From: an uncultured Candidatus Saccharibacteria bacterium | GTDB lineage: Bacteria; Patescibacteriota; Dojkabacteria; J137 | Assembly (NCBI GenBank): GCA_964607415.1 | Contig: CAZSKK010000002.1 | Span: 158,380-222,379, forward strand | Reading direction: 5' to 3' | Length of the DNA stretch: 64,000 nucleotides | Shown here: piece by piece, positions 1 to 64,000 of the stretch | Layout of the letters: each line of letters begins with the position of its first letter | How positions within the stretch are numbered: the first letter of the stretch is position 1 | Translations under genes and position numbers: made by a program | The notes under the pieces: model-generated | Told to the model about the DNA's origin: nothing | The model's input: only the letters and a program-made list of their open reading frames with translations | Databases searched by the model: none

Positions 1-426
1 AGCCCACATATCTTCTGGGTTTCTAATAGAAAGCCCTCTTATGGTGATATAGCTTCTTCCGACAATGTTTAAAATATTTGTTGCAACATTGTTTCCATTG
101 ATATCAGGTATCTCTGCTGGATAAGCCTCGACGATAATTGGATTTGCTACCGTCCCGGATGTAGGGAAGTTTATACTTGATGTTAATGTGTATGTTCCAC
201 CTCTTATAATTAATGTATCACCTTCACCAACAGCATTGTCTAGCGCATATTGAATCGTAGCGAACGGTTCAGCAAGTGTTCCGGGATTTGCATTACTTCC
301 AGTTGTAGCAACATAGTAAGTATTACCCAAAGATTGAACTTTTTCTATGGAGAAAAGTGTAATAGCAGCAAGTTCAAACACAACAAAAGCCACAGCAAAT
401 AGCTGCAAGAGTACTTTATTCTTCAT
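1..426 (-). CDS. Secreted right-handed beta-helix (pectin-lyase-fold) protein; 3' end truncated by the window edge
   Basis: Minus-strand frame is open from ATG at 426-424 to position 1. Translation MKNKVLLQLFAVAFVVFELAAITLFS... gives a signal peptide, then YYVATTGSNANPGT...TLIIRGGTYTL...ITIRGLSIRN, which are typical beta-helix repeats. Confidence 0.5.
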   Translation of the reverse strand, partial: MKNKVLLQLFAVAFVVFELAAITLFSIEKVQSLGNTYYVATTGSNANPGTLAEPFATIQYALDNAVGEGDTLIIRGGTYTLTSSINFPTSGTVANPIIVEAYPAEIPDINGNNVATNILNIVGRSYITIRGLSIRNPEDMWA

Positions 427-606
427 TCTTATTGGCAGTAAAAATAGTTAAGTAAAGTGCTTAACTTTATACTACAATTTTCAAAATCAGAATGCAACCC
501 TATAGTTGAAGTGACTCCACCACCTAATGAATCCTAATTTGAACTAAGGGAAATAAGTTAATAAACCGCGTTATTTAGTGGTTAATGGATCTAGATTAAT
601 TACGCT

Positions 607-1047
607 TTAACGTTTTAGCATTTGTTTACGTATCTCCATCCAAATTTTGCCCATTTCATTTCTACCATTTCCATCAGGTCCGGTCCCCCAAAAACTATCA
701 AATGGATTATCTTCAATAATTTCAGCATCTCCCGATTTTATTAATGCATCACTTACTTCTTTATGTTGCTTGGCCTTTATCGAATTAAGATTCCTCATGA
801 TTTGTACCTTATCCTTTTGGGTTAATTGCTTTTGCAAATGTGAAAAATCATTGGCAACTTTTTTTGCCATAAGAGGACTATTGGCACCTATAATTTTTAA
901 TTTTATTTTTGGGTCATCAAACTTTGCCGCATGGTAAGCATGATCTACAGTTTTATACTCCTCTCCATTAACAATTATCGAATGCGCTGACCAGTTTGAA
1001 AGCATATAATATTCTTTTTCAAAAAAAGTTATCTGTTCTGTTTTCAA
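607..1047 (-). CDS. NADAR-domain protein (YbiA/DUF1768-like N-glycosidase)
   Basis: Motifs EYKTVDHAYHAAKF and FWGTGPDGNGRNEMGKIWMEIR match the NADAR family. Confidence 0.7.
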   Translation of the reverse strand: MKTEQITFFEKEYYMLSNWSAHSIIVNGEEYKTVDHAYHAAKFDDPKIKLKIIGANSPLMAKKVANDFSHLQKQLTQKDKVQIMRNLNSIKAKQHKEVSDALIKSGDAEIIEDNPFDSFWGTGPDGNGRNEMGKIWMEIRKQMLKR

Positions 1048-1146
1048 AATTTAAAAATTAATTTTGGTAAATTAAGGCACTTAGAGTACTTATAATATTT
1101 AGAACTTTGGGAACAAATTTAAAATTTTGGATTTATTTTTAGGATT

Positions 1147-1578
1147 TTAGTAGTTTTTCTCTCTAAAAACTAATATAAAACCATCCGGATCCTTAACCAC
1201 AATCTCTTTTGTCCCCCAAGGAAAATCAGTGATTTCTTTTGCTATTTCAAAATTATTTTTTTCACAAATTTCTAGAACTTCTTCTACTGAATTAACATCT
1301 ATCATTGCTGAAACTTTTGAACTCTTTATTAATTCTCTAAACACTTCCGGTTTAATTGCAATATGATCTTCACCTATTTCCAGCATTGCATTACCAAGAT
1401 TAAAAGTTACCCCTCTATATTTTTCTATTGCTTTAGGAAAATTAAATTTCTTAATAAAATCTTGCGGGCCATATGCAAATTCTTCCTCAAAACCAAATGA
1501 CTTGTAGAATCTATATGACTTTTCAAAGTCTTTTACTTTAATATGTATTCCTAATCTTGATAGTTTTAGTTTTCCCAT
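1147..1578 (-). CDS. VOC/glyoxalase-bleomycin-resistance family protein
   Basis: 143 aa. N-terminal LGIHIKVKDFEKSYRFYKSFGF and C-terminal DPDGFILVF are VOC-fold signatures. Confidence 0.55.
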   Translation of the reverse strand: MGKLKLSRLGIHIKVKDFEKSYRFYKSFGFEEEFAYGPQDFIKKFNFPKAIEKYRGVTFNLGNAMLEIGEDHIAIKPEVFRELIKSSKVSAMIDVNSVEEVLEICEKNNFEIAKEITDFPWGTKEIVVKDPDGFILVFREKNY

Positions 1579-1788
1579 ATAGTTGTAAATTAAAAATATT
1601 TTAGGTTAATTTAGAGCTTTGGATTTCAGACTTCTGGCTTCTGACTTCTTCTAGGCTCTCAGAACTTCAAGGTTTTAATCAGCTTTTTAATTACATACAT
1701 ACTTGCAAACATAATACAGTTTAGTGTAATATAAAGTAAATATGCAGATATACGTATATATGTAAGATTAAGTTGATTGGCCAAGATG

Positions 1789-1825
1789 CTTCTTGAATCA
1801 TGAATCTTAATTCTTGAATCTAATT
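1789..1825 (+). promoter_or_regulatory. TGAATC heptad motif (family copy 1)
   Basis: cttcttgaatcatgaatcttaattcttgaatctaatt has four heptad-spaced TGAATC/TAATTC units. It lies 24 bp upstream of the NDT-like-RHH paralog 1 ATG. Confidence 0.4.
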
Positions 1826-1848
1826 GCTACCAACTTACCGCTAATTAT

Positions 1849-2403
1849 ATGAAAGTATTTTTTACCGCCTCCTACTCAGGAAAGCAAAAGTATCAAAAGT
1901 ACTACGACCTTGTTCTAAAAGCTATTCAATCAACAGGCGCAGATATCATTTCCCCTGAACTTAACAATTATAAAAAGATTTTGACTCAAGTTGAAATGAA
2001 TAGTCTAAAAACAGACAAGGAAATTCATTATGAAGCGATAAGAAAAGGGATTATTTGGGCCGACGTTGTAATAATAGAGATTAGTAATCCCGATTTTCAA
2101 CTAGGATATGAAGCAAACCTTGCCATCCAATCTAAAAAACCAGTTTTATGCCTTTCTACAATCGAAGATTTTAGCTTAAAAATACACCACCGTTTTTTTT
2201 ATGGTGCAAAATATACAAAGTTTAATGTAAAAGACTTTGTGGTTGATTTTATTGTAAAGCACAGAAAAGAATTACTTTCAGAAAGATTTAATTTTTTTAT
2301 TTCAAAATCACAACTTCAACATTTGACAATTCAGTCAGAGAAAAATGGAATTAATATGTCTGAATATCTAAGAAAACTAATAGAAGATGATATGATTAAT
2401 TAG
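1849..2403 (+). CDS. Nucleoside 2-deoxyribosyltransferase-like (NDT/SLOG-type) domain fused to C-terminal ribbon-helix-helix (paralog 1 of 3)
   Basis: KVFFTASYSG...ADVVIIEISNPDFQLGYEANLAIQSKKPVLCL matches the NDT-like core, with a conserved Glu in the GYE motif. The C-terminal FNFFISKSQLQHLTIQSEKNGINMSEYLRKLIEDDM has a strand-helix-turn-helix RHH pattern. Confidence 0.55.
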   Translation: MKVFFTASYSGKQKYQKYYDLVLKAIQSTGADIISPELNNYKKILTQVEMNSLKTDKEIHYEAIRKGIIWADVVIIEISNPDFQLGYEANLAIQSKKPVLCLSTIEDFSLKIHHRFFYGAKYTKFNVKDFVVDFIVKHRKELLSERFNFFISKSQLQHLTIQSEKNGINMSEYLRKLIEDDMIN

Positions 2404-3784
2404 TTTTAGCTTTGTGAAGTAATGTTAAGGAAATTAATGGAAAGAGATTTAAATACATATAGTTCCATGTAACAGCATTAAATTGTATAAATACAAAAAA
2501 TACAACGCTCAAAAAGAAAAGTAAACCGCTAAAAGTTTTCATGTGCTTCAAAGAAAGCAAACCAACAATAGCACTTAAACCTATTTGAAAAGGATAAATC
2601 AAGTTCTTAAGTTTAAAAACTTGCATTATTGGTGTTAAATGAATTGCTGTTTCTGACCACCAGCCATCCTTTATTGTCTGGCTATAGAATTCAATTGTAT
2701 GAATCCTATACGATTCAAAATCAGGAAGAACAAACGCCAGAAGCAACCCGATGCCAAGGATAAGTGAGCTAATACATACAAATATCGCTTGTTTTATTTG
2801 GTATTTTTTTAAAATATAAACAAAAACAAACGGAGTAAAAATCCATGCCCACACCTGTGTAAATATTCCAATCCCCCATGCAATTGCAAAGTGATTAAGC
2901 TTATTTCTTGATAAATAATAAAGACTTGAAATTAATAAAAACCAAAACGGAGGATCGTATAGATCCGATCTGGTTATTTTATAAGGAGTCAATAAAAATA
3001 TGGTTATAATCAATATAAAAAAGATCGCTCGTAAGTCAAAAGTTATTTTTTGCCTTGACTTATAAAAGAACTTATACAAAACAGTAACAACTCCCAAATT
3101 ATATAAAATGCTTAAAAATCTAGGATCAAATCCCAAAATTACACTTGGAATATAAAATAAAAAAGTACCTGGCTGCCTTACTGCCTGAGTAAAACTTCCG
3201 TTATCAAGTAAAAAAAACTGATAAATACTCTCTCCTTTTAAAAAAGCATCTCCTTGTTTAAGAATGATAGGCATAAGATCTGTAACTTTTGCCGTAATTG
3301 GAAAGTAATAAATTTGGAGTAATGAGAAAGCGATAAATGTTAGTAGTATTATAAAAAAAGCTTCCTTTACTTTTTTAGCAAATAGAAATAAACAAAAACT
3401 TATTAGGCAAGCTATCCAAACTAACCACACAATACCCTTCTGCTTTTCTATGCCCAAAGAATCTATGTTTTTGATAGTCAAAACTGAAATGGCAAGTAAA
3501 TTAAATGCAAAAATCAGTACAACTACATATAAAAAATAATGCATTGTAATAGTTTGTTTACCCAATGTGAAATTGTATTTTCTGAAGATTAAAATAATGT
3601 TAAAAAAAACTATAGAACTTAACACCCCAAGAATCAAACTTAAAAGCTTTCTATCAATGTCCGAATCAAGCGGGAAGAAGCCATCACCTTTAATTGTTAG
3701 GATTGTAGCCAACGCAAAAAAAAGTGATCCATTTATAAATAAACTTATTTGGAACTTTTTTAAATTATTATTTTTAATTCTCAT
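2396..3784 (-). CDS. Polytopic membrane protein, putative GT-C-type glycosyltransferase
   Basis: 462 aa with more than 10 predicted TM helices. No soluble domain recognised. Assignment is by architecture only. Confidence 0.35.
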   Translation of the reverse strand: MRIKNNNLKKFQISLFINGSLFFALATILTIKGDGFFPLDSDIDRKLLSLILGVLSSIVFFNIILIFRKYNFTLGKQTITMHYFLYVVVLIFAFNLLAISVLTIKNIDSLGIEKQKGIVWLVWIACLISFCLFLFAKKVKEAFFIILLTFIAFSLLQIYYFPITAKVTDLMPIILKQGDAFLKGESIYQFFLLDNGSFTQAVRQPGTFLFYIPSVILGFDPRFLSILYNLGVVTVLYKFFYKSRQKITFDLRAIFFILIITIFLLTPYKITRSDLYDPPFWFLLISSLYYLSRNKLNHFAIAWGIGIFTQVWAWIFTPFVFVYILKKYQIKQAIFVCISSLILGIGLLLAFVLPDFESYRIHTIEFYSQTIKDGWWSETAIHLTPIMQVFKLKNLIYPFQIGLSAIVGLLSLKHMKTFSGLLFFLSVVFFVFIQFNAVTWNYMYLNLFPLISLTLLHKAKTN

Positions 3785-3814
3785 AAACTTTAACTTCCTG
3801 TAAAATCAATTACC

Positions 3815-4468
3815 ATGATTTCGAAAGAACTAAACAAAAAAATATTAGCATTTTTTCTTTCTATTGTTTTTACAATAATATTTCTGCACATTACATTAAG
3901 CCAAGTTAGAGTTTTTGGTAAACACGACAGCATTTTTTATATGGATAGCCCTATCAGCCTTGCTAACCATTATGTTACAGTTATAAGTTTTATTGCTGCG
4001 TCCATTTTTTTATTATTTTTAACTACCTCAAAGCTGCAAATAAAAGAAAAAATAATTTATGCCATATTTTCATTATTTCTTTTTGCCCTTTCCTTTGATG
4101 AATACATAGAAATTCATGAAGCCAGTATTGATTTAGTAAAAAAATACTTTCCTGATAGCGATTTCGCAAGCGTTCTAGAACTGAGTTGGGTTTTGGTTCT
4201 GCTTGTCCCAATAATTGGTTTTATTGTGTTTGTAATTTTTTCAACTTTCAAAGAACGAAACAGTACTGTAAGAAAGCTATTGATAACTGGAATTATTCTT
4301 TTTTCTTTAATTCTTATTTCCGAAGTAGTTGGAGTTAATAGCTATAGCCATTCAAACCTATACTTTTCATTAGTTACGATTGAAGAATCGTCTGAAATGC
4401 TTTGTGTTACAATATTTTTATATGCAGCTCTAGAGAAACTACTTGAAAGCAGTAATATAAAAAGTTAA
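3815..4468 (+). CDS. Integral membrane protein (unknown function)
   Basis: 217 aa with multiple hydrophobic helices. Confidence 0.4.
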   Translation: MISKELNKKILAFFLSIVFTIIFLHITLSQVRVFGKHDSIFYMDSPISLANHYVTVISFIAASIFLLFLTTSKLQIKEKIIYAIFSLFLFALSFDEYIEIHEASIDLVKKYFPDSDFASVLELSWVLVLLVPIIGFIVFVIFSTFKERNSTVRKLLITGIILFSLILISEVVGVNSYSHSNLYFSLVTIEESSEMLCVTIFLYAALEKLLESSNIKS

Positions 4469-4500
4469 ATTTAAAGTATTAAAAATTTAAAATATACCTT

Positions 4501-4986
4501 ATGGGGAAAAAAACAGCGAGTTCTCAAAAACCTTTTGTCTCTAGTCAAGAACTTGTTCGAGGGTTTTTAATATTTTCAACCGTGTACTTCCCAGTCTCTG
4601 TTCTTTTTTTAAATAACGGAAAGCTTGAAGAACTAATCCTTGGTATTTTCACTTTTTTGCTAGCTTCAACCGGAATTATTTTAATTGCAAAATATCTTTG
4701 GATTGTTGGCGAATTTTTAAATGGCGCAAGAAGCAAACTAGGCGATCTTTTCAGATCATACTTTACTATGGTATTTTTACCTTTATGCATGTTTAAAGTC
4801 TTTGCATATAATATTTTGCAATTGATTCCAACATCCAATACTAATGAACTTTACTGCGACATAAGACATTTTGTATTAGGTATTTACCAAGTTACGGATC
4901 CACAATTTATTTTAAACTACTTAATTTTAGGTAGTTTAGTATTTATAGGATTACTAACAATTAGAAAGCTTACGCCCGTTGAATAA
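4501..4986 (+). CDS. Integral membrane protein (unknown function)
   Basis: 161 aa hydrophobic ORF. Confidence 0.35.
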   Translation: MGKKTASSQKPFVSSQELVRGFLIFSTVYFPVSVLFLNNGKLEELILGIFTFLLASTGIILIAKYLWIVGEFLNGARSKLGDLFRSYFTMVFLPLCMFKVFAYNILQLIPTSNTNELYCDIRHFVLGIYQVTDPQFILNYLILGSLVFIGLLTIRKLTPVE

Positions 4987-5440
4987 AAAGATTTAAACCC
5001 TTTTGCCTTAAGATAATAGTTAAGACCATCGTTATATTTACAAGAAAAATGTAGCCTGGGAATCCAATGTCGCGCATACTGTATGTTTCTAGCGAAAGCA
5101 GCACTAAAACTGAGGCTACAACATCACAAAAATAAAATTTTGCCACCTCTGTAAATGGCTGTCTATAAGCCTTGATAATCGATGGGCTTGTTCCAATAAA
5201 ATCAGTAAGTATAGATAGATAAAGTGCTATTATAGGATTTGAAGTTGAATACCATATTAACAAAGTTATACCTGCAGTAATTAATACAGAAATATCTAGC
5301 TTACTTTTCCCTCCCATTCCATACCTAAGTGACAACAAAAAAAGTATTATACATGCGCCCAATTGAACTATTGCTACAAAAAGCCCTTTTCTTTCACCCG
5401 ATAAAAACAAAGTCGCTACATATAATGAAACAATTATCAC
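4970..5440 (-). CDS. Integral membrane protein (unknown function)
   Basis: 156 aa with about 4 TM helices. Confidence 0.4.
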   Translation of the reverse strand: MIIVSLYVATLFLSGERKGLFVAIVQLGACIILFLLSLRYGMGGKSKLDISVLITAGITLLIWYSTSNPIIALYLSILTDFIGTSPSIIKAYRQPFTEVAKFYFCDVVASVLVLLSLETYSMRDIGFPGYIFLVNITMVLTIILRQKGLNLFIQRA

Positions 5441-5549
5441 ATAAATAAACCAGTTCTTTGAGGCTTATACTCTCCTTTGAAAATAGACACAATGGCGATT
5501 ACAGGACCTACAAGTGAGACCAAAATTGATGTAAAAAGAAAAACTTCTT

Positions 5550-5951
5550 TCATGAATTAGATTCTAAAAATGTAGTATATAAATTTTTAAAATATGGCGG
5601 GAAATCTTCTATGTTTGAATCAAAAACCGATTGAAACCAGAAGCAGTTTCTAAGATATGCCCTTAAACCTATTGGATGAACACCTTGTGTAAAACCATTG
5701 TCTTTTAACTCATCTATTTCATCGATATCTATATAGACTTTTACAAATATCTTACCTGCTTGTACAGCAAATAAAAAACCGCTTACAACAGCACAAGTAC
5801 CATCCAAATTATCGACATTTCTTTGCCAATCATCAGGCAATGCTTCCATTCCCAGCATTTCTAGTGGGACAGGCACGTTATAGTTAAGACTTTCCATAAA
5901 CTTTCCACGCAATAAATTATTTGTTATGATTTTAAAGTATTTATCTGTCAA
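5550..5951 (-). CDS. Hypothetical protein
   Basis: 133 aa ORF divergent from the TrmB regulator. No recognisable motif. Confidence 0.35.
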   Translation of the reverse strand: MTDKYFKIITNNLLRGKFMESLNYNVPVPLEMLGMEALPDDWQRNVDNLDGTCAVVSGFLFAVQAGKIFVKVYIDIDEIDELKDNGFTQGVHPIGLRAYLRNCFWFQSVFDSNIEDFPPYFKNLYTTFLESNS

Positions 5952-5961
5952 CCTAAATCAG

Positions 5962-6786
5962 ATGTCCGGAATGCCAGACAACTTAATTAATAATTTGAAG
6001 GTTTTTGGTTTATCTACCGAAGAGGCCGAACTTTATATCTTATTAATTAAAAAGGGGGCACTTACAGCTTTAAATATAAGTCGAGACCTAAAAATTGCCC
6101 GAACGAAAGTATACCGTCTCCTAGAAAAATTAAAGGAAAAGGGATTTGTAGTAGAAGAAATACAAAGCTATGGTTCAAAATTTAAGGCTGAATCATACGA
6201 AAGATTTAATGCAATAATTAAGGACAAAGAGGAAGAGCTTAAGCACATAAAAAATCACTCCGCCGAGCTTTTTAATACACTCGCCTCTCTTCAATCAGTG
6301 GATAATCAAAACTCTAAAATCTTGTACTACAAAGGAGTTGAAGGGCTTAAGCAAGTAACTTGGAACAGTTTAAAAGCAAAAAACATTCTAAGAATATTCG
6401 AAATAAAAGATATGTCAGGGTTCTTGAGCTTTGATTTTGCTGAAAAAGTAAGACAAGAGCTTGTAGAAAGGAAAATAATGACCCATCAACTTACCAATTT
6501 ACCCAAAATTGAGGGGTATTCAGAAAACACTACCCATGTAACAAAATTTTGGACTCCACGATATATCAATCCTGAATTCCTAAATATTGATTTTGAAATT
6601 TTAATTTATAACGATGTTTACTGCATGTATAACTATAAAGATGATGACATTTTTATCGTTGAGATTTATAATGAAAAGCTAGCTAGAATGCAAAAAAAGA
6701 TTTTTGATTTTGTATGGAGCCAGTCACTACCAATGCAGATATTAAACAATAAAGGTGAAGCAGCAATAAAAAGCGTCCGTGCTTAG
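5962..6786 (+). CDS. TrmB-family transcriptional regulator
   Basis: N-terminal LSTEEAELYILLIKKGALTALNISRDLKIARTKVYRLLEKLKEKGFV is a TrmB wHTH. Length is about 275 aa, full-length with effector domain. Start placed at the internal ATG (5962) to avoid overlap with the upstream divergent ORF. Confidence 0.65.
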   Translation: MSGMPDNLINNLKVFGLSTEEAELYILLIKKGALTALNISRDLKIARTKVYRLLEKLKEKGFVVEEIQSYGSKFKAESYERFNAIIKDKEEELKHIKNHSAELFNTLASLQSVDNQNSKILYYKGVEGLKQVTWNSLKAKNILRIFEIKDMSGFLSFDFAEKVRQELVERKIMTHQLTNLPKIEGYSENTTHVTKFWTPRYINPEFLNIDFEILIYNDVYCMYNYKDDDIFIVEIYNEKLARMQKKIFDFVWSQSLPMQILNNKGEAAIKSVRA

Positions 6787-6834
6787 GACAAAATAATTAA
6801 AAAAGTATAAATAAATAAGATTGTTTTTAAAATC

Positions 6835-7482
6835 ATGGTTTTAAAATTCTTGAAACAATTGATTGATGGGTTTAGAAAATACTCCTTTGAGCTGTTCATA
6901 GGCTTTGCAATTTTTTTGTCTGGACTAACCTCTGCATATATAGCTGGCCAGTTTTTGGACACCAATTATCCAAATCCTGCACGCCCAGACGATTTGATTT
7001 TAGATAGCATAGACGAAATTAAAGTTCTTGTTTTAGTTGCAGAAATTACTTCAACTACGGTATCACTGTTTATTGTGCATAAAGCTTTAGCAACCAGACT
7101 CAAAGAATTGCCAGAATACTTCACAAAAATAGGAATTTTATACATCTTAAGATCCATTTCCATAGTTGTTACCCCTCTGGCGCAAATTCAGGATGCGGCA
7201 ACAAACGGTAGCAACCCTTTACTTGCAAGTTTATTCTATAAAGGTATGTTTTTTTCTGGCCATACCGGCCTGGCTTTTCTAATTTACTTTTTAGAAAAGA
7301 AGAACAAAAAACTTAAAATTGCCAAACTTTTTGTAGCTACAGTAACTGCAGTTTCTGTTGTACTTTCCCACTCGCACTATACTATTGATGTAATTGGCGG
7401 ATTCTTGGCAGCTTACTTTGTTGCCAATTTAAATGTAAGCTTAATTAACAAAAAGAACTTCAAAATATTTGATGATAAGTAG
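6835..7482 (+). CDS. PAP2-superfamily membrane phosphatase/phosphotransferase
   Basis: SGHTGLAF and LSHSHYTIDVIGG match PAP2 motifs 2 and 3. Multiple TM helices. Confidence 0.55.
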   Translation: MVLKFLKQLIDGFRKYSFELFIGFAIFLSGLTSAYIAGQFLDTNYPNPARPDDLILDSIDEIKVLVLVAEITSTTVSLFIVHKALATRLKELPEYFTKIGILYILRSISIVVTPLAQIQDAATNGSNPLLASLFYKGMFFSGHTGLAFLIYFLEKKNKKLKIAKLFVATVTAVSVVLSHSHYTIDVIGGFLAAYFVANLNVSLINKKNFKIFDDK

Positions 7483-8125
7483 CATCTTTACCATAAAGAA
7501 GTTTTTCTTATTATCACTAGCAGCTTTTCTGTTAGCCTTTTTGTTCATATTTTTACATTTTTACCTCTATTTCGATTTAATCCGCTTTGATAAAGACAGA
7601 TCCTTGCAAGAATTAGTTGAAATAACATTACTTATAGCTTCTAGTCTCATTTGCAATGAAATTATTTTTAAAACCACAAAAAACTTTGTTTTCAAAATTT
7701 TGAGCTTTATTCTCCTTTTTGCAGCTTTCGACGACCTATTCGGTGTTCATGAAATTTTTGGCGCGCTATTTTCGTACATGATGCTTACAAAATCAATTGC
7801 TGAGTCTTTAGGCTCGGAACCGCAAGATATCGGAGAAATGTTTTACTTTGGGAGCCAGGGTATATTTTTTTCTTGGTTATTGATAAAAGATTATAGAAGC
7901 ATAAAATTCGGAATGGCCCCAATACTAATTAGTTCTTTATTCATTTTTACAGGTGGAGTTTTAATTGATTTTTTCAGATCGTTCAGCTTTTTTCCTGAAA
8001 TAAAAAACATCGGGTTTTTTGAAGATTTTATTGAATATCTAGGAATAAATCTTATTTTCCTTTCAACTTTCTACTATACTGTAGGTGTATTTAAAAAAGT
8101 GAAAAATGTCCCAACCTCTAAATGA
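7469..8125 (+). CDS. Integral membrane protein (unknown function)
   Basis: 218 aa hydrophobic ORF. Confidence 0.4.
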   Translation: MMISSIFTIKKFFLLSLAAFLLAFLFIFLHFYLYFDLIRFDKDRSLQELVEITLLIASSLICNEIIFKTTKNFVFKILSFILLFAAFDDLFGVHEIFGALFSYMMLTKSIAESLGSEPQDIGEMFYFGSQGIFFSWLLIKDYRSIKFGMAPILISSLFIFTGGVLIDFFRSFSFFPEIKNIGFFEDFIEYLGINLIFLSTFYYTVGVFKKVKNVPTSK

Positions 8126-10229
8126 ACTTTTTAACCCAAAATCTATAGCTGTAGTTGGTGTTTCCTCTGACAGAAGCAAACTCTCATCGGTTATCTTCCA
8201 AAATATATTAAATGCTGGCTTTCCTGGCAATTTATATCCTGTAAACCCTAACTATAACGAAGTGCTTGGAGTTGAGTGTTATAAGAAAGTGAGTAAACTG
8301 CCCGAAAAAGTAGATCTTGGGGTAATTGTAACAAAAGCTTCAACAGTTTTAGAGATAGTGAAAGATTGTGCCAAAGCACATACCAAAAATTTAATTATAA
8401 TTTCAGCTGGATTTAAAGATGCAGGTCACGAAGGAAAAATTCTTGAGGAGGAAATTTTAAAAGTTGCCAAAAGTGCCGGCATAAGAATTTTAGGGCCAAA
8501 TTGCTTAGGAGTAATTCGTCCAAAATCATCTTTAAACGCATCCTTTGCAGCTCAATTCCCAAAAGCAGGTAGTATAAGTTTTTTTTCTCAATCTGGTGCT
8601 TTTAATACAGCATTACTAGATATGGCTGAAGATACTGGCTTAGGCTTTAACCACTTTGTTTCCATTGGAAATAAATCTGATCTTAACGAGATGGATTTTA
8701 TACGTAACTGGCTACTAGACCCCGAAGTTAAAGTGATAGGGGCATACATAGAAGACTTTGTCGATGGAAAGGATTTTTTAGATCTAATTAATAAATCAGA
8801 ACGAAAGCCTATTGTACTTTTACACTCTGGTGAATCTGAAGTTGGACAAAAAGCAGCAGTTTCACATACTGGGGCAATAGCCGGATCCGCACTAACTATT
8901 AATACAGCTTTTAACAACTCGCACGTAATTAAGGTAAAAAGTTTAGAAAAACTGTTTACAAATATCATGGCTTTTGATCGATTAAAAATCCCAACTGGTA
9001 ATAAAGTAGCAATAGTAACTAACGCCGGAGGTCCAGCAATAATGTTAACTGATATGCTATCCGAAGCTGGATTAAGAATGGCTGAAATATCACAAGAAGT
9101 AAAAAATTCTTTAAGAAAAGCTCTCCCTGAAATCTCTTCTGTAGGTAACCCAATTGATGTTTTAGGTGATGCTGCCAGCGAAAGGTATAAGCTAGCACTC
9201 GAATGTCTGGAAAATGATCCTGATATAGATTCGATCATTGTAGTGCTTACACCTCAATACATAACAGAAATTGAAAATACTGCCAAGATCGTTATAGAAA
9301 GAGTAAAGTCATCAAACAAAACAATAATTCCATTATTTATTGGCGGGAAGTATGTAAGTGATGGATTACAAAGAATGTTTGATGCAAACATTGCAGGGTT
9401 TCAACAGGCTGAGCTTGCTGTAGACGTATTAAAAAATCTTACACACTATGGAGTTATGCTAAAACACTCAGAAGAAAATAAACAGTTACACATGAGTTTT
9501 CCTAAGTATAGAAAAGAAGTCAGTAGTATAGTAAAGAACACTAACGTTCAAACAAGCATTTCAGAAGACTTAAAAAAATTATTAATGCAGGAAGCTGATA
9601 TCCTGGTTCCAGAGGAAAAAACAGTAAGAAACTTTACAGAAACTTTAGATTTTGCAAACCTAATAAAATTCCCGGTAGTTTTAAAAGCAACTTCAAAAGA
9701 TTTAATACACAAAACTGATTTTAAGGGTGTCTTTTTAAATATTTATACTGAAGAACAATTAAAAAGAGATTTCTTTGATTTAAGAAGAAACCTTCAAGCC
9801 AAAACAGGAATTATAGAACCTGATATTTTAATTCAAAAACAAATAAAGGGCGATTTGGAACTTTTTATAGGAATACAAAGAGATGGCAGTAGTGATGTAT
9901 ACAAAAAGGAAGGGAGCGGTTTCGGACATTTATTAGTTTTCGGCCATGGAGGCATTTATACCGAAGTCTATCAAGATTTTTCTCAGGCTCTACTCCCAGC
10001 GTCTAGAGATACCTTAATAAACACAATAAACTCTACAAAAGTTTCTTTAATTATAAACGGATATAGAACTGGTAAAAAACTAAATTTTGATAAGCTTTTA
10101 CAAACGATTAATAAAATACAGAAGCTTGTTTTAAGTTACCCTGAAATTGAAAGCATTGATTTTAACCCTGTGCTGCTCACAAAAGATAAATGTTATTGTG
10201 TTGACGTGAAGATATTTTTAAAGAGATGA
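8106..10229 (+). CDS. acd: Acetyl-CoA synthetase (ADP-forming), fused alpha/beta (acetate--CoA ligase, NDP-forming)
   Basis: N-terminal CoA-binding IAVVGVSSDRSK. Succinyl-CoA-synthetase-like flavodoxin and ATP-grasp regions. 707 aa. Confidence 0.8.
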   Translation: MSQPLNELFNPKSIAVVGVSSDRSKLSSVIFQNILNAGFPGNLYPVNPNYNEVLGVECYKKVSKLPEKVDLGVIVTKASTVLEIVKDCAKAHTKNLIIISAGFKDAGHEGKILEEEILKVAKSAGIRILGPNCLGVIRPKSSLNASFAAQFPKAGSISFFSQSGAFNTALLDMAEDTGLGFNHFVSIGNKSDLNEMDFIRNWLLDPEVKVIGAYIEDFVDGKDFLDLINKSERKPIVLLHSGESEVGQKAAVSHTGAIAGSALTINTAFNNSHVIKVKSLEKLFTNIMAFDRLKIPTGNKVAIVTNAGGPAIMLTDMLSEAGLRMAEISQEVKNSLRKALPEISSVGNPIDVLGDAASERYKLALECLENDPDIDSIIVVLTPQYITEIENTAKIVIERVKSSNKTIIPLFIGGKYVSDGLQRMFDANIAGFQQAELAVDVLKNLTHYGVMLKHSEENKQLHMSFPKYRKEVSSIVKNTNVQTSISEDLKKLLMQEADILVPEEKTVRNFTETLDFANLIKFPVVLKATSKDLIHKTDFKGVFLNIYTEEQLKRDFFDLRRNLQAKTGIIEPDILIQKQIKGDLELFIGIQRDGSSDVYKKEGSGFGHLLVFGHGGIYTEVYQDFSQALLPASRDTLINTINSTKVSLIINGYRTGKKLNFDKLLQTINKIQKLVLSYPEIESIDFNPVLLTKDKCYCVDVKIFLKR

Positions 10230-10233
10230 TAAT

Positions 10234-10261
10234 GAAGCCGTGACGTCGACGTCGCGGCTTC
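10234..10261. terminator. Bidirectional hairpin between convergent acd and porB
   Basis: Near-perfect 28-nt GC-rich palindrome gaagccgtgacgtcgacgtcgcggcttc, standing out against the AT-rich background. Confidence 0.5.
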
Positions 10262-10278
10262 ATTGTAATCATTTAAAT

Positions 10279-11163
10279 TTAAACGAAGTCAGTTACCAAT
10301 TCCGAAATATCATAAATTTTAACCTCGTCTACAAGTTCCGTTTGCATCCCTACCCTATTATGCAGTTTTGATTTTAAGTCTTTCAAATTATCATTTTTAT
10401 ACAAAACTCCAACGGCAATTTTTTCAGAAAGATCAGCTGCAACTCTTCTTGTTTCTTCAATTTTATTAGCATTATAACCTTCTAACATTTCAACCTTAAA
10501 ACAATGCTTTAAGTACCATTCGTGAGGAGTAGCTTCGTTATAGGTTGGGCAAGATTGGAGTATTTCTATAAAACTAAAACCTTTATGATTTAATCCCGCA
10601 CTAATAACTTCAGTCATATGCTTAACATCCCCAGAAAAAGTTCTAGCTAAAAAAGATGGGTTCAGATCTAAAAGTAAATTTATAATATTGATAGGTTCTG
10701 ATTCCACTCCATCAGGAGATGTATCCATAGGTGTTTCTTTTGGTGTTGAAGGAGAAGCCTGACCTTTAGTTAAACCATAATTAGAATTATTATGCAGAAT
10801 AAAAGTAATGTCATAATTTGCCCTAACAGCATGAATAAGGTGATTTATGCCTTCCCCCAAGGTTCCCCCATCACCACCAAAGGCAAGTACTTTAATTTTA
10901 CCGTTTGCAAGGTGAGCTCCAGTAGCCAATGGAATTACTCTACCGTGAAGCGCATGAAATTTATATCCGCCTATCTTATCGGATCCATTTCCATGACAAC
11001 CAATATCGAAACATAAAACAGTTTTTTTAGGTTCAATTTGGTTTGCAACTAATGCTCTTTTTACTGCAGCATGGATCGCATAGTTCCCACAGTTTGTACA
11101 CCAAGTATATATATTTGGTGAATTATAGTCAGCATATTTTACAGTACAGTTATCACAAGACAT
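10279..11163 (-). CDS. porB: 2-oxoacid (pyruvate):ferredoxin oxidoreductase beta subunit (TPP-binding)
   Basis: GCHGNGS...GGDGG TPP-binding motifs and cysteine-rich N-terminus. Confidence 0.8.
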   Translation of the reverse strand: MSCDNCTVKYADYNSPNIYTWCTNCGNYAIHAAVKRALVANQIEPKKTVLCFDIGCHGNGSDKIGGYKFHALHGRVIPLATGAHLANGKIKVLAFGGDGGTLGEGINHLIHAVRANYDITFILHNNSNYGLTKGQASPSTPKETPMDTSPDGVESEPINIINLLLDLNPSFLARTFSGDVKHMTEVISAGLNHKGFSFIEILQSCPTYNEATPHEWYLKHCFKVEMLEGYNANKIEETRRVAADLSEKIAVGVLYKNDNLKDLKSKLHNRVGMQTELVDEVKIYDISELVTDFV

Positions 11164-11227
11164 ATTTTTATTAAGTTCAATGATTAAATGTTCGAATTCC
11201 GAATTTTAGGTATTAAAATTTAAGCTT

Positions 11228-11255
11228 ATTTTGATAGCTTTGATCTTTATTATTA
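11228..11255. repeat. 28-mer repeat, copy 1 (porB-porA intergenic)
   Basis: attttgatagctttgatctttattatta matches 27 of 28 positions with 28498-28525. Confidence 0.5.
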
Positions 11256-13010
11256 TATTAAGTCATTTATTTTATCTCTGATTTCGTCCACAAAGAAAGG
11301 TCTTCCATCAAATCTTAAAATTTTCTGTTCAAATACATATCCAGTTTGCTGAGTAATCAACTTTCCTAGTTGACCTTCATAGTTATTTTCAATCAAAATA
11401 AGCTTATTCCCTTTTTTTATTAACTCATTTAGTTTTTCGGTTTTTAAAGGCCAAATGTATTCGTAATGAAGATAGTTTACTATCTTCCCTCTTGAGAGGG
11501 GATTAAGGGATGTGTTTTTGAGTTCATTTAATGTATCCAACACAGCATTCTTTACACTACCCCATCCTATCAAAGTAATATTTGCATCATCAGAGCCAAA
11601 AAGTTCCGGTTCAGGAAGAATTTGCAAAAGCGCGGCCTCCTTTTTCATTCTTTTTTCAAACATATCAATTACAAGCTTAGATTCTTCTACACTTGTTCCA
11701 TCTTCAGAATGCTCATCAGTATTTGCATCATAAGCTGCAACCGATTGCCCTGGAAACCATCTTGGGGAAACCCCCGATTCTGTTAGCTTGAATCTATCTG
11801 TTGGTTTTAAAGTTTCTAATTCTGAGTTTGAAACTAACCCTCTTTTTATTTCTATTGCATCCGGCAAACGTTCTACTTGGAAATAAGACTCTGCAATTTG
11901 TTTTTCAGTTAAAACAATTACTGGAATTTGAAATTCTTCGGAAATGTTTAAAGCTTCTTGAATTTTTATAAAACAAGATTCAATATCACTTACTGCAATA
12001 ACACACTTTACATATTCTCCATGCGAAGGCGTTACTGCAAGTAGCAAATCTGAAGCCGAAGTCCATGTTGGAAGTCCTGTTGCAGGCCCTGGCCTTTGAG
12101 CCAAAATACAAACAAAAGGAGTTTCTGTAATGGCACTTGCGGAAATCGTCTCAGACATTAAATCGAAACCTCCCCCCGAGGTTCCAGTTAAAGCTCTGGT
12201 TCCCATAAACATACTCCCCAAAGTCATTTGTGCGGCACTAATTTCATCTTCAACTTGTCTTACAATCATTCCAGTTTTTTTATACTGATTAGCAAGATAG
12301 CTTAAAATGGAAGAAGCTGGAGTCATTGGATAAGCATAGTATGCTCTTACCCCAGCAGCAATTGCTCCAAGGGCCAGTGCATGATTTCCAGTTATTAATA
12401 AATCTTTTGTGTTTTTATTCATTTTCTCAAAATCTGTTACATCAACTTTATAAACTTCTTGCTCCGAAAGATCGAAACCTTTTTTAATACATTTAAGATC
12501 AATTTCTAAAAACTTTGGTTTGTCTGCAAATTGTTCTTTAATAAATTCTTCTAATCTGGTTGGCTCAAATCTAAGAAGTTTCCATGTGTAAGAAAGAGCT
12601 ACAATATTTGCAAAAAGATTATCCCCTCCGATTTCAATTGAATATTTAGTAGCGTCTATAAAAAGTACTTTAATATTGTTTTGAATAATAAAATCTTGCT
12701 CTTCTTTTGAAAAATGCATGTGAGGCATTATATGAATAAGTGTTCCATTTTTATTAAGTGATTTTAGATATTTATGTGTAGAAATCCTGCTTAGACATAA
12801 AAGAACATTGCAAGTACTGCTAGATGATCTTATTTCTTTTTCAGAAAAATCAATTTGAAAGCTTGCATAGCCACCTTTAATTAATGATGGATATTCTCTA
12901 TATCCAAAGGTTTTATATCCTAAAGATTTAAGAGCTTTAACTAAAATCTCACCAGTAGAATTGACTCCTTGTCCGGATTCACCACCTATTTTTATTACGT
13001 AACGGCTCAT
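11253..13010 (-). CDS. porA: 2-oxoacid:ferredoxin oxidoreductase fused gamma-alpha subunit
   Basis: N-terminal IKIGGESGQGV is the gamma domain. GNHALALGAIAAGVRAYYAYPMTPAS is the alpha domain. Confidence 0.8.
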   Translation of the reverse strand: MSRYVIKIGGESGQGVNSTGEILVKALKSLGYKTFGYREYPSLIKGGYASFQIDFSEKEIRSSSSTCNVLLCLSRISTHKYLKSLNKNGTLIHIMPHMHFSKEEQDFIIQNNIKVLFIDATKYSIEIGGDNLFANIVALSYTWKLLRFEPTRLEEFIKEQFADKPKFLEIDLKCIKKGFDLSEQEVYKVDVTDFEKMNKNTKDLLITGNHALALGAIAAGVRAYYAYPMTPASSILSYLANQYKKTGMIVRQVEDEISAAQMTLGSMFMGTRALTGTSGGGFDLMSETISASAITETPFVCILAQRPGPATGLPTWTSASDLLLAVTPSHGEYVKCVIAVSDIESCFIKIQEALNISEEFQIPVIVLTEKQIAESYFQVERLPDAIEIKRGLVSNSELETLKPTDRFKLTESGVSPRWFPGQSVAAYDANTDEHSEDGTSVEESKLVIDMFEKRMKKEAALLQILPEPELFGSDDANITLIGWGSVKNAVLDTLNELKNTSLNPLSRGKIVNYLHYEYIWPLKTEKLNELIKKGNKLILIENNYEGQLGKLITQQTGYVFEQKILRFDGRPFFVDEIRDKINDLI

Positions 13011-13286
13011 GCTTTCAAATCTAGATAATATACATTAAGTCTGTAACAAAAAATCTCTGTGTCACATCGAGCAAATTTACAGAATTTGACGAGATGCGGA
13101 CACTAAAACTTCCGAACGGTTAATTAGCTCTATTGATTCCCAATATAACTTACAGCGACTTTGCCTAAAATTTGCTTTTATATTTGTTAGATTCCGCATA
13201 TTTCGCTTTGCTCAATTCCGGAATGACATCTTTTATGGCTCAGGCCTAAAACCTCAAACCTTATTTGCTCTATTGCTCTAACCTCT

Positions 13287-13742
13287 CTAGCTGTCCTTCT
13301 TACCTAACGCATCCATAAACCCATTTATCCAAGGTTTCACATGGTTTTCAATTTGATCATGCGGATCTCCATTTATCCTTAATGCGTGAAACAACTCAGT
13401 TCCTCCCTTTTCTATAAAACTTCTTCTTAAAATATTCATCCCTTCACAGAATTGGACAGGTTCGTATCTGATATCTCCTAATCCTACAAAAGCCGCAATT
13501 TTTCCAGTTAAATCAAGTCCTTTCATTTCATTGTAAAGTCTTGCAAAAAATGGATTAATTTCGCCATGCTCCCAGGTAGATGTCGCAAGAATAAACATAT
13601 TGTTTTCTGTTATTAAATCAATAGGGGCTACTTCTGATCTGTGCAGTTGATTTTCTACCGAATTTGAACTTAATATTTTCGAAATTTCTTCACAAACCAG
13701 CTCAACATTCCCTGAAGTGGATGCATAAACGATTTGAATCAT
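13287..13742 (-). CDS. Flavodoxin
   Basis: MIQIVYASTSGNVE is the flavodoxin FMN-loop signature. 151 aa. Confidence 0.7.
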   Translation of the reverse strand: MIQIVYASTSGNVELVCEEISKILSSNSVENQLHRSEVAPIDLITENNMFILATSTWEHGEINPFFARLYNEMKGLDLTGKIAAFVGLGDIRYEPVQFCEGMNILRRSFIEKGGTELFHALRINGDPHDQIENHVKPWINGFMDALGKKDS

Positions 13743-13982
13743 GTTTATTATGTAAGAATTCTAACTCATTCTAACTCAAACAAAGGTGCTTTTGAAACAA
13801 CCTTGAATTAAAATATTTACTAGAAACTAATCGTAAATCCACCAACTTTATTTCGTACTTTAGAAATTAGTGATTAGGACTTCGTATATGATTTCGCGAA
13901 ATTATAATAAGGTTTTCACATTAACTAAAAAATATCATCAGATTTTAGTTCGTGGTATTAGATTTTATAGTAAAATTTATCC

Positions 13983-14390
13983 ATGAAAAAACTAATTAAC
14001 CAAAAAACCTCATACTACTTACTAATTTTAAGCTTATCTTTTGTATATATTGTCTTTGGGATTTTAAAAGTAATAGACAAGAGCCCTATAAAAGACCTTG
14101 TTGTGGAAGCTTTGCCATTTATGGAGAATTCTTTTTTATTTGCTTTATTTGGACTTGGTGAAATCGTTTTAGGAGCTTCACTTATAATTAAAAAACTTAG
14201 GCTTTTAGGAAGTACAGGAATCATACTACATTTAATATCGACTTTTATAGCAATACCGCTAGCTTGGGGGATGATTTATGATTCCAATACAATCCTTACA
14301 CTTCATGGGGAATTTGTTGCGAAAAATCTGGTGTTAGTAGCAGCAGCAATAAATATAGCAAACTTCGAGGTCAAGCAAAAGAATACTTAA
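13983..14390 (+). CDS. Small membrane protein (DoxX/YkgB-like)
   Basis: 135 aa with about 4 TM helices. Confidence 0.35.
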   Translation: MKKLINQKTSYYLLILSLSFVYIVFGILKVIDKSPIKDLVVEALPFMENSFLFALFGLGEIVLGASLIIKKLRLLGSTGIILHLISTFIAIPLAWGMIYDSNTILTLHGEFVAKNLVLVAAAINIANFEVKQKNT

Positions 14391-15397
14391 TCGATCTTAA
14401 GAACAGGTATCGTTTGTAAATTTTTAAATGAAGGATCAAAAAGATTTATCGTTTTAAAATTTAAATTTTGCTCTTCTTGCTTTAACTGACTATATGTAAG
14501 AATCGAGGAGATCAGATCATTATCCTTTTCCAGCAGAACACCAAAACCCACCCAAAACTGAACAGCTGAGCTTTGAGAAGATTTGATTGGCAGTCCCCAT
14601 GTTTTTGTATATCTAAAGCCTACAGGAATCATATCTTTATCAAATGCCCAAGGCACATCTTTTTCCCAATTAGGATCAAATATAAAAGCATCGTGAATTA
14701 AAGTGGATTCTAAAAGTTCACTATATTTTTCTTCTTTTGGAAAATCATTAAAATCTTTTTTATAATTTCTTTCTGATTTTTGAAGTCTTTCCTTTTGAAC
14801 TGATTCTGGCAAGTCTTCCCATTCATCACGTAGTTTAATTATAGCCAGATCAAATCTTTTTAATAACTCTTCTTGTGATATCTGATCCCTAATTTTTGAG
14901 AATTTTAATTTGAAGTTACCAGGCAAAGTTTTGCTAAACAATTTCAAAATAGCCTCAAACTGATTGTTATAAATATCCAAGTCAACTTGCGGAATATTAT
15001 TCATTCTACTAATAAAAATTTCATCCGAATAATAATCAAGAATTACACCTTTATTGTATCCGCTCGCAATGGGTAGAAGCCAATTTATAAGTAATACAAT
15101 GTTAAATAGTTCTGCCCAATCAACTTCAGGGTAAGAAGGTAATTGCCATTTTTTAAAACCTCCAAAAGGCACAGATATATGAATAGGTAAAAAATTCTCA
15201 ATGCTATAGTCTATTATATCTTCTATTCTTTTTTGCAAAATATCGGCTACTTTACTTGTTCTAAACTTTGAAGATAGAAGTTTTTTAAGAATATACTTAT
15301 CAATACCCTCATACCTAATAGTCTTTTCGTCTTCATTTGTTAAATTATATTCTTTATTTGAAAAAATTAAGTCTTGGAGATGCTTTTCGTAGTTCAT
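14387..15397 (-). CDS. Hypothetical protein (336 aa)
   Basis: Long ORF adjacent to the second TrmB regulator. No recognised motif. Confidence 0.45.
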   Translation of the reverse strand: MNYEKHLQDLIFSNKEYNLTNEDEKTIRYEGIDKYILKKLLSSKFRTSKVADILQKRIEDIIDYSIENFLPIHISVPFGGFKKWQLPSYPEVDWAELFNIVLLINWLLPIASGYNKGVILDYYSDEIFISRMNNIPQVDLDIYNNQFEAILKLFSKTLPGNFKLKFSKIRDQISQEELLKRFDLAIIKLRDEWEDLPESVQKERLQKSERNYKKDFNDFPKEEKYSELLESTLIHDAFIFDPNWEKDVPWAFDKDMIPVGFRYTKTWGLPIKSSQSSAVQFWVGFGVLLEKDNDLISSILTYSQLKQEEQNLNFKTINLFDPSFKNLQTIPVLKID

Positions 15398-15565
15398 TTA
15401 AATTGGAGCCGGCAAGCTTTGAGCTTACTTCTTTCTCTTGCGAGAACATTTTACAAATTAAACTACGGCCCCTTAAGCTAAAAATTATAATACCAGAATT
15501 TTAGAAAAATAAAAACATGTCGTCAAACTTGACGGTGAGTGTCGACACATAATACAATCGTATAT

Positions 15566-16444
15566 ATGAATCAATATCTAAAGGTTTTAAAAAAATTCGG
15601 TCTAACTGAAAACGAAGCAAAGGTTTACTTAGAATCATTAAAAGAAAATGAACTATCCCCTTTTCAAATTTCAAAATTAACTGGAATACCAAGAACAACT
15701 GTTTATGATATTTTAATGAATCTTGCTCTTAAAGGCCTTGTTGAACTTGATCAAAGTGATGGGCTTCAAAAACAACAAACAAAAGTACGCGCAAAAAATC
15801 CATCTGTACTAAGAAAAATCCTTCAAAAAAGACGTGATGACTCTTTTAAAATTGAAGCTGAGATTGCAGAAATACTTCCAAGTCTTAAAGAAATTTTTCA
15901 CAAAGATGAATCTAATGCTGATTTTCAATTTTTCCCAGGGATCGAAGGAATTCGTCGTGTTTATTTAAATATCGAATCACAAAACCTAGACCAGAACAAT
16001 GTTTCATGGACTCAATTGATGCCTTTAGATGTCTTTGGAAGCAAAAATATAAACGAGGACGTTCATACTTGGAACGAAATTCGTAAACGAAACAAAATAA
16101 CTGCTAAGGAATTAATCCCTTTAAATGACTGGACTAAACATGTTCTAACCTATCAATACCAGCTTGATAAGCGTTACTTAGATAACAGAGAGTTTAGATA
16201 TATTGAATCACCTATGTTTGAAATGCTTTTAGATTTAGTTGTTCAAGGCAATTACATAAAAATTGCCTGCTGTGAAGGAGATGAAGTTTGGGGAATAATT
16301 ATAAAAAGTGAAGCTCTAGCCAAAAGCTTTAAGTCAATGTTTAGCGTGATGTGGAATATGGCGACACCAATAACAAAAGAATTTATCGAAGCGCTTGGGG
16401 ATAACAAACTGTTAACAGAACAAAAGCTTAAAAGATCACTTTAA
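15566..16444 (+). CDS. TrmB-family transcriptional regulator (second paralog)
   Basis: LTENEAKVYLESLKENELSPFQISKLTGIPRTTVYDILMNLALKGLVE is a TrmB wHTH. Start placed at ATG 15566. A GTG at 15539 is an alternative. Confidence 0.65.
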   Translation: MNQYLKVLKKFGLTENEAKVYLESLKENELSPFQISKLTGIPRTTVYDILMNLALKGLVELDQSDGLQKQQTKVRAKNPSVLRKILQKRRDDSFKIEAEIAEILPSLKEIFHKDESNADFQFFPGIEGIRRVYLNIESQNLDQNNVSWTQLMPLDVFGSKNINEDVHTWNEIRKRNKITAKELIPLNDWTKHVLTYQYQLDKRYLDNREFRYIESPMFEMLLDLVVQGNYIKIACCEGDEVWGIIIKSEALAKSFKSMFSVMWNMATPITKEFIEALGDNKLLTEQKLKRSL

Positions 16445-16772
16445 AATCAACATAAAGTATTTCTCCTGTAGGATGATTAAATTTATACAAATTTTTCGGT
16501 TCAATTGTAATTGGGAGCATCTTGGATTCACAAGCTTTTTGCAGATCGTAAGTAAGCAAAACCATATAATCTCTATATGTGAAATTCAGAACATTATTTT
16601 TTGAAACTAGTGAACTTGGATATAAACCAACACGAACCATAACATGATTCTTTTCAAGATTAGAACTATCTTTAGGAAGAACCTCTAAAGAAAACCCTTT
16701 TTCTTGAACGATTTCAAGAAGTGCATCGTGATAAACATTAACTTGATTTTGATACGTTTCTTGAGCATTCAT
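16428..16772 (-). CDS. Hypothetical protein (114 aa), tightly coupled to the upstream ORF
   Basis: ORF begins 4 nt after the stop of 16776-17339, so the two are likely co-transcribed. Confidence 0.4.
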   Translation of the reverse strand: MNAQETYQNQVNVYHDALLEIVQEKGFSLEVLPKDSSNLEKNHVMVRVGLYPSSLVSKNNVLNFTYRDYMVLLTYDLQKACESKMLPITIEPKNLYKFNHPTGEILYVDFKVIF

Positions 16773-16775
16773 AAT

Positions 16776-17339
16776 TTAGTGTTTAAAACTCGGTGTAAGG
16801 TAAAAAACGAATGTTTGGTAAATTTTTCCATCATCAACTTGCCTTGTCTCTTTAACTCTAAAAAGTATCCCAAAGTTAGTGTACAAGGCGCAATTTTGTA
16901 TTATTTCTTTGAAAGAATTTAGCTCTGTTTCGAAGCTCTCGCTTGTTAATCCCTCTTCCAAAATACTTGCTAAGTCGACAGTTACCTGTACAGATTCATA
17001 AAGTCTTCGTAACTCCTCCTGCTTTTGCGCTATAATTTCTTCTTGCACATCCTTCTGCATTGCTAGATATGAAAACCCTATTCTTTTAAAATCATTAATC
17101 TCTTGCCTTGTAAACATCGAACTTAATATTTCTTCAGACTCGTAATTTTGTATTAAATAGTCAAATTTTAATAATTCTTCCAAAAGAAATTGAAGTTCAT
17201 CACCCTTGTTTTTCCTTTCAGATTCAAGCAAAGACATGTTACGTGAGACCCAGCTTCCTACCGGGACGTTCTCACCTAGTATATCTAAAAATTCCTGTAC
17301 ACTTTGTTCTAGTTGTGGATACTCTGTTTGTTCATTCAT
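16776..17339 (-). CDS. Hypothetical protein (187 aa), acidic/coiled-coil rich
   Basis: ORF only. No motif recognised. Confidence 0.4.
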   Translation of the reverse strand: MNEQTEYPQLEQSVQEFLDILGENVPVGSWVSRNMSLLESERKNKGDELQFLLEELLKFDYLIQNYESEEILSSMFTRQEINDFKRIGFSYLAMQKDVQEEIIAQKQEELRRLYESVQVTVDLASILEEGLTSESFETELNSFKEIIQNCALYTNFGILFRVKETRQVDDGKIYQTFVFYLTPSFKH

Positions 17340-17414
17340 AGTTTCTTAATTATATCATCGCTGCCGCATTTTGGCGACCACAAAACACTATTGCAAAAGT
17401 TGTATAATCAATCT

Positions 17415-18134
17415 ATGTCAACAACAAAAGTTTACAAAAAAAATTTTGAATACAGCTACACAATTGGCATTTACCCTACTCTGGAGCTTTTAAAAGCAAA
17501 ACCCGAAAGAGTTTTAGAAATTATTTTGTCCAGCAATACGCAAGAAAGTCAGAAGATTGCAGAAATAAAATTAATTTGTGATAAAGAAAACATTCAAATT
17601 AGCTTTAATAATAAATTTGTAAATAGAATTTCAAATTCAGAAAATGCTCACGTAATTTGTGTTTTTGAAAAGTTTGAATCTCAAATTGAGAGAAATAAAA
17701 ATCATCTCGTTTTAGTAAATCCATCCGACATGGGAAATCTTGGAACGATAATTAGAACGATGTGTGGATTTGGTTTAAAAAATCTAGCAATTATAAAACC
17801 TGCATGCGACATTTTTAATCCTAAGGTTATACGAGGCAGTATGGGAAGCATATTTAATATTAATTTTCAGTATTTTGAAAATTTTCACGAATATAAAAAG
17901 ATAAATGAAAGTACTTTATATGCTTTCGCTTTAAATGCCCAAACTAGATTAGATGAATTGTCATTTCAAAAACCTTATTCTTTAGTATTTGGTAACGAAG
18001 GTTCAGGACTACCAGAGGAGATTGTAAAATCCTGTTTGGGAATTAAAATCAACCAATCAAATGAAATTGATAGCCTAAATTTATCCATTGCGGTAGGAGT
18101 TGCTCTAAATAAATGCTTCAACGAACAGTCCTAG
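17415..18134 (+). CDS. TrmH/SpoU-family RNA 2'-O-methyltransferase
   Basis: LVNPSDMGNLGTIIRTMCGFG and LVFGNEGSGLPEE...NLSIAVGVAL are SPOUT motifs. Start trimmed to the internal ATG. Confidence 0.7.
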   Translation: MSTTKVYKKNFEYSYTIGIYPTLELLKAKPERVLEIILSSNTQESQKIAEIKLICDKENIQISFNNKFVNRISNSENAHVICVFEKFESQIERNKNHLVLVNPSDMGNLGTIIRTMCGFGLKNLAIIKPACDIFNPKVIRGSMGSIFNINFQYFENFHEYKKINESTLYAFALNAQTRLDELSFQKPYSLVFGNEGSGLPEEIVKSCLGIKINQSNEIDSLNLSIAVGVALNKCFNEQS

Positions 18135-18673
18135 GATATGTCAATATTTTGATTTGTTGAAACTGTTAAAGTGATTTCATAGATATAATTTGAATCCTGG
18201 CCGTTATAGGTTCTGATTGAATTTTTATAAAAAACTGAACCAGCAAGATCACTTTCTAACCCTACTGTATTAATTGTATTTTCAAACTCAAGCAGACACT
18301 GCTCCTCTGAGAAATAATCGTAACTACTTGTAATAATTGTAATGATTCTAACGGATTTACTAATTTCTTCTATTCTTGCAGATAAAGATCTGATCTGTGA
18401 TTTTATACTAACTAAAGACTTTTTCGCATACTCTTTCTCCTCAGCATTTGAATACTCCGACTTAATTACACTCTTATAGATATCCAAATCTAAATATCTG
18501 CTATTTATTTCGTCAATAAGTTTACCTATTCCCGCATTAGCTGTAGTTATTTTTATTTCAAATCTAGGTTTGGGGAAAACCACTTGTATGAGATTACAGA
18601 AGTCCTGAAGTAAAATTTCATTTTTAAAATTTTCAACACTCATAGATGTGAATAAAATTATACCATGATGCAA
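18131..18673 (-). CDS. Hypothetical protein (180 aa)
   Basis: ORF only. Confidence 0.35.
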   Translation of the reverse strand: MHHGIILFTSMSVENFKNEILLQDFCNLIQVVFPKPRFEIKITTANAGIGKLIDEINSRYLDLDIYKSVIKSEYSNAEEKEYAKKSLVSIKSQIRSLSARIEEISKSVRIITIITSSYDYFSEEQCLLEFENTINTVGLESDLAGSVFYKNSIRTYNGQDSNYIYEITLTVSTNQNIDIS

Positions 18674-18730
18674 TAATCTTTTCGTCTTGAAAACCTTTAA
18701 CTAATTGGTATAATTAACAAGAATTTTTAT

Positions 18731-18802
18731 TCCTCCTTAGCTCAATGGTGGAGCTGCCCGCTGTTAACGGGAAGGTTGTAGGTTCGAGTCCTACAGGAGG
18801 AG
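18731..18802 (+). tRNA. tRNA-Asn (anticodon GTT)
   Basis: Folded by hand into a cloverleaf. Acceptor TCCTCCT/AGGAGGA, D-arm GCTC/GAGC, anticodon loop CTGTTAA, T-arm GTAGG-TTCGAGT-CCTAC, discriminator G. No CCA is encoded. Confidence 0.8.
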
Positions 18803-18889
18803 ATTTATTTTATTCTCAATCTTCGATTCTCCAATCCACAAATTTACTATCCAGAGTTATAATCAGTTTGCAACATTAATTATTTATTT

Positions 18890-20137
18890 ATGAAAACTTT
18901 ACACATAGAAATTTTAGCTCCAGCGGGATCATTTGAATCACTTGTTACAGCAATTAAAGCTGGCTGCAATGCAGTTTACTTTGGCATTTCTGATATGAAT
19001 ATGCGAGCAACTGCTGCCGCAAATTTTGGATTGAAAGATCTTACAAAAGTTGTTGAGCTTTGCCATAAAGAAAACATTAAAACATATCTAACATTGAATA
19101 CCCTTGTTTATGATTCTGAAATAGAAGAAATGAAATCAATTGTAAAAGCAGCATTTGACGCAAATATCGATGCAGTAATTGCAGCAGACATGGCAACAAT
19201 CTCGTATGCAAAACGTGTTGGGCTTGAAGTTCATATTTCAACACAGCTTTCAGTTTCAAACATTGAAGCGGTTAAATTCTATGCACAATTTTCAGATAGA
19301 ATTGTCCTTGCAAGGGAATTAACTTTGGAGCAAGTAAAGCAAATTTGCACCGAAATTAAAGAACAAAATATTAAAGGCCCTAAAGGGAATTTGATTGAAA
19401 TTGAAGTATTTGCCCACGGAGCACTTTGTGTTGCTGTTAGTGGAAGATGTTCAATGAGCCTTTATTGCTACAACACGTCAGCAAACAAAGGCAGATGTAC
19501 TCAAATTTGTAGAAGAAAATATAAAGTAACTGATATGGATACAGGAAACGAACTAGTGGTAGACAATAATTATATTATGAGTTCTGCTGATCTTTGTACG
19601 ATAGGAATGTTAGATAAGTTAGTTGATTCTGGAGTTTCCGTTTTAAAGTTTGAAGGCCGGGGAAGATCCCCTGAATATGTTGATACAGTGATTAGAACTT
19701 ATAAAAACGCGCTTAAATCCATTGAAGATGAGACTTACACAAAGGAAAAGATTCAGAACTGGAATAAAGATTTAAATACAGTATTTAATAGAGGATTAAC
19801 GCAAGGGTTCTACATGGGAAGACACATGAATGAATGGGCTGGTGTACACGGCAGCAAAGCAACAAAAGAAAAATATCAGATTGGAGTTGTGGAACATTAT
19901 TACAAAAAAGCTGGCATTGCCCAGGTCTTATTTCAAGCAAAAGATACTGTTAAAAAAGATGAAGAATTTATGATTATTGGGCCTAAAACTGGAATTATTA
20001 AAGGCAACCTTTCCGAAATGTGGGTTGATGATAAGTCAGTAGATGAAGTAAAACAAGGTGATGTTGTAACCTTTAAGCTAGATGATGTAGTAAGAGAAAA
20101 CGATAAGTTTTACGTTTGGCGAGACAGGATAGCGTAA
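18890..20137 (+). CDS. Peptidase U32 family protein
   Basis: N-terminal LAPAGSFESLVTAIKAGCNAVYFG and the Cys-rich CxxxxC region match U32. Confidence 0.7.
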   Translation: MKTLHIEILAPAGSFESLVTAIKAGCNAVYFGISDMNMRATAAANFGLKDLTKVVELCHKENIKTYLTLNTLVYDSEIEEMKSIVKAAFDANIDAVIAADMATISYAKRVGLEVHISTQLSVSNIEAVKFYAQFSDRIVLARELTLEQVKQICTEIKEQNIKGPKGNLIEIEVFAHGALCVAVSGRCSMSLYCYNTSANKGRCTQICRRKYKVTDMDTGNELVVDNNYIMSSADLCTIGMLDKLVDSGVSVLKFEGRGRSPEYVDTVIRTYKNALKSIEDETYTKEKIQNWNKDLNTVFNRGLTQGFYMGRHMNEWAGVHGSKATKEKYQIGVVEHYYKKAGIAQVLFQAKDTVKKDEEFMIIGPKTGIIKGNLSEMWVDDKSVDEVKQGDVVTFKLDDVVRENDKFYVWRDRIA

Positions 20138-20337
20138 AATGTAAGACGCCTACTACCCTTGCCTATGCCGTAGGATCTGTAACCTTTTCAGACATTGGCA
20201 GGTTTGATAACTGGCTTAGAAAATTTAAGTATATAGTTATTGAAACATTTAAAAATACTGATGTACAAGTTACCGAAATTTACGTTAACGGCTGGGAATA
20301 TATAATTGATCCTAAGGCCTGAGTTTCAATTCCTGAG

Positions 20338-20360
20338 CTTGATTCATAATTCTTGATTCC
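20338..20360 (+). promoter_or_regulatory. TGATTC/TAATTC heptad motif (family copy 2), upstream of heliorhodopsin
   Basis: cttgattcataattcttgattcc lies 66 bp upstream of the heliorhodopsin ATG. Confidence 0.4.
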
Positions 20361-20425
20361 TCTTTCATATTTAGGTACATTATACTTAAGTTAGCTATCT
20401 TTTTTACTTTTTACACACCTAATCT

Positions 20426-21220
20426 ATGGAAGCAAAAGCTTCAGCAAACGATCCGAAGGTTTTTTCCAATCTTAGGATTTTTAACCTTATAATGGGTGTT
20501 CTACACTTACTTCAAGGAACCTTAATGCTAGCATTAAGTAATGATACAAAGTATACATTAACAACTAGTTTTTTAAGATTTAATCCAAATGCCGCAGAAC
20601 CAGTCCGATCAGTTACTGAAGAGTTAGTTAAAATTCCTCTTGGCCCTGCAATTGCTGCTTTTCTTTTTATTTCGGCAATGGCTCACTTTACAATAGCTGC
20701 GCCTGGAGTATATGAATGGTATGTTAAAAATCTTAAAAAAGGAGCAAACTATGCTAGATGGTATGAATACTCAATTAGCTCATCTTTAATGATAGGAGTA
20801 ATTGGCATTCTTTGCGGAATATTTGATGCACCAAGCTTGATTCTATTAATGGCGTTAAACGCTTGTATGATTTTTTTTGGTCTTGTGATGGAGCTTCATA
20901 ATCAAACAACTAAAAAAACCGATTGGACTTCATTTATTTATGGTTGTTTTGCTGGAATTGTACCTTGGCTAATCTTAGGCTGGTATTTTTTTGATGCAAT
21001 TGCAAATGTAGAGACAACAAATCCTGTTCCTAAATTTGTTTATGGAATACTAATTTCGCTATTCATATTCTTTAATATTTTTGCTGTAAATATGTTTTTG
21101 CAGTACAAAAAAGTTGGGCCCTGGAAGAATTATATATTTGGTGAAAAAATGTACATAGTTTTGAGTTTACTTGCAAAGTCAGCTCTTGCTTGGCAAGTAT
21201 TTTCTGGAACATTGAGATAA
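20426..21220 (+). CDS. Heliorhodopsin (7TM microbial rhodopsin, inverted topology)
   Basis: 264 aa with 7 TM helices. Diagnostic blocks WYEYSISSSLMI, CFAGIVPW, FVYGILISLFIFFN and YIVLSLLAKSALAWQVFSG match heliorhodopsin family signatures. The last block contains the retinal Schiff-base Lys. Confidence 0.8.
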   Translation: MEAKASANDPKVFSNLRIFNLIMGVLHLLQGTLMLALSNDTKYTLTTSFLRFNPNAAEPVRSVTEELVKIPLGPAIAAFLFISAMAHFTIAAPGVYEWYVKNLKKGANYARWYEYSISSSLMIGVIGILCGIFDAPSLILLMALNACMIFFGLVMELHNQTTKKTDWTSFIYGCFAGIVPWLILGWYFFDAIANVETTNPVPKFVYGILISLFIFFNIFAVNMFLQYKKVGPWKNYIFGEKMYIVLSLLAKSALAWQVFSGTLR

Positions 21221-21256
21221 AAAAATAAATTTTATAAAACGAATTAAAGTTGCAAT

Positions 21257-21283
21257 CCCCTTCTTGAATGTGGCAAGAGGGGG
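21257..21283 (+). terminator. GC-rich hairpin after heliorhodopsin
   Basis: ccccttcttg-aatgtgg-caagaggggg is a 10-bp stem with one G-U pair. No strong U-tract follows. Confidence 0.35.
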
Positions 21284-21486
21284 GGAGAAGTTCATTGTTC
21301 TTAAACTTGCAGCATTAATTAGCATCTGGGACATAAAGATGTAAGTTTTTATAAATTACTTTAAACTTTTTTACTTGTAACTTTCAACTTTTCTAGTACA
21401 CCTGTTTATACAAAAATATTAAAATGAATAAACTTAAATTAAATAGCTTTGCACTTACTGATTTTTGCTTCTAGAACGACCATCCA

Positions 21487-24400
21487 ATGGTCTTTAAAGC
21501 CAATTTTTGCTATAATTTAAAATCTATGGAAGTAATAACAAGTCCTAACAATGCAAATTCAGAAGTAAAGTTTAGTACTCGACCTAGACCAACTCATTTA
21601 ATTGATAGAAGAGAAATAGTAATAGATTATCTTAGAGGTTTTGCAGTGGCTTTGATGATTATTACCCATGTAATTGCCATTACTTTCAACGGTAGTTCTG
21701 GAAATGAATTAGTAAAAAATATTGGGCTTATTGGAGGAATAGGATCTTTCACTTCATTTTTATTTATATCTGGTATAAGTTCTTTTTTAAGTTTTGTTAA
21801 GAATGATGATAGTGAAGCCGAAAAAATAAAACAAAAGGGAAGAAGAATAATTGCCAAAAATTTACAACTGTTGGGCATTTATTACATTTTGGCTACTTTT
21901 TCGATTTTTGTTAATACTTCGCTTTATTCCTTTCCACCTAATACGGGCTGGATAGAGACAATTACAAAAACGGTATTTTTTATTATAGTTCCTCCCTTTA
22001 CTGAGTTTCTACTTGCACTTTTAGCTTTCAGCTTAAGTACAGTATTTTTAAGAAAACTTTATAGATTTCTACTAAATAATCCTCTAATTGGGCTTCCTTT
22101 TATGGGAGCTAGTTTCGCGATTGGATCATTAATATACAAAGTTGATTTTGGAGCGACGGAACTAAATTCTATTAAAGCCTTGTTTGGGGGACACCTTGAA
22201 TACCATACATTCCCGCTATTTCAATATCTGCCTATCTTTTTGCTTGGATTGTATTTTGGGAAATTTTTATACAATAATGCTGATGTACTAAAAAGATTAA
22301 AGTTAAATTTTATTTGGTTAATTATCTTTGGCACGTTCACAATTCAAAGCTACTTCGTCTTTAATTATTTTGATTACCAGATTTTTGATGCACTTCCCGA
22401 TTCAGGTAGATTTCCACCGTCATTAGCATTCATTGCCCTTAGCTTAACCATTACTTTGAGTGCCATGTTTATAATAACGGCACTATTCAAAGCAATCCCT
22501 AGTTTGATAAAAGCCCCTCTACATTTTATGGGAGTGAATGCTTTAGACATGTTCTTTTTTCATACAGCAATTTTGTTTTTGTACAAATACTTAACATCAA
22601 GCAGCGTTAATCCTAATGGCAAACTTTACTCTGGTACAATAACAATTTTATTTCTATATTTTGTTGTCATTGCATTAAGTATAATCTTTACTAATGTTCG
22701 GAGAAGTTTTAAAGATTGGAGTACACAAGAAAACGGAGGAGATCTGTGGTGGTTCTTTACCGAAAGAGCCGTATCATCAATTATATTTGTAATTATTTTT
22801 GGTATTGTAGGGACAACTTTTTATAGAGACGTTTTTGCAAACCCTGCAAGTTTAGATACAGCTAACATTCAATTTAAAAAAAGATTAATTAGAGAAGAAG
22901 AATGGCCAATATGGTGGGATAATGGTTTTGAAGCATTTAGGCAATTAATGATTACCGCACCTGCTTCTGATAATCTATTTAAAAATAGTTGGGTGAGTGC
23001 AAGCTTTAATCACAGAGAAGCATTAAACAATGGCAGAGCTTACTACGAAAATGGATCTGATGTGCGGGTAGTATTTTATGATTCAGTTTTGGGAGAGTTT
23101 AAAGAGCTTCCTTTTAAATTTGAATCTATAGGTACTGAATCTGCTTCAGTCACATTCAAACTTGTTGAAGATATTCCTTCAGCAACGCAGCTGGATCGAT
23201 ACTTTATTTACTACGGAAATGAATTTATAAGAGATTTTACAGATACTAAAGATACGCCTAGTGGATCGGTTTTTGCAAGTGGGGTATCTGTAAATCCTGA
23301 AACTATCCATTCAATAGATGCCTCCGTAAATAGAAGATGGTACCTTAAAAAGAAAGAAACTGCTTACCAAGCAGCCTCTTTGGTTGTGAGTGCTAGGTTG
23401 AACAACGAAAATATAGCCGATGGAAGTATAGTGACATACTCTATCCCAGGAACTGATAAATTTGGAAGGATGAAGCAGGTTAACGGAAGAGATTATCAAG
23501 CATCAATTGTTGTTTCTGACTTAGAACCAGGTATTTATTCTGTTGTTGCGAATGTAACAGAATCTAAAGATGATTTAAAAATATTTAGAAGCCAGGAAAT
23601 CCCGTTCTATATAACTTATCCTATATATGTTACCTGGACTCAGGACTGGGAAGGCTTTGATGTTAACCAAGTTGATCTCGACAGTATGGCATCAATTGCT
23701 GATCAACATGGAATGCCCATGGTTCACCTTTTTAACCCTAGAATTTACATAAGAAATCAATATTCTTATGCCAATATTAGTGAATCTAGAGCTAAATACA
23801 TCTCAGACTGGGTTAAAGAAAGACAGCAAGAGAGATTTGAAGAAATAGGAATGCATATGCATATGTTTCCAGATATGGTTTCAGAAGCAGGAGTTGCACC
23901 AAAATACGATGTAGTTGTAGGAGCAGCGTATGGAGATACCAAAACAAATGCCTACACCGAAGAAGAGTTAACAAAAATCTTCTCGTGGGGTAGACAAAAA
24001 TTTTCAGAAAATGCGTTAGGCGCCCCAATTAGCTACAGAACTGGCGCATGGATGTCAGGACCAAATGTTCTTAAAGCCGCCCAGAATACTGGCTTTCTTA
24101 TTGATACAACCGGAAGAACTGGAGGACCAATTAACCCAGCCCAACCTTCTAGTTCCCAAGTTCCTTGGAGCTTATCTGTAACAACATATCCATACCTTCC
24201 TAGTGTAAGCGATATTAATAAATGGGAAGGTGATAGATTAAACATATGGGAATTTCCTAATAACGGCGCCGACTCCTTCTGGTTTAGCTTGCAAGAATTG
24301 ATAAGTAGATTTGATCAAAACTATCCAAATAAAGGTTCTATTGTAACAAGACCTCAGGTAGTTACGTACTTATCTCACCCTCACTGGTTTGCAGGTGTAG

Positions 24401-24537
24401 ATAGTCCAAAAATTAGAGGCTTGTTTAGCTATACCGATCAGTTTTTATTTAAAAATGACGCAGGACCAGTTATTTACGCAACCCTTGAAGACATCTATTC
24501 TCAATGGGATAGGGATAAATTTATCAATGGAAATTAA
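21487..24537 (+). CDS. Large envelope protein: N-terminal acyltransferase-3 (OatA-like) membrane domain fused to a ~600-aa extracytoplasmic domain
   Basis: IDYLRGFAVALMIITHV is the AT3 motif, followed by about 10 TM helices. The C-terminal soluble region has a His-rich patch (IGMHMHMF) suggestive of a hydrolase/deacetylase fold. 1016 aa. Confidence 0.5.
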   Translation: MVFKANFCYNLKSMEVITSPNNANSEVKFSTRPRPTHLIDRREIVIDYLRGFAVALMIITHVIAITFNGSSGNELVKNIGLIGGIGSFTSFLFISGISSFLSFVKNDDSEAEKIKQKGRRIIAKNLQLLGIYYILATFSIFVNTSLYSFPPNTGWIETITKTVFFIIVPPFTEFLLALLAFSLSTVFLRKLYRFLLNNPLIGLPFMGASFAIGSLIYKVDFGATELNSIKALFGGHLEYHTFPLFQYLPIFLLGLYFGKFLYNNADVLKRLKLNFIWLIIFGTFTIQSYFVFNYFDYQIFDALPDSGRFPPSLAFIALSLTITLSAMFIITALFKAIPSLIKAPLHFMGVNALDMFFFHTAILFLYKYLTSSSVNPNGKLYSGTITILFLYFVVIALSIIFTNVRRSFKDWSTQENGGDLWWFFTERAVSSIIFVIIFGIVGTTFYRDVFANPASLDTANIQFKKRLIREEEWPIWWDNGFEAFRQLMITAPASDNLFKNSWVSASFNHREALNNGRAYYENGSDVRVVFYDSVLGEFKELPFKFESIGTESASVTFKLVEDIPSATQLDRYFIYYGNEFIRDFTDTKDTPSGSVFASGVSVNPETIHSIDASVNRRWYLKKKETAYQAASLVVSARLNNENIADGSIVTYSIPGTDKFGRMKQVNGRDYQASIVVSDLEPGIYSVVANVTESKDDLKIFRSQEIPFYITYPIYVTWTQDWEGFDVNQVDLDSMASIADQHGMPMVHLFNPRIYIRNQYSYANISESRAKYISDWVKERQQERFEEIGMHMHMFPDMVSEAGVAPKYDVVVGAAYGDTKTNAYTEEELTKIFSWGRQKFSENALGAPISYRTGAWMSGPNVLKAAQNTGFLIDTTGRTGGPINPAQPSSSQVPWSLSVTTYPYLPSVSDINKWEGDRLNIWEFPNNGADSFWFSLQELISRFDQNYPNKGSIVTRPQVVTYLSHPHWFAGVDSPKIRGLFSYTDQFLFKNDAGPVIYATLEDIYSQWDRDKFINGN

Positions 24538-24540
24538 GTT

Positions 24541-26565
24541 ATGACTAATTTAGAATTTTCAACCTATATAACCTTCTTTATAGCTTTTGCTCTACTGGCT
24601 TTAGCTTTCGACTTACTATTTATTGGAAAGTTCCTTTACAAAGTGGTCAAAAAACGACACTTTAAAATTAGCTTCAAAAGCAAAAAATTATGGTTGAAGA
24701 TTTTGGTTTTCCTGTTATTTAACATTGCAATTCCAGGTGCAATTACTTATGTAGCATATCAAAAATACGAAAAGACAACTCCAACAATTACAAAATCAAC
24801 GCCATCAGGTGAAGGAGTTTGGTCCAGTTATTCAAAGCCTTTAGAAGTTGAATTCAATGTGCCTGTAAGCACTGTGAGGCTTTCTCCTAAAATAAATCCT
24901 ACTCTTGCCGGTGAATGGAAATGGGAACCTTACTATGGAACGCATGCACTAACAACTAAGGGTAAGTTCTACCCAAATGAAAGTTTATTCCCTGGGCAAA
25001 GAGTTGTTGTTTACATAACAGGAATCAGGCGAGCAAAGCATAATGAAAATCATGAAGCTGGGTTTGTATTTGATTCAGTTAAACTACCTGAAATTAATGT
25101 CTCAGACCCATTTAATAAATCTAAGGATGTTTCTTTAGAAACAAACATAGATTTGTTTTTAAATAAAAAAGATGAAAACTTACAAAACTGGAAATTTGAA
25201 TTTTCGCCAAAAATCGACTTCGAGGTCAGAACAATAAGCGAAACGCAATTTCAAATAGACCCAGCACTACCGTTTAATCAAAGTGAGAAGTACACACTTT
25301 ATGTTTCAAGACAAGCTAAAAGAGTTAACCTTGAAAACAAAGAGACAATAGAAGAGGATGGATACGAAGTTGTTAATAGGATTGAATTTGAAACACCTAA
25401 AGAGCCGCTTGTTAAAAGTTTTTCTCCAAAAGGTACTGGCGTAAAACAAGATGCTAAGATTAGAATTCGTTTTGAAGTACCAATGATTAGAGAGAACGTG
25501 GAGACATTATTTAAAATCACTCCAAGCGTTGAAGGTACTTTTGGATGGGAGGATGATAGAATCCTTAATTTTACACCCAATACCCTACTTCCAAAGGAAA
25601 CTTCTTATAAAGTTTCATTTCCTGAAGGTCTAGAAAGCCAAGGTGGTGGTGTTTCTGCCAAAGAAATTAGTTTTGAATTTGTAACAATTGGCGCAATACA
25701 ATTGCAATCATCTAGTCCTGCAAATGCTGCAACTAGAGTTAATGAATCTACAGAAATTAAAATAACTTTTGACCAAGAAGTTGATCAAACTTCCGCTCAA
25801 TCAAATTTTACGATATCTCCAAATATTGGAGGTAATTTTAGATGGGAAGGCAATACAATGATTTTTGACCCAAATAACAATTTGAATTTCAGCACAACCT
25901 ATACTGTTTCTCTTCAACCTGGAATTAAGTCGATTTATGGAATTGATAGCAGGGACAAATTTAACTTTAGTTTTACAACCAGATCAAACCAGGTGACTAT
26001 TTCTCTACCTATTTTTTATCAACCTCAGCCTTCATTCTCTTGTAATATTTATGCAACCAGAATGGGACTTGCATGGAAAGGTTACAACCTGGATGCAACA
26101 GCTATTATCGCTGAATTAGGCTATAACGATCAAAATATTAATGGGCAATGGCAAGGAAACCCAAACACACAATATGTTGGAACATATGATGGAAGTTGGG
26201 GATACGGTGTACACTGGAATCCAGTAAAAAGATTATTTGATAACAGAGGCCTAACGACCACCTTAAACGTAGGTTGGAACACGAGAGATCTTGCAAGAAC
26301 AATAGAAAACGGCAATCCCGTTATCATTTGGCGATATAATGGTGTTAGTGCAGATTATAACCTGAATTGGGTTGCGGCTGATGGTACCTATGTAAATGCA
26401 ATTAATGGACAACACGGTGGAGTTATTACAGGGTACAGAGGTACAAGTGACAATCCTACACAATTTCAAATTAATGATCCTTGGTATGGAATAATCTGGA
26501 TGGATGCCGGGGTATTTGATTACTATTGGTCTCGCTTAAATCGAGTTGGGTTGGTAATATATTAG
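24541..26565 (+). CDS. Surface protein: TM anchor, tandem bacterial Ig-like domains and C-terminal C39-like cysteine peptidase domain
   Basis: Repeated Ig-like blocks (NFTISPNIGGNFRWEGNTMIFDP...TYTVSL). The C-terminus has CNIYATRMGLAWKGY...HGGVITGY...NDPWYG, which resembles the Peptidase_C39_2 Cys/His/Asp arrangement. Confidence 0.5.
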   Translation: MTNLEFSTYITFFIAFALLALAFDLLFIGKFLYKVVKKRHFKISFKSKKLWLKILVFLLFNIAIPGAITYVAYQKYEKTTPTITKSTPSGEGVWSSYSKPLEVEFNVPVSTVRLSPKINPTLAGEWKWEPYYGTHALTTKGKFYPNESLFPGQRVVVYITGIRRAKHNENHEAGFVFDSVKLPEINVSDPFNKSKDVSLETNIDLFLNKKDENLQNWKFEFSPKIDFEVRTISETQFQIDPALPFNQSEKYTLYVSRQAKRVNLENKETIEEDGYEVVNRIEFETPKEPLVKSFSPKGTGVKQDAKIRIRFEVPMIRENVETLFKITPSVEGTFGWEDDRILNFTPNTLLPKETSYKVSFPEGLESQGGGVSAKEISFEFVTIGAIQLQSSSPANAATRVNESTEIKITFDQEVDQTSAQSNFTISPNIGGNFRWEGNTMIFDPNNNLNFSTTYTVSLQPGIKSIYGIDSRDKFNFSFTTRSNQVTISLPIFYQPQPSFSCNIYATRMGLAWKGYNLDATAIIAELGYNDQNINGQWQGNPNTQYVGTYDGSWGYGVHWNPVKRLFDNRGLTTTLNVGWNTRDLARTIENGNPVIIWRYNGVSADYNLNWVAADGTYVNAINGQHGGVITGYRGTSDNPTQFQINDPWYGIIWMDAGVFDYYWSRLNRVGLVIY

Positions 26566-26761
26566 AGCATATTAAATAGATTTCCTCTCCCCGAGAATGC
26601 ACGTTGTGCATTCGAGTGCAGCTGATTAGCTCCATTCGACAGCATAATATGCTGTCTCAGGATTAAGGTGAGGGTTTATACCGAGTTGGTGCATAACCTC
26701 ACCCTCCCCTCTCCTAATAGGAGAGGGATTTTGGAGATAATCTTAAATCATTTTTTTAATC

Positions 26762-26992
26762 ATGTTAAAACAGCTAGTCTACTCTCTAACAATTTCACTT
26801 ATGGTAGCCGGAGGATTCCTAGCGTACATGTTTTTAATCGGAATTCCCAAAACTAAAGCCAGAAACTATTACAATCAAGGTATGATTGCAAGGGAGGAAG
26901 GAAATGAAGCCGAAGCTCAAAAAGATTTTGAAAAAGCTCTTACTTATTGGGACGAAGAATATATTAAAAAGGAAATGAAGAAAAGTGAATAA
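26762..26992 (+). CDS. Small membrane-anchored protein (76 aa)
   Basis: One N-terminal TM helix followed by a charged helical tail. Confidence 0.3.
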   Translation: MLKQLVYSLTISLMVAGGFLAYMFLIGIPKTKARNYYNQGMIAREEGNEAEAQKDFEKALTYWDEEYIKKEMKKSE

Positions 26993-26995
26993 GTG

Positions 26996-27056
26996 TTAAT
27001 TGGTTATTAGTTGATTGGTTAATTGGCTCTTGTACTAATTAACCATTATACTAATT
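26996..27056. repeat. ~60-bp intergenic repeat, copy A (3' flank of fmt)
   Basis: ttaattggttattagttgattggttaattggctcttgtactaattaaccattatactaatt is about 85% identical to copy B. It has 10-bp terminal inverted repeats GTTAATTRGT...ACTAATTAAC. Confidence 0.6.
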
Positions 27057-28063
27057 TACTCATTAACTTTGTTCTCGCTAGCCAGCCAGAGGTACTCATG
27101 CCCACTACCCTTTTTCTTCCCTTCAATTTGAACTTCTAAGAGCTCTAATACACCGTTAGAAAGTTGAAGGTAAAGTTTTTTGTTTTGTTTAAATATGAAA
27201 GCATTGTCAGAAGCCTTACGCTCTAAGCCATACGCTTCTGACCTCTGACCACTAACCTCAGACCTAACTGCCTTATATATCTTCAATACCTTTGTATCCC
27301 TTTCTCGTAATTCATTTTTCGTAATTGGGAGTCTAGTCCACGCTATGGGCCACGGGTTAAATGCTCTAATCATTCTTTCTGAAACATTTATATCCGTTTC
27401 AAACTTAATCTCAGCTTTATCTTTAGAAATATCTGTTTTATAACAATATGTAGCCTTAGAATCATCTTGAGGGAATTCTTCTAATTCTCCTGAAATCCAA
27501 TTTTCAAGATTTTCAGATAAAATTTCTTTCGCAACAAGTGATAATTCATTCATTAACTCTCCTGCCGTTTTGCCCTCTACCTCTAAACCTCTCGACCTTG
27601 CGATTACGGGACCTTTATCCATTTCAGAAACCATTCTTTGAATAGTAACACCAGTTTCTTTAAATCCTTGTAAAACTGCCATTTGAACAGGAACAGCTCC
27701 TCTTAATAAAGGTAAAAATGATCCATGAATATTTAAACATTTGTGTTTAGGATACTCCAAAATATCATCAGGAATTATTTGTCCATAAGCTGCAACAATT
27801 ATAAGTTCAGGTTTAAATTTTTCTAAAATTACTTTAGATTCCAGCCTTAATTTTATAGGAGTAATAATTTTGTCCGAATCAAAGCCTTTTGATTGTGCAT
27901 ATGTTTTTATTTCAGTTGGTGTTAACACTTGCTTTCGACCAACAGGTTTATCTGGTTGAGTTACAATTCCAACTAGATCTATAAAATCACAACTCATCAG
28001 AAACTCCAATGAAGGGGTTCCAAAATCACTTGAACCGATAAAAAGAGTTCTTACTTTGTTCAT
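27056..28063 (-). CDS. fmt: Methionyl-tRNA formyltransferase
   Basis: Formyl-transferase N-domain FIGSSDFGTPSLEFL...VGIVTQPDKPVGRK and a C-terminal Fmt domain. Confidence 0.8.
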   Translation of the reverse strand: MNKVRTLFIGSSDFGTPSLEFLMSCDFIDLVGIVTQPDKPVGRKQVLTPTEIKTYAQSKGFDSDKIITPIKLRLESKVILEKFKPELIIVAAYGQIIPDDILEYPKHKCLNIHGSFLPLLRGAVPVQMAVLQGFKETGVTIQRMVSEMDKGPVIARSRGLEVEGKTAGELMNELSLVAKEILSENLENWISGELEEFPQDDSKATYCYKTDISKDKAEIKFETDINVSERMIRAFNPWPIAWTRLPITKNELRERDTKVLKIYKAVRSEVSGQRSEAYGLERKASDNAFIFKQNKKLYLQLSNGVLELLEVQIEGKKKGSGHEYLWLASENKVNE

Positions 28064-28071
28064 AGAAATAG

Positions 28072-28132
28072 TTAATTAGTTGTTAGTTGATTTGTTAATC
28101 GGTTGTTTTACTAATTAACTATTATACCAATT
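28072..28132. repeat. ~60-bp intergenic repeat, copy B (5' flank of fmt)
   Basis: ttaattagttgttagttgatttgttaatcggttgttttactaattaactattataccaatt. The inverted 10-mers gttaattagt/actaattaac are perfect. Confidence 0.6.
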
Positions 28133-28150
28133 GACGAATTAACTTCCTAT

Positions 28151-28183
28151 ATTCTTTATTCTTGATTCATAATTCTGAATTTG
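28151..28183 (+). promoter_or_regulatory. TGATTC/TAATTC heptad motif (family copy 3), upstream of the ileS leader
   Basis: attctttattcttgattcataattctgaatttg shares a 16-bp identical core cttgattcataattct with the copy at 20338. Confidence 0.4.
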
Positions 28184-28189
28184 TGCTAA

Positions 28190-28410
28190 AATCAGTTAAC
28201 GCATTGAAGGAGCAATCACTCCGGAGCAAAGAGCAGAACAGCCAAAGAGCAATAGAGATGAAGAGCAAGCTTAATAGCTCTAAAACTCTCAACCTCTTAA
28301 GCTTATTAGACCTCTTCGGGTAGCCCGAAATAGCTATAAAATTAAGTGCTTGGCAACTTCGCCAGGAATTAGGGTGGTAACACGGTAAACTTCATATCGT
28401 CCCTTCTATA
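28190..28410 (+). promoter_or_regulatory. T-box-like leader RNA upstream of ileS (Ile specifier candidate AUCA)
   Basis: AATTAGGGTGGTAACACGG at 28367-28385 closely resembles the T-box consensus AAUUAGGGUGGNACCGCGG. AUCA lies in a hairpin loop about 150 nt upstream, and an AGAGA element sits at 28251. It is located 5' of an aminoacyl-tRNA synthetase gene. Confidence 0.5.
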
Positions 28411-28497
28411 AATTTAAGATCAAAGTTTCAAAGAGTTCAAAATAGTTTCAAAACTTAAAAATAAATCTGAAAATTTTCATTTTGATGTTTTTTATTA

Positions 28498-28525
28498 TTT
28501 TGATAGCTTTGATCTTTGTTATTAA
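28498..28525. repeat. 28-mer repeat, copy 2 (ileS 5' UTR)
   Basis: attttgatagctttgatctttgttatta. Confidence 0.5.
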
Positions 28526-28563
28526 CTTAAAGTATTTATAATTTAGAATTTATTACTAAAACC

Positions 28564-31542
28564 ATGTTCAGCAAACCAAACCCAAAGCAGAATTTCTTTG
28601 ATCTAGAGCAACAAATTTTAAACTGGTGGAAGGAGCAACAGATTCTAGAAAAATCGATTAACCAACGACCAGACGATCAGTCTAAAACATTCTACGATGG
28701 TCCTATTACTGCCAATGGTGAGCCTCATCACGGGCATATGCTTACGTTTGCAATGAAAGATATTATTCCAAGATACTGGACAATGAAAGGCTATAAGGTC
28801 AGTAGAAGTTTAGGATGGGACTGTCAAGGTATTCCTGTTGAATATGAAGTTGAAAAAAAATTGGGTTTTACTGAAAAAAAAGATATTGAAAAGTACGGCG
28901 TTGCAGCTTTTAATCAACTTTGTAGAGAATCAGTTGAAAAATATAGAGGAAATATCATTGAACTTGAAGAACTGATGGGTAGACTTACAAACTCTGATGA
29001 AGAGTTTGCAACAATGGATAGGGATTATATTGAATCAGTATGGTGGTCGTTGAGTGAACTTTATAAAAAAGGCCTCCTTTACGAAGGATTTAAAGTTGTT
29101 CCATACTCAACAAGAGCTGGAACTACGCTCTCAAACGCAGAAGTTGCTTTAGGAGGATATAAGCCTTTTGTTGATCCCGCAATCACTGTTGAATTTCCTT
29201 TAAAGGATGATCCTAAAACAATATTACTTGCTTGGACAACAACACCCTGGACAATACCTTCAAACCTAGGGCTTGCTGTCGGTAAAGATATTAAATATGT
29301 GAAAGTGAAAAGCCAGGTGCCTGATAATACTTACATTGTTGCAAAAGATTTGATAAAACAAGTATTTAAAGATGATCCAGTAGAAATTATTGGAGAAGTG
29401 GCAGTGGGTGAACTGGTAGGTAAGGAATATACTCCACCTTTCGATTTTTATGCTGGAAGAAAAAATGTCCATAAAATTTACGAAGGTTTCCATGTAACTA
29501 CTGATTCGGGTACAGGAATAGTTCATCTTGCGCCATATGGTGCTGAAGATAATGAAATATTTCAAAAAGTCGGCATTGAAAGCTTCGATTATTTAGATGA
29601 GCAAGGTGATTTTATTTCTACAGTTCCAATGTATGCTGGAATTAATTATAGAGATGCTAATCCAAAAATAATTGAAGATCTAAAAGCCAAAGATGCATTA
29701 TTTAGAAATGAAGAATATGAGCACGAAATGCCTATGTGTTGGAGAACAAACACTCCACTTATTTATAAACCAATAACCTCTTGGTTTATTGCAATGAGCA
29801 GCTTAAGAAAAGAACTGGTTGATAATAATAATAAAATCAACTGGATACCATCTCATGTAAAAGACGGTAGATTTGGAAACTGGCTTTCTGAAATTAAAGA
29901 TTGGGGAATATCCAGATTAAGATACTGGGGCACCCCTTTACCAGTCTGGAAATCAGCAAGCGGAAAAATAATCTTCATAGGTTCATTTGAAGAAATTGAA
30001 AAATATACTGGCAAAAAAGTAGAAGACCCCCATAAGCCGTTTATTGATGATTTTGTGTTCGAGTATGAAGGAGAAACTTACAAAAGAATTCCAGATGTAA
30101 TTGATGTTTGGTACGATTCAGGTGCTATGCCATTTGCAAGATTTCACTATCCTTTTGAAAACGAAGAAAAATTTAAGAAAAAATTCCCTGCACAATACAT
30201 TGCCGAAGGGGTTGACCAAACAAGAGGCTGGTTCTACTCTCTTCATGCTATAGGAACTGCACTTATGGATAGCCCAGCATTTGAAAATGTTGTTATGAAC
30301 GGATTTGTATTGGACGACAAAGGTGCTAAATTAAGTAAGAGCAAGAAAAATTATACAGCACCAAAACCGCTAATTGAAAAATTTGGAGCCGACACAATTA
30401 GACTAAACTTCTTTTCAACCGCAATCTCTGCAGGAGAAGATACAACTGTTAGTGAAAAAACTCTAAATATTCAAAAGCAAGAAACTATCCTTCCACTTTG
30501 GAACATCTATTCTTTCTTTACAACCTATGCAAACTTGCATAACTGGGAACCCCGCTCTGAGCTTTGTTACAACAATCGTGAAAACAAAGCCGATGAATTT
30601 CCTTGGGATCACATGCCCTTTAATGATTTGGAAAATAATTTAGACGCATGGATTTTATTACTCCTTCAAGAAACAATAAAAGAAGTAACCAGTGCTTTGG
30701 ACAAATACGAAATACCAAGGGCAACAAGAAGCGCAAAATCATTTATAGACGATCTTTCTAAATGGTATATAAGAAGAAATAGAGATAGATTTGCAAGTGG
30801 TGATACTGATGCCCTAGATACACTTTATTATGTACTTGTAGAGTGCTTAAAGCTATTTGCACCAATAACACCATTTATAACTGAATACATTTACAAAGAG
30901 CTTGTAGCTAGTCAATTAAGCGATATGCCTGAATCAGTGCATTTAACAAACTACCCTACTTCAGACACACAATTTATTGAACAGTACTCAGCTTTACTTG
31001 AAGAGATGAGAATTATTAGAGAAGTTTGTGAAATGGGCCACTCTTTAAGAACTACAAATCAACTTAAAGTAAGACAACCACTTGCGAAAGTTGAGTTAAT
31101 TAATACTAATGTTGCAGTTCCTGCTTTCTCAGATTGGATGAAAAAGATATTAATGGATGAACTTAACGTAAAAGATGTTGTAGAAGTCATGCAATTTTCA
31201 TCAAAAAAAGTTATAAATACAGAAAATGCTGCCTTAAGCATAAAAGTAGGATTAGACACGGAAATCACACAGGATCTTTTAGATGAAGGCCTTGTGAGGG
31301 ATATAACTAGAGAAATTCAAAGCATTAGAAAGAACATGAGTCTTGATATTGGTGATAAAATAACTTTGAGCTATCAAACAAATGATGTAGACTTAAATAG
31401 AATTCTTGAGAATTTTAAGGAAACTATTTTGAATAGTATTAATGCAGCTGAAATTTTGAATGTAGAAAGTATTAAACAAGACACTAAACAGGAAATAGAT
31501 TTAAATGGCAAAAAAGTTACAATTAATTTAGTTAAAAAGTAA
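28564..31542 (+). CDS. ileS: Isoleucyl-tRNA synthetase (type 2)
   Basis: HIGH motif PHHGHML, KMSKS motif KLSKSKKN, editing domain, 992 aa. Confidence 0.9.
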   Translation: MFSKPNPKQNFFDLEQQILNWWKEQQILEKSINQRPDDQSKTFYDGPITANGEPHHGHMLTFAMKDIIPRYWTMKGYKVSRSLGWDCQGIPVEYEVEKKLGFTEKKDIEKYGVAAFNQLCRESVEKYRGNIIELEELMGRLTNSDEEFATMDRDYIESVWWSLSELYKKGLLYEGFKVVPYSTRAGTTLSNAEVALGGYKPFVDPAITVEFPLKDDPKTILLAWTTTPWTIPSNLGLAVGKDIKYVKVKSQVPDNTYIVAKDLIKQVFKDDPVEIIGEVAVGELVGKEYTPPFDFYAGRKNVHKIYEGFHVTTDSGTGIVHLAPYGAEDNEIFQKVGIESFDYLDEQGDFISTVPMYAGINYRDANPKIIEDLKAKDALFRNEEYEHEMPMCWRTNTPLIYKPITSWFIAMSSLRKELVDNNNKINWIPSHVKDGRFGNWLSEIKDWGISRLRYWGTPLPVWKSASGKIIFIGSFEEIEKYTGKKVEDPHKPFIDDFVFEYEGETYKRIPDVIDVWYDSGAMPFARFHYPFENEEKFKKKFPAQYIAEGVDQTRGWFYSLHAIGTALMDSPAFENVVMNGFVLDDKGAKLSKSKKNYTAPKPLIEKFGADTIRLNFFSTAISAGEDTTVSEKTLNIQKQETILPLWNIYSFFTTYANLHNWEPRSELCYNNRENKADEFPWDHMPFNDLENNLDAWILLLLQETIKEVTSALDKYEIPRATRSAKSFIDDLSKWYIRRNRDRFASGDTDALDTLYYVLVECLKLFAPITPFITEYIYKELVASQLSDMPESVHLTNYPTSDTQFIEQYSALLEEMRIIREVCEMGHSLRTTNQLKVRQPLAKVELINTNVAVPAFSDWMKKILMDELNVKDVVEVMQFSSKKVINTENAALSIKVGLDTEITQDLLDEGLVRDITREIQSIRKNMSLDIGDKITLSYQTNDVDLNRILENFKETILNSINAAEILNVESIKQDTKQEIDLNGKKVTINLVKK

Positions 31543-32177
31543 TGGATTTAGTCGAAAACCCTAAACTAGAAGATGAAATCAAAAAAGTAAAGAAAGAGAG
31601 ATTTTCTGGATTTATTGATTTCCTGCAATCAATAGTAATTGCTGTCGTAATCTGTTTAATTGTATATATCGCAATTGCAATGCCAAACCAGGTTGAAGGA
31701 CAATCCATGCAACCAAACTTTTATAATAACGACATTATCCTAACAAACAAGTTAAGTCAGTGGCTTGGTGAAACAAATCTTGGAGATTCTTTGGGCCTAG
31801 ATTATCACAGAGGTGACGTGATTGTATTCCAGAAGCCAGGATACAACGATTTTATAAAAAGACTGATAGGATTACCTGGTGATAGACTTGCGTTAAAGGA
31901 TGGTACAATTTACGTCAACGGCGAAAAACTGGATGAATCAGCCTATTTACCTGAAGATCTGGAGACAATAGGGGGAACCTTATTAGTTGATGGTGGTGAT
32001 GAATTGACAGTTCCTACAGGTCACTACTTTGCAATGGGAGACAATAGGAAGAACAGTCACGATTCCAGGTATATTGATATAGGGTTTATAAAACGAGAAT
32101 GGATGAAGGGCAAAGTAATTTTGAAATACTGGCCAATCAACGAATTTCATGTTGTAAAAGACCCTAGTTATAAATAA
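31542..32177 (+). CDS. lepB: Signal peptidase I
   Basis: GQSMQPNF is the Ser box and GDNRKNSHDSRY is the Lys/box E motif. ATG overlaps the ileS stop (TAATG). Confidence 0.8.
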   Translation: MDLVENPKLEDEIKKVKKERFSGFIDFLQSIVIAVVICLIVYIAIAMPNQVEGQSMQPNFYNNDIILTNKLSQWLGETNLGDSLGLDYHRGDVIVFQKPGYNDFIKRLIGLPGDRLALKDGTIYVNGEKLDESAYLPEDLETIGGTLLVDGGDELTVPTGHYFAMGDNRKNSHDSRYIDIGFIKREWMKGKVILKYWPINEFHVVKDPSYK

Positions 32178-32269
32178 CTAAGCTCAAGGATCCAATGACA
32201 AATGAAATTTTCAAAATTATATTGAAAATTCCTTAGTCATTAGTATATTTTTATTAGTCATTCCATAAG

Positions 32270-33043
32270 GTGATTTTTGCAGTAACAAACCAAAAAGGAG
32301 GTGTTGGAAAGACAACTACAGTGTTGAACATGGGAGCGTATCTATCTAACAAAGGTAAAAAAGTTCTTTTAATTGATATGGATCCTCAAGCAAATTTGAC
32401 CTCAGGACTTGGTTTAAATGAACACACCCGACGTGAAATGAAGACAAAAAGTATTTATGATGTTTTAATTTCAAAAAACACTATAAAAGAAGTTACATTA
32501 AAGACGAAATTTGAAAACCTACACCTGATTTCATCTGGCATAGAACTTGCAGGTGCTGAAGTTGAAATTGTGAGCGCATTTTCCAGAGAAACAATCTTAA
32601 AACGTGCTTTGGACAAAGTAAGCAGTGATTACGATTTTATTTTTATCGATTGTCCTCCCTCCTTAGGACTTTTAACGATCAATGGGCTTGTAGCTGCCGA
32701 TGGAGTCTTAATTCCAGTTCAATCAGAATATTTTGCCCTCGAAGGTCTGGGACAGTTAATAAATACTGTAAAGCTTATCAAAGCAAATCTTAACAATAAT
32801 CTAGAGATTGCCGGTGTAATCATTACAATGTTTGATACCAGAACAAATCTAAGTAAGGATGTAAAAACTGAAATTGAAAACCACTTTAAGGGTAAGTTAT
32901 TTAAATCTGTAATCCCAAGAAACATTAAGCTTTCAGAAGCACCCTCTCATGGGCTTTCGATACTTGAATATGCACCAACTTCTTTAGGTGCCAAAGCATA
33001 CGACGATCTTACGGACGAGATAATAGAAAGGTTTAGGAATTAA
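32270..33043 (+). CDS. parA: Chromosome partitioning ATPase ParA/Soj
   Basis: Deviant Walker A NQKGGVGKTTT. GTG start. Confidence 0.85.
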   Translation: MIFAVTNQKGGVGKTTTVLNMGAYLSNKGKKVLLIDMDPQANLTSGLGLNEHTRREMKTKSIYDVLISKNTIKEVTLKTKFENLHLISSGIELAGAEVEIVSAFSRETILKRALDKVSSDYDFIFIDCPPSLGLLTINGLVAADGVLIPVQSEYFALEGLGQLINTVKLIKANLNNNLEIAGVIITMFDTRTNLSKDVKTEIENHFKGKLFKSVIPRNIKLSEAPSHGLSILEYAPTSLGAKAYDDLTDEIIERFRN

Positions 33044-33249
33044 AGCAGCTTTTAACAATTAGCTATTCGAAGCTAGAACACTAATAGCTAAATCGCAACG
33101 GACTGGGTTAACTGAGAATTCTTTAAATTTGTAAAAATTTAACACTTTCAAAATTTATTATCGTCTTACCTCAAACTTCAAGCTTCTTTTTCTCTTGATT
33201 CTTTATTGATTAACGTATAGCATATAGTAAATAGTTATCAATTTAGCAC

Positions 33250-34104
33250 ATGAAAAAATCTGTTTTAGGTAAAGGCTTATCAGCTCTAATAGACGAAACA
33301 AGTCTTCCGGAGATATCGCAGGGCTTTATTCCTAAACTACCAGTAAAACTTATAGTACCTAACCCTTACCAACCTAGAAGCGAAATCAAACCTGAAGAAC
33401 TTATTGAGCTTGCTGATTCAATAAGACAACACGGTGTAATTGAGCCTTTGTTAGTTACAAAAAAATCAGAAAGCCAATATGAACTAATTGCAGGAGAAAG
33501 AAGGTGGAGAGCTTCTCAACTTGCAGGTATAGAGACTGTACCCGTAGTTGTAAAAGAAGCTTCACCCAAAGAAATGCTGGAACTTGCTATTGTAGAAAAT
33601 ATACAAAGGCGGGACTTAAATCCACTAGAAGAGGCAATGGCATTTGAGCAGCTTACAAAGATGTTTAACATGACTCATGATGAAATTTCCAAAAAAGTGG
33701 CTCTAAGTAGACCTGCAATTGCCAACAAAATAAGGCTTCTTTCACTTCCAGAAGAAATTAAAAAAGGATTACTTGAAGAAAAAATATCCGAAGGTCATGC
33801 AAGAGCTTTGTTGGGATTAAACTCTAAGGAAACAATGATTGCAACCTATAAAATCATTTTAAGAGATAATCTTTCAGTAAGAGCAGTTGAAGAATTAGTT
33901 AGGCGATTAAACAAAGGCAAACAAGTAAAAAAAAGAGCCGATATGAGAATTTTAGACGAAAAAACAGTAAAAATTGAATCTAGCCTCAAAGAAAGATTTG
34001 GCGAAAAAGTAACTCTCGCAAGATCAAAAAAAGGAGGAAAAATAGTTATTCCTTTTTCTAATGATCACGAACTTGATGGGATTGTAAAAAAATTAAGTAT
34101 ATAA
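33250..34104 (+). CDS. parB: Chromosome partitioning protein ParB/Spo0J
   Basis: ParB box LIAGERRWRAS plus an HTH region. Confidence 0.85.
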   Translation: MKKSVLGKGLSALIDETSLPEISQGFIPKLPVKLIVPNPYQPRSEIKPEELIELADSIRQHGVIEPLLVTKKSESQYELIAGERRWRASQLAGIETVPVVVKEASPKEMLELAIVENIQRRDLNPLEEAMAFEQLTKMFNMTHDEISKKVALSRPAIANKIRLLSLPEEIKKGLLEEKISEGHARALLGLNSKETMIATYKIILRDNLSVRAVEELVRRLNKGKQVKKRADMRILDEKTVKIESSLKERFGEKVTLARSKKGGKIVIPFSNDHELDGIVKKLSI

Positions 34105-34165
34105 ATTGCCTTCACACCCTACCCTTAATTTCAATAAGTGATAAAATTATAAAATAGTAAATTAA

Positions 34166-34223
34166 TTAATTAGTTTTTTGTTAATTTGTAAATACTAATT
34201 AACTTTTTACGAATTATCCAATT
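34166..34223. repeat. Intergenic repeat, copy C (diverged), upstream of the amidase gene
   Basis: ttaattagttttttgttaatttgtaaatactaattaactttttacgaattatccaatt shares the blocks ttaattagtt, tgttaat, tactaattaact and ccaattRacgaa with copies A and B. Confidence 0.45.
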
Positions 34224-34231
34224 AACGAAAT

Positions 34232-35347
34232 ATGCCACGAGCCTTAATATCTGCAGCACATACTCTAATGGTCCCTGGACAGATTTTTCAGGATCTTAGA
34301 GAAGCAGATTTAACCAGAAAAATTGTTAACAAAATGGTTCCTCACCTTGAAAAAACAGGTATAACTTTCCAGGCCGTTCCATTGGATCTTATTCTTACTG
34401 ATAGAATTGAATGGATTAATAACTCTGGCTATTCCGAAGATACAGATGATATCCTAGTTGAAATTCATGTTAATGATGGAGGTAAACGCGGAATTGAGGG
34501 TTGGTTTAGCGAAGAAGCAAACCCAGGAAATCGATCCCAAATTCTAGCAGATTACCTTCTAAAAGAAGTATGTACTGCTACAGGATATACTAATCAAACA
34601 GCCAAAAGTGAACTTCAGCATGAATTGACCTCATTGGTTATTCTTAACCAGACTAATACTATTTCTGTAGCACTGGAATGCCTATATATTGATAATCCCG
34701 AAGATATTGCAATTTTGAAAGATGATAAAAAGCTTGATGATCTTGCAAAGGCACTTGCTGAAGCAATTGCAAAATACATTAAATCAGACAGTAGTAAAAA
34801 ACCTGCTAATGCAAAGCCTAAGGCAAAACCTGACCCAGTTTTCAGCCCTAAACCCCCTTTTGGTGGTTTACCTTCATTGGGAGGATTAGGTGGTGGATTT
34901 GGATCACCTAGTGCATCTAGTACTTCCCCTTCATCCGGATCAAGTAATCTTATGATGGATAGGGAACAAAGAAAAAAAATGATAAATGATACTTACACTA
35001 AAATTTTAGGAAAAGAGCCTAATGCTAACGATTTAAATCAGAATTTGAATACAGGTGTTTCCGAAGAACAGTTAATCAAAAAACTTGTTGATTCTAAAGA
35101 TTTTGAAACAATGGTAAAAGATGCAAAAGATGCAAAAGATTTGCGCAATAAATCTACTCAAATGGAAGCAGATGTTGCAAGACTCCAGGCAGAAAGTAAT
35201 GACTTAAAGGCTATTAATGCTAATCTAAATAGACTTCTTCAGCATAAAAATATGACCATCACAAAAATGCAGCAGGAAATGGTTAGCCGTGGTGTTTTAA
35301 AACCTGGTGAATTCTTTGATTTAGGTTCTACACAAACTCAACGTTAG
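34232..35347 (+). CDS. N-acetylmuramoyl-L-alanine amidase (Amidase_3) with low-complexity linker and C-terminal DUF4214-like/coiled-coil region
   Basis: ISAAHT...VEIHVNDGG...LECLYIDNPED are Amidase_3 zinc-ligand blocks. A Pro/Gly/Ser-rich linker is followed by a C-terminal helical domain. Confidence 0.55.
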   Translation: MPRALISAAHTLMVPGQIFQDLREADLTRKIVNKMVPHLEKTGITFQAVPLDLILTDRIEWINNSGYSEDTDDILVEIHVNDGGKRGIEGWFSEEANPGNRSQILADYLLKEVCTATGYTNQTAKSELQHELTSLVILNQTNTISVALECLYIDNPEDIAILKDDKKLDDLAKALAEAIAKYIKSDSSKKPANAKPKAKPDPVFSPKPPFGGLPSLGGLGGGFGSPSASSTSPSSGSSNLMMDREQRKKMINDTYTKILGKEPNANDLNQNLNTGVSEEQLIKKLVDSKDFETMVKDAKDAKDLRNKSTQMEADVARLQAESNDLKAINANLNRLLQHKNMTITKMQQEMVSRGVLKPGEFFDLGSTQTQR

Positions 35348-35737
35348 AAACTAACTGTTTTATGATCATATATGCGAATCAGGAAAGAATTTCTGATTAC
35401 TAAATTTTAAATCTACATGTCGGCTTTCACCGTGATTCCTTTTTCCACACAATACTACCAAAGATAATTTGACGAGGGCATAATATTCAAATTTGGTTAT
35501 TACCACCTAAGTGGTTATGTTATAATAATTGAGATTTAATTTATAGGAAGATTTGCTTTTAAAAATGAAAATTCACTTAAAATATTTAACTGCATTAGCT
35601 TTTAGACCACCGAAAAAAAATAATTAACGGTACTAAGATTACAGGTTGGATAAAAACCTGGCTTTGTTAGATATTCTTCTGGAATTGGGCAATTCTCCTA
35701 TAAGGTAAATACATGTTTAAATTTTTAGATTATTAAG

Positions 35738-37285
35738 ATGGACGGCTTAAGTATTGTACTAATAACCACCTTCGCAATAACTACTGTTGCAGGTGTTGCT
35801 GGTAGTGTCTTTAGCTTTAAGGAACTTAAAAAAGCTAAATTTGATCTATCAAAAAATAAAGGTGTAGTTCTTTCAGAAGAGGAGGCTATAGAAAAAGCAA
35901 GCCAAATTGCTAAATCTAAAATCCTTGAGGCTGAGAAAAAAGTTCTAAGTTTAGAAAAGACTGCTCAAGAACAAGCAGCTTCTGTCAGAGAAAAGTTCAA
36001 GGAACAAGAAATGCTTCTTGCTGAAAGAGAAAGAAATCTCGTTGATAGAAATAAAACTTTGGATAAAAGATTTGATGAAATCGAAGAAAAAGAGAAGAGT
36101 CTAGATCAAGCGAAAAGAGATGTAAAAAATGCAAGACAGCAGTTATCAGAGCAGCTTGAAAAAATAGCTAAATTAACTAGAGCTGAAGCTGAAGCTTTGC
36201 TAAAAGAAGAAGTCGACAAGGATCTTGGCGACTGGAAAGCAAAAAAAATTAAAGAGTCAAAGCAACAAATTGAATTTGAAGCAGATGAGATTGCAAAGAA
36301 AGTTTTAGTTGAAACAATGCATAATGCAGCAACTGACTATGTTGCAGAAACAACTACAACTACACTTACAATTGATGATGAAACTCTAAAGGGTAAAATT
36401 ATTGGTAAGGATGGTAGAAATATCAGAACATTCGAAAAGTTAACTGGAGTTGATGTAATAATCGATGAAGCTCCTAATCAAGTTACTCTTTCATGTTTTG
36501 ATCCAATCAGAAGAGAAGTTGGTGCAATTGCAATGAAAAAGCTTCTTCAAGATGGAAGAGTTCACCCAGGAACTATAGAAGAAACAGTAGAAAAAGTTAA
36601 AAAAGATCTTCTTAAAGAAATTAAAAAAACAGGTGAAGAAATTGCATTTGAAACAGGATTTAACGATTTACCAACTGAAATTATAATGCTTTTGGGTAGA
36701 TTCAAATATAGATTTAGTTACGGACAAAATCTTGTAAAACATACCTTGGAAATGGTTAAGATTGGGGAACAGCTTGCTATGGAAGTTGGAGCTGATGTCC
36801 AAACCGTAAAACTTGCATGTTTGCTACACGACATTGGTAAAGTTGTCCCTCAAGAAGGAAAGCAACACCACCATATTTCTGCAGATATTGCTAGAAAATA
36901 CTACAAAGACGATAGACTAGTAAACGCAATTGAAGCTCATCACTATGATATTGAATCTAAAAGTGTGGAAGCAGAACTTGTAAGAATAGCTGATGCAATT
37001 TCTGGAGCTAGACCTGGAGCAAGAAGAGATAGCTACGAAGACTATGTAAAAAGAATTAGAGCTTTAGAAGATATTGCAAAAAATCAAAAAGGTGTTGAAG
37101 CAGCATTTGCAATCCACGCAGGCCGAGAGGTTAGAGTTTTGGTTAAACCAGATCAAGTTACAGATAAGGATGTTGATACAATGGCATTTGAAATTGCAAA
37201 AGAAATTGAAAAAACTCAAAGCTACCCAGGAGTGATTAAGGTAAACGTAATTAGAGAATATAGGAAGACTGAAGAGGCAAAATAA
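35738..37285 (+). CDS. rny: Ribonuclease Y
   Basis: N-terminal TM, coiled coil, KH domain GKIIGKDGRNIRTFEKLTGVDVIIDE, and HD domain LLHDIGK. Confidence 0.85.
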   Translation: MDGLSIVLITTFAITTVAGVAGSVFSFKELKKAKFDLSKNKGVVLSEEEAIEKASQIAKSKILEAEKKVLSLEKTAQEQAASVREKFKEQEMLLAERERNLVDRNKTLDKRFDEIEEKEKSLDQAKRDVKNARQQLSEQLEKIAKLTRAEAEALLKEEVDKDLGDWKAKKIKESKQQIEFEADEIAKKVLVETMHNAATDYVAETTTTTLTIDDETLKGKIIGKDGRNIRTFEKLTGVDVIIDEAPNQVTLSCFDPIRREVGAIAMKKLLQDGRVHPGTIEETVEKVKKDLLKEIKKTGEEIAFETGFNDLPTEIIMLLGRFKYRFSYGQNLVKHTLEMVKIGEQLAMEVGADVQTVKLACLLHDIGKVVPQEGKQHHHISADIARKYYKDDRLVNAIEAHHYDIESKSVEAELVRIADAISGARPGARRDSYEDYVKRIRALEDIAKNQKGVEAAFAIHAGREVRVLVKPDQVTDKDVDTMAFEIAKEIEKTQSYPGVIKVNVIREYRKTEEAK

Positions 37286-37344
37286 ATAGATATCATGTGA
37301 GCACGAAGAGCGAGCATAGAATAGATATACTTATCCAGCGAAAT

Positions 37345-37378
37345 AAAAAAGCCGCGACATCAATGTCGCGGCTTTTTT
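37345..37378. terminator. Bidirectional rho-independent terminator between rny and the HEPN-nucleotidyltransferase gene
   Basis: aaaaaa-GCCGCGACA-tcaa-TGTCGCGGC-tttttt is a perfect 9-bp GC stem flanked by an A-tract and a T-tract. Confidence 0.8.
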
Positions 37379-37404
37379 ATTTCTCAAAATTCTATATATT
37401 TTGT

Positions 37405-38229
37405 TTAATTTACAATATCCTTAAACCTCTTTTCATAAATAACTCTACCCTCGCCTATTGCTGTTTCCAAATATCCTTCGCCTTCCTCTTTTAAAAGCCA
37501 GTCAAACTCATCTGGTGTATATACTAAAGGCTCAATAATTGGGTCCGTACCTTTTGTTAAATCTCTGACAAATTGAATTCTTTCTATAAATGGTGTTTTA
37601 GTATTTGCTACAATTAAAATATCCATTGTAGAACTTTTTGGTCTTACTTTATCTCTTGCAAATCCTCCGTAAAGAATTATTTTCTCTACATCGAACTCAT
37701 CAATTGCTGTTAAAATCTCCACTATTTTTTGAATTCTGTCTTCAATTTCTGCGCCAGTGTAATAATATTCCTCTAAATCAACAAGCTTTCCATCACCTTT
37801 AGAAATTTTACCTTGTTGAATAAACTCCGAAATTTTTTTATAAATCTCAGTTGAAAGTTCTATACAAGTCTTTGCGTCTTTTTGATCTATAAATTCGTGT
37901 GGGGACTTGTTTTGCCCAGGAATTATGAATGGATATCTAGAGATAAAAGTATAAGCTTCAATTTTTCTGTAATCAAGCTTAACATCAAAAAACAGTTTAT
38001 TAGCTCTGTTTGCAAGCCCCATTAAAACTCCAAGTTTATGAACCTTTGGAGGTGGAAAACCCGCATGTACAATAACTGCTTTTATACTTTTTTCTACACT
38101 TTGCGTGGATTGGTAACAAGCCCATTCGAAGTTTCCTGATTTTAATGAAATTTCTGCAGCTGCCAAATCATATCTGGCCTGCTCCAACCAGACAAGAAAA
38201 CGGGTACGTTGTTTTTCTGCTTGTGTCAC
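37405..38229 (-). CDS. Single-chain HEPN-nucleotidyltransferase (minimal nucleotidyltransferase, MNT) fusion protein
   Basis: N-terminal HEPN-like helical domain (ARYDLAAAEISLKSGNFEWACYQSTQSVEKSIKAVIVHAG ... ISRYP). C-terminal Pol-beta-type NTase motif ILYGGFARDKVRPKSSTMDILIV. Confidence 0.55.
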   Translation of the reverse strand: MTQAEKQRTRFLVWLEQARYDLAAAEISLKSGNFEWACYQSTQSVEKSIKAVIVHAGFPPPKVHKLGVLMGLANRANKLFFDVKLDYRKIEAYTFISRYPFIIPGQNKSPHEFIDQKDAKTCIELSTEIYKKISEFIQQGKISKGDGKLVDLEEYYYTGAEIEDRIQKIVEILTAIDEFDVEKIILYGGFARDKVRPKSSTMDILIVANTKTPFIERIQFVRDLTKGTDPIIEPLVYTPDEFDWLLKEEGEGYLETAIGEGRVIYEKRFKDIVN

Positions 38230-38243
38230 TTTAAAAAGTTTAA

Positions 38244-39515
38244 CTATCTTAAGTAATCTTTTAAAGCCTGGGCAATCTCGTCACTCTTCATTCTCTTTAA
38301 TGCTTTTGCTTCAATTTGTCTAATTCTTTCTCTTGTTACATTAAATTCATGTCCAACCTCTTCTAAGGTTCTTGCCACTCCATCTCTTAAACCAAATCTC
38401 AATTCTAGCACTTTTCTTTCTCTATCTGATAAGCCGTCAAGGATTTCATTAATTTGTTTTTTTAAGAATGACCATGTAGCTAATTCTTCTGGAGGTGCTG
38501 TAAATTCATCAGGAATAATATCTATAAGACTATTTTCTTGTTCCTCGCCAATTGGCATTTCAAGTGATTGCGGTTTTTGAGCTATTTTAACAATCTCCTG
38601 TACTTTATCTACACTTATCTCCATTTTATCAGCAATCTCTTTGGTTGTCGGTTTTCTACCTAAAGTTGATGCTAGCTGTGAAGATACTTTACTTAATTTA
38701 TTAATTGTTTCAATCATGTGAACTGGAACCCTTATTGTTCTAGCTTGATCAGCTATAGCTCTAGTTATCGCCTGTCTAATCCACCATGTAGCATAAGTCG
38801 AAAATTTAAAGCCTTTTCTATACTCGAATTTTTCTACCGCTCTCATCAAACCAAGATTTCCTTCCTGAATTAAATCTAGCAGGTCTAAGCCTCTTTTTAG
38901 GTAATTCTTTGCGATAGATACTACAAGCCTTAAATTTGCAGTAGTTAACAAATGCTGTGCTTCTATGCCATCTCTAATAGCTTTATTAATATATTTTTTA
39001 TCTTTATTAATTATTTGCCTTTTAGCTTTTTTTACCTCAGAAGATTTAACTTCCCCTATCTTAATATTCTCTAATGCTTTAACATAAACATCCTCCTTTG
39101 TTTCCTTTGCTAATTTTTTTATGATTTCGATAAGTTCATTTTCTCCATCTTCAATTCTTTTTGCCAAAATTACTTCTTCTTCTGCACTCAAAAGTGGAAT
39201 TTTTCCTATTTCTTGAAGGTAAGCCCTTATAGGGTCTGTACTTATGTGTGACCTTATCTGTTTTAATATTCTAATCTTATCCTCAAAGGTCATTTTATCT
39301 TTTACACTTTCTAATGAAACTTCAGCTGTATCTAGAGGAGATATAATCTCAACTTCGCTGTCTTGGAGGACATCTATAATATATTCTAAAAGTTGTAAAT
39401 CTTCTTCAATCTCAGGGAAAACGCTCAAAATATCGTCCTGTGAAAGATATCCCTGCTTTTTACCAAGAATCAAAATATTTTCAACCTTCTGTTTATCTTC
39501 TGGATGAATGGCCAT
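38244..39515 (-). CDS. rpoD: RNA polymerase sigma factor (sigma-70/RpoD)
   Basis: Region 2 [37 protein letters not shown]. Region 4 [15 protein letters not shown]. Confidence 0.85.
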
Positions 39516-39715
39516 TTGTGATAAACTAAAAAATAAGAATTATTAAATCAATGTGTTTTTCATCTTGCCAGAATTATAGGCAAATGGTTTACTAAAAGCG
39601 AATCATACAAAAAGAGTTTTGTTTGAAATGCTATGTCTTGAGGTACCAAATATTGTAACACACACCTGATAAATAACTAAGCACTTAATTGATACGAATA
39701 AAAGATTATATCACT

Positions 39716-40606
39716 ATGGCTTTGTATACTTACGAAAAAAACATAAAAAGTTCAGATTTGAAAGATAATGTTTCTTTTGAGCCAAAAGATAAAACTTTCG
39801 AAGTTTCCAATCTTCATGGCGATAACTCAGTAAATGCTCTCCCTTCCATTTGGGAAGTACCTCAAAAAACTTACTCTTTACTTGATACCTTAGGTACAAA
39901 GTCTAAATTAGCTAATATAATGATCCCTGCTTTATTTATTTTAGCTGGTGGATTCTTTATTTTTAAAGAATTTTCGCCAGATTTAAAGCAAACGATTCAG
40001 GAAAGAAACGGTCTATTGGCTCAAGGAACAATTTCACCTGTGTCAGATGAATATATAAACTTATCTGAATATATATCAAACCCCGTAGGCCTTTCGCAAT
40101 TAACATCAGAAGCCTTAAATGAACATGTTCTTCTGGAAGATCAAACCAGTCTTTCTTACGAAGGTACATTTTATATCTCAATACCCGCACTAGAATTTGA
40201 ACGGCTTCCAGTTAAAGCCAATGTTGACAGTACGAGTGAAAGTACATATCAACAAGCTTTGAATCAAAGCCTAGGTCACTTTAAAGGAACCAGTTTGCCT
40301 GTGTCTGATGTTGAGAACAATATGGTAATTTACGGTCACAGTGCGGGAAGTAACTATAACCCACAAAGGAACGATCCTGTTGTGGCTTTTTCATTTTTAC
40401 ATGAATTAAAAGTTGGAGATGATATATTTATTGAGATTGAGGGTAAACGATACCACTATAAAATGTATAGAAGTAAAATTGTCGAACCTACAGATGTTTC
40501 TATTATTACTGGTACTCCTGGAAAAAAAACATTAACTTTGTTTACTTGCTGGCCTCAAGGAAATAACTCAAGCAGGTATGTAGCAATAGCAAGAGAAGCA
40601 GATTAG
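39716..40606 (+). CDS. Sortase family transpeptidase
   Basis: N-terminal TM. Catalytic His MVIYGHSAG and Cys motif TLTLFTCWP. Confidence 0.65.
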   Translation: MALYTYEKNIKSSDLKDNVSFEPKDKTFEVSNLHGDNSVNALPSIWEVPQKTYSLLDTLGTKSKLANIMIPALFILAGGFFIFKEFSPDLKQTIQERNGLLAQGTISPVSDEYINLSEYISNPVGLSQLTSEALNEHVLLEDQTSLSYEGTFYISIPALEFERLPVKANVDSTSESTYQQALNQSLGHFKGTSLPVSDVENNMVIYGHSAGSNYNPQRNDPVVAFSFLHELKVGDDIFIEIEGKRYHYKMYRSKIVEPTDVSIITGTPGKKTLTLFTCWPQGNNSSRYVAIAREAD

Positions 40607-40693
40607 AACTGTAAAGGTTAAGAGGTTGAGTGCTTATTCAGATAAAATTCCCAAACACTTTACTGTTCTTTACCTCTATTGCTGGTAAGCTTT

Positions 40694-41860
40694 CTAGCTG
40701 TTCTCTTCGTCTTCGTTCTTTCTTCTTCTCAGAAAACTTGGAAGGTTATCCATTACATCATCGTATTTACCTTCATTTGATGATAAAGTTCCCAAAGTAC
40801 CCACTTGCCTTGTAGTTTCTTTTGGCACTTGCACTTGAGGTTTTTGGGTATAGCTAGGTTGTTCTGAAACAGCTCCTGACCTAGTATTTGGATTCGCAAA
40901 TATAGCAGCATCTGATTCAAATCCTGTTGCCAAAACAGTAATTTCAATACCTTTTTTATTCTCATCAATACTAGCTCCAAAGATAAATATAGCATCTGGA
41001 GAAACTCTATTTCGGATAATTTCAGCAGCTTCATTGATTTCGGACATACCCATATCTCTGCCGCCAACAACATTAAATAGGATTCCTTTTGCGCCATCTA
41101 TTGTAATTTCAAGTAAAGGACTTTCTATCGCCATTTTTGCAGCTTCTTGCGCTCTATTTTCACCATCAGCAGCTCCCATTCCCATCAATGCGGTCCCGCC
41201 ATTATCCATAACACTTCTTACATCAGCAAAATCCACATTAATTATTCCTGGTTGCGTAATTAAGTTAGATATACTTTTTACAGCTTGAGATAAAACATCA
41301 TCAGCCTTTTTCATAGCATCTAAAAATGATGCATTTTTGTCCATTATATCTAAAAGCCTTTGGTTAGGAACAACAATAAGGGTATCTACTTTATCTCTCA
41401 ATTCTTCTATTCCTTTCAAGGCTAAATCCATTCTTCTTTTCATTTCAAACTGAAAAGGTTTTGTTACCACCCCAACAGTCAAAGCACCTAGATTTTTTGC
41501 AATTCCAGCTACAATCGGCGCAGCACCAGTACCAGTACCGCCACCCATTCCGGCAGTTATAAATACCATATCTGCTCCTGCCAGATTTTCATGAAGCACA
41601 TCTACTGTTTCCTCAGCAGCTTTTCTCCCAATTACAGGATTTCCACCGCTTCCTAAACCTCTAGTTATTTGTTCACCTATTCTTAATTTAATATCTGCTT
41701 TTGAATTCAACAAAGCTTGAGAATCGGTATTAACAGCTATAAATTCTACATCTTCGATATTATGATCCGTGATCATAGTATTTAAAGCATTTCCACCACC
41801 ACCACCCACACCGACTACTTTAATCTTTGCTGTTAATGGCGCCTGAGGTTTAACTAACAT
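40694..41860 (-). CDS. ftsZ: Cell division GTPase FtsZ
   Basis: GGGTGTG tubulin signature and [13 protein letters not shown]. Confidence 0.9.
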
Positions 41861-42199
41861 ATTCTTAAATTTAAAATCTACAGATAAAAATTAATCAACA
41901 AAATAATTATTGCTTGATTAAATACTAATTCACATTACCAAAAAATTCAAGTATTAAAGCATACAAAATACCCTTTTTTGTGCAAGATTTTTACTCTATA
42001 GTTAAAAATCTATACTGCTTAGCCCTAAATTGGACAAAATTTTTATTCAAACATCGATCTTATCCAGAAAGTTTACTTAAATCGATTGGAATTTTTTAGC
42101 TTGAAATTTACAAAATTTAAAGAAGACTGATTTTCACTATATATAGGCTCATTTACCTTAAGCTACGTAAGAAAAAATTATTTTGAAGATAAAATGTGT

Positions 42200-43504
42200 T
42201 TATGGTAAAAGATTTTTGAAGAAACCCCGAGCTTTTCCTACTATACTGTCACCCGATTTCTTGATTGAATTGCCAGCAGCAAACCCAGTATTGCCAACTC
42301 GATATCCGTCATCATTCATACCATAAAGAATCAGACCCTGGCTTGCAGAGTAACTACTATCAGAAATACCGTCAATTAGACCTTCCAACCCTCTTGGCTT
42401 GCCTACTCTTGCTGGAACACCAAATACTTCTTTTGCAAGTGCTGTTATTCCTGGAAGATTAGCAGAGCCACCAGTAATAACAATACCCGCAGGAAGTTTG
42501 TATTCATTTCCAGACATTTCAATATTTTCCTTAACTAAATCAAAGACCTCTTTCACTCTGTCTTCAACGATCAAATTAAAGAATTTCCTGGAAATAGTTT
42601 TAACACCCTCAATATTAAGATCAGAAATATCCAAGATATCTATTTTTCGTTCACTTTTCTCTTCTTTTTCTTTATCATCTTTTTTATCATCCGATTTTCT
42701 TACTTGCTTTCTCTCTGAATTTTTAATTATATCCTCAATATTTACTTTTATTTTTTCAGCATCATCAATAGAAAGCCTTAAACCCGCCGCTAAATCTCGC
42801 GTTACATTGCTCCCTCCAAAAGGAACACAAGTACTATAAGTTACAGCATCTTCAACAAAAGTAGACACAGAAACCGTTCCTCCACCAAAGTCCATCAATA
42901 GTACACCAAGCTCCTTTTCTGTTTGAGTTAAAACAGATTGAGCAGAAGCCCAGCCACTAAACACTGTTCCGTCTATTCTTAAGCCGATGCTTTGAATACA
43001 TTTCTCCAAATTATGAATTGCTGTGCTTGGTGCTGAAATAATGTGAGCATCGACCTCAAGCCTTAAACCAGTCATACCTATAGGAACCTTTATTCCACTT
43101 TGCTGATCCACAACAAACTCTCTTGGAATCAAATGAATTATCTCTCTTCCAGGTGGAATTGCAACAGTTCTCGCCTGCTCTAAAGATCTAAAAACATCAT
43201 CATCGGTTATTTCAGATTCATTGATCGCAACTACACCTTTATTATTATTTGAAACAATATTTTTACCGTTTATAGAAACATATGCCGAAGAAACCGTAAG
43301 ACCGGCCATTCTTTCTGCTCCATTTAACGCCGATGCAATACTATTTATCGCCTCATCAATTCCGGTTATTTCACCTTTTCTAATACCATAAGATGGATAA
43401 GAAGCCTCTCCTATGACCTTAGCTTTACCATTTTCATCAACCAGCGCGATTATTGCGCAAACTTTACTTGAACCAATGTCTATTGCTGTTATTATATTGG
43501 ACAT
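42200..43504 (-). CDS. ftsA: Cell division protein FtsA
   Basis: Actin-fold ITAIDIGSSKVCAII...DFGGGTV motifs. Contains a Lys/Asp/Glu-rich low-complexity insertion. Confidence 0.8.
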   Translation of the reverse strand: MSNIITAIDIGSSKVCAIIALVDENGKAKVIGEASYPSYGIRKGEITGIDEAINSIASALNGAERMAGLTVSSAYVSINGKNIVSNNNKGVVAINESEITDDDVFRSLEQARTVAIPPGREIIHLIPREFVVDQQSGIKVPIGMTGLRLEVDAHIISAPSTAIHNLEKCIQSIGLRIDGTVFSGWASAQSVLTQTEKELGVLLMDFGGGTVSVSTFVEDAVTYSTCVPFGGSNVTRDLAAGLRLSIDDAEKIKVNIEDIIKNSERKQVRKSDDKKDDKEKEEKSERKIDILDISDLNIEGVKTISRKFFNLIVEDRVKEVFDLVKENIEMSGNEYKLPAGIVITGGSANLPGITALAKEVFGVPARVGKPRGLEGLIDGISDSSYSASQGLILYGMNDDGYRVGNTGFAAGNSIKKSGDSIVGKARGFFKNLLP

Positions 43505-43717
43505 AAAAGTAATATCACTTAAGTATAATTAATCAAATTTTTGAATTTTATGATTTATTATATGGCAAGCTAAATGAAATATAGTATTCATTTTAGACGA
43601 ACCATAATTTAGTTTACAACATTAAGAATATCATTTTCAAGTTAACTTTACTACAACAGCAACTAATTATCAATTTGCAATTAAAAAAATTTTGAACTTT
43701 ACTAATGTTTAATTTAT

Positions 43718-44428
43718 TCAAAAAGCCTTTTCGGCAATTCCAAATGCACATAAAACGACCCCTACCACGTACCCTCCTATAGCAAAGTATTTTACTGTAT
43801 TTTGAGATACATAATGTGCAGTGTTTTTTATATTTGTTTTTTGATCTACTTCAAAATCTCTATACTGATTGTAAAAACATCCTCCTGCAGAAAAAAATCC
43901 TACCCCAATAAAAATCAGATATGATCCTAATGTTACTTTGCTTGATGGTAGACTAAGAAAGTAAAGCACTTCTACCATGGCTAACGCATATACATGGCTT
44001 AAAACATCCAAAACAGGTATACTTTTAAACCTTACCACCCTCCACGAGTACAAGTGTCCTGCCAATAGCCCTGAAAGAGCTATTATGATTGGAATGAGCG
44101 AACCCGAAACCAAACTTATAAGAACGCTTAAAAGTGCTGTAAGTCGTAATAGCCAAACCGCTTCTTTATAACTAATAAACTTTGCCGAAATAGGATTTCT
44201 TAAAGCTTTCTTGGGATCTTTTGCATCATCAGCATAGTCTTCACAATCATTAACAACAAACGCATAAGCTAAAATTGCAAAATTAACCAATAGACCTAGG
44301 ATTATTTCAAACGTAAAGTTCCATGCCGCAATAATACCGACAATCATTAATGGGAAGTAAAAATCTTTAAGAATCACGTCAACTCTAGAAAGTCGATAAT
44401 AACCTATTAAATATTTTTTTAATTTCAT
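43718..44428 (-). CDS. UbiA-family membrane prenyltransferase
   Basis: First Asp-rich motif VNDCEDYADDAKD (NDxxDxxxD), second motif YRDFEVDQ, multiple TM helices. 236 aa, short for the family. Confidence 0.5.
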   Translation of the reverse strand: MKLKKYLIGYYRLSRVDVILKDFYFPLMIVGIIAAWNFTFEIILGLLVNFAILAYAFVVNDCEDYADDAKDPKKALRNPISAKFISYKEAVWLLRLTALLSVLISLVSGSLIPIIIALSGLLAGHLYSWRVVRFKSIPVLDVLSHVYALAMVEVLYFLSLPSSKVTLGSYLIFIGVGFFSAGGCFYNQYRDFEVDQKTNIKNTAHYVSQNTVKYFAIGGYVVGVVLCAFGIAEKAF

Positions 44429-44551
44429 AAATTAGCTACAGTAAGATATTTACAGTAATGCAATGGTAACATATAGTAATTAATTGTAATACACTTGATC
44501 ATCAAGAAATTACTATTCTGTTCCAAATTTTTGAATCCTAAATATTAATTC

Positions 44552-45697
44552 TCACTTAACCGAATAAGTATCGGACCTCAAATCAAATACAGAACCTTGG
44601 TTTATAACGTCCGAATAAATTATTGTTTCCAAATCGGCCATTTGATCTTCTATTGTGCGTTTATTCGTAAATAAAAATGTTTTATTATCCTGCAATTTCA
44701 GTTGAAGAGTATATTCAGAGATCCATTTTATCTCAAGTACAACTATATTTTGTTCTTTGATTCTACCATAAAGCCTAATTACAAAGTCATTTTTATCAAA
44801 CTCTATCTGATCATTTTTTTTATAATCAACTCTTGAATTACTTGTAACTACAACCAGCTGTGGAAACTCACTATCTTTTACCGACATAATAAGCTCATTT
44901 TGAATCGAAAATATCAAATCATTAGCTTCTTTTTTCAATTTATCTAAAAGTTCGGTCTTTTTTGTTTGATCAACTTCCTCCCACTTTATGGTTGACCGTT
45001 CTTCAGAATCCTCTATTGTTAACAAATACCTTTCTTTTAGATAAGTTGAGTTTACATCAATCTCATTTGATACAAGTTTCAAATCATCGTCAGTGACAGG
45101 TTTCACGTTTGTTGCTCTAATTGACACAACTGTATAATTTTTATCCAATAGATAAGCACCCTTCAAATTCACATAGGCCATTACGGGAAATTTTTCTACA
45201 ACTTCCAATTGCAACGTATCAGGCATGATTTTTCTTACATATACTTCCTGTATAAAATCATATTGTTGTTTAATATTAGTTTTTATTTCTTGAGTATTTG
45301 CATTAATTAAACTTTTCCCTCTGTATTGCTCTACGCTTTGATTAAAAACTTCTTGGTTAACCTGTTCCAGCCCTAAGATTTCAATTTTTTTTATTTTAAA
45401 AAAAGGTAAATCTGAATATCTTGGCAGTACTTGCCAGAAGAATGCAAAAATAACTAAAATAAAAAGTAAAATCCTAAAGTTTCTACTTTTTAAGGGATTT
45501 TTCAGCCTATATTCACTGTTTGCTTTTTTTACTTTATTCATTTTTGTATTTCTTTTTCTCAGCTCCTTCAATTCTTTCGAACTCATTTGGTTTGGTTTAT
45601 TCCAAACAATTCCACCGGTTGGTTTTTTGTATACAACCGAAGCTTCTTTTTTCTTTTTATTTCTTGGCAATTTAAACTTCATAAAACTATTATACAA
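44552..45697 (-). CDS. FtsQ/DivIB-like division protein (POTRA domain) with basic N-terminal extension
   Basis: Single TM followed by POTRA-like FFKIKKIEILGLEQVNQEVF...LINANTQEIKTNI. Sits in the division cluster. Confidence 0.55.
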   Translation of the reverse strand: MYNSFMKFKLPRNKKKKEASVVYKKPTGGIVWNKPNQMSSKELKELRKRNTKMNKVKKANSEYRLKNPLKSRNFRILLFILVIFAFFWQVLPRYSDLPFFKIKKIEILGLEQVNQEVFNQSVEQYRGKSLINANTQEIKTNIKQQYDFIQEVYVRKIMPDTLQLEVVEKFPVMAYVNLKGAYLLDKNYTVVSIRATNVKPVTDDDLKLVSNEIDVNSTYLKERYLLTIEDSEERSTIKWEEVDQTKKTELLDKLKKEANDLIFSIQNELIMSVKDSEFPQLVVVTSNSRVDYKKNDQIEFDKNDFVIRLYGRIKEQNIVVLEIKWISEYTLQLKLQDNKTFLFTNKRTIEDQMADLETIIYSDVINQGSVFDLRSDTYSVK

Positions 45698-45775
45698 ATT
45701 TTAAAGCTACAAAAAATGGCCATGAAGAAAATACTTTCTTCATGGCCATAATTTACTATTATTCCTATTTATAAA

Positions 45776-46066
45776 CTAGGCTCCAATTTGCTTTACAAAT
45801 TTAGCTACATCTTCTTTGTTTTCCGCTGTCCTTTCCAAATACTTTATTAACCTTCTTCTTTCACCAACGATTTTCAACAAACCTCTTCTTGAATGTTTAT
45901 CTTTTTTATGAGTCTTTAAATGACCCGTTAAATACTTAATCCTTTCTGTTAGTAAAGCGATCTGAACCATTGGAGAACCTGTATCACCTTCATGCTCTCC
46001 ATACTTTTTAATTAGATCTTGTTTAATTTGCTTATCTTTTGCAAATCTGTTTTTCTTGCTAGACAT
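45776..46066 (-). CDS. rpsO: 30S ribosomal protein S15
   Basis: [51 protein letters not shown]. Confidence 0.8.
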
Positions 46067-46128
46067 ATTTTCCTTTAATAAAATTTACCTAGTTATTATA
46101 TAATATTAATAACCCTTATGCAACAATG

Positions 46129-46452
46129 TTAGGAGCTTTTCCGCGAAGATTTATTTTTACTTCTGGAGAAAAAACCAAAAACCTTCTTTAGCATATACAA
46201 AATATCTGTTACTGACAATAGCTTTTGCAAAGAATCTAATGAAGAAATTGCCTTTTCACGTATAGCCTTATAATCCTCTTCTACCCCTTGAACAAGATTA
46301 GTTACATGACTTGTTGCTACTCTTAAATCTTTAAGCCCGAGAATTAATTGGCCAAAAAGCCTTATTATCTGGATTGCGATACCTAGAATTGCGAAACTTA
46401 TAGACAAGACGAGAATAACTTTTGCTATATCATAAGCAGTTTGAGTGTCCAC
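46129..46452 (-). CDS. Small membrane protein (107 aa)
   Basis: One TM helix with a basic C-terminus. Confidence 0.3.
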   Translation of the reverse strand: MDTQTAYDIAKVILVLSISFAILGIAIQIIRLFGQLILGLKDLRVATSHVTNLVQGVEEDYKAIREKAISSLDSLQKLLSVTDILYMLKKVFGFFSRSKNKSSRKSS

Positions 46453-46539
46453 GTGTAATAAAGATAATTGCGAATAAAATAAGAGTATTCTTGTAATCTA
46501 ATTTAGTATATATTCATTTAAGTTTCAAATCAAACCTAT

Positions 46540-46571
46540 AATTCTTGAATCATGAATCTTGAATCTGTAAT
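46540..46571 (+). promoter_or_regulatory. TGAATC heptad motif (family copy 4)
   Basis: aattcttgaatcatgaatcttgaatctgtaat contains three direct TGAATC heptads. It shares 19 identical bp with the copy at 1789 and lies 36 bp upstream of the ATG. Confidence 0.4.
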
Positions 46572-46606
46572 ATATAAATATAACAAACATTAATAGTTGC
46601 AAATTT

Positions 46607-47320
46607 ATGTCAACCGAGAACATTGTACTTCTTCATGGATGGGGAGGAAGCAAAAAAAGTTTAAAATCATTGGGAAAAAAACTCGAAGATTTTAACTATA
46701 AAGTTCATATTTTAGAAATGCCAGGACATGGGGAGACGCCAGAAATGAATACTCCATGGACCATGAATGATTTTAGCAGTTGGTTAAGCAAGCACCTAAC
46801 GGAAAATAGCCTGCAAAACCCTATACTAATAGGACATTCATTTGGCGGAAGAATAATAATCGATACACTAATCAAGAAAAAAGCTGACCCTTCAAAGGTA
46901 GTTTTGATTGATGCTAGCGGAATCAAACCCAAAAATTCAGTTAAGCGATTTTTTTGGAAAAGAATCTCCAATTTATCAAAAAAAGTTTTGAATGAAAATA
47001 AAGCTTACTCCCGCACGATCAGAAAAATCGCTTACAAGACCCTTATCCGTGAATCTGATTATGTAAAGTTAAATAGCAACATGCGAAAAACATTTGAAAA
47101 CATTAATAATGAATTCTACAATGATCTTGTATGGAAAATTAAAACAAAAACTCTAATAATCTGGGGAAACAAAGATAAAACTACCCCTTTATGGATGGGA
47201 ATTTTTTTGAACAAAAAAATCAAAAATTCCAGATTAGAGGTTTTAAATGGCTCTCACTCGCTACCTTTGAAGCACCCGGAAGAGGTAGCCAAATTAATTA
47301 ACGACTTCTTAAAACAATGA
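46607..47320 (+). CDS. Alpha/beta-fold hydrolase
   Basis: LLHGWGGS oxyanion region and GHSFGG nucleophile elbow. Confidence 0.65.
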   Translation: MSTENIVLLHGWGGSKKSLKSLGKKLEDFNYKVHILEMPGHGETPEMNTPWTMNDFSSWLSKHLTENSLQNPILIGHSFGGRIIIDTLIKKKADPSKVVLIDASGIKPKNSVKRFFWKRISNLSKKVLNENKAYSRTIRKIAYKTLIRESDYVKLNSNMRKTFENINNEFYNDLVWKIKTKTLIIWGNKDKTTPLWMGIFLNKKIKNSRLEVLNGSHSLPLKHPEEVAKLINDFLKQ

Positions 47321-49062
47321 AGGATTTTTTAAGTTTAGCAGTATTATTTTGGATTCCACCACTAATTTCCATTTTGAAGTATGTCCTATGGGATCTATAC
47401 TTCTGGCAAGTTAAAGAATTTCGATTCGATAGATTCTGGGTACATATAAGATGGGATCAAGAACCAGCAAATAGAAACTTAAATAAAATTATAATAAAGT
47501 TTATTCTTTTTTCTTTGATAAGTATTGTACTTGCAAGTCCTTTAGGTGCCAGTGCAGGAATAGCAATTGCATACGCTATTTGGTTTAACGATGGGATAAA
47601 GTTTATAGAAGAAATTATAAATAACAAGCTCAAAAGGCCTTCAATATCTTTTAGGAACTTACTAATCCTTTTTTTAATAATTATTTGTTTAATCACTTTA
47701 ATCTGTTTAGTTACTATTCCTTTTGCAATCTTAGACAGAAAAACAGATTCCGGAATATTTTTAGATTATTTTTCCAACTCAAGTGTTGAAAATATAAACA
47801 ACGCTTTATATCCCGATGTTTTGATTTATCTTGCCCTATCTTCTCTAACAGCATTACTAATAGAGATGAGCTCACCTTTTATTGTAAGTTTTTTTGTATT
47901 GCTAACCTACCCTATCGCAAAGATTAGAAGACAATTAATTATAAGAAAAGCACGTAAAAAAATTTCGGCCCTGAAAAAAAAGCCATATATTATTGCAATA
48001 ACAGGTAGCCAAGGGAAAACAACAACTAAAGAAATCCTTTTTGAAATTCTAAAAGATAAATTTAATGTTGGCAAAACCTTAGAAAATCAAAATACAGATG
48101 TTGGACTAGCTTTGAGCATTTTAAGTCAGTTAAAAAGCAATACCAACATTTTCATCGCTGAAATGGGAGCTATCAGATCTTCAGAGATAAAAAATATGTG
48201 TAGAATTTTGAAACCAGATTCTTCTATAGTTACGGATATTGGCACCCAGCATATTGCAATTTTTGGATCTCAAGAAAAACTATTTAAAGCTAAAGGTGAA
48301 ATTATCGAAAGTCTACAAGAAAACGGAAATGCAATTTTGAATGGCGATAACGAATTCTGCTTAAAAATGATCCGAAAAGACTGCAATAATTACGTTTATT
48401 ACACCAATGAGAATATTAGTGCAAAGCTCAATGAAAGCTATATTATTCCAGTAAAAATTCATGCAGTTAAGGAATTAACAAATAAAATAACGTTTAAACT
48501 GAATTACAATAAAAAGGACTATGACTTTGAATTTAACGCGACAGGGCTTCATTTAGTTAATAACATTACAGCGAGTATCATTGCTAGTTTATGCGCAGGA
48601 TTAACTATTGATGAAGTTCAAAGTAGTTTAAAAAAGGTAGAAATTAAACTTCCAAGACTTTCCTTAAGTAAAGGCGACAATGAGACAATTGTTATTGAAG
48701 ATACCTATAGCTCAAATGAAAAAGGATTTGAAGCTGCAGTTAAATTTATGAATTCTCAAAAAATCTCTGGCAAAAGGATTGTTGTAACTAGAGGTATAAT
48801 TGAATTAGGAAGACATAAAGAACATATATACAAAAATTTAGTTTCTGCAATTAGAAACGATATTGATATTTTAATAACCTCAGATGCTACTTTACATAAG
48901 CTAATGCTAAAAGATAATACAAAAGTTCAGTCTTTACTAGTGCACTCTAACGATGATTTTAAATATACTATAAGGACTGTTGTTGAGCCAAAAGACCTAA
49001 TTCTTTTGGAGGGAAGACTTCACCCTTCTATAATTTCAGAAATAATAAGCGAAGATAATTAA
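47317..49062 (+). CDS. Mur ligase family protein (MurF-like) with N-terminal polytopic membrane domain
   Basis: Residues 1-200 have about 5 TM helices. The central Mur-ligase domain has IIAITGSQGKTTTKEIL, and a C-terminal Mur ligase domain is present. Confidence 0.6.
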   Translation: MKDFLSLAVLFWIPPLISILKYVLWDLYFWQVKEFRFDRFWVHIRWDQEPANRNLNKIIIKFILFSLISIVLASPLGASAGIAIAYAIWFNDGIKFIEEIINNKLKRPSISFRNLLILFLIIICLITLICLVTIPFAILDRKTDSGIFLDYFSNSSVENINNALYPDVLIYLALSSLTALLIEMSSPFIVSFFVLLTYPIAKIRRQLIIRKARKKISALKKKPYIIAITGSQGKTTTKEILFEILKDKFNVGKTLENQNTDVGLALSILSQLKSNTNIFIAEMGAIRSSEIKNMCRILKPDSSIVTDIGTQHIAIFGSQEKLFKAKGEIIESLQENGNAILNGDNEFCLKMIRKDCNNYVYYTNENISAKLNESYIIPVKIHAVKELTNKITFKLNYNKKDYDFEFNATGLHLVNNITASIIASLCAGLTIDEVQSSLKKVEIKLPRLSLSKGDNETIVIEDTYSSNEKGFEAAVKFMNSQKISGKRIVVTRGIIELGRHKEHIYKNLVSAIRNDIDILITSDATLHKLMLKDNTKVQSLLVHSNDDFKYTIRTVVEPKDLILLEGRLHPSIISEIISEDN

Positions 49063-49063
49063 T

Positions 49064-50101
49064 ATGGCATACGAATTTAGAGAAAACCTCGATTCAAAAA
49101 TTCTGGATAGTTTTATGGAGGAATGGTCAAAAAAAACCAATCCTCCTGGCGTTACTTTTATACAATCAAGCAATTGGGCAGCTTTTCAGAAGGCTTTAAA
49201 TCGAGAAGTGTTGCAAGTAGGAATCTATCATAACAATGAGCTTGTTGGTGCTTTTGTTGGAATTGTTAATCTAGCAAAAAGAGGTAAATATCTCTATGTC
49301 CGAAATGGTCCTGTTTTGGATTGGTCAAATAAAGAACTTGTTGACAAGACCATAACCTTTTTGAAAACCTGGGCACAGAAAAAGCATTTGTGGTTTATCC
49401 GAATAAGCCCTCTGATCAAATTTGTAGACGCTAAAAACTTAAATAGCTACCGCTTTCCTGACTTTCAAATGAACGATGTAGATGCCTTAGACACTTGGAT
49501 TAGCCCTATTGCAGGCAAATCTGAAAACGAGCTGCTTGCTAGTTTCGATAAAAAAACAAGGTACTCTGTAAATAAAACTTATAAAGACGGCATTACCTCA
49601 ACTATTTCGAAGAATCCTAAGGACCTTGAATTATTCTATCCTATTTATCTTGATACAATAAATCGCCATAAATGGGTAGGATACCCTCTTTCTTTTATAC
49701 AAAAAGAATTTGAAGCCTTTAGTGAAGACAACCGAGCAAGTTTAGTTATTTGTAAGCTTAAGGATGAGCTAATTGCCGCGGGAATTTTTATACATTATGC
49801 AGATCAAACTTATTATCACTTTGGTGCTACTTCATCAGAGTACTCAAAGTTTTCTCCCGCATATCAAATGATCTGGGAAGCCATGAAAGAAACAATAAGA
49901 AGAGATATTAAATTCTTCAATTTTTGGGGAATAGCTCCTACTAACAAGCCTAAGCATCCGTGGCAAGGACTGTCTTCATTTAAGAAAAAATTTCCTGGAA
50001 TGGAAGTAAACTGGAATGGTGCTAAAGATATTCCTGTTTCAAAAAAATATTGGCTTACTCACTTCTACGACAAGTTTAATAAGATCAGAAAAGGATATTG
50101 A
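49064..50101 (+). CDS. FemAB-family peptidoglycan branch peptidyltransferase
   Basis: 345 aa. FemAB-like N-terminal GNAT-fold region (WAAFQKALNREVLQVGIYHNNELVGAFVG) and a C-terminal HYADQTYYHFGATS block. Confidence 0.65.
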   Translation: MAYEFRENLDSKILDSFMEEWSKKTNPPGVTFIQSSNWAAFQKALNREVLQVGIYHNNELVGAFVGIVNLAKRGKYLYVRNGPVLDWSNKELVDKTITFLKTWAQKKHLWFIRISPLIKFVDAKNLNSYRFPDFQMNDVDALDTWISPIAGKSENELLASFDKKTRYSVNKTYKDGITSTISKNPKDLELFYPIYLDTINRHKWVGYPLSFIQKEFEAFSEDNRASLVICKLKDELIAAGIFIHYADQTYYHFGATSSEYSKFSPAYQMIWEAMKETIRRDIKFFNFWGIAPTNKPKHPWQGLSSFKKKFPGMEVNWNGAKDIPVSKKYWLTHFYDKFNKIRKGY

Positions 50102-50148
50102 CATTGTATACAATTTAGCTAAAATATACATAATTACAAATTATTTTT

Positions 50149-50538
50149 ATGTATAAAACTAAAGAAGGCAAAGTTTGCGCATCTCTAACAGAGGTAAAAA
50201 ACAGAACTGGTGATATTTTTGACATGGTAGATGAATTTGGCGAAGTAATTTTAACTTCTTACAATAAGGAAAGGTATAAAATTACCAAAATTGATCTTTC
50301 CTCTACACTTGAAATTAAGAGCGAGAGTAAGACTAAGGATGAAAACAGGATCCAAGCCGAAAACACTCCTAAGTACGAACCTACAACTTTTGTAGACAAT
50401 AGCAAAGAAGAAATAAGCTCAGAAGATACCAACGAAATCAATGACGAAAACCTGATCTCTAATGATTTTAAGCTTTGGGATAGAGAAAACAAGCTTGAAA
50501 AAGAGTTTGCTGAAAACGCAAAAAAAGCTCTGCAGTAA
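50149..50538 (+). CDS. Phd/YefM-like antitoxin with long acidic C-terminal tail
   Basis: N-terminal SLTEVKNRTGDIFDMVDEFGEVILTSYNKERYKI is the Phd/YefM fold pattern. Positioned 34 bp upstream of the PIN gene. Confidence 0.4.
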   Translation: MYKTKEGKVCASLTEVKNRTGDIFDMVDEFGEVILTSYNKERYKITKIDLSSTLEIKSESKTKDENRIQAENTPKYEPTTFVDNSKEEISSEDTNEINDENLISNDFKLWDRENKLEKEFAENAKKALQ

Positions 50539-50572
50539 ATCAAACTAATATTATTTTATATTAACTCAAAAA

Positions 50573-50947
50573 ATGAAAGACACAATAATGGTTGACACAG
50601 ACATAATTGTTGAATACTTAAAAACAGGTAAGGGACTATTACCAACAGCGTACGAAAAATATAAAATGGTAATTAGCTCTGTGAACTATATTGAATTACT
50701 TGCCAGCAAGACTTTTACCGATAGCGACCTTGAAAAAGAAGTTTTAGAATTTGTTGAAAAGTATTTTGAAGTTTTGGATGTTAATCAAGAAGTTTCTGAT
50801 TTAGCTGGAAAGCTTTTAAGAGAGAACGATTTAACTCTATCTACAGCCATAATTGCAGCTTCTGCAATAACAAATAAGGTATCACTACTTACAGAATCTA
50901 AGGATAAATATAAAGGGATTGAAAATCTTGAATTTGTGAGTTTGTAG
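50573..50947 (+). CDS. PIN-domain ribonuclease (VapC-like toxin)
   Basis: N-terminal MVDTDIIVEYL (acidic D4-type residue) and later TAIIAASA...SLLTESKD are PIN-fold conserved acidic positions. 124 aa. Confidence 0.55.
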   Translation: MKDTIMVDTDIIVEYLKTGKGLLPTAYEKYKMVISSVNYIELLASKTFTDSDLEKEVLEFVEKYFEVLDVNQEVSDLAGKLLRENDLTLSTAIIAASAITNKVSLLTESKDKYKGIENLEFVSL

Positions 50948-50954
50948 AAAGAAT

Positions 50955-51028
50955 TTCGGAGAGACAGGACTCGAACCTGCAACCCCACGCTCCCAAAGCG
51001 TGTATTCTAGCCAATTGAACTACTCTCC
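50955..51028 (-). tRNA. tRNA-Pro (anticodon TGG)
   Basis: Reverse complement folds as CGGAGAG-TA-GTTC-AATTGGCTA-GAAT-A-CACGC-TTTGGGA-GCGTG-GGGTT-GCAGG-TTCGAGT-CCTGT-CTCTCCG-A. C1:G72 is typical of bacterial tRNA-Pro. Confidence 0.75.
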
Positions 51029-51553
51029 GCTTAGTTGTTCGAAAAGATTTTACCACATAAATACCTATTCTTGTATATATCTTTTAGGTTCAACACTTAC
51101 AAAGATTGCATAAATCATTTTTTTTGGCATTCTTGCAATCATAATTATTTGAATAGCTTGACTAAACTGTGAAACATTTCTCATTATTATATTTAGACTA
51201 AGAAATCCTATAAATAATACGTGATTTTGTTGTTTCCTTTAAACTTATTCCAGAGGCATGACTTGGACTGCCAGCTACCATGCGCTTTGGAGCTAACCCC
51301 TTCTTATCATTTGTCCGAATCGCTGCCAGTAAGTAATCGGACGCAGTTAGTTCTAATGTAACCAACAATATACCTTCTTTTAATCTCAAGCTTTTTAAAC
51401 AAATTGCCACTTCCCCACTTTGAAAATTTAGGCGCCTAAAATCTCAATCCAAAGGCTATCAAGTATAACTAACATTTGCAAGAAAAGGTTTGAGATTAAA
51501 AGCGACAATTTATCATAAAGTATTAAAAATAAGCACAGGCCGAAAATTACTAC

Positions 51554-51583
51554 TTGCGCATTGTATGCATACATGTGTATAAT
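51554..51583 (+). promoter_or_regulatory. Sigma-70-like promoter (TTGCGC-18-TATAAT) with embedded 12-bp perfect palindrome TGTATGCATACA
   Basis: The -35 and -10 hexamers are 18 bp apart. The palindrome at 51562-51573 lies in the spacer, about 40 bp upstream of the NDT-like-RHH paralog 2 start. Confidence 0.4.
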
Positions 51584-51615
51584 ATACACAATTAAGTTAT
51601 TATACCCAACTACAA

Positions 51616-52200
51616 ATGAAAATACTTTACATTTGCTCTATTGACCAATTTAAAACAAACAGAGAAAGGTACAACCTTATTCGCAGAATATTGCTAGCCA
51701 CCGGGCACGAGCTTACCTTTGATTGGCTTACAAAAATAGAAAATAACCTTGGGCAGTACTCTAAACTAAACCTTTCCAGACTTTTCGACAGCACTATAGC
51801 AGCCATAAAAGAATCTGATGCAGTTGTCATAGAAGGCACTATACCAAGCTTTGAGGCAGGATTCATTGCTAATTTCGCAGCTAAAAATCGTAAGTCAGTG
51901 TTGATTTTAATAGAAGGAAATGAAGGGGTTGATTTTTCAAGCTTAAATATAATTGAAACCGAACACATTTTTATAAAAAACTATAACAAGGAAAATATTG
52001 AAAACCTACTTTCAGAATTTTTAAAAGATAACGCTGGAGAACCTTCTTATAGATTTAATATAATCCTTGGCAGAAGGCAGAAGAACTACTTAAACTGGGC
52101 TGATAGATTTTACAGAAAAAGCAAATCGGAACTGATCAGGGAGATAATTGATGATAAGGCAAATAATGACGTGAACTATCTACGTATTGGAGGTAAATGA
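51616..52200 (+). CDS. NDT-like (SLOG-type) domain fused to C-terminal ribbon-helix-helix (paralog 2 of 3)
   Basis: KILYICSID...DAVVIEGTIPSFEAGFIANFAAKNRKSVLIL is the NDT-like core. C-terminal RFNIILGRRQKNYLNWADRFYRKSKSELIREIIDD is the RHH. Confidence 0.5.
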   Translation: MKILYICSIDQFKTNRERYNLIRRILLATGHELTFDWLTKIENNLGQYSKLNLSRLFDSTIAAIKESDAVVIEGTIPSFEAGFIANFAAKNRKSVLILIEGNEGVDFSSLNIIETEHIFIKNYNKENIENLLSEFLKDNAGEPSYRFNIILGRRQKNYLNWADRFYRKSKSELIREIIDDKANNDVNYLRIGGK

Positions 52201-52425
52201 TACGATTTGAAAGGGAATTTTCGTAACAATATATAAGCTTAGTTGATTATTTGTGCAGTTTACAAGGTCATTCTTTTGTCATCCTGAGGGAAATCGAAGG
52301 ATAGACAAAATACTTAGCAGATGTATGGTTCGAGTTCCCTCACCATGACATCTGATGATAAATCCCGAGCTCCCATAAAATTCTCAGCAACTAGCTATTA
52401 GCTCTTCACCAGCATGCTTTTTTGC

Positions 52426-53100
52426 TCACTTCCTGTTCTCAGCTTTCCACTTTTTAACTTCTGCATGATCACCCGAAAGAAGAATTTCAGGTATTCCCCA
52501 CTCTTCTCCTTCATCCGTTTTGAATACTGCAGGTCTTGTGTATTGGGGATATTCAAAAAGTGTATGATCTTCATTAAAACTAGTTTCTTCTATTAATGAT
52601 TCTTCGTTTCCAAGAACACCTGGAATTAATCTTGTGATTGAATCTACAAGTATCATGGAAGCTAGTTCGCCTCCTGACAAAATATATTCCCCTACGCTAA
52701 CTTCACTATCAATCAAGTGCTCTACAACTCTATGATCTATCCCTTCGTATCTACCACATATGATTACTATACGTTCTAAATCCTGTGATGAATTTTGAGC
52801 AATAGTTTGATTCCACTTAATACCTTTAGCACTAGTTAAATACACTTTTGTTTTGGGATCTCTGCTTGGATAAACTCCTAATTCTTTTAGAGCTTTATAA
52901 ATAGGCTCAATCTTAATCAACATCCCAGCTCCACCACTGAAAGGCTTATCATCAACTGTACGTCTTTTGTCTGTTGTCCACCTTCTTAAATCATGAATAT
53001 GGATGTCAATCTTTTTTGCATCAGCGGCTCTTTTAATAATACTATGGTTTAAGTATTCAAAAGAATCTGGAAGTACTGTTATAATATCAAACTTAATCAT
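52426..53100 (-). CDS. trmD: tRNA (guanine37-N1)-methyltransferase
   Basis: MIKFDIITVLPDSFEYLNHSIIKRA plus the SPOUT knot region. Confidence 0.85.
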   Translation of the reverse strand: MIKFDIITVLPDSFEYLNHSIIKRAADAKKIDIHIHDLRRWTTDKRRTVDDKPFSGGAGMLIKIEPIYKALKELGVYPSRDPKTKVYLTSAKGIKWNQTIAQNSSQDLERIVIICGRYEGIDHRVVEHLIDSEVSVGEYILSGGELASMILVDSITRLIPGVLGNEESLIEETSFNEDHTLFEYPQYTRPAVFKTDEGEEWGIPEILLSGDHAEVKKWKAENRK

Positions 53101-53117
53101 AGGCTAATTATATAACA

Positions 53118-53534
53118 ATGCAGTTATTTCCAGAACAACAAAATTCAACTACATGGGAAGGTGATAACTTCGATCACTTTACAGAAGTTATGACAGGAAA
53201 CAATACCATTGTCAGAGAAAATATTGGCATACAAAGAAACGTAGAAGAAGTCCCCATTGATTCTTCATTTATACCTTCACATATTAAGCGCTACTTAGGG
53301 TTTAATGAAATCTACCTGACTTATATTGGTAACTCAAATTTGTGCGCTAGAGTCACATTTGACAGATCTGAAAGGATAGAAAAATTTAACGTTAAAGTTG
53401 GCCAAATACTCCAGATGGAAATACCGATAATTGACGAGGTTGAAATAAATGTTAGCAAAATAATGCTATTTAGAATTCACGAGGTCTTTGATAATTTTAT
53501 AATAATCGGTCCTTTGAATGGCATGGGTTTTTAA
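53118..53534 (+). CDS. Hypothetical protein (138 aa)
   Basis: ORF only. Confidence 0.35.
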   Translation: MQLFPEQQNSTTWEGDNFDHFTEVMTGNNTIVRENIGIQRNVEEVPIDSSFIPSHIKRYLGFNEIYLTYIGNSNLCARVTFDRSERIEKFNVKVGQILQMEIPIIDEVEINVSKIMLFRIHEVFDNFIIIGPLNGMGF

Positions 53535-54229
53535 TTTAAGAGTTTGTTTTTCCATCCATTCTCAACCAAGAATTTATTGCCTGGACATGAAGTACTTTCT
53601 TTGATTTCCCCATGACCTAAAACCTGTGTGGGATTATACTTAGAAATTAGCTTTTTTGCAGACACCATAGCATGTGCGGAGGGCTCTGAATTTTCGAGAT
53701 CAGCTAGAAAACAAATTGCAATACTTTTTTTATTGTATTGCCAATTCCCGCAATGCCAGCCTATATATTCATCTTTTAAAAGCTGTTCATATCTACCATC
53801 GGGCCAAATTAAATAATGGTAGCCAAAAAATACCAACCTGTTTTTCCAAAAATGATTAGACCATAAAGCTTGACCATAATACTCTCTTTTTTCATTCCTA
53901 AACTCTGGTACATAAAGCCTTAGTAAATGTAGCGCATTTAAATAGCTAATTGGATTAGCTGCTGCTGCAGTTGAATCACCGGTATGATGAATTACAATGG
54001 TATCGATAACTTCTCTTTCTTCGTCAAAATTAGGCCCTTCTTGCGATAGTGACACATTGTCATCCTCCAATAGATCCCCAATCTTACTAATAAATTGCCT
54101 TCTTTTATTTTTGATTTCTTCAGAATCATGATCTGGATTCACAAATAGTTCCTGCTTAATCGCATTGAATTCATCACTTAAATACCATATAGGATCGGCT
54201 TTGATTTTTGTGAAAAAAGATTCAAACAT
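53531..54229 (-). CDS. N-acetylmuramoyl-L-alanine amidase (Amidase_2/PGRP-like)
   Basis: VIHHTG...YHYLIWPDG...WHCGNW...SIAICFLAD...VLGHGEI...TSCPG are the conserved zinc-ligand and catalytic blocks. Confidence 0.7.
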   Translation of the reverse strand: MFESFFTKIKADPIWYLSDEFNAIKQELFVNPDHDSEEIKNKRRQFISKIGDLLEDDNVSLSQEGPNFDEEREVIDTIVIHHTGDSTAAAANPISYLNALHLLRLYVPEFRNEKREYYGQALWSNHFWKNRLVFFGYHYLIWPDGRYEQLLKDEYIGWHCGNWQYNKKSIAICFLADLENSEPSAHAMVSAKKLISKYNPTQVLGHGEIKESTSCPGNKFLVENGWKNKLLN

Positions 54230-54331
54230 GGATTAAGAATCAAGAATTAAGTTAATGTCCGTTAAAGATTTTTTTCTAAAACAATTTCATGTATAGAAAA
54301 ACCTTTTGATTTATAAAACTCAATCGCTTTT

Positions 54332-54721
54332 TCATTTTGATATAGCACCAACTCTTAATATTTTGGCACCTATATCTTTTGCCCATTTTTCAAATTCTTT
54401 AACTAGCTGCGATCCTAATTGTATACCTCTAAAACCTTCTTCAACGTACATATTATCAAGCTCCGCAACAAGTTTTCCCTCTCTTGCAGAGTTGCTATAG
54501 CTAACCCCAGCAAGATAACCAACTATTTCACTTTCTTCTTCTGCAACAAAACAGATCCCATTATTTTTATTGATTACTCTTTTAAAGTAGTTCGTTCCTA
54601 TTTCTGAAAAGCTCCATTCTAATGAGTAAGAATCGCCAAACAGCTTTTCAAACTCAAAGAGTTTTAAGTTTAGTCTTTGAATTGATTCCAAATCTTTTAC
54701 TGTGGCTTGTCTTATGCCCAT
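54332..54721 (-). CDS. GNAT-family N-acetyltransferase
   Basis: Acetyl-CoA-binding motif A: EGFRGIQLGSQLV. Confidence 0.6.
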   Translation of the reverse strand: MGIRQATVKDLESIQRLNLKLFEFEKLFGDSYSLEWSFSEIGTNYFKRVINKNNGICFVAEEESEIVGYLAGVSYSNSAREGKLVAELDNMYVEEGFRGIQLGSQLVKEFEKWAKDIGAKILRVGAISK

Positions 54722-54786
54722 ACTTTAAGATGCTGCTTTTACGGATATTTCTTTTGAAAATTATTTAGATTGTTAACTGTAAATTA

Positions 54787-54807
54787 GATCCTGAATCAAG
54801 TTCAGGA
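54787..54807 (-). terminator. Hairpin downstream of the uvrD/pcrA gene
   Basis: ATCCTGAA-tcaag-TTCAGGAT is a perfect 8-bp stem. The U-tract is weak. Confidence 0.3.
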
Positions 54808-54855
54808 TGACGCCTAACCGACACATACCTCTTTGTGCGTCGTGTGTCGAACTTC

Positions 54856-57030
54856 CTACGTCAAGCGCTCTAATTTAGCATATTCAAGCATAAGTTCTTT
54901 AACACCATAAACTGCTCCAAAATCAATTTCTACAAACTCATCGTCCATTCGAATTATTTTTCCTATTCCAAAGTAGTTGTGCTTAACTCTGTCTCCTACA
55001 GATAAATCTAAATCATTTTTCCATTCTGATACAACTTCATCCCAGTTGTTATCGAAGTAATTACTGGATGCACTCGTTCCTTCAAACTCAAGAAATTTAT
55101 CCTCAATATCGTTTATAAATCTGGAGACAGGGTTTGACTGTATGCTTCCAAAATAAAGCCGTGTTGTTGCATGGGTTAAAAATAACTTTTCTTTTGCTCT
55201 GGTTATTGCAACGTAAGCAAGCCTTCTTTCCTCTTCTAATTCTTTCTGATCCAAAATAGAGTTAGAATGAGGAAATAGATTTTCTTCAACACCAACAACA
55301 AATACATATTTAAACTCAAGTCCTTTTGCTGCATGAATTGTCATTAGCGTTACAGTTTCTTTTACCTGTTCTGTTCTTTCTTCCGCCTCTTGAAGTAATG
55401 ATACTTCATCTAAAAACATTTCCAAGCCAATCAAAGGTTCCTCCCCTTCATACCTTGATGCCACACTAACAAGCTCTTTTAAGTTTTCAATTCTAGACTC
55501 ATTTTCTAACGTTCCGTCACTTAAAAATTTTATATATCCGGTTCTCTCAAGTACGTAGTTTATAAGTTCAACTACATTTAAAGTTTTAGATTTATTAATT
55601 AAATCATTAACAATTGCCGCAAACTCTTTTATGCCCGAGTTTAACAAATCTGCCTGATAAGCTTTCAGCAAAAACTCCATTGGACTTAATGAACTTTCAG
55701 TGGCCTTAGCATTCAAATCAGCTAAAGTTTTGTCTCCAATTCCTCGCTTGGGAACGTTAATTATCCTTTCTAAATTTTTGTTGTCCCTAGGATTGTATAT
55801 CAATCTTAAATAAGAGATTATGTCTTTAATTTCTTTACGTTCATAAAACTTAAAACCTCCAACAATTTTGTATGGGATTGCAGATTGTAAAAAAGCCTCT
55901 TCTAAACTTCTGGATTGTGCATTAGTTCTATATAAAATTGCAATATCAGAAAGAGGGCAGTTTTTTGATATTTCAGTAATTTTGTCTGTAACCCACTTTG
56001 CTTCGTCTACTTCGTTTCTTGCAGTGTAAACGGTAATATTCTCGCCTTCAAGATTGTCTGTCCATAATTTCTTATCTTTCCTACTTTTATTTTTACTAAT
56101 AACGTTATACGAAGCTTCTAAGATTTTCTTTGTGGATCTGTAATTTTGTTCTAATTTTATAATTTCACAATCGGGATAATCTTTTTCGAAGTTTAGAATG
56201 TTTTTAATTGTAGCCCCCCTAAATGCGTAAATGCTCTGGTCGTCATCTCCAACACAGCAAATATTTTTATGTAGGTTTGCCAACATACTAATTAAAATAT
56301 ACTGTGCATGATTTGTGTCCTGGTACTCATCCACCAGAATATATTTAAATCTTTCCTGATATTTTTTCAGAACTTCGGGATTTTCTTTAAAGAGTTTTAC
56401 TGTGAACATTATCAAGTCGTCAAAGTCACAAGCATTATTTTGCTTTAAAATTTTTTGATACTCCGGGTAAACTTGTGCAACAATTCCTTGAAAATATCCA
56501 GACGCAAAACTTTCGTAAGCTTCAGAATCAATCAGTTCATTTTTGGCAGAAGAAATATAGTTTTTAATTGCCCTCGGATTAAATTCTTTTGTTGAGATAT
56601 TTAAATTTTTCATTGCCTCTTTTATTGCAACATCTTGATCTGAAGAATCATATATCGAAAAATTCCTTCCTAGCCCAATCAACTCTCCTTCTCGCTTTAA
56701 AATTTTTACACAAATGGAATGAAACGTTCCCATCCATAAGAAGCCTCCAGTTACCTGCTTTCTGCTATCTGCTTGACCTTCAGCTGATAGCTGATGGCTG
56801 TCAGGTGTTAACTTTTCTATTCGTTCTCGCATTTCTGCTGCCGCTTTATTAGTAAAAGTCATTGCTAAAATATTTTGTGGAGATGCAAGACCTGTATCAA
56901 CAATATATGCGATTCTATATGTTAAAGCCTTGGTTTTTCCCGAACCTGCTCCTGCAAGAACCAAAACTGCACCTTCAGTGGTTTCAACTGCTTTTCTTTG
57001 TTGTATATTTAGTACCGAAAGATCCAACAT
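54856..57030 (-). CDS. pcrA: ATP-dependent DNA helicase UvrD/PcrA family
   Basis: Walker A AGAGSGKTKALTYRI. Helicase motifs II (DEYQDTN) through VI. 724 aa. Confidence 0.85.
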   Translation of the reverse strand: MLDLSVLNIQQRKAVETTEGAVLVLAGAGSGKTKALTYRIAYIVDTGLASPQNILAMTFTNKAAAEMRERIEKLTPDSHQLSAEGQADSRKQVTGGFLWMGTFHSICVKILKREGELIGLGRNFSIYDSSDQDVAIKEAMKNLNISTKEFNPRAIKNYISSAKNELIDSEAYESFASGYFQGIVAQVYPEYQKILKQNNACDFDDLIMFTVKLFKENPEVLKKYQERFKYILVDEYQDTNHAQYILISMLANLHKNICCVGDDDQSIYAFRGATIKNILNFEKDYPDCEIIKLEQNYRSTKKILEASYNVISKNKSRKDKKLWTDNLEGENITVYTARNEVDEAKWVTDKITEISKNCPLSDIAILYRTNAQSRSLEEAFLQSAIPYKIVGGFKFYERKEIKDIISYLRLIYNPRDNKNLERIINVPKRGIGDKTLADLNAKATESSLSPMEFLLKAYQADLLNSGIKEFAAIVNDLINKSKTLNVVELINYVLERTGYIKFLSDGTLENESRIENLKELVSVASRYEGEEPLIGLEMFLDEVSLLQEAEERTEQVKETVTLMTIHAAKGLEFKYVFVVGVEENLFPHSNSILDQKELEEERRLAYVAITRAKEKLFLTHATTRLYFGSIQSNPVSRFINDIEDKFLEFEGTSASSNYFDNNWDEVVSEWKNDLDLSVGDRVKHNYFGIGKIIRMDDEFVEIDFGAVYGVKELMLEYAKLERLT

Positions 57031-57136
57031 AATAGTAAGTAGCTTATGGAAAATGATTTTGCAATTTTCGCAACTATTTGCGATCGCCTTTCAACGGTCA
57101 ACTAATATTTTAACAGGTTTAGCTGGGGGATTTATA

Positions 57137-57514
57137 TCACAATTTTTTTATTGCAGCATTGTATTTGGATACAAAATTTAGAGATTCTGCAAAAAATTCT
57201 CTGTTCCACTCTGTAAGTCTTTTTTGATCCCTAAACTCCACAAAAACTACAAACTCCTTTAAATATTTTACAAGCTTGTCTGTACAACTAGAATATCTAT
57301 TAGGAACAAATTGAAAAGGAGAAACTCCAGTTATTTTAAATTTATTTGGCGATTGCTCTTCCAAATTTATAAATGAAGATTGAATTTCTGAGCTTAATGA
57401 ATCTGGAGCATTGCTCATGATATCCATCCAAAAAAGCCAAACCCTATTCTCCTTATCTCGTCTTATTTTAAAGTCATTATATTCATCTTCTATAACAAAG
57501 ATCATTTTTTGCAT
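57137..57514 (-). CDS. Hypothetical protein (125 aa)
   Basis: ORF only. Confidence 0.35.
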   Translation of the reverse strand: MQKMIFVIEDEYNDFKIRRDKENRVWLFWMDIMSNAPDSLSSEIQSSFINLEEQSPNKFKITGVSPFQFVPNRYSSCTDKLVKYLKEFVVFVEFRDQKRLTEWNREFFAESLNFVSKYNAAIKKL

Positions 57515-57645
57515 AATTTTTCAATAACTATGATAGATTATATATCACGATTATAAAATTTACAAGACAAGAATAGTCCAAAACCCTTAGCAGGATTAAT
57601 TTAGACAGCAAAATTTGGCAGCAAATTTTATATTTATTAGAATTT

Positions 57646-58236
57646 TTACAAAGATCGCGTGATATCTTCGTTGATAATTCCCCTAACAGTGGCATTAAAA
57701 GAAGATTTTTTATCAATTCGTTGTCGTTTTTGAATATGGTCCACCTGCTCTTGAGTAAATTCTATAGGAATCCTTTTCACGAAAATGCCTTTCTGAGCTT
57801 TTTTCAAAAAACTTTCAATTCTTTCTTTTAAATTATATTTATTATACTTATAAATAGTTAGTAGTTTTGACGGATTGCCTCTAAGGGGAGCTCCGGGGAC
57901 AGTTTTTACTTTATCGGACCTCAAAACTAGCACTGGCTTATCATTAGCAACTGCATAACCTATCTCATACCCAACAGCTGAGCTCGGATGACTTAGTTCT
58001 GCAATAAATATATCTGCTTCTTTTATTTTTTTTTGAACTGAAACATAGTAATCTGTAATCTTTTCCTTGCTAAATCCGTGTGCTTCCTCAATACCTATAT
58101 TATTGACATCATCCCAAACGATAAAACCTAAGTCTCTTAGGATTGAAGCAATTTGTTCAAAGTATTTACCATATTGCTCTTTAGCTGCCAGCGAAGCTAC
58201 AAAGTATACCTTTTTTTTGTTAAAGCTCTTTTCCAT
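57646..58236 (-). CDS. NDT-like (SLOG-type) domain fused to C-terminal ribbon-helix-helix (paralog 3 of 3)
   Basis: KKVYFVASLAAKEQ...ADIFIAELSHPSSAVGYEIGYAVANDKPVLVL is the NDT-like core. C-terminal RIPIEFTQEQVDHIQKRQRIDKKSSFNATVRGIINEDI is the RHH. Overlaps the upstream methyltransferase gene by 17 nt, so an operon is likely. Confidence 0.55.
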   Translation of the reverse strand: MEKSFNKKKVYFVASLAAKEQYGKYFEQIASILRDLGFIVWDDVNNIGIEEAHGFSKEKITDYYVSVQKKIKEADIFIAELSHPSSAVGYEIGYAVANDKPVLVLRSDKVKTVPGAPLRGNPSKLLTIYKYNKYNLKERIESFLKKAQKGIFVKRIPIEFTQEQVDHIQKRQRIDKKSSFNATVRGIINEDITRSL

Positions 58237-59182
58237 ATCTTGATTTTAACGCCTGATCACTTAATTTTACAAATTTTAAAACTGCAAACATAGTATTAAA
58301 AATATTCTGCAAGAAAATATGCGGCTTTGCTGCAAAAGCCTCCTCAGTATTTTCTATGCTAGGTTCCCACATTCCGATCAAACCAAAACCTTCTCTGGCA
58401 AATGAGTTTACATAAAACTGGAATGGTCGAACAAAGAAATCTGTAGTTTCCAAGACTTCTCCTTTTTGATCTTTCCAGTCATATTGCAACTTTTTATGTA
58501 ACAAATACTGCTCCCCTCCTTCTATCTGCGAAAGGTTTCTAAATCTGCTTATCGATGAAAGGTTTGGGTGAGGAATAACCACATAACAATCGCCACCTGA
58601 TCTAAGTAATCTTCTTGTCTCTTTAATTACAGCAACCACTTCTTCATCGTTAATTGACTGCAAAAGCATTACTTGTAAAACAATGCTGAAGCTACTATCT
58701 TCTATACTTAATCTTTGTGCATCCCCTTTTACAAAAGAAACTTCTGCGCCGTCACCTGGTTTTATAAATCTATAAACATTAGATCGTGCTTTAGAAAGCA
58801 TTTCGTTCGAGTTATCTACCCCTACTATTTGTAGGCCGGGAAATTCTTGAGCCAAACTACACATTAGCAAGCCATTTCCACACCCTAAATCTAGCACAGG
58901 TTTTTCTTTTATTTCATTTGCCCATACGAAATCTTCAGTTAACTCCCGTATTAAAGTTGGAAGAATAACAAATTGATGAGCGTAATCTATTTGCTCTTTA
59001 ATTGAGTGGTAATAATTAGCTGCTACTGTATCCCACGGATTGTAACCTTCTAGACCTTCTGACATTTTTACAAAATTTTCTCTAAATTTTTTCTCAAGGC
59101 ATGAATAATTATAACAGATGGAAATATTTTTGTCTGTTGCAATTTTCAATTGCCTTTTTTTCCAATCTAATACTATAATCAC
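58220..59182 (-). CDS. Class I SAM-dependent methyltransferase
   Basis: Motif I VLDLGCGNGLL. Acidic motif II VGVDNS. Confidence 0.65.
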   Translation of the reverse strand: MIIVLDWKKRQLKIATDKNISICYNYSCLEKKFRENFVKMSEGLEGYNPWDTVAANYYHSIKEQIDYAHQFVILPTLIRELTEDFVWANEIKEKPVLDLGCGNGLLMCSLAQEFPGLQIVGVDNSNEMLSKARSNVYRFIKPGDGAEVSFVKGDAQRLSIEDSSFSIVLQVMLLQSINDEEVVAVIKETRRLLRSGGDCYVVIPHPNLSSISRFRNLSQIEGGEQYLLHKKLQYDWKDQKGEVLETTDFFVRPFQFYVNSFAREGFGLIGMWEPSIENTEEAFAAKPHIFLQNIFNTMFAVLKFVKLSDQALKSRYGKEL

Positions 59183-59185
59183 ATT

Positions 59186-60994
59186 ATGCGTAAAATCATT
59201 CTAAGCCTAATCTTTACTCCTATTTTCTTTATTGCTTTAAAGCATAATGTCAGTGCTTTTATTATTGACAAAGATTACACCAGAAGTTACGAGCTTAAAG
59301 AAGAATTTGTTCAAATTAATGAAACAAAAACTATAAAAGTTGTTCAAAAAGACTGGTACATTTCTCAAGGTTCTCAAGAAGGTTTTACAATTTTTTATCC
59401 CATAGAAAAAGACCCTGATAAAGAAGCAAAGATACAAAAGACTATCGAATCGATACGGATAACGGACAGATTTGGCAACTCTCTCGATTTCCAAACCGAG
59501 GAACTTCAAAGTGGAAACATTTTTATTAAAGTGACATTTCCAGAAAGAATAGATTTTAATGAAAACTACATTATAAATTTAAACTATCGTTCTTACGGAC
59601 TTTCAGTAAAAAGTGGCAAGATTTATGATCTTTACATCCCGGCTTTTTCTACTTCGTACGAATTTGAAAATTCAGAATTCAGGGAAAACGTTAAAACAAC
59701 TATCAAAATTAATAAGTTGTTTGGCGATGTAAATTTTGTTTCACCAGAAACTCATGTAGGTGACGATGGAACAAGCTGGGTTATTGATATTCCGAGAGAG
59801 AATTTAATAGGTGAAACCAACTGGATTCAAATTGGAACAACTCAATACTACTCTTTTTCCATAAAACAACCTTATGTTGCAACAAGTGAATTTCCTTTTT
59901 ACTTCAATACATTTAAGATTCCAATTCCAAGAGATATTGAAAGTGGCCCAATTTCACAAAAAGTGTTTTTTACAAATATTTCACCAAAACCGGAGAGTAT
60001 AACAACTGATATTGATGGTAACCTTATTGCTGAATTTAAAGTTCCAGCAACTGAGGCCGGTGAGATTTCAATTACAGGTTATGGAATCTTGACACAGGAT
60101 AAGAATTTCAAAATTGAAAATGCTGGATTAATAAACGACTTTAAACCTGAGTTAATCGCCCGCAATACCGCATCTGCACAATTCTGGGAGTCCGATGTTC
60201 CTGAATTAAAAAATGTTGCTTTAGAATTAAAAGGTGATAAAACTGATGTATTTAAAATTGTACAAGATACATACAAATATGTTGTAGACAAAATCGATTA
60301 CAGTAATGTTAAACGCTTTGGAATAAACGAAAGACAAGGAGCTTTAAAAACTCTACAAGGGGGAGCTGCAGTTTGCATGGAATACTCAGATTTATTCATT
60401 GCCCTAATGCGAGCTCAAGGTATTCCTGCAAGGGCAGGATTTGGATATGGATATTCAGCACTTGACTATGATGCTAATGAAGAGAAAACAGTAAATCATC
60501 AATGGGCTGAGGTTTATCTACCAGCTTTAAATAAATGGATAAATGTTGATACAACATGGGGGGAAGAAGGTCCTGAATTGATTGGGGGGGACCTAAACCA
60601 CTTTTACTTTTATGTTGCATCTCTCGGCCCAGAGCAACCCAGCTCAACAGAAGTTCAATTTTTTGGAAATTTATCAGAAATTCCTAAAAAAGTAGTAACC
60701 GTGGATACAGTCGAAGAGCTGCCGGCAGGAGGTAAAGATCAGAATACAATATTAGAAGAAAACAAACCCATAAGCGGCAACAGCTATCTTCACAAACTTG
60801 AACAAGTGCTTGACCAAATATATAAATTCATTAATACAAAAGTAAATGACTTTATTAATAAAGTCTTCCCTGAAATCAGTAATAATCAAAGAACAGCAGT
60901 TAAGATTGGTTTTATAACATTTCTTATTGTAGTAGTTTTTAGTCCGCTAGCATTAAGATTTTTATTTAGAAGAAACAAGGACAAAACTAATTAA
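59186..60994 (+). CDS. Transglutaminase-like domain membrane-anchored protein
   Basis: Signal peptide. Transglutaminase core GGAAVCMEYSDLFIALMRAQGIPARAGFGY with Cys/His/Asp. C-terminal TM helix. Confidence 0.65.
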   Translation: MRKIILSLIFTPIFFIALKHNVSAFIIDKDYTRSYELKEEFVQINETKTIKVVQKDWYISQGSQEGFTIFYPIEKDPDKEAKIQKTIESIRITDRFGNSLDFQTEELQSGNIFIKVTFPERIDFNENYIINLNYRSYGLSVKSGKIYDLYIPAFSTSYEFENSEFRENVKTTIKINKLFGDVNFVSPETHVGDDGTSWVIDIPRENLIGETNWIQIGTTQYYSFSIKQPYVATSEFPFYFNTFKIPIPRDIESGPISQKVFFTNISPKPESITTDIDGNLIAEFKVPATEAGEISITGYGILTQDKNFKIENAGLINDFKPELIARNTASAQFWESDVPELKNVALELKGDKTDVFKIVQDTYKYVVDKIDYSNVKRFGINERQGALKTLQGGAAVCMEYSDLFIALMRAQGIPARAGFGYGYSALDYDANEEKTVNHQWAEVYLPALNKWINVDTTWGEEGPELIGGDLNHFYFYVASLGPEQPSSTEVQFFGNLSEIPKKVVTVDTVEELPAGGKDQNTILEENKPISGNSYLHKLEQVLDQIYKFINTKVNDFINKVFPEISNNQRTAVKIGFITFLIVVVFSPLALRFLFRRNKDKTN

Positions 60995-61038
60995 CAACCT
61001 GCTTTGACTTTTGAGTTTTTCTTACCTATACTGAAAAT

Positions 61039-61713
61039 ATGGAATCTTCAAGTGATAAAAAAATCAAGTTAAATACATCGCTGCCACTATTTACTAAGCT
61101 TTTTTCGTGGAGTTCTCCAGAGCGAGAATGGTCTGAAAAAACCAGAGCTTGGTATGTGGTTTACTCTGCTTTTTTTGTGTTTATAATTGCAATAGCTGCA
61201 ATCCTTGGTCAATACCTTTTAATAATGGCAATAATAGCTTTTGTTTTTCTCTGGTTTACACAGGCTGCTATTCCACCTCAGGTTTCTGAGCACATAATAA
61301 CAACTATTGGAATTAAGTCATTTGATAAACTTTTTAAATGGAAAGATATTAAGCAATTCTGGTTTGCAATTAAAAATGAAACTAAGTTTTTAATTATCGA
61401 TGTAATTGAAGATCCGGAAAAACCAAACACCTATAAACGAATATCAATTATCGTAAATAAAAATGACGATAAGGAAATATTTTTTATTTTGCTTAACTAC
61501 ATTGATTATGGTGACAGAAAGGAAGTTGGATATAATTTTCTAACTCAAATTATTCACGGACAAATTATTGATATTTCATATTATCTGCCAGAAGAAATTT
61601 ATACCCAGGAACAATATTTAGAAGCTGAAAAACTTTTACCTGTTGGAAAAAAGAAAGCGTCTTTTAAAAAGCCAGATTTGAAAAGCAAAAAAGCTAAACA
61701 GCACAAGAGTTAA
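61039..61713 (+). CDS. Membrane protein (unknown function)
   Basis: Two TM helices, soluble C-terminal domain, basic tail. Confidence 0.4.
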   Translation: MESSSDKKIKLNTSLPLFTKLFSWSSPEREWSEKTRAWYVVYSAFFVFIIAIAAILGQYLLIMAIIAFVFLWFTQAAIPPQVSEHIITTIGIKSFDKLFKWKDIKQFWFAIKNETKFLIIDVIEDPEKPNTYKRISIIVNKNDDKEIFFILLNYIDYGDRKEVGYNFLTQIIHGQIIDISYYLPEEIYTQEQYLEAEKLLPVGKKKASFKKPDLKSKKAKQHKS

Positions 61714-61815
61714 TGAGGTAAAAAGTACTTTCCTCTCCTTTTAGTAGAGGTTGGGCTTGCGCAGTAAAACCGGGTGAGGTATTAACCCAAAGACTTAGGA
61801 TTTAAGTAATAAACT

Positions 61816-62250
61816 ATGAAAAAATTTTTAAAAGAATTTAGAGAATTTGCAGCTAGAGGTAATGTTATTGACTTAGCAGTTGGAGTAATTATGGGTGGAG
61901 CATTTGGGAAAATTGTAACTTCGCTAGTTGAAGATCTAATCATGCCTCCAATTGGAGTCCTGATTGGCGGTGTGAACTTTGCTGATTTAAGCGTTACTTT
62001 AAAAAATGCACGTGTTGATTCTAACGGATCAGTTATCGAAGCTGTAACTTGGAACTATGGAAACTTTATTCAAGTTACTTTCAACTTCTTAATTGTTGCC
62101 CTTTCAATATTTTTGCTAATAAAAGCTATAAATAAATTAAAAAGAGAAGACGAAAAGAAAAAAGAAATCAAGGAAGAAAAGAAAGTTGAAAAAAGTACTC
62201 AGGTAAAGTTGCTTGAGGAGATCAGAGATTTGCTGAAAGATGGTAAATAG
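61816..62250 (+). CDS. mscL: Large-conductance mechanosensitive channel
   Basis: [27 protein letters not shown]. Confidence 0.85.
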
Positions 62251-62303
62251 TGAATTTGTAAAATGTTAATTAGCATTATCACAAATTAACCTAAAAACCA
62301 AAA

Positions 62304-62915
62304 CTACTTACTAATATTAAGACTTCGCCATAATACTCTACAAGCAAGAGTTCTGTTAGGAGCCCAATTTGTAGAAAGCTCTAAAAGTTCTTTAGGTTTT
62401 ATATCCTCTGATACTTTATATTCTCGAATTATTGCCCTTTTTAGACCATAATCCCCTACTGAAAAGACATCAGGCCTTGCCATACTGAACATTAAAAACA
62501 TTTCAGAAGTCCACCTTCCAATACCTTTAATTTTTGTAAGTTCAGTAATTATGTCTTCATTTTCCATATCTTTAAACTTTCTATAATGCACACTTCCATC
62601 TTGCCAAGCTGTTGCAACATTTTTCATGTATGCAATTTTGGAATTAGAAGGCCCTGCTATTCTTAAAACTTCATGGCTAGCATTTAAAATGTTAGCTGGA
62701 GTTATTTCTCCATTTGGCAGTACAGATCTGACTTTATCTACAATTTTTGGTGCTACTTTTTCCGATAATTGCTGGCCAATAATTGATTGACATAAATCAG
62801 AAAAATACTCCGAAGGATCCAAAGGCGTTGGAACAGGAAGTTCGCCATAGTGAGCTACTACTTTCTGATAAAGCTTTTGCATTATTTTATCTTTTGGGAA
62901 TTTTGCCTTAATCAT
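62304..62915 (-). CDS. HhH-GPD family DNA glycosylase (AlkA/3-methyladenine glycosylase II-like)
   Basis: HhH motif LTKIKGIGRWTSEMF and catalytic Asp in VGDYGLKRAI. Confidence 0.6.
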   Translation of the reverse strand: MIKAKFPKDKIMQKLYQKVVAHYGELPVPTPLDPSEYFSDLCQSIIGQQLSEKVAPKIVDKVRSVLPNGEITPANILNASHEVLRIAGPSNSKIAYMKNVATAWQDGSVHYRKFKDMENEDIITELTKIKGIGRWTSEMFLMFSMARPDVFSVGDYGLKRAIIREYKVSEDIKPKELLELSTNWAPNRTLACRVLWRSLNISK

Positions 62916-62916
62916 T

Positions 62917-63465
62917 TTATTTCTTAGTTAAAATTAACTTCATATTTAATAGGTTCAAAAAGTTTATAATACCTCCAGCTAATTTCACAGCTACAAAGTC
63001 ATTAATAGCCCCATCTAATCTGCTTTTCGCAATTCCTAGGAGAAAATCATTTTTTGTTAGATATGGTATATTCAACCTGTTAAGCAATGAATCAATTTCA
63101 TCTTTTCTTATTTTTGAAAGATCTATGCTTTTCCAATCAAAATTGTTTTGCATTAGAACTTTATACGCATTAAGTATCTCTGGAGCGTTAATACCAAGCA
63201 CTTCGAATAAGCCCTCCGTAAACTTCATTTTTAAACCTTCGTCTTGATTTGTTATCTCCTGTTTATAATCATTAACAAAATTAATAAGGAAATTAAAAAC
63301 TGGTTCCGACTCTTTAAACACAGGTGGATTTAAAGCTGCAAATTCACTAACTACTTTCTTTACCAGCGCCTCAGAAGCTTGATCTAATCCTAAAGTGCTA
63401 ATTGCAGAATCATAATTGTGATAAACATCTTCTGTTATTTGTGACTCTAAAGAAGGGCTACTCAT
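62917..63465 (-). CDS. Hypothetical protein (182 aa), likely co-transcribed with the glycosylase
   Basis: The next gene starts 2 nt downstream. No motif recognised. Confidence 0.4.
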   Translation of the reverse strand: MSSPSLESQITEDVYHNYDSAISTLGLDQASEALVKKVVSEFAALNPPVFKESEPVFNFLINFVNDYKQEITNQDEGLKMKFTEGLFEVLGINAPEILNAYKVLMQNNFDWKSIDLSKIRKDEIDSLLNRLNIPYLTKNDFLLGIAKSRLDGAINDFVAVKLAGGIINFLNLLNMKLILTKK

Positions 63466-63507
63466 AGTTAAAAATAATATTTAAACTTTTTCATTATACA
63501 ACTAAAC

Positions 63508-63732
63508 CTACTTTCGTTTTAGAAGATTAACTTTATGTTTTCTGCCTAAAACATCGGATACAAAATCTTCAATTTGAATTTTCATTGATTGAGTTAATTT
63601 TCGTTTACCTTTTTTGATTTTGTACCTTCCCTTAAAGTAGTCTACTTCAAGCGTTGCAACATTACCTTCTACTCCAATATAATATTCACCTTTGGAAATA
63701 TATAACACTGAAAGTTTTTCGGAATTATTCAT
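63508..63732 (-). CDS. Small basic hypothetical protein (74 aa)
   Basis: ORF only. Confidence 0.3.
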   Translation of the reverse strand: MNNSEKLSVLYISKGEYYIGVEGNVATLEVDYFKGRYKIKKGKRKLTQSMKIQIEDFVSDVLGRKHKVNLLKRK

Positions 63733-64000
63733 GAACTTAAAATTAAAAGGTAAAATAGGCCAAAAAAGTTAAAGTAATTGGCTTACTTTTACATTTCTAA
63801 TTTAAGGAATACGAAACAGAAAGGTAAGCCATCTACTTTTTTGGCCTACAACAACAAGTATGTGAAGAAGAATTAATTTTCATTAAAAGAAGTATACCAC
63901 TAAATGTTTAAACGTTGTATGGTTTTAAAGTTAAAACGTTACAGTTTGCAAGTTAGTGTGGAAACTATATAATTTTGTATATTTTTTATTCTAAAAAAAT

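What the first reader, a model, noticed from the sequence alone, without database searches (positions are those of the whole stretch)
26996..28132. ~60-bp intergenic element with 10-bp terminal inverted repeats bracketing fmt (third copy at 34166-34223)
Copies at 26996-27056 and 28072-28132 are about 85% identical, in the same orientation on both sides of fmt. Each starts and ends with inverted 10-mers GTTAATTRGT...ACTAATTAAC (perfect in copy B) that could form a 10-bp stem with a 29-nt loop. A diverged third copy precedes the amidase gene. This is either a MITE-like mobile repeat or a repeated operator or attenuator. Its bracketing of a single essential gene is striking.
Basis: seen in the sequence. 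Interest (0 to 1): 0.5.

Follow-up and report, generated by a model that had tools for sequence, protein, structure and literature searches.

The report
AT-rich palindromic repeat flanking fmt
A small family of roughly 75-base, AT-rich, hairpin-forming repeats sits between genes in this candidate-phyla-radiation (CPR) bacterium; two young copies lie at either end of the fmt gene, so this is a modestly interesting example of a familiar kind of small bacterial repeat, not a new system.

Summary
The repeat unit is 75 nt: A at 26995-27069 and B at 28071-28145, 63/75 identical, ungapped, in direct orientation. It is a long quasi-palindrome of 7-8-nt words (GTTAATTN x4, a loop, then NAATTAAC-type x4).

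Copy C (34155-34228, before the amidase gene) is a true member. A marginal fourth copy, D, lies at 62243-62310. I found no others in about 76 kb of this genome.

The window is from a Candidatus Dojkabacteria genome. A sister species lacks A and B. There the fmt stop codon sits where A begins, and a -10 box lies 6 nt before the ATG, against 57 nt in the window. C and D are present in sister species. The spacer holding C is 95% identical, against about 60% at silent sites, so it is under selection.

Best reading: a REP/MITE/Correia-like palindromic intergenic repeat that spread recently and locally, now forming the 5' leader and 3' end of fmt, with one older copy co-opted. It fails the definitions of REP, attC, parS and canonical terminator. 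No target duplication or transposase was found. Mobility and RNA-level function are inferred, not shown.

The parts
26995..27069 (+). Copy A of the repeat. It fills the gap between the stop of the small TPR gene (26990-26992) and the 3' end of fmt, and supplies the last three codons and the TAA stop of fmt (27056-27067).
   Evidence: RNA fold of the + strand: -23.8 kcal/mol, z = -5.6, whole-length hairpin; - strand: -18.5 kcal/mol, z = -4.7. Comparison with the sister species.
28071..28145 (+). Copy B of the repeat, in the same orientation as A. It lies between the fmt start codon (28063) and the promoter region of the ileS T-box leader. The perfect 14-bp inverted repeat is 28067-28080/28110-28123.
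28121..28129 (-). TGGTATAAT, an extended -10-like box inside the right arm of copy B, 57 nt upstream of the fmt ATG. It is the only good -10 candidate for fmt.
   Evidence: Read from the sequence. One search lists no TAnnnT box in the 45 nt before the fmt ATG. The sister species and an outgroup have the box 6-7 nt before the ATG. Promoter activity was not tested.
34155..34228 (+). Copy C, with the same word architecture and a 10-nt central deletion relative to B. It ends 3 nt before the amidase ATG (34232).
   Evidence: Present in sister-species locus L067. The consensus hairpin 34173-34226 is kept through one U-G to U-A change.
34105..34231 (+). The whole parB-amidase spacer, which contains copy C and is under strong purifying selection.
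   Evidence: 121/127 identical between the window and L067. Silent third positions are 60% identical and the other three spacers are 60-77% identical. Binomial P about 2e-20.
62243..62310 (+). Copy D, a marginal family member. It fills the 53-nt gap between the convergent mscL (61816-62250) and HhH-GPD glycosylase (62304-62915) genes and overlaps both stop codons.
   Evidence: Present in sister-species locus L077 at about 78% identity, close to the neutral rate.
27056..28063 (-). fmt (methionyl-tRNA formyltransferase), the gene bracketed by A and B.
   Evidence: Pfam Formyl_trans_N and Formyl_trans_C. Homologs are named methionyl-tRNA formyltransferase of Candidatus Dojkabacteria.
28195..28407 (+). 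T-box leader of ileS (28564-31542). It sets the right-hand limit of the free space that copy B occupies.
   Evidence: Rfam RF00230, 50.7 bits (gathering score 93), E = 1.3e-9. Pfam tRNA-synt_1 for the gene.

Best explanation
This is a lineage-specific family of small (about 65-80 bp), AT-rich, quasi-palindromic intergenic repeats. Each copy is built from 7-8-nt words: four GTTAATT-like words, a loop, then four AATTAAC-like words. It behaves like the small non-autonomous repeats of other bacteria (REP, MITE, Correia-type). Copies arise by duplication or insertion into the short spacers at gene boundaries, and they carry stop codons in all six frames. Copies A and B are young paralogs gained in this species after it split from its sister species, probably by a local copying event, since they are only 1 kb apart. 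A landed on the fmt stop codon, so fmt now ends three codons later at a TAA inside the repeat. B landed just upstream of the fmt ATG, turning a probably leaderless mRNA into one with a leader of roughly 50 nt that starts inside the repeat. When transcribed, each copy can fold into a hairpin on either strand. It therefore most likely acts, if at all, as an mRNA-end structure: a 3' hairpin for both convergent genes at A and D, and a 5'-leader hairpin abutting the start codon at B and C. The older copy C has been co-opted into a selected cis-regulatory spacer in front of the cell-wall amidase gene. Shown: the family, its architecture, presence or absence at orthologous sites, and selection on C. 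Inferred: mobility, direction of copying, transcription, and any RNA-level effect.
For: Family and homology: A-B 84% over 75 nt, E = 5.7e-10; B-C and A-C scores exceed all 824 null comparisons. The architecture pattern matches 5 times in the window against 0 in shuffles, although I derived the pattern from these copies. Word structure: lag-8 autocorrelation 0.55 against 0.33 in shuffles, z = 7.6; 1-5 stop codons in each of the six frames. Hairpin potential beyond shuffles for A on both strands (z = -5.6 and -4.7) and weaker for B and D. All four copies fill spacers wall to wall. Gain and loss: sister-species locus L008 (fmt 83% aa identity) lacks the repeat at both ends of fmt. Its stop codon lies exactly where A starts. 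Its -10 box is 6 nt from the ATG, as in outgroup L071 (7 nt), against 57 nt in the window. Outgroups have short parB-amidase spacers with no repeat. A-B divergence (16%) is well below the silent-site divergence between the window and its sister species (30-40%), consistent with duplication after the split. C is conserved at 95% against about 60% neutral. D persists at close to the neutral rate. Known analog: Correia elements of Neisseria have inverted repeats, can create promoters at their ends, and are bound or cut by RNase III (abstract of PMC2649163).
Against: Only four copies are visible in about 76 kb, and the rest of the genome could not be read. No target-site duplication is shared by the copies: TA/TA flanks the 49-nt core only in B. 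No transposase, RAYT or integrase gene was found among the window ORFs scanned or in the gene tables of the flanks. A and B fold differently, so there is no single conserved structure. In the sister species the changes in D break predicted pairs instead of compensating. For site A the direction of change is not polarised: the sister species has an adh_short gene there, so A could mark a deletion junction. Gene conversion could also keep A and B similar. The stems are AU-rich and lack a clean U-tract, and the terminator scan finds nothing. There is no expression data.
Confidence: 0.5

Rival explanations
1. Operator array. The 7-8-bp words, in direct then inverted orientation, are cooperative binding sites for a DNA-binding protein, in the manner of the tandem 8-bp met boxes of MetJ or the heptad arrays of ribbon-helix-helix proteins. 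The protein would regulate the genes immediately downstream: amidase via C and fmt via B.
For: The 8-nt periodicity is strong. B and C each end 3-7 nt from a start codon. The spacer holding C is under strong purifying selection across its whole length. B overlaps the only good -10 box for fmt. The MetJ and ribbon-helix-helix comparison comes from my own knowledge and was not tested.
Against: A and D lie between convergent 3' ends, where there is nothing to regulate. B is absent from the sister species, so fmt does not need it. B and C have opposite orientations relative to their genes. No candidate regulator was identified, and D evolves almost neutrally. Similar word hairpins in other phyla lie mostly between tandem or convergent genes and inside tRNA clusters.
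Confidence: 0.17
2. The primary function is a bidirectional transcription terminator or 3'-end stabiliser. The palindrome gives both convergent transcripts a 3' hairpin, and B and C are by-products.
For: A and D sit exactly between convergent stop codons. C follows parB, and its ACTAATTAAC is followed by TTTTT. A folds well on both strands. Moderately T-rich tails follow A on both strands.
Against: The clear terminators in this window are GC-rich stems with T runs (10231-10264, 37340-37383, 45716-45749). The terminator scan finds none at A, B or C. B lies between divergent gene starts. The sister species has no such hairpin at the fmt end.
Confidence: 0.15
3. A neutral local duplication or palindrome-growth product with no function and no mobility. 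Slippage and template switching in AT-rich DNA at gene ends would build word palindromes, and A and B would be a chance segmental copy.
For: A and B are only 1,076 bp apart. Similar 8-nt word hairpins occur in unrelated phyla, which suggests a shared mutational route. D evolves close to the neutral rate. No mobility machinery was found.
Against: C is strongly conserved. Four copies share one specific architecture word by word. The same pattern gives only 58 hits in 185,579 genomes, so independent origin of four copies within 64 kb is unlikely. A 75-nt unit copied precisely to the two boundaries of one ORF is not what slippage produces.
Confidence: 0.13
4. Centromere-like (parS-type) sites for the neighbouring ParAB system. 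Four sites would cluster within 35 kb around parAB, one of them directly downstream of parB.
For: Copy C lies in the conserved spacer just after parB. A and B lie 4-5 kb upstream of parA. There is no canonical parS in the window or in any Dojkabacteria locus fetched.
Against: There is no resemblance to the conserved 16-bp parS. Outgroup Dojkabacteria with the same ParB domain set have no such words next to parB. A and B are missing from the sister species. D drifts at close to the neutral rate.
Confidence: 0.05

Closest known systems
Correia repeat enclosed elements (CREE/NEMIS) of Neisseria
   Same: Both are small non-autonomous repeats with terminal inverted repeats that lie at gene boundaries, are polymorphic between close relatives, and are co-transcribed with neighbouring genes. 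CREE can create a -10 promoter at its end and forms a hairpin bound or cut by RNase III (abstract of PMC2649163). Copy B likewise carries a -10-like box and would form a leader hairpin.
   Different: There is no sequence similarity. CREE is 100-155 bp with about 26-bp inverted repeats, a TA target duplication and hundreds of copies (from my own knowledge). Here the unit is about 75 bp, built of 8-nt words, TA flanks only one copy, and only four copies are visible.
REP / REPIN / BIME elements associated with RAYT transposases
   Same: Both are intergenic, imperfectly palindromic and transcribed as part of mRNA ends. REPs have been proposed to act in mRNA stability and termination (abstracts of PMC3733652 and PMC2817692).
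   Different: REPs are 20-40 bp, G+C-rich, tagged by GTAG or CGTC at one end, usually number more than 100 copies, and are linked to a RAYT gene (same abstracts). This element is about 75 bp and AT-rich, starts with GTTA, and no RAYT gene was seen.
Rickettsia palindromic elements and other MITEs that insert at or inside gene ends
   Same: Both are palindromic repeats that can become part of an ORF. Copy A provides the last three codons and the stop codon of fmt.
   Different: RPEs insert in frame inside genes and are 100-150 bp (from my own knowledge). Here only a C-terminal tail of three residues is affected, and no mobility machinery is known.
Intrinsic (Rho-independent) terminators
   Same: Both are hairpins located at 3' ends of genes, able to act on either strand at convergent gene pairs.
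   Different: The stems here are AU-rich, long and interrupted, with no clean U-tract. The obvious terminators in the same window look quite different.

Membership tests
MITE (miniature inverted-repeat transposable element) | Terminal inverted repeats | tested here: met
   10-bp inverted repeat in A and 14-bp perfect inverted repeat in B. The whole unit is a quasi-palindrome.
MITE (miniature inverted-repeat transposable element) | Target-site duplication flanking each copy | tested here: inconclusive
   TA/TA flanks the 49-nt core of B and would restore a 6-nt spacer between the -10 box and the ATG, as in the sister species. A (GT/CA), C (TA/TT) and D (TA/CT) have no duplication. The homology also extends beyond that core, so the true ends are uncertain.
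MITE (miniature inverted-repeat transposable element) | Presence/absence polymorphism at orthologous sites | tested here: met
   A and B are absent from sister-species locus L008. Outgroup L071 supports gain at site B. Site A is not polarised.
MITE (miniature inverted-repeat transposable element) | Many dispersed copies, and an autonomous partner element with the same inverted repeats | tested here: inconclusive
   There are four copies in about 76 kb. No transposase was found among the window ORFs scanned or in the gene tables of the flanks.
REP / REPIN (RAYT-associated) | 20-40 bp palindrome with a GTAG or CGTC tetranucleotide at one end (PMC3733652) | tested here: not met
   The unit is about 75 nt and begins GTTA. 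There is no GTAG or CGTC head.
REP / REPIN (RAYT-associated) | High copy number (over 100 per genome) and a RAYT gene (PMC2817692) | not testable with these tools
   Only 64 kb plus about 12 kb of the genome could be read. No Y1 transposase was seen in that part.
Intrinsic terminator | G+C-rich stem followed directly by a U-tract | tested here: not met
   The scan found no terminator-like site in 26500-28700 or 33900-34400. The stems are AU-rich.
Integron attC site | RYYYAAC ... GTTRRRY polarity (inverse core at the 5' end, core site at the 3' end) | tested here: not met
   The element reads GTTAAT...ATTAAC on both strands, which is the opposite polarity, and GTTAATT does not fit GTTRRRY (read from the sequence; the attC definition is from my own knowledge). 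No integrase was found in the window ORFs scanned.
Chromosomal parS | 16-bp palindrome TGTTNCACGTGAAACA | tested here: not met
   No match with 3 or fewer mismatches in or near the elements.
Any Rfam RNA family | Covariance-model match | tested here: not met
   Nothing meaningful at A, B or C even at E up to 1. The only hit on A is a chance plant miRNA-precursor model at E = 0.36.

The most novel reading that the evidence does not exclude
The element may be one instance of an undescribed, cross-phylum class of intergenic 'word hairpins'. These are tandem 7-8-nt words that each contain a stop codon (GGTTAATT, GGTGAGTG, GGATGAAG and the like), followed by their inverted copies. They fill short transcribed spacers between genes and even between tRNA genes in Omnitrophota, Bacteroidota, Chloroflexota, Planctomycetota, CPR and others. 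Under this reading the class has a common function, such as RNA processing or insulation, or a six-frame stop, and is not just a product of convergent mutation.
Probability: 0.15. Interest if true: 0.6.

Novelty: new variant of a known kind. Interest (0 to 1): 0.35.

Why it matters
CPR genomes are small and are usually described as poor in repeats, so a young, spreading palindromic repeat family in a Dojkabacteria genome is a useful marker of recent genome change. It also shows how such an insertion can rewrite both ends of a core translation gene: fmt gains a new stop codon and C-terminal tail, and a leaderless-type promoter becomes one with a structured leader, in an organism with no Shine-Dalgarno sequences. 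The strongly conserved copy in front of the division amidase, just after parB, is a concrete candidate cis-regulatory element in a lineage where almost no regulation is known. None of this changes current understanding of how such repeats work.

Tried and rejected
- **Copy count in the whole genome.** The source genome is not in genome contigs; the architecture pattern returned 58 loci, none from Dojkabacteria. The look-up of encoding contigs gave only Logan contigs, 100% identical over the shared part, so there is no strain variation. Extending both window ends by about 12 kb gave no new copy.
- **Metagenome and viral scans.** The exact core of C gave 0 hits. The A/B/C architecture gave 15 unrelated word hairpins. 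The viral scan gave 1 hit.
- **fmt as a translocated cassette with attL/attR-like repeats.** Rejected. The divergent fmt-ileS adjacency is kept in outgroup L071. fmt lies close to the C39 peptidase gene in the sister species and in L072.
- **attC, parS, REP, canonical terminator, known RNA family.** All fail their tests (see membership rows).
- **TA target duplication.** Seen only at B.
- **Covariation support for one RNA structure.** A and B fold differently. C shows only one wobble-to-Watson-Crick change. The changes in D break pairs.
- **Six-frame stops as a special property.** This is real, but about 40% of random 75-mers at 33% G+C would also have it by my estimate, so I do not use it as evidence.
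- **Literature search for the words.** No papers. No report of MITEs in Patescibacteria genomes.
- **Outgroup for site D.** Synteny differs there, so it was uninformative.
- **First MAFFT alignment of the fmt upstream regions.** I gave the wrong range. It was replaced by an ATG-anchored comparison.

Full report
**1. What is in the sequence**

The window is 33% G+C. It comes from a Candidatus Dojkabacteria (CPR/Patescibacteria) genome. The bracketed gene has Formyl_trans_N and Formyl_trans_C domains, and its homologs are named methionyl-tRNA formyltransferase of Dojkabacteria.

The repeat finder reports a 75-nt ungapped direct repeat, 26995-27069 (A) and 28071-28145 (B), 84% identical. BLASTN of A finds B at E = 5.7e-10. 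The A-B local alignment score is 90, against a maximum of 27 in 824 comparisons with real intergenic windows of this genome. Composition therefore does not explain the match.

In B they extend to 14 perfect bp. They bracket only the first 49 nt. Homology continues 26 nt further right.

Gene context:
- A lies between the stop of a 76-aa TPR protein gene (26762-26992, + strand) and fmt (27056-28063, - strand). Its last 11 nt are the last codons of fmt.
- B lies between the fmt ATG and the promoter region of a T-box leader (28195-28407, Rfam 50.7 bits, E = 1.3e-9). That leader precedes ileS.

**2. Architecture**

All copies read as four 7-8-nt words beginning with GT, a loop word, ACWAATTAAC, and three words ending in AC. 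For A this is GTTAATTG|GTTATTA|GTTGATTG|GTTAATTG|GCTCTTGT|ACTAATTAAC|CATTATAC|TAATTTAC|TCATTAAC.

Self-similarity at a shift of 8 nt is 0.55, against 0.33 in shuffles (z = 7.6). Every reading frame on both strands holds 1-5 stop codons. This last property is only mildly unusual at this base composition.

The unit is a long quasi-palindrome. A folds as a whole-length hairpin on both strands (-23.8 and -18.5 kcal/mol; z = -5.6 and -4.7). B uses the 14-bp outer stem instead (z about -3). C and D fold more weakly. There is therefore hairpin potential but no single conserved structure.

**3. Family size**

- A profile of A and B finds weak matches at 34166-34226 (E = 0.086) and 62239-62301 (E = 0.018).
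- Aligned word by word, C is 81% identical to B apart from a 10-nt central gap, and 75% identical to A.
- B-C (score 52) and A-C (33) exceed every null comparison. D is marginal: C-D scores 30, reached by 2 of 824 null comparisons, and A-D and B-D are not significant.
- A four-copy profile finds nothing more in the window, in about 12 kb of added flank from the same species, or in about 55 kb of related Dojkabacteria loci, apart from the orthologs of C and D.
- The source genome is not in the genome collection, so I could not count copies genome-wide.

**4. Position of the copies**

Each copy fills a short spacer almost completely.
- A and D lie between convergent stop codons.
- C lies between parB and an amidase gene, ending 3 nt before the ATG.
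- B lies between divergent starts, 7 nt from the fmt ATG.

**5. Comparison with relatives**

Contigs of the same species from other samples are 100% identical over the shared part.

Sister-species locus L008 has fmt at 83% amino-acid identity, with the same neighbours: heliorhodopsin, acyltransferase, C39 peptidase and the TPR gene. It lacks the repeat at both ends of fmt.
- At the 3' end, similarity stops after GGCTAGC. The sister's TGA lies where A begins, and the window's fmt reads on for three codons (V-N-E) to a TAA inside A. The sister species also has an adh_short gene between fmt and the TPR gene, so site A could be an insertion or a deletion junction.
- At the 5' end, the sister species has GGTACAAT six nt before the ATG and outgroup L071 has TATAAT seven nt before it. 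The window has GGTATAAT 57 nt upstream, with the core of B in between.
- None of the 61 ORFs in the window has a Shine-Dalgarno match placed to serve as a ribosome-binding site. Many have a TAnnnT box 6-7 nt before the ATG, so leaderless mRNAs are probably the norm. B would give fmt an unusual structured leader.
- I cannot tell whether that -10 box in B is ancestral or brought in by the repeat. A and C carry the homologous word.

**6. Older copies**

C is present in sister-species locus L067 (amidase 88% amino-acid identity). The 127-nt parB-amidase spacer differs at only 6 positions (95% identity). Silent third codon positions are 60% identical and the other three spacers are 60-77% identical, giving a binomial P of about 2e-20. 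One of the three changes inside C turns a U-G pair of the predicted + strand hairpin into U-A.

More distant Dojkabacteria keep the ileS-lepB-parA-parB-amidase-rny gene order. Their parB-amidase spacers are only 30-77 nt, with a -10-like box near the ATG and no repeat.

D is present in sister-species locus L077 at about 78% identity, against 64-70% at third positions, and its changes break predicted pairs. So C and D predate the split, C is selected, and D drifts. A-B divergence of 16% is well below the silent-site divergence between the species, which fits a later origin, although gene conversion could mimic this.

**7. What it is not**

- There is no canonical parS in the window or in any Dojkabacteria locus fetched.
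- The terminator scan finds no site at A, B or C. Real terminators in the window are GC-rich stems with T runs.
- There is no Rfam match.
- The end polarity is opposite to attC.
- The size, base composition and head sequence do not fit REPs as defined in PMC3733652 and PMC2817692.
- No transposase, RAYT or integrase was found among the window ORFs scanned or in the gene tables of the flanks.
- TA flanks only the 49-nt core of B.

**8. Interpretation**

The best-supported reading is a small, lineage-specific, palindromic intergenic repeat of the REP/MITE/Correia kind that has recently gained two copies at the boundaries of fmt. The effects on the fmt C-terminus and on the spacing between its nearest -10-like box and the ATG are read from the sequence comparisons. 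The effects on its transcript ends are inferred. One older copy has been taken into a selected regulatory spacer.

The closest functional analog is the Correia element, which can supply promoters and forms RNase III-sensitive hairpins (PMC2649163). Membership in any named family is not supported. The rivals are an operator array, a dedicated bidirectional terminator, neutral palindrome growth, and parS-like sites. They are weighed in the fields above.

**9. Side observation**

I wrote the architecture pattern to find more copies. It returned 58 loci from many phyla and 15 metagenome contigs, but only one viral contig. Nearly all are hairpins made of tandem 8-nt words followed by their inverted copies, with lag-8 z = 30.

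They lie mostly in short spacers: 30 between tandem genes, 7 between convergent genes and 2 between divergent genes. The 10 hits inside ORFs look like chance matches. Some sit within or just after tRNA clusters.

The pattern forces part of this similarity. I cannot tell whether it reflects a shared function or a shared mutational route.

**10. Verdict**

The MITE-like interpretation is partly supported. This is a modestly interesting new variant of a known kind of element. The main open questions are genome-wide copy number, transcription, and what selects the copy in front of the amidase gene.

Noticed in passing
window 28195-28407 (+): A divergent T-box leader lies upstream of ileS in a CPR genome. 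Rfam RF00230 scores 50.7 bits, well below the gathering score of 93, but with E = 1.3e-9 and a clear AAUUAGGGUGGUAACACG core. The default gathering search missed it.
   Followed up: partly
window 26566-26740; L008 1-80; L071 2330-2450: A cluster of GC-rich hairpins (CCTCACCC..., CCCTCTCCTAATAGGAGAGGG) lies between the C39 peptidase and TPR genes. Four independent Logan contigs of this species all end at window position 26639. Similar GC-rich hairpins lie upstream of fmt in the sister species and in an outgroup. This is probably a second, GC-rich repeat family that breaks assemblies. No second copy was found within the sequence held.
   Followed up: partly
whole window, upstream of all 61 ORFs: No ORF has a Shine-Dalgarno-like motif placed to serve as a ribosome-binding site. 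Many genes have a TAnnnT box 6-7 nt before the ATG, which suggests widespread leaderless mRNAs.
   Followed up: partly
L009-L066 and L080-L094 (for example L043 5653-5694 and 2088-2147; L028 2761-2824; L054 6733-6770): Hairpins built of tandem 8-nt words followed by their inverted copies (GGTTAATT, GGTGAGTG, GGATGAAG) occur in short spacers in Omnitrophota, Bacteroidota, Chloroflexota, Planctomycetota and CPR, some inside tRNA clusters. Lag-8 autocorrelation gives z = 30. The literature search on four representative word strings found no paper.
   Followed up: partly
window 11226-11270 and 28495-28539: A 45-nt direct repeat, 87% identical. One copy is at the 3' end of the pyruvate:ferredoxin oxidoreductase gene and the other lies between the T-box leader and the ileS ATG (family D4).
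   Followed up: no
L008 1140-1880, against window 26993-27055: The sister species carries an adh_short (short-chain dehydrogenase) gene between the TPR gene and fmt. This genome lacks it, and copy A sits at that junction.
   Followed up: partly
L008 83-112: The gene call for the sister-species fmt (P0002) starts 10 codons upstream of the conserved MNK start, and those extra codons run through the probable -10 box. The true start is most likely the ATG at L008 113.
   Followed up: yes
window 20426-21220 (+): A heliorhodopsin gene (Pfam E = 1.8e-98) lies in this CPR genome and is conserved in the sister species.
   Followed up: no

What the first reader, a model, noticed from the sequence alone, without database searches (positions are those of the whole stretch)
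28190..28563. T-box-like leader upstream of type-2 ileS with an unusually long (~180 nt) AT-rich spacer to the start codon
AATTAGGGTGGTAACACGG at 28367-28385 matches the T-box antiterminator consensus with two substitutions. A candidate Ile specifier AUCA sits in a hairpin about 150 nt upstream, and a stem-I-like AGAGA/hairpin is present. No canonical terminator complementary to the T-box 3' half is visible. Instead about 180 nt of AT-rich sequence, including the 28-mer repeat, separates it from the ATG. This suggests either translational control or a non-canonical expression platform.
Basis: partly seen in the sequence, partly recalled or inferred. Interest (0 to 1): 0.55.

Follow-up and report, generated by a model that had tools for sequence, protein, structure and literature searches.

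The report
Isoleucine T-box leader lacking its switch
The leader of the isoleucyl-tRNA synthetase gene in this candidate-phyla-radiation bacterium is a genuine tRNA-sensing T-box of the rare 'tiny Stem I' type, still under selection, but a block of about 120-135 AT-rich bases has replaced the hairpin that in its closest relatives links tRNA sensing to the start codon, so how it still controls the gene is open.

Summary
28197-28406 (+) is a real Ile T-box. Rfam RF00230 matches it end to end, but at only 50.7 bits against a cut-off of 93, because the distal part of Stem I is missing. A covariance model built only from relatives scores it 85.7 bits (E 3.6e-21). Across 37 distinct sequences that architecture covaries strongly: 96.6% of cells are paired and 24 of 27 pairs change on both sides.

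The specifier AUC-A lies in the apical loop of an ultrashort Stem I. This layout is known from actinobacterial translational ileS T-boxes. Here it is in a Patescibacteria (Dojkabacteria-like) genome with no Shine-Dalgarno sites.

Among relatives, 23 of 36 leaders end in strong terminators. The window's own clade (IleRS 67-72% identical) has 28-35 nt linkers, and in three of its four members a hairpin overlaps the antisequestrator and ends 1-7 nt before the AUG. The window and a 93% relative instead carry one extra AT-rich block (GC 18%) that folds on itself and no longer competes with the discriminator. No terminator or sequestrator is detectable.

The discriminator differs at 1 of 34 positions between these two genomes, against 37.5% at four-fold sites, so the sensor is still functional. 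The output is most likely translational, but the coupling step is not identified. This is a new variant of a known kind.

The parts
28184..28192 (+). Extended -10 promoter box TGCTAAAAT (TGnTAnAAT) of the leader. The predicted transcription start is about 28198-28200.
   Evidence: Found by the pattern search. The same TGTG(C/A)TA(A/T)AAT box sits 4-5 nt before the T-box in L118, L121, L119, L006, L011 and L113. The same motif precedes both tRNA genes and fmt in the window.
28201..28227 (+). Ultrashort Stem I: base pairs G28201-C28227 and C28202-G28226, a K-turn-like UGA/GGA, and the helix GGAG/CUCC (28209-12 with 28219-22) closing the loop CAAUCA.
   Evidence: Aligned by RF00230, with 74 distal model positions replaced by 4 nt, and by R1. 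The helix covaries in relatives, with 100% of cells paired and all 4 pairs changed on both sides.
28215..28218 (+). Specifier codon AUC (Ile) followed by the conserved purine A, in the apical loop.
   Evidence: All 22 ileS-linked leaders examined carry ..AUCA in this loop. The downstream gene is ileS.
28229..28316 (+). Stem II: lower helix AAGAG/CUCUU (28229-33 with 28312-16), an S-turn-like AUUAGA at 28305-10, and a long distal extension.
   Evidence: R1 alignment. The lower helix covaries, with 5 of 5 pairs changed on both sides. Folds at -19.0 kcal/mol.
28317..28327 (+). Stem IIA hairpin CGGG-UAG-CCCG, followed by the conserved linker GAAAUAGCUAUAA.
   Evidence: Conserved motif CGGGUA(A)GCCCGAAA in all relatives. 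The pseudoknot partner was not tested.
28349..28366 (+). Stem III: CUUGGC-AACUUC-GCCAGG.
   Evidence: L081 has CUGAG-CUU-CUCAG at the same place, a different sequence with the helix kept. Covaries in the family.
28371..28404 (+). Discriminator (antiterminator/antisequestrator): A1 is AGGG/CCCU, the T-box bulge is UGGUAAC (UGGU would pair with the tRNA 3' end ACCA), and A2 is ACGGU/AUCGU.
   Evidence: Aligned. A1 and A2 covary. Only 1 of 34 positions differs from L081, against 37.5% at four-fold sites.
28405..28548 (+). Extra AT-rich block that is absent from the short-linker relatives. It folds into one long imperfect hairpin (28407-28540, -24.1 kcal/mol) built from UCAAAG / CUUUGA repeats. 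Boundaries are uncertain by about 25 nt at the 3' side.
   Evidence: One contiguous gap of about 117 columns in L118, L121, L119 and L113. Fold. Also present in L081 at 73% identity.
28495..28524 (+). 30-mer TTATTTTGATAGCTTTGATCTTTGTTATTA, part of the 3' arm of the long hairpin. Nearly invariant in L081 and repeated at 11226-11255.
28522..28563 (+). Ancestral linker: the roughly 40 nt that align with the entire discriminator-to-AUG linker of the close relatives. It contains a TATAAT at 28537-42.
   Evidence: Alignment A5.
28564..31542 (+). ileS, isoleucyl-tRNA synthetase (type 2, 992 aa). No Shine-Dalgarno sequence precedes it.
   Evidence: Pfam. NCBIfam TIGR00392 at 819 bits against a cut-off of 621. 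SD analysis.

Best explanation
This is an isoleucine-specific T-box riboswitch of the ultrashort-Stem-I class, and it forms the first ~210 nt of a ~365-nt ileS 5' UTR.

Shown:
- It is transcribed from a conserved extended -10 promoter at 28184-92.
- It has every sensor element: a K-turn-based Stem I with AUC-A in the apical loop, Stem II with an S-turn-like motif, the IIA hairpin, Stem III, and a discriminator with the UGGU bulge.
- It belongs to a covarying family that is widespread upstream of ileS in Patescibacteria.
- Its closest relatives have a 28-35 nt linker, and in three of the four a hairpin shares the A1 3' strand and ends 1-7 nt before the AUG.
- The window's lineage carries one extra AT-rich self-folding block of about 120-135 nt at that place. 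This block no longer overlaps the discriminator.
- The discriminator has stayed under strong purifying selection since that block arose.

Inferred:
- Uncharged tRNA-Ile(GAU) pairs its anticodon with AUC and its ACCA end with UGGU, which stabilises the discriminator.
- The output is still control of translation initiation in an organism without Shine-Dalgarno sites, where openness of the start region decides initiation.
- The long hairpin closes on itself, so the discriminator and the start codon remain neighbours in the folded RNA.
- The OFF state is most plausibly an alternative pairing of the G-rich T-box strand with the C-rich start region (ACC-AUG-UU ... AAACCAAACCC). This last step is only a folding prediction.
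For: Identity as a T-box:
- RF00230 matches full length at 50.7 bits, E 3.5e-10.
- Model R1, built without the window, gives 85.7 bits, E 3.6e-21, and is the sole hit in 64 kb.
- Family covariation: 96.6% of cells paired against 68.5% in shuffles and 32-54% with slid partners; 24 of 27 pairs change on both sides; 0 of 500 shuffles reach this.
- All ileS-linked loops carry AUCA, and the gene is ileS.
- The promoter box is conserved across the clade.

No transcriptional platform:
- No terminator is found.

Clade context:
- L113, L118, L119 and L121 have 28-35 nt linkers without terminators. Sequestrator hairpins overlap A1 in L113, L118 and L119.

Origin of the spacer:
- The relatives show a single gap of about 117 columns.
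- The hairpin folds at -24.1 kcal/mol and keeps its shape in L081.

Selection on the sensor:
- The discriminator differs at 1 of 34 positions, against 119 of 317 four-fold sites (P = 2.4e-6) and 43 of 162 spacer positions (Fisher p = 0.0013). Stem III changes while keeping its helix.

Translational setting:
- None of 38 genes has a Shine-Dalgarno site.
- The unconstrained ensemble is 3.4 kcal/mol (window) and 3.2 kcal/mol (L081) more stable than the ensemble with the discriminator held. The gain comes from pairing of the T-box strand with the start region, and the short-linker relatives show a similar 1.4-7.3 kcal/mol gap.
- No extended -10 box occurs inside the spacer.
Against: - No helix that excludes the discriminator could be found. 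The best partner of the 3' strand is at chance level, and the 5' strand/start-region duplex (-10.8 kcal/mol) is reached by 43 of 300 shuffles.
- Predicted coupling to start-codon accessibility is weak: unpaired probability for -12..+3 is 0.63 unconstrained against 0.70 with the discriminator held. L118 gives 0.22 against 0.50.
- T-box-less orthologues carry the same C-rich K-P-N-P codons, and complementarity is not better in T-box-bearing genes (p = 0.15).
- The long hairpin shows no compensatory changes (28 of 30 pairs identical), so RNA structure cannot be separated from DNA-level conservation. Its 30-mer also occurs antisense to another operon.
- The leader misses the Rfam gathering score.
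- L081's contig starts inside Stem III, so selection on Stems I and II in that genome is untested.
- No tRNA-Ile gene was available for checking the acceptor end.
Confidence: 0.6

Rival explanations
1. Decoupled sensor. The insertion destroyed the overlap between sequestrator and antisequestrator, so ileS is now expressed constitutively, possibly from a second promoter in the spacer. The T-box is either a remnant or is kept for another reason, such as tRNA binding that stabilises the transcript.
For: - No competing helix is detectable, and predicted coupling is weak.
- A perfect TATAAT lies at 28537-42, and another lies at the equivalent place in L081.
- L006 shows an independent 224-nt insertion at the same place, also without a competitor.
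- Many close relatives (L003-L005, L007-L009, L016, L120) have no T-box at all, so the element is dispensable in this clade.
Against: - The discriminator is conserved at 33 of 34 positions where neutral sites differ by 37.5%. This conservation postdates the insertion, since both genomes share it. Stem III changes while keeping its helix.
- The only extended -10 promoter on the + strand of this intergenic region is the one before the T-box.
- TATAAT alone is common in 18% GC sequence.
Confidence: 0.2
2. RNA processing or stability control. The long, nearly continuous AU-rich duplex is a substrate for a double-strand-specific RNase, and tRNA binding to the adjacent discriminator alters cleavage or decay of the ileS message.
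For: - A hairpin of about 45 bp directly abuts the discriminator.
- RNase III cleavage of a T-box leader is documented for the S. aureus met leader (title and abstract of PMC7913692).
- The two arms of the hairpin are the best-conserved spacer blocks.
Against: Nothing was tested beyond the existence of the hairpin. There are no compensatory changes. The same 30-mer occurs without a partner arm at 11226-55.
Confidence: 0.1
3. Transcription attenuation by a non-canonical terminator. The inner AU hairpin (about 28457-28490) followed by UUUUUUAUUAUUUU (28486-28499) stops RNA polymerase unless the tRNA-bound T-box prevents it.
For: A hairpin plus U-rich tract is present, and an analogous AU hairpin with a U-rich tail exists in L081. 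Most T-boxes of this family are transcriptional.
Against: - The best terminator-like fold is only -5.9 kcal/mol, against -13 to -35 kcal/mol in relatives.
- It lies 50 nt or more beyond the discriminator and shares no bases with it, so nothing links it to tRNA sensing.
- The scan finds no terminator.
- The nearest relatives are of the translational type.
Confidence: 0.07
4. Chance resemblance: not a T-box at all.
For: The leader is below Rfam's gathering score.
Against: E 3.6e-21 with a model that never saw the window. All seven helices form, the specifier matches the gene, the promoter is conserved, and the family covaries.
Confidence: 0.01

Closest known systems
Actinobacterial translational ileS T-boxes with ultrashort Stem I (Mycobacterium tuberculosis, Nocardia farcinica; Sherwood et al. 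2015; structures 6UFG and 6UFM, as summarised in PMC7583486)
   Same: Same gene (ileS) and same specifier position, in the apical loop of a truncated Stem I that lacks the tRNA-elbow platform. Stem II with an S-turn and the IIA/B element are present and would be needed to compensate. A discriminator with the UGGN bulge is present, and there is no transcription terminator.
   Different: The host is a Patescibacteria/CPR bacterium, not an actinobacterium. The genome has no Shine-Dalgarno sites, so there is no SD to sequester. No helix overlaps the antisequestrator. About 160 nt, mostly one self-folding AT-rich block, lie between the discriminator and the AUG.
Canonical transcriptional T-box leaders (Rfam RF00230; Bacillus tyrS and glyQS type)
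   Same: K-turn at the Stem I base, specifier followed by a purine, Stem II/IIA/III, the conserved T-box sequence (two substitutions), and the A1-bulge-A2 discriminator.
   Different: The distal Stem I platform is absent (74 model positions deleted). There is no terminator. The score is 50.7 bits against a gathering score of 93.
Short-linker ileS T-boxes of the same clade found here (L113, L118, L119, L121)
   Same: IleRS is 67-72% identical. Stem I is nearly identical in L113 (GGAG-CAAUCA-CUCC). The promoter box and sensor architecture are the same. The last ~40 nt before the AUG are alignable.
   Different: They have 28-35 nt from discriminator to AUG. In L113, L118 and L119 a hairpin uses the A1 3' strand and ends 1-7 nt before the AUG. 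The window lacks the overlap and has about 120-135 extra nucleotides.
Terminator-coupled ultrashort-Stem-I ileS T-boxes of other CPR lineages found here (for example L002 Doudnabacteria, L011 Dojkabacteria UBA3081, L079 Moraniibacteria, L087, L090, L102, L109)
   Same: Same sensor family (R1 at 55-150 bits) with the same AUCA apical loop.
   Different: They end in strong intrinsic terminators (-13 to -35 kcal/mol) that overlap the discriminator 3' strand. The window has none.

Membership tests
T-box riboswitch (RF00230) | Conserved T-box sequence forming a 7-nt bulge (UGGNACC) between helices A1 and A2 | tested here: met
   28371-28404: AGGG / UGGUAAC / ACGGU ... AUCGU / CCCU. There are two substitutions from consensus. 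A1 and A2 covary in the family.
T-box riboswitch (RF00230) | Specifier codon in Stem I that matches the amino acid of the regulated gene and is followed by a purine | tested here: met
   AUC-A at 28215-18, with ileS downstream. All 22 ileS-linked relatives have AUCA.
T-box riboswitch (RF00230) | K-turn (GA motif) at the base of Stem I | tested here: met
   GC-AUUGAA-GGAG...CUCC-GGA-GC aligns to the model's gCgaUGAaagGG...CCcugGAGc. This is sequence-level only.
T-box riboswitch (RF00230) | Long Stem I with a distal platform (interdigitated T-loops) that docks the tRNA elbow | tested here: not met
   74 model positions are replaced by 4 nt. Stem I is 27 nt in all.
T-box riboswitch (RF00230) | Score at or above the curated gathering threshold (93 bits) | tested here: not met
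   50.7 bits. All class members score 37-75 bits.
T-box riboswitch (RF00230) | Terminator helix mutually exclusive with the antiterminator | tested here: not met
   no complement to the discriminator 3' strand, and the best terminator-like fold is -5.9 kcal/mol.
T-box riboswitch (RF00230) | Binds cognate uncharged tRNA through the anticodon and the NCCA end | not testable with these tools
   No tRNA-Ile gene is present in the window or in any held locus. UGGU implies an A73 discriminator base, which is an inference from general knowledge of bacterial tRNA-Ile.
Ultrashort-Stem-I translational ileS T-box (actinobacterial class) | Specifier in the apical loop of a truncated Stem I | tested here: met
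   Loop CAAUCA closed by GGAG/CUCC. The feature is described in PMC7583486.
Ultrashort-Stem-I translational ileS T-box (actinobacterial class) | Stem II with an S-turn, plus the Stem IIA/B pseudoknot | tested here: inconclusive
   The Stem II lower helix and the IIA hairpin are present and covary. AUUAGA lies at the S-turn position. The pseudoknot pairing (IIB) was not tested.
Ultrashort-Stem-I translational ileS T-box (actinobacterial class) | Sequestrator helix that shares the antisequestrator 3' strand and masks the Shine-Dalgarno sequence | tested here: not met
   The genome has no SD (0 of 38 genes) and there is no overlapping helix. Such a helix, masking the start region, is present in relatives L113, L118 and L119.
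CPR small-Stem-I T-box family (model R1, defined here) | Full-length significant match to a covariance model built without the window | tested here: met
   85.7 bits, E 3.6e-21, model positions 1-150 of 150.

The most novel reading that the evidence does not exclude
The T-box still regulates ileS by a platform not described before. In an organism without Shine-Dalgarno sites, the conserved T-box strand itself (GGGUGGUAACACGG), rather than the 3' strand of the antisequestrator, pairs in the OFF state with the start region (ACC-AUG-UU and the AAACCAAACCC codons). The ACCA that ends in the A of the AUG acts as a cis mimic of the tRNA 3' end. Uncharged tRNA-Ile displaces it. A self-closing 134-nt hairpin keeps the two partners close despite the 160-nt linear distance.
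Probability: 0.12. Interest if true: 0.75.

Novelty: new variant of a known kind. Interest (0 to 1): 0.5.

Why it matters
There are three reasons.

1. The ultrashort-Stem-I architecture has been treated as a hallmark of actinobacterial translational T-boxes. Here it is the common form upstream of ileS across Patescibacteria. It scores below Rfam's cut-off in every case tested, so routine annotation misses the class, and no paper in the held library links T-boxes to this radiation.

2. Many of these tiny-Stem-I leaders end in strong intrinsic terminators. The review literature argues that transcriptional T-boxes need the long Stem I platform to capture tRNA fast enough. These natural exceptions would let that kinetic argument be tested.

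3. The window is a natural experiment. The sensor has been kept by selection after the element that normally converts sensing into a gene-expression decision was displaced by an insertion, in a genome where translation starts without Shine-Dalgarno pairing. Working out what it still controls would show how riboswitch platforms can be rebuilt.

Tried and rejected
- **Complement to the antiterminator 3' strand.** I looked for one anywhere in the next 200 nt. None was found.
- **14-nt complementarity seen by eye (28369-82 with 28517-30).** Not beyond chance: the best 5'-strand duplex is reached by 43 of 300 shuffles, and it maps to the start region instead.
- **Isoleucine-rich leader peptide in the spacer (LMFFIILIALIFVINLKYL).** The ORF is not conserved in L081, and its conserved part is the 30-mer, which also occurs antisense to the por genes.
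- **Selected pairing between the T-box strand and the start region.** T-box-less orthologues have the same C-rich codons (p = 0.15).
- **Covariation in the long hairpin.** None was found.
- **The 30-mer as a dispersed repeat.** Only two copies occur in 64 kb.
- **Second promoter of the genome's usual extended -10 type in the spacer.** None was found.
- **tRNA-Ile acceptor-end check.** No tRNA-Ile gene occurs in the window or in 24 loci.
- **Other hidden T-boxes in the window.** None was found.
- **Sherwood et al. 2015.** The paper could not be read because it is not held. Its content is cited only through PMC7583486 and PMC11297988.
- **MAFFT on all architectures together.** It misaligned three of eight seeds, so the model seed was cut to five sequences.

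Full report
**What is in the sequence.** The intergenic region between fmt (27056-28063, minus strand) and ileS (28564-31542, plus strand) is 500 nt long. The ileS product is an isoleucyl-tRNA synthetase: TIGR00392 at 819 bits against a cut-off of 621. Its next-best matches are the type-2 MupA/MupB enzymes. AATTAGGGTGGTAACACGG is at 28367-28385, and AUCA is at 28215-28218 in a hairpin loop. About 160-180 nt of AT-rich sequence (GC 17.6%, against 33% for the window) lies before the ATG.

**Is it a T-box?** At Rfam's gathering threshold the window yields only two tRNAs. With permissive filters RF00230 matches 28195-28407 end to end (model positions 1-219) at 50.7 bits, E 3.5e-10, against a gathering score of 93. 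The shortfall comes from Stem I, where 74 model positions are replaced by 4 nt. Stem I here is only GC-AUUGAA-GGAG-CAAUCA-CUCC-GGA-GC (28201-28227), and the Ile codon AUC plus the usual purine sits in the apical loop. This is the 'ultrashort Stem I' layout. The literature describes it for actinobacterial ileS T-boxes that act on translation: it lacks the tRNA-elbow platform and depends on Stem II and the IIA/B pseudoknot (PMC7583486; PMC11297988).

**Relatives.** The nearest IleRS proteins in species-representative genomes are 63-70% identical. All are from Patescibacteria/CPR MAGs labelled Dojkabacteria, Saccharibacteria or Doudnabacteria. Several of these loci carry the same leader. A metagenome scan for the conserved IIA motif joined to the T-box core gave 35 more loci, about half of them before IleRS genes. 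Look-ups of the closest proteins added L081 (93% identical), L118 (72%), L119 (70%) and L121 (69%).

I built a covariance model, R1, from five relatives only (L113, L118, L119, L102, L091), with a structure of 27 pairs in seven helices. The window was not among the seeds. It scores 85.7 bits, E 3.6e-21, full length, at 28197-28406, and this is the only hit in 64 kb. Over 84 sources the model finds 41 leaders.

On the resulting alignment:
- 96.6% of cells form standard pairs, against 68.5% in shuffles and 32-54% when the 3' partners are slid.
- 24 of 27 pairs show changes on both sides.
- None of 500 shuffles reaches the observed values.

That alignment is fitted to the model, which favours the structure, but the margin is very large. 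All 22 ileS-linked leaders examined have ..AUCA in the Stem I loop. Every member tested scores 37-75 bits on RF00230, and L002 is not reported at all, so the class lies below the standard annotation threshold. No paper in the held library mentions both T-box riboswitches and Patescibacteria, the candidate phyla radiation or Saccharibacteria. That library is incomplete.

**Expression platforms in the family.** Of 36 non-redundant leaders, 23 end in a hairpin of -13 to -35 kcal/mol that begins in the discriminator's 3' strand and is followed by a U-run. L079 is a further terminator that my finder missed. The antiterminator 3' strand of six such leaders has a downstream complement of -12 to -19 kcal/mol, reached by at most 16 of 300 shuffles.

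A second group has no terminator and only 24-43 nt to the start codon. It includes the four relatives closest to the window that carry a T-box: L113 (28 nt), L119 (29), L121 (30) and L118 (35). In L113, L118 and L119 the linker is a hairpin whose 5' arm contains the A1 3' strand (CCUC or CUC) and whose 3' arm ends 1-7 nt before the AUG. That is a sequestrator of the start region. L121 shows no such overlap.

**The window's platform.** No terminator is found by the consensus scan or by my search, whose best fold is -5.9 kcal/mol. The discriminator 3' strand has no complement in the next 200 nt: -2.6 kcal/mol, reached by 235 of 300 shuffles. The same holds in L081 at -1.8 kcal/mol.

The spacer folds into one long imperfect hairpin (28407-28540, -24.1 kcal/mol) built from UCAAAG repeats on one arm and CUUUGA repeats on the other. 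It starts just after the CCC of A1 and shares no base with it.

When the window and L081 are aligned with the four short-linker relatives, MAFFT places a single gap of about 117 columns directly after A1. The last ~40 nt before the window's AUG align with the relatives' whole linker. The spacer is therefore one extra block. Its exact boundaries are uncertain in such AT-rich sequence. It lies at the position of the ancestral sequestrator hairpin.

A 30-mer within it (28495-28524) recurs 29/30 at 11226-11255, between two pyruvate:ferredoxin oxidoreductase genes and antisense to them. At least that part is therefore not specific to the T-box RNA. L006 has an unrelated 224-nt insertion at the same place, also without a competitor.

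**Is the sensor alive?** The window and L081 both have the extra block, so it predates their split. Since then:
- Four-fold degenerate sites in ileS have diverged by 37.5% (119 of 317).
- The spacer has diverged by 27% (43 of 162).
- The discriminator has diverged at 1 of 34 positions. The binomial P against the four-fold rate is 2.4e-6, and Fisher p against the spacer is 0.0013.
- Stem III differs in sequence but keeps its helix: CUUGGC/GCCAGG against CUGAG/CUCAG.

The leader has a conserved extended -10 promoter, TGTGCTAAAAT, ending at 28192. The same box with the same spacing occurs in L118, L121, L119, L006, L011 and L113. This motif also marks the promoters of both tRNA genes and of fmt in the window, and there is none in the spacer. 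The sensor is thus transcribed, is under purifying selection, and most simply is part of the ileS 5' UTR.

**How it might work.** None of 38 genes in the window has a Shine-Dalgarno match (ΔG of -5 kcal/mol or lower), which is below the 9% seen at random positions. Initiation here must depend on an open start region. This fits the start-region hairpins of L113, L118 and L119.

In the window the folding model gives an unconstrained ensemble 3.4 kcal/mol more stable than the ensemble with the discriminator held as if tRNA were bound. The value is 3.2 kcal/mol in L081 and 1.4-7.3 kcal/mol in the short-linker relatives. In the window the gain comes from pairing of GGGUGGUAACACGG with ACC-AUG-UU and AAACCAAACCC. 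The best duplex partner of the T-box 5' strand maps to that same site in both the window and L081.

This lead is weak:
- The duplex is not better than shuffles (43 of 300).
- The predicted change in start-codon accessibility is small (0.63 against 0.70).
- T-box-less orthologues have the same C-rich K-P-N-P codons (p = 0.15).

The small ORF in the spacer is not conserved. The long hairpin has no compensatory changes.

**Verdict.** The identity of the element is secure: it is an Ile T-box of the ultrashort-Stem-I class in a CPR bacterium, and I put that at about 0.93. That it still regulates ileS is likely (about 0.75), given the selection on the discriminator. That the level is translation initiation is the best guess, perhaps 0.6 given regulation. 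This rests on the clade context, the absence of any terminator and the SD-less setting. The step that couples sensing to output is not identified.

The rivals, in order of weight, are:
1. A decoupled sensor.
2. Control through processing of the long duplex.
3. A weak AU-rich terminator.

The element is a new variant of a known kind. It is not a new kind of system.

Noticed in passing
window 11226-11255 (+), with 28495-28524: A 30-mer (TTATTTTGATAGCTTTGATCTTT[G/A]TTATTA) occurs twice in the window. The second copy lies in the 89-nt gap between two pyruvate:ferredoxin oxidoreductase genes on the minus strand, antisense to them. Only two copies occur in 64 kb, and the function is unknown.
   Followed up: partly
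window 26995-27069 and 28071-28145: A 75-nt direct repeat (84% identical) flanks the fmt gene on both sides. The upstream copy contains fmt's extended -10 box (TGGTATAAT, 28129-28121, minus strand) and an inverted repeat (28067-80 with 28110-23).
   Followed up: partly
whole window, for example 17349-17357 (-), 18706-18714 (+), 51047-51055 (-): The genome shows no Shine-Dalgarno signal (0 of 38 genes, below random background). Extended -10 boxes sit 10-20 nt before tRNA genes and about 10 nt before the start codon of ORF 16776-17339 (-). This suggests leaderless or very short-leader mRNAs.
   Followed up: partly
L084/L104; L083, L099, L108, L110, L112; L103: Ultrashort-Stem-I T-boxes also precede genes other than ileS in metagenome contigs. 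One group is before aspS (loop CUGACGA, GAC). Another is before an unidentified protein of 286+ aa (loop GUCGCGA, perhaps CGC, no NCBIfam hit). A third is before a CsaA-like tRNA-binding protein (loop UUCCCAG). The architecture is therefore not restricted to isoleucine.
   Followed up: partly
L002, L011, L079, L085, L087, L089, L090-L095, L097, L102, L109, L114, L117: Many CPR ileS T-boxes with an ultrashort Stem I end in strong intrinsic terminators (-13 to -35 kcal/mol) that overlap the discriminator. This runs against the review statement that transcriptional T-boxes generally need the long Stem I platform.
   Followed up: partly
L006 1277-1500: An independent 224-nt insertion lies between the T-box and ileS. 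It holds a 56-aa ORF (MQDYNKLQSWNYSDEM...) with no family match, and the ORF ends 12 nt before the ileS AUG. There is no terminator or sequestrator.
   Followed up: partly
L085 (about 7350-7390, minus strand of the locus): The terminator's 3' arm contains AAGGAGG 10 nt before the AUG, and the U-run abuts the start codon. A single hairpin could therefore both terminate transcription and mask a Shine-Dalgarno site.
   Followed up: no
L001 1-55; L113 upstream of its promoter: Short tandem repeats lie just upstream of ileS or of its leader in relatives: (ACCGATA)n in L001 and (ACTAACT)n in L113.
   Followed up: no

What the first reader, a model, noticed from the sequence alone, without database searches (positions are those of the whole stretch)
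37405..38229. Single-polypeptide HEPN-nucleotidyltransferase fusion convergent on rny
HEPN and minimal nucleotidyltransferase (MNT) domains normally occur as separate toxin/antitoxin genes. Here a HEPN-like N-domain and a Pol-beta NTase (GG-x9-13-D-I-L-I-V motif) are in one 274-aa chain, in HEPN-to-NTase order. This is opposite to kanamycin-nucleotidyltransferase-type proteins. The gene shares a strong bidirectional terminator with RNase Y and sits next to rpoD. A fused, possibly self-regulating RNase/NTase in an RNA-metabolism neighbourhood is unusual.
Basis: partly seen in the sequence, partly recalled or inferred. Interest (0 to 1): 0.5.

Follow-up and report, generated by a model that had tools for sequence, protein, structure and literature searches.

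The report
Domesticated fused HEPN–nucleotidyltransferase gene (Dojkabacteria)
The gene is real and does join a HEPN domain to a small nucleotidyltransferase in one protein, but it is a conserved chromosomal descendant of a common two-gene module, and because the key catalytic residues of both halves are changed it is unlikely to be a self-regulating RNase toxin.

Summary

The "self-regulating RNase/NTase" reading is not supported. None of 119 family members has an Rx4-6H RNase motif. The NTase DxD is T-x-D in 117 of 119.

The family is single-copy and has host-like GC. It is under strong purifying selection (dN/dS about 0.06) and is syntenic across Candidatus Dojkabacteria. The fused forms are monophyletic. 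They sit inside CPR two-gene HEPN-then-MNT pairs at the same locus, and those are sister to canonical PF05168/PF01909 ("Class II HEPN/MNT") pairs in many phyla.

The ancestral context is recA, a 198-aa gene, then this gene converging on rny. The rpoD adjacency is derived.

HEPN–MNT fusions are documented and abundant, mostly in MNT-to-HEPN order.

Best reading: a domesticated, non-toxic, two-domain nucleotide-binding or weakly transferring protein. Its substrate is unknown. It is a new variant of a known kind, of modest interest.

The parts
37405..38229 (-). Coding sequence of the fused HEPN-MNT protein (274 aa, GTG start, stop at 37405-37407)
   Evidence: ORF list. There are 127 homologues of 260-290 aa with the same two domains. 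dN/dS is 0.058 against the 87%-identical orthologue L087.
37831..38193 (-). HEPN domain (residues 13-133), PF05168 / HEPN-T type
37930..37938 (-). R98-Y99-P100 codons (AGA TAT CCA). This is the position of the HEPN Rx4-6H motif, but no His follows within 4-6 residues
   Evidence: Sequence read directly. R, Y and P are each present in 119 of 119 members. Positions 103-105 are never His. H111 (R+13) is present in 115 of 119 and H64 in 119 of 119.
37756..37815 (-). Inter-domain linker (residues about 139-158), lower model confidence and poorly conserved
   Evidence: pLDDT blocks of 77-79 for residues 141-160. Variable and gapped columns in alignment A1.
37429..37755 (-). Minimal nucleotidyltransferase (Pol-beta fold) domain, residues about 159-267
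37663..37668 (-). G188-G189 codons (GGA GGA), the equivalent of the hG[GS] nucleotide-binding motif
   Evidence: G188 is present in 119 of 119 members. Position 189 is S in 68, R in 31, G in 16 and T in 4.
37621..37629 (-). T201-M202-D203 codons (ACA ATG GAT), the equivalent of the catalytic D-x-D with the first Asp replaced by Thr
   Evidence: The MAFFT alignment with canonical two-gene MNTs places S-D-[IL]-D against S-T-M-D. T201 is present in 117 of 119 members (S in 2), D203 in 119 of 119, and position 205 is never acidic.
37531..37533 (-). E233 codon (GAG), the third catalytic carboxylate in the I-E-P-L-V-Y-T strand
   Evidence: E in 118 of 119 members and D in 1. It is conserved in all outgroup MNTs.
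37340..37383 (.). Bidirectional intrinsic-terminator hairpin shared with rny. The G+C stem is 37351-37359 and 37364-37372, with an A-tract upstream and a T-tract downstream
   Evidence: RNA folds of -30.8 and -31.7 kcal/mol on the two strands, z = -9.0 and -7.8. It is not conserved in orthologous loci.
38244..39515 (-). Context: rpoD (sigma-70). It is co-directional, and its stop lies 14 nt upstream of the HEPN-MNT start, so co-transcription is possible
   Evidence: ORF list. It is 73-79% identical to genes carrying Sigma70_r1-r4 Pfam hits in syntenic loci. The adjacency is present only in the window-like sub-lineage.
35738..37285 (+). Context: rny (RNase Y), convergent with the gene
   Evidence: ORF list. 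Orthologues carry RNase_Y_N, KH and HD Pfam hits. rny lies downstream and convergent in 35 of 53 CPR loci, covering both fused and split forms.

Best explanation
[quoted passage not shown] It is specific to Candidatus Dojkabacteria (CPR).

Shown: the ancestor was an overlapping two-gene HEPN-then-MNT pair. That pair sat at the same locus, downstream of recA and converging on rny. In the CPR lineage the first Asp of the MNT D-x-D changed to Thr, Ser or Glu. The two genes then fused once. The HEPN half lacks the Rx4-6H RNase dyad. Both halves are under strong purifying selection.

Inferred mechanism: the protein no longer works as a toxin-antitoxin pair. It works as a two-domain, KNTase-like nucleotide-binding unit. 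The MNT half (G188, T201, D203, E233) still binds a metal-NTP. The hydroxyl at position 201 is strictly conserved, which suggests it replaces a carboxylate ligand. The HEPN half (E46-K47-x2-K50, H64, R98-Y99) provides dimerisation and the acceptor or ligand pocket. Transfer of a nucleotidyl group, to the protein itself (for example Y99) or to an unknown cellular substrate, is probably slow or altered compared with canonical MNTs. I rate the identity and evolutionary history at about 0.9. I rate 'not an RNase toxin' at about 0.8. I rate retained nucleotide binding, with or without transfer, at about 0.4-0.5.
For: The family comprises 127 homologues of the same length and architecture, and the named ones are all Dojkabacteria. 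In GTDB genomes 42 loci carry a single fused ORF. Eleven CPR loci carry two overlapping ORFs. The non-CPR loci in Planctomycetes, Asgard archaea, Chloroflexi, Dehalococcoides, Thermodesulfovibrio and others are two-gene pairs.

In an NJ tree the fused forms are monophyletic (37 of 37), nested among CPR split forms, and that clade is sister to the canonical pairs. The outgroup pairs are PF05168 (115 bits) plus PF01909 (49.7 bits).

Motif census: Rx4-6H in 0 of 119; T201 in 117 of 119; D203 in 119 of 119; E233 in 118 of 119; G188 in 119 of 119. The alignment to the canonical GS-x10-D-x-D is, and the CPR split forms carry T, S or E at that site.

Selection and origin: dN/dS is 0.058, with HEPN at 0.062 and NT at 0.073. 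GC is 33.9% against 33.0% for the window, and there is one copy in the window. Core-gene synteny appears. There are no full-length matches on plasmids or phages.

Literature: fused HEPN domains typically lack RNase residues and represent domesticated TA systems (PMC3710099). Class II HEPN proteins lack RX4H but keep a conserved Tyr (PMC7641770). D39, D41 and D71 of MntA bind two Mg2+, and the D39E/D41E mutant abolishes AMPylation (PMC7641770).
Against: No biochemical data exist for any PF05168/PF01909 module, so the substrate and even the direction of action are unknown.

The loss of one of the three metal-binding carboxylates, together with variability at the second position of the G[SG] motif (S, R, G or T), could mean that catalysis is gone entirely.

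The equivalence of E46/K50 with KNTase E145/K149 is recalled from published structural comparisons. My hhalign run did not confirm it (probability below 1%).

Invariant H64 and near-invariant H111, together with R98, could still form a non-canonical RNase site.

The NJ tree has no support values.
Confidence: 0.55

Rival explanations
1. Pure pseudoenzyme. Both halves are catalytically dead. The protein acts only as a nucleotide- or RNA-binding regulator or scaffold, possibly linked to RNA turnover or to RecA-related functions.
For: Both catalytic signatures are eroded: no Rx4-6H, T-x-D instead of D-x-D, and variable S, R, G or T after G188. The Pfam NTase score falls from 49.7 bits in canonical MNTs to 29.2 in CPR split forms and 23.4 here. 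[quoted passage not shown] Strong purifying selection shows that some function is kept.
Against: D203, E233 and G188 are invariant. Position 201 is restricted to hydroxyl or carboxylate side chains (T, S or E) across CPR forms. That is the pattern expected of a site that is still a ligand, not of one released from constraint.
Confidence: 0.3
2. One reading: an active single-chain toxin-antitoxin, an FhepTA-like type VII system in reversed order. The HEPN half would be an RNase held in check by self-AMPylation from the NT half.
For: The domain pair is the same as in HepT/MntA and FhepTA (PMC7641770, PMC13000451). Y99 is invariant next to R98. There is structural similarity to MntA and to an AMPylated HEPN toxin. 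There are weak PADLOC hits to the candidate defence family PDC-S09 on the NT half (E=8e-6).
Against: There is no RX4HXY motif and no GSX10DXD motif. The NCBIfam MntA equivalog scores 12.4 bits against a cut-off of 60. The HEPN domain is of the PF05168 type, not DUF86. The gene is single-copy, syntenic and has host-like GC, with dN/dS of 0.06. It is absent from plasmids and phages.
Confidence: 0.07
3. Non-canonical RNase. R98 together with H64 and/or H111 would form an alternative HEPN active site, with the NT domain as a regulatory appendage. It might act with or alongside RNase Y.
For: H64 is present in 119 of 119 members and H111 in 115 of 119. [quoted passage not shown] The convergent arrangement with rny is kept in 35 of 53 CPR loci.
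Against: No HEPN RNase with such a site has been demonstrated. H111 is absent from most outgroup HEPN proteins. Convergent neighbours do not share a transcript. The shared terminator is not conserved. The rny linkage is explained by general synteny.
Confidence: 0.07
4. Artefact: a sequencing or assembly frameshift that merged two separate genes.
For: Related CPR genomes do carry the two halves as separate overlapping ORFs.
Against: The single ORF is intact in the window and in more than 40 independent genomes, including complete chromosomes. The fused genes carry an extra linker and are monophyletic.
Confidence: 0.01

Closest known systems
Class II HEPN/MNT two-gene modules (Pfam PF05168 + PF01909; COG2250 + COG1708), as defined by Yao et al. 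2020 (PMC7641770) and Makarova et al. 2009 (PMC2701414)
   Same: Both domain families are the same. The HEPN half lacks RX4H but keeps the R-Y motif and the conserved Tyr. The MNT subfamily signatures are shared (FGSFAR, F..RI, IEPLVYTP.EF). Direct homology is 31-39% identity to HEPN-then-MNT pairs in many phyla.
   Different: Here the two genes are fused into one chain with an added linker. The first Asp of GSX10DXD is Thr. The gene is single-copy, syntenic and vertically inherited in a reduced CPR genome, rather than mobile, patchy and multi-copy. Class II modules themselves have never been characterised experimentally.
FhepTA, the fused MNT-HEPN toxin-antitoxin of Shewanella prophages (Yao et al. 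2026, PMC13000451)
   Same: A single polypeptide of about 275 aa that combines an MNT domain and a HEPN domain and is derived from a two-gene pair.
   Different: FhepTA is MNT first and HEPN second, with a 3-5 residue linker. It has a DUF86-type HEPN with an active RxxxxH motif and an adjacent Tyr, and a canonical NTase motif. It self-oligoAMPylates and is carried on mobile elements. None of these features holds here.
[quoted passage not shown]
   Different: RX4HXY and GSX10DXD are both absent here. The gene order is reversed. There is no mobility. The NCBIfam MntA model is not matched.
Kanamycin nucleotidyltransferase ANT(4') and related aminoglycoside/lincosamide nucleotidyltransferases
   Different: The domain order is opposite. 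KNTase has D50-x-E52. There is no significant sequence-profile similarity. No evidence points to an antibiotic substrate.
Single-chain MNT-to-HEPN(PF05168) fusions, and rare HEPN-to-MNT fusions, in metagenomic and genomic proteins (for example WP_304765917.1 of Candidatus Burarchaeum)
   Same: The same two domain families in one chain of 230-290 aa. The Burarchaeum protein has the same HEPN-first order.
   Different: All of these keep the canonical GS..DxD. They arose by independent fusions and are not close relatives: E-values are 1e-15 to 1e-29, against 1e-60 or better within the family.

Membership tests
HEPN domain, PF05168 (HEPN-T) | Pfam profile score above the gathering threshold | tested here: met
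   80.8 bits against a cut-off of 22, E=1.1e-22, residues 13-133.
HEPN domain, PF05168 (HEPN-T) | Helical-bundle HEPN fold | tested here: met
HEPN superfamily RNases | Rx4-6H catalytic motif | tested here: not met
   R98 is invariant, but positions R+5 to R+7 are I/L/Y, P and G/D in 119 of 119 members, with no His. The nearest conserved His is at R+13.
Minimal nucleotidyltransferase, PF01909 (Pol-beta superfamily) | Pfam profile score above the gathering threshold, and the Pol-beta NTase fold | tested here: met
Minimal nucleotidyltransferase, PF01909 (Pol-beta superfamily) | hG[GS] motif | tested here: inconclusive
   G188 is invariant. The second position is G here, and S in 68, R in 31, G in 16 and T in 4 across the family.
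Minimal nucleotidyltransferase, PF01909 (Pol-beta superfamily) | [DE]h[DE]h pair of catalytic carboxylates | tested here: not met
   T201-M-D203 aligns to the canonical S-D-[IL]-D. T occurs in 117 of 119 members and never D or E within the fused family.
Minimal nucleotidyltransferase, PF01909 (Pol-beta superfamily) | Third carboxylate on a later beta-strand | tested here: met
   E233 in I-E-P-L-V-Y-T is E in 118 of 119 members and D in 1.
[quoted passage not shown] | RX4HXY in the HEPN half and GSX10DXD in the MNT half (PMC7641770) | tested here: not met
   Both motifs are absent. The NCBIfam MntA equivalog scores 12.4 bits against a cut-off of 60.
[quoted passage not shown] | A mobile, patchily distributed module, often on mobile elements, with the MNT gene 5' of the HEPN gene | tested here: not met
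   Conserved core-gene synteny. Host-like GC and single copy. No full-length plasmid or phage matches. The HEPN half is 5' here.
[quoted passage not shown] | Toxicity of the HEPN half and neutralisation by AMPylation | not testable with these tools
   This requires expression in E. coli and mass spectrometry.
FhepTA (fused MNT-HEPN) | N-terminal MNT, short hydrophobic linker, C-terminal HEPN with RxxxxH and Tyr (PMC13000451) | tested here: not met
   The order is reversed, the linker is about 20 residues, and there is no RxxxxH.
[quoted passage not shown] | A PF05168 HEPN paired with a PF01909 MNT, with no RX4H and a conserved Tyr in the HEPN half | tested here: met
   Domains. Y99 is invariant and no RX4H is present. 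The gene is homologous to bona fide PF05168+PF01909 pairs.
[quoted passage not shown] | Two separate genes, and GSX10DXD in the MNT | tested here: not met
   Here the module is a single ORF, and the motif is G[SRG]-x12-T-x-D.
KNTase-like aminoglycoside nucleotidyltransferases | N-terminal NTase with D-x-E, and a C-terminal helical domain that supplies the catalytic base (E145) and K149 | tested here: inconclusive

The most novel reading that the evidence does not exclude
In Dojkabacteria a former HEPN/MNT toxin-antitoxin pair may have been converted into a housekeeping enzyme with a new nucleotidyltransferase active-site chemistry: T-x-D...E, in which a hydroxyl replaces a metal-binding carboxylate. 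It would act on a core cellular target, for example RNA 3' ends or a protein of the RNase Y or RecA pathways beside which it has stayed throughout the lineage. That would give the first physiological role for any Class II (PF05168/PF01909) HEPN/MNT module.
Probability: 0.15. Interest if true: 0.55.

Novelty: new variant of a known kind. Interest (0 to 1): 0.3.

Why it matters
Class II HEPN/MNT modules are among the most abundant two-gene modules in archaea and thermophilic bacteria, yet they have no demonstrated function. This lineage offers a natural experiment. In a genome of about 1 Mb, which tolerates little ballast, the module has been fixed, fused and kept under strong purifying selection while losing the residues expected for both toxin and antitoxin activity. 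If the protein can be expressed, it could show what the PF05168 HEPN pocket and its partner NTase actually bind. It would also add a clean example of toxin-antitoxin domestication. It does not by itself overturn anything known, and the fusion as such is already documented.

Tried and rejected
(1) I ran hhalign of the HEPN and NT sub-alignments against KNTase. I first verified the KNTase sequence against 6un8. The result was not significant (probability 0.3% and 3.4%), so the residue-level equivalence to KNTase E145/K149 is left as unverified inference.

(2) The Foldseek search against AFDB50 could not be run because the library was unavailable. I therefore did not survey UniProt architectures by structure.

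(3) PADLOC gave only weak, generic NTase-domain hits (PDC-S09, E=8e-6). I rejected these as evidence for a defence system.

(4) Plasmid and phage tblastn searches found only half-length two-gene hits on Thermus and Meiothermus megaplasmids, and nothing in phages.

(5) The simple terminator scan missed the hairpin. Direct folding confirmed it.

(6) I tested whether the shared terminator is a family feature. It is not: 6 of 11 orthologous intergenic regions have no strong hairpin.

(7) I tested whether rpoD linkage is ancestral. It is not.

(8) I considered the upstream 198-aa gene as RecX. There was no Pfam RecX hit, only sub-threshold wHTH and NTase hits.

(9) Model coordinates are not exposed, so I could not measure inter-domain active-site distances.

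(10) A literature search for HEPN together with Dojkabacteria found no paper.

Full report
**Observation.** The ORF at 37405..38229 on the minus strand exists as described: 274 aa with a GTG start. Pfam assigns residues 13-133 to HEPN (PF05168, E=1.1e-22, 80.8 bits against a gathering score of 22). It assigns residues 168-214 to NTP_transf_2 (PF01909, 23.4 bits against 21). Polbeta (PF18765) falls just under its threshold.

rpoD ends 14 nt upstream on the same strand, and rny converges from the other side. Between the two stop codons lies a perfect 9-bp G+C hairpin. It is flanked by A6 and T6 and folds at about -31 kcal/mol on either strand, with z = -9.0 and -7.8.

**The family.** A search of 5.8 billion proteins returned 127 homologues. 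Nearly all are 260-290 aa with the same two domains. Every named one comes from Candidatus Dojkabacteria (CPR/Patescibacteria). A census of 119 full-length members gives the following:

- Invariant HEPN residues: W14, Q17, D21, E35, W36, Q43, E46, K47, K50, H64, N74, R98, Y99, P100.
- Invariant NTase residues: G188, D203, F214, R217, Y237, E241. E233 is E in 118 of 119.
- No member has His 4-6 residues after R98. Those positions are I/L/Y, Pro and G/D.
- The canonical NTase D-x-D is T-M-D. T201 is present in 117 of 119 (Ser in 2), D203 in 119 of 119, and the next same-face position is always hydrophobic.
- The residue after G188 varies: S in 68, R in 31, G in 16, T in 4.

I aligned the C-domain with canonical relatives (GSFARGEIHEG-S-D-I-D-LI). 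This shows that T201 occupies the position of the first Asp. D203 is the second Asp. E233, in the IEPLVYT strand, is the third carboxylate.

In MntA the equivalent residues D39, D41 and D71 hold the two Mg2+ ions. Even the conservative D39E/D41E change abolishes AMPylation (PMC7641770, read).

**Origin.** A scan of one genome per GTDB species found 156 relatives. Separate tblastn searches with each domain gave three groups:

- L007-L048 carry one fused ORF. These are Dojkabacteria, including four complete chromosomes with one copy each. Many MAGs labelled 'Saccharibacteria' share the Dojkabacteria synteny.
- L049-L058 and L069 are Dojkabacteria or Patescibacteria loci that carry the two halves as overlapping ORFs in different frames.
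- L059-L086 come from Planctomycetes, Asgard archaea, Omnitrophota, Atribacteria, Chloroflexi, Dehalococcoides, Thermodesulfovibrio, Thermoplasmata and others. They carry two-gene HEPN-then-MNT pairs at 31-39% identity.

The outgroup pairs score 115 bits on PF05168 and 49.7 bits on PF01909. They are therefore the 'Class II HEPN/MNT' modules of Yao et al. 2020. Those authors noted that Class II modules lack RX4H but keep a conserved Tyr and GSX10DXD. No Class II module has been characterised experimentally.

The CPR split forms already have T, S or E in place of the first Asp (RTLDIM, SSIDIL, STIDIL, SEMDIL). The substitution therefore came before the fusion. An NJ tree places all 37 fused sequences in one clade. 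That clade is nested among the CPR split forms, and the whole CPR group is sister to the canonical pairs (no support values were computed).

The two-gene forms share a conserved 58-nt overlap. The MNT ATG sits inside the HEPN D-A-x-K-C codons. The fused genes are about 80-100 nt longer, so the fusion resolved the overlap and added a linker of about 20 residues. That linker has lower pLDDT.

**Context.** I clustered the neighbours over 53 CPR loci and found two arrangements.

- Window-like genomes have ftsZ, sortase (opposite strand), rpoD, then this gene converging on rny, followed by amidase and parB.
- All deeper fused lineages and all split forms have a holA-like gene, an SH3/amidase-like gene, recA, a 198-aa gene, then this gene converging on rny, sometimes with an fni-like gene in between.

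The rpoD adjacency is therefore a derived rearrangement. The convergent pairing with rny is older (35 of 53 loci). It is ordinary synteny among core genes and not an RNA-specific operon. The distance from rpoD to this gene ranges from 7 nt to about 730 nt. Six of 11 orthologous intergenic regions next to rny have no strong hairpin.

The gene has the GC content of its surroundings (33.9% against 33.0%) and is the only copy in the window. Against its 87%-identical orthologue, dN/dS is 0.058, with HEPN at 0.062 and NT at 0.073. dS is about 1.2, which is near saturation. Nothing similar at full length occurs on plasmids or phages. This is the profile of a vertically inherited, functional chromosomal gene and not of a mobile toxin-antitoxin module.

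**How unusual is the fusion?** Anantharaman et al. [quoted passage not shown] They state that HEPN domains fused to MNTs typically lack RNase residues and represent domesticated TA systems. A fused MNT-HEPN toxin-antitoxin, FhepTA, was characterised in 2026.

A profile search of 1.84 billion representative proteins found 8794 hits at E<=1e-3, 735 at E<=1e-10 and 13 at E<=1e-30. About 45 of the top 150 are single-chain MNT(N)-HEPN(C) proteins of 230-280 aa. All of those have a canonical GS..DxD and TRYP[DN].

The HEPN-first order is rare. Outside this family I saw it only in P0142, P0263 and P0155. P0142 corresponds to WP_304765917.1 of the DPANN archaeon Candidatus Burarchaeum. All three have the canonical DxD. 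The distinctive features of this gene are therefore the domain order, the T-x-D site and its fixation as a lineage core gene. The fusion itself is not distinctive.

**Mechanism.** Shown: both domain identities, the loss of the canonical RNase dyad, the loss of one of three NTase carboxylates, purifying selection on both halves, and vertical inheritance.

Inferred: the protein is not an RNase toxin with a built-in antitoxin. The site at position 201 is restricted to oxygen-bearing side chains (T, S or E) across CPR forms, while D203, E233 and G188 never change. This looks like a metal-nucleotide site that is still used, perhaps with hydroxyl coordination as in P-loop NTPases. That comparison is from my own knowledge and is an analogy only.

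I therefore favour a KNTase-like two-domain nucleotide-binding unit with reduced or altered transferase activity. In this picture the HEPN half provides dimerisation and the acceptor pocket.

A fully dead pseudoenzyme that acts as a nucleotide- or RNA-binding regulator is the main rival. A non-canonical RNase built from R98 with H64 and/or H111 cannot be excluded. The substrate is unknown.

**Verdict.** Its interpretation as an unusual self-regulating RNase/NTase is not borne out. It is a domesticated, fused and catalytically altered member of the uncharacterised Class II HEPN/MNT group. I class it as a new variant of a known kind, with interest of about 0.3.

Noticed in passing
L026, L028-L058 and L069, immediately upstream of the HEPN gene (e.g. 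L034:3353-3952, L049:3229-3822); no homologue in the window: A conserved protein of about 198 aa always sits between recA and the HEPN/MNT gene in the ancestral context (31 loci). It looks like an N-terminal winged-helix domain plus a C-terminal degenerate NTase-like strand (D[VI]DL[VL]I[IV]G). All Pfam and NCBIfam hits are sub-threshold (HVO_A0114 E=0.02, NTP_transf_2 E=0.2, ArsR E=0.06). It may be a third component or regulator of the module.
   Followed up: partly
L049, L051, L054, L055, L059, L062, L069, L071, L076 (junction of the HEPN and MNT ORFs): Two-gene HEPN-then-MNT pairs share an identical 58-nt overlap, from Planctomycetes, Omnitrophota and Thermodesulfovibrio to the CPR. The MNT ATG is embedded in the HEPN D-A-x-K-C codons, so about 19 codons are read in two frames. 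This is an unusually long and deeply conserved gene overlap. The Dojkabacteria fusion resolved it.
   Followed up: partly
P0127 (391 aa, ENA contig of 1408 bp): A protein in which a PNPase/RNase PH-like N-terminal part runs directly into the C-terminal NT domain of this family (…KIILFGSYAREVPAKKTGTMDILII…). It is probably an assembly or gene-call chimera on a short contig. I did not check it further.
   Followed up: no
L007, L012-L014, L017, L018, L021, L025 and others (record titles): Many MAGs titled 'uncultured Candidatus Saccharibacteria bacterium' carry the Dojkabacteria-type synteny (ftsZ, sortase, rpoD, this gene, rny), with 74-79% RpoD identity to the window. Their taxonomic labels are probably wrong.
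   Followed up: no
window 34232-35347 (+): The gene between parB and rny encodes an Amidase_3-type N-acetylmuramoyl-L-alanine amidase N-domain. It is followed by a Pro/Ser/Gly-rich low-complexity stretch and a long coiled-coil-like C-terminal region. The orthologue in L003 carries a PF01520 hit. This is an unusual architecture for a cell-wall amidase.
   Followed up: no
window 37405-38229 and L087:890-1714: The start codon is GTG in the window and TTG in the closest orthologue. No obvious Shine-Dalgarno sequence lies in the 14-nt spacer after the rpoD stop. Translation may be coupled to rpoD in this sub-lineage.
   Followed up: no
P0150, P0164, P0247, P0228 and P0220, P0169: Besides HEPN-MNT fusions, the representative library holds tandem MNT-MNT and HEPN-HEPN single-chain proteins of the same subfamilies. 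Several second MNT copies have degenerate motifs, for example DDDVELLV and ESNVNLLV.
   Followed up: no
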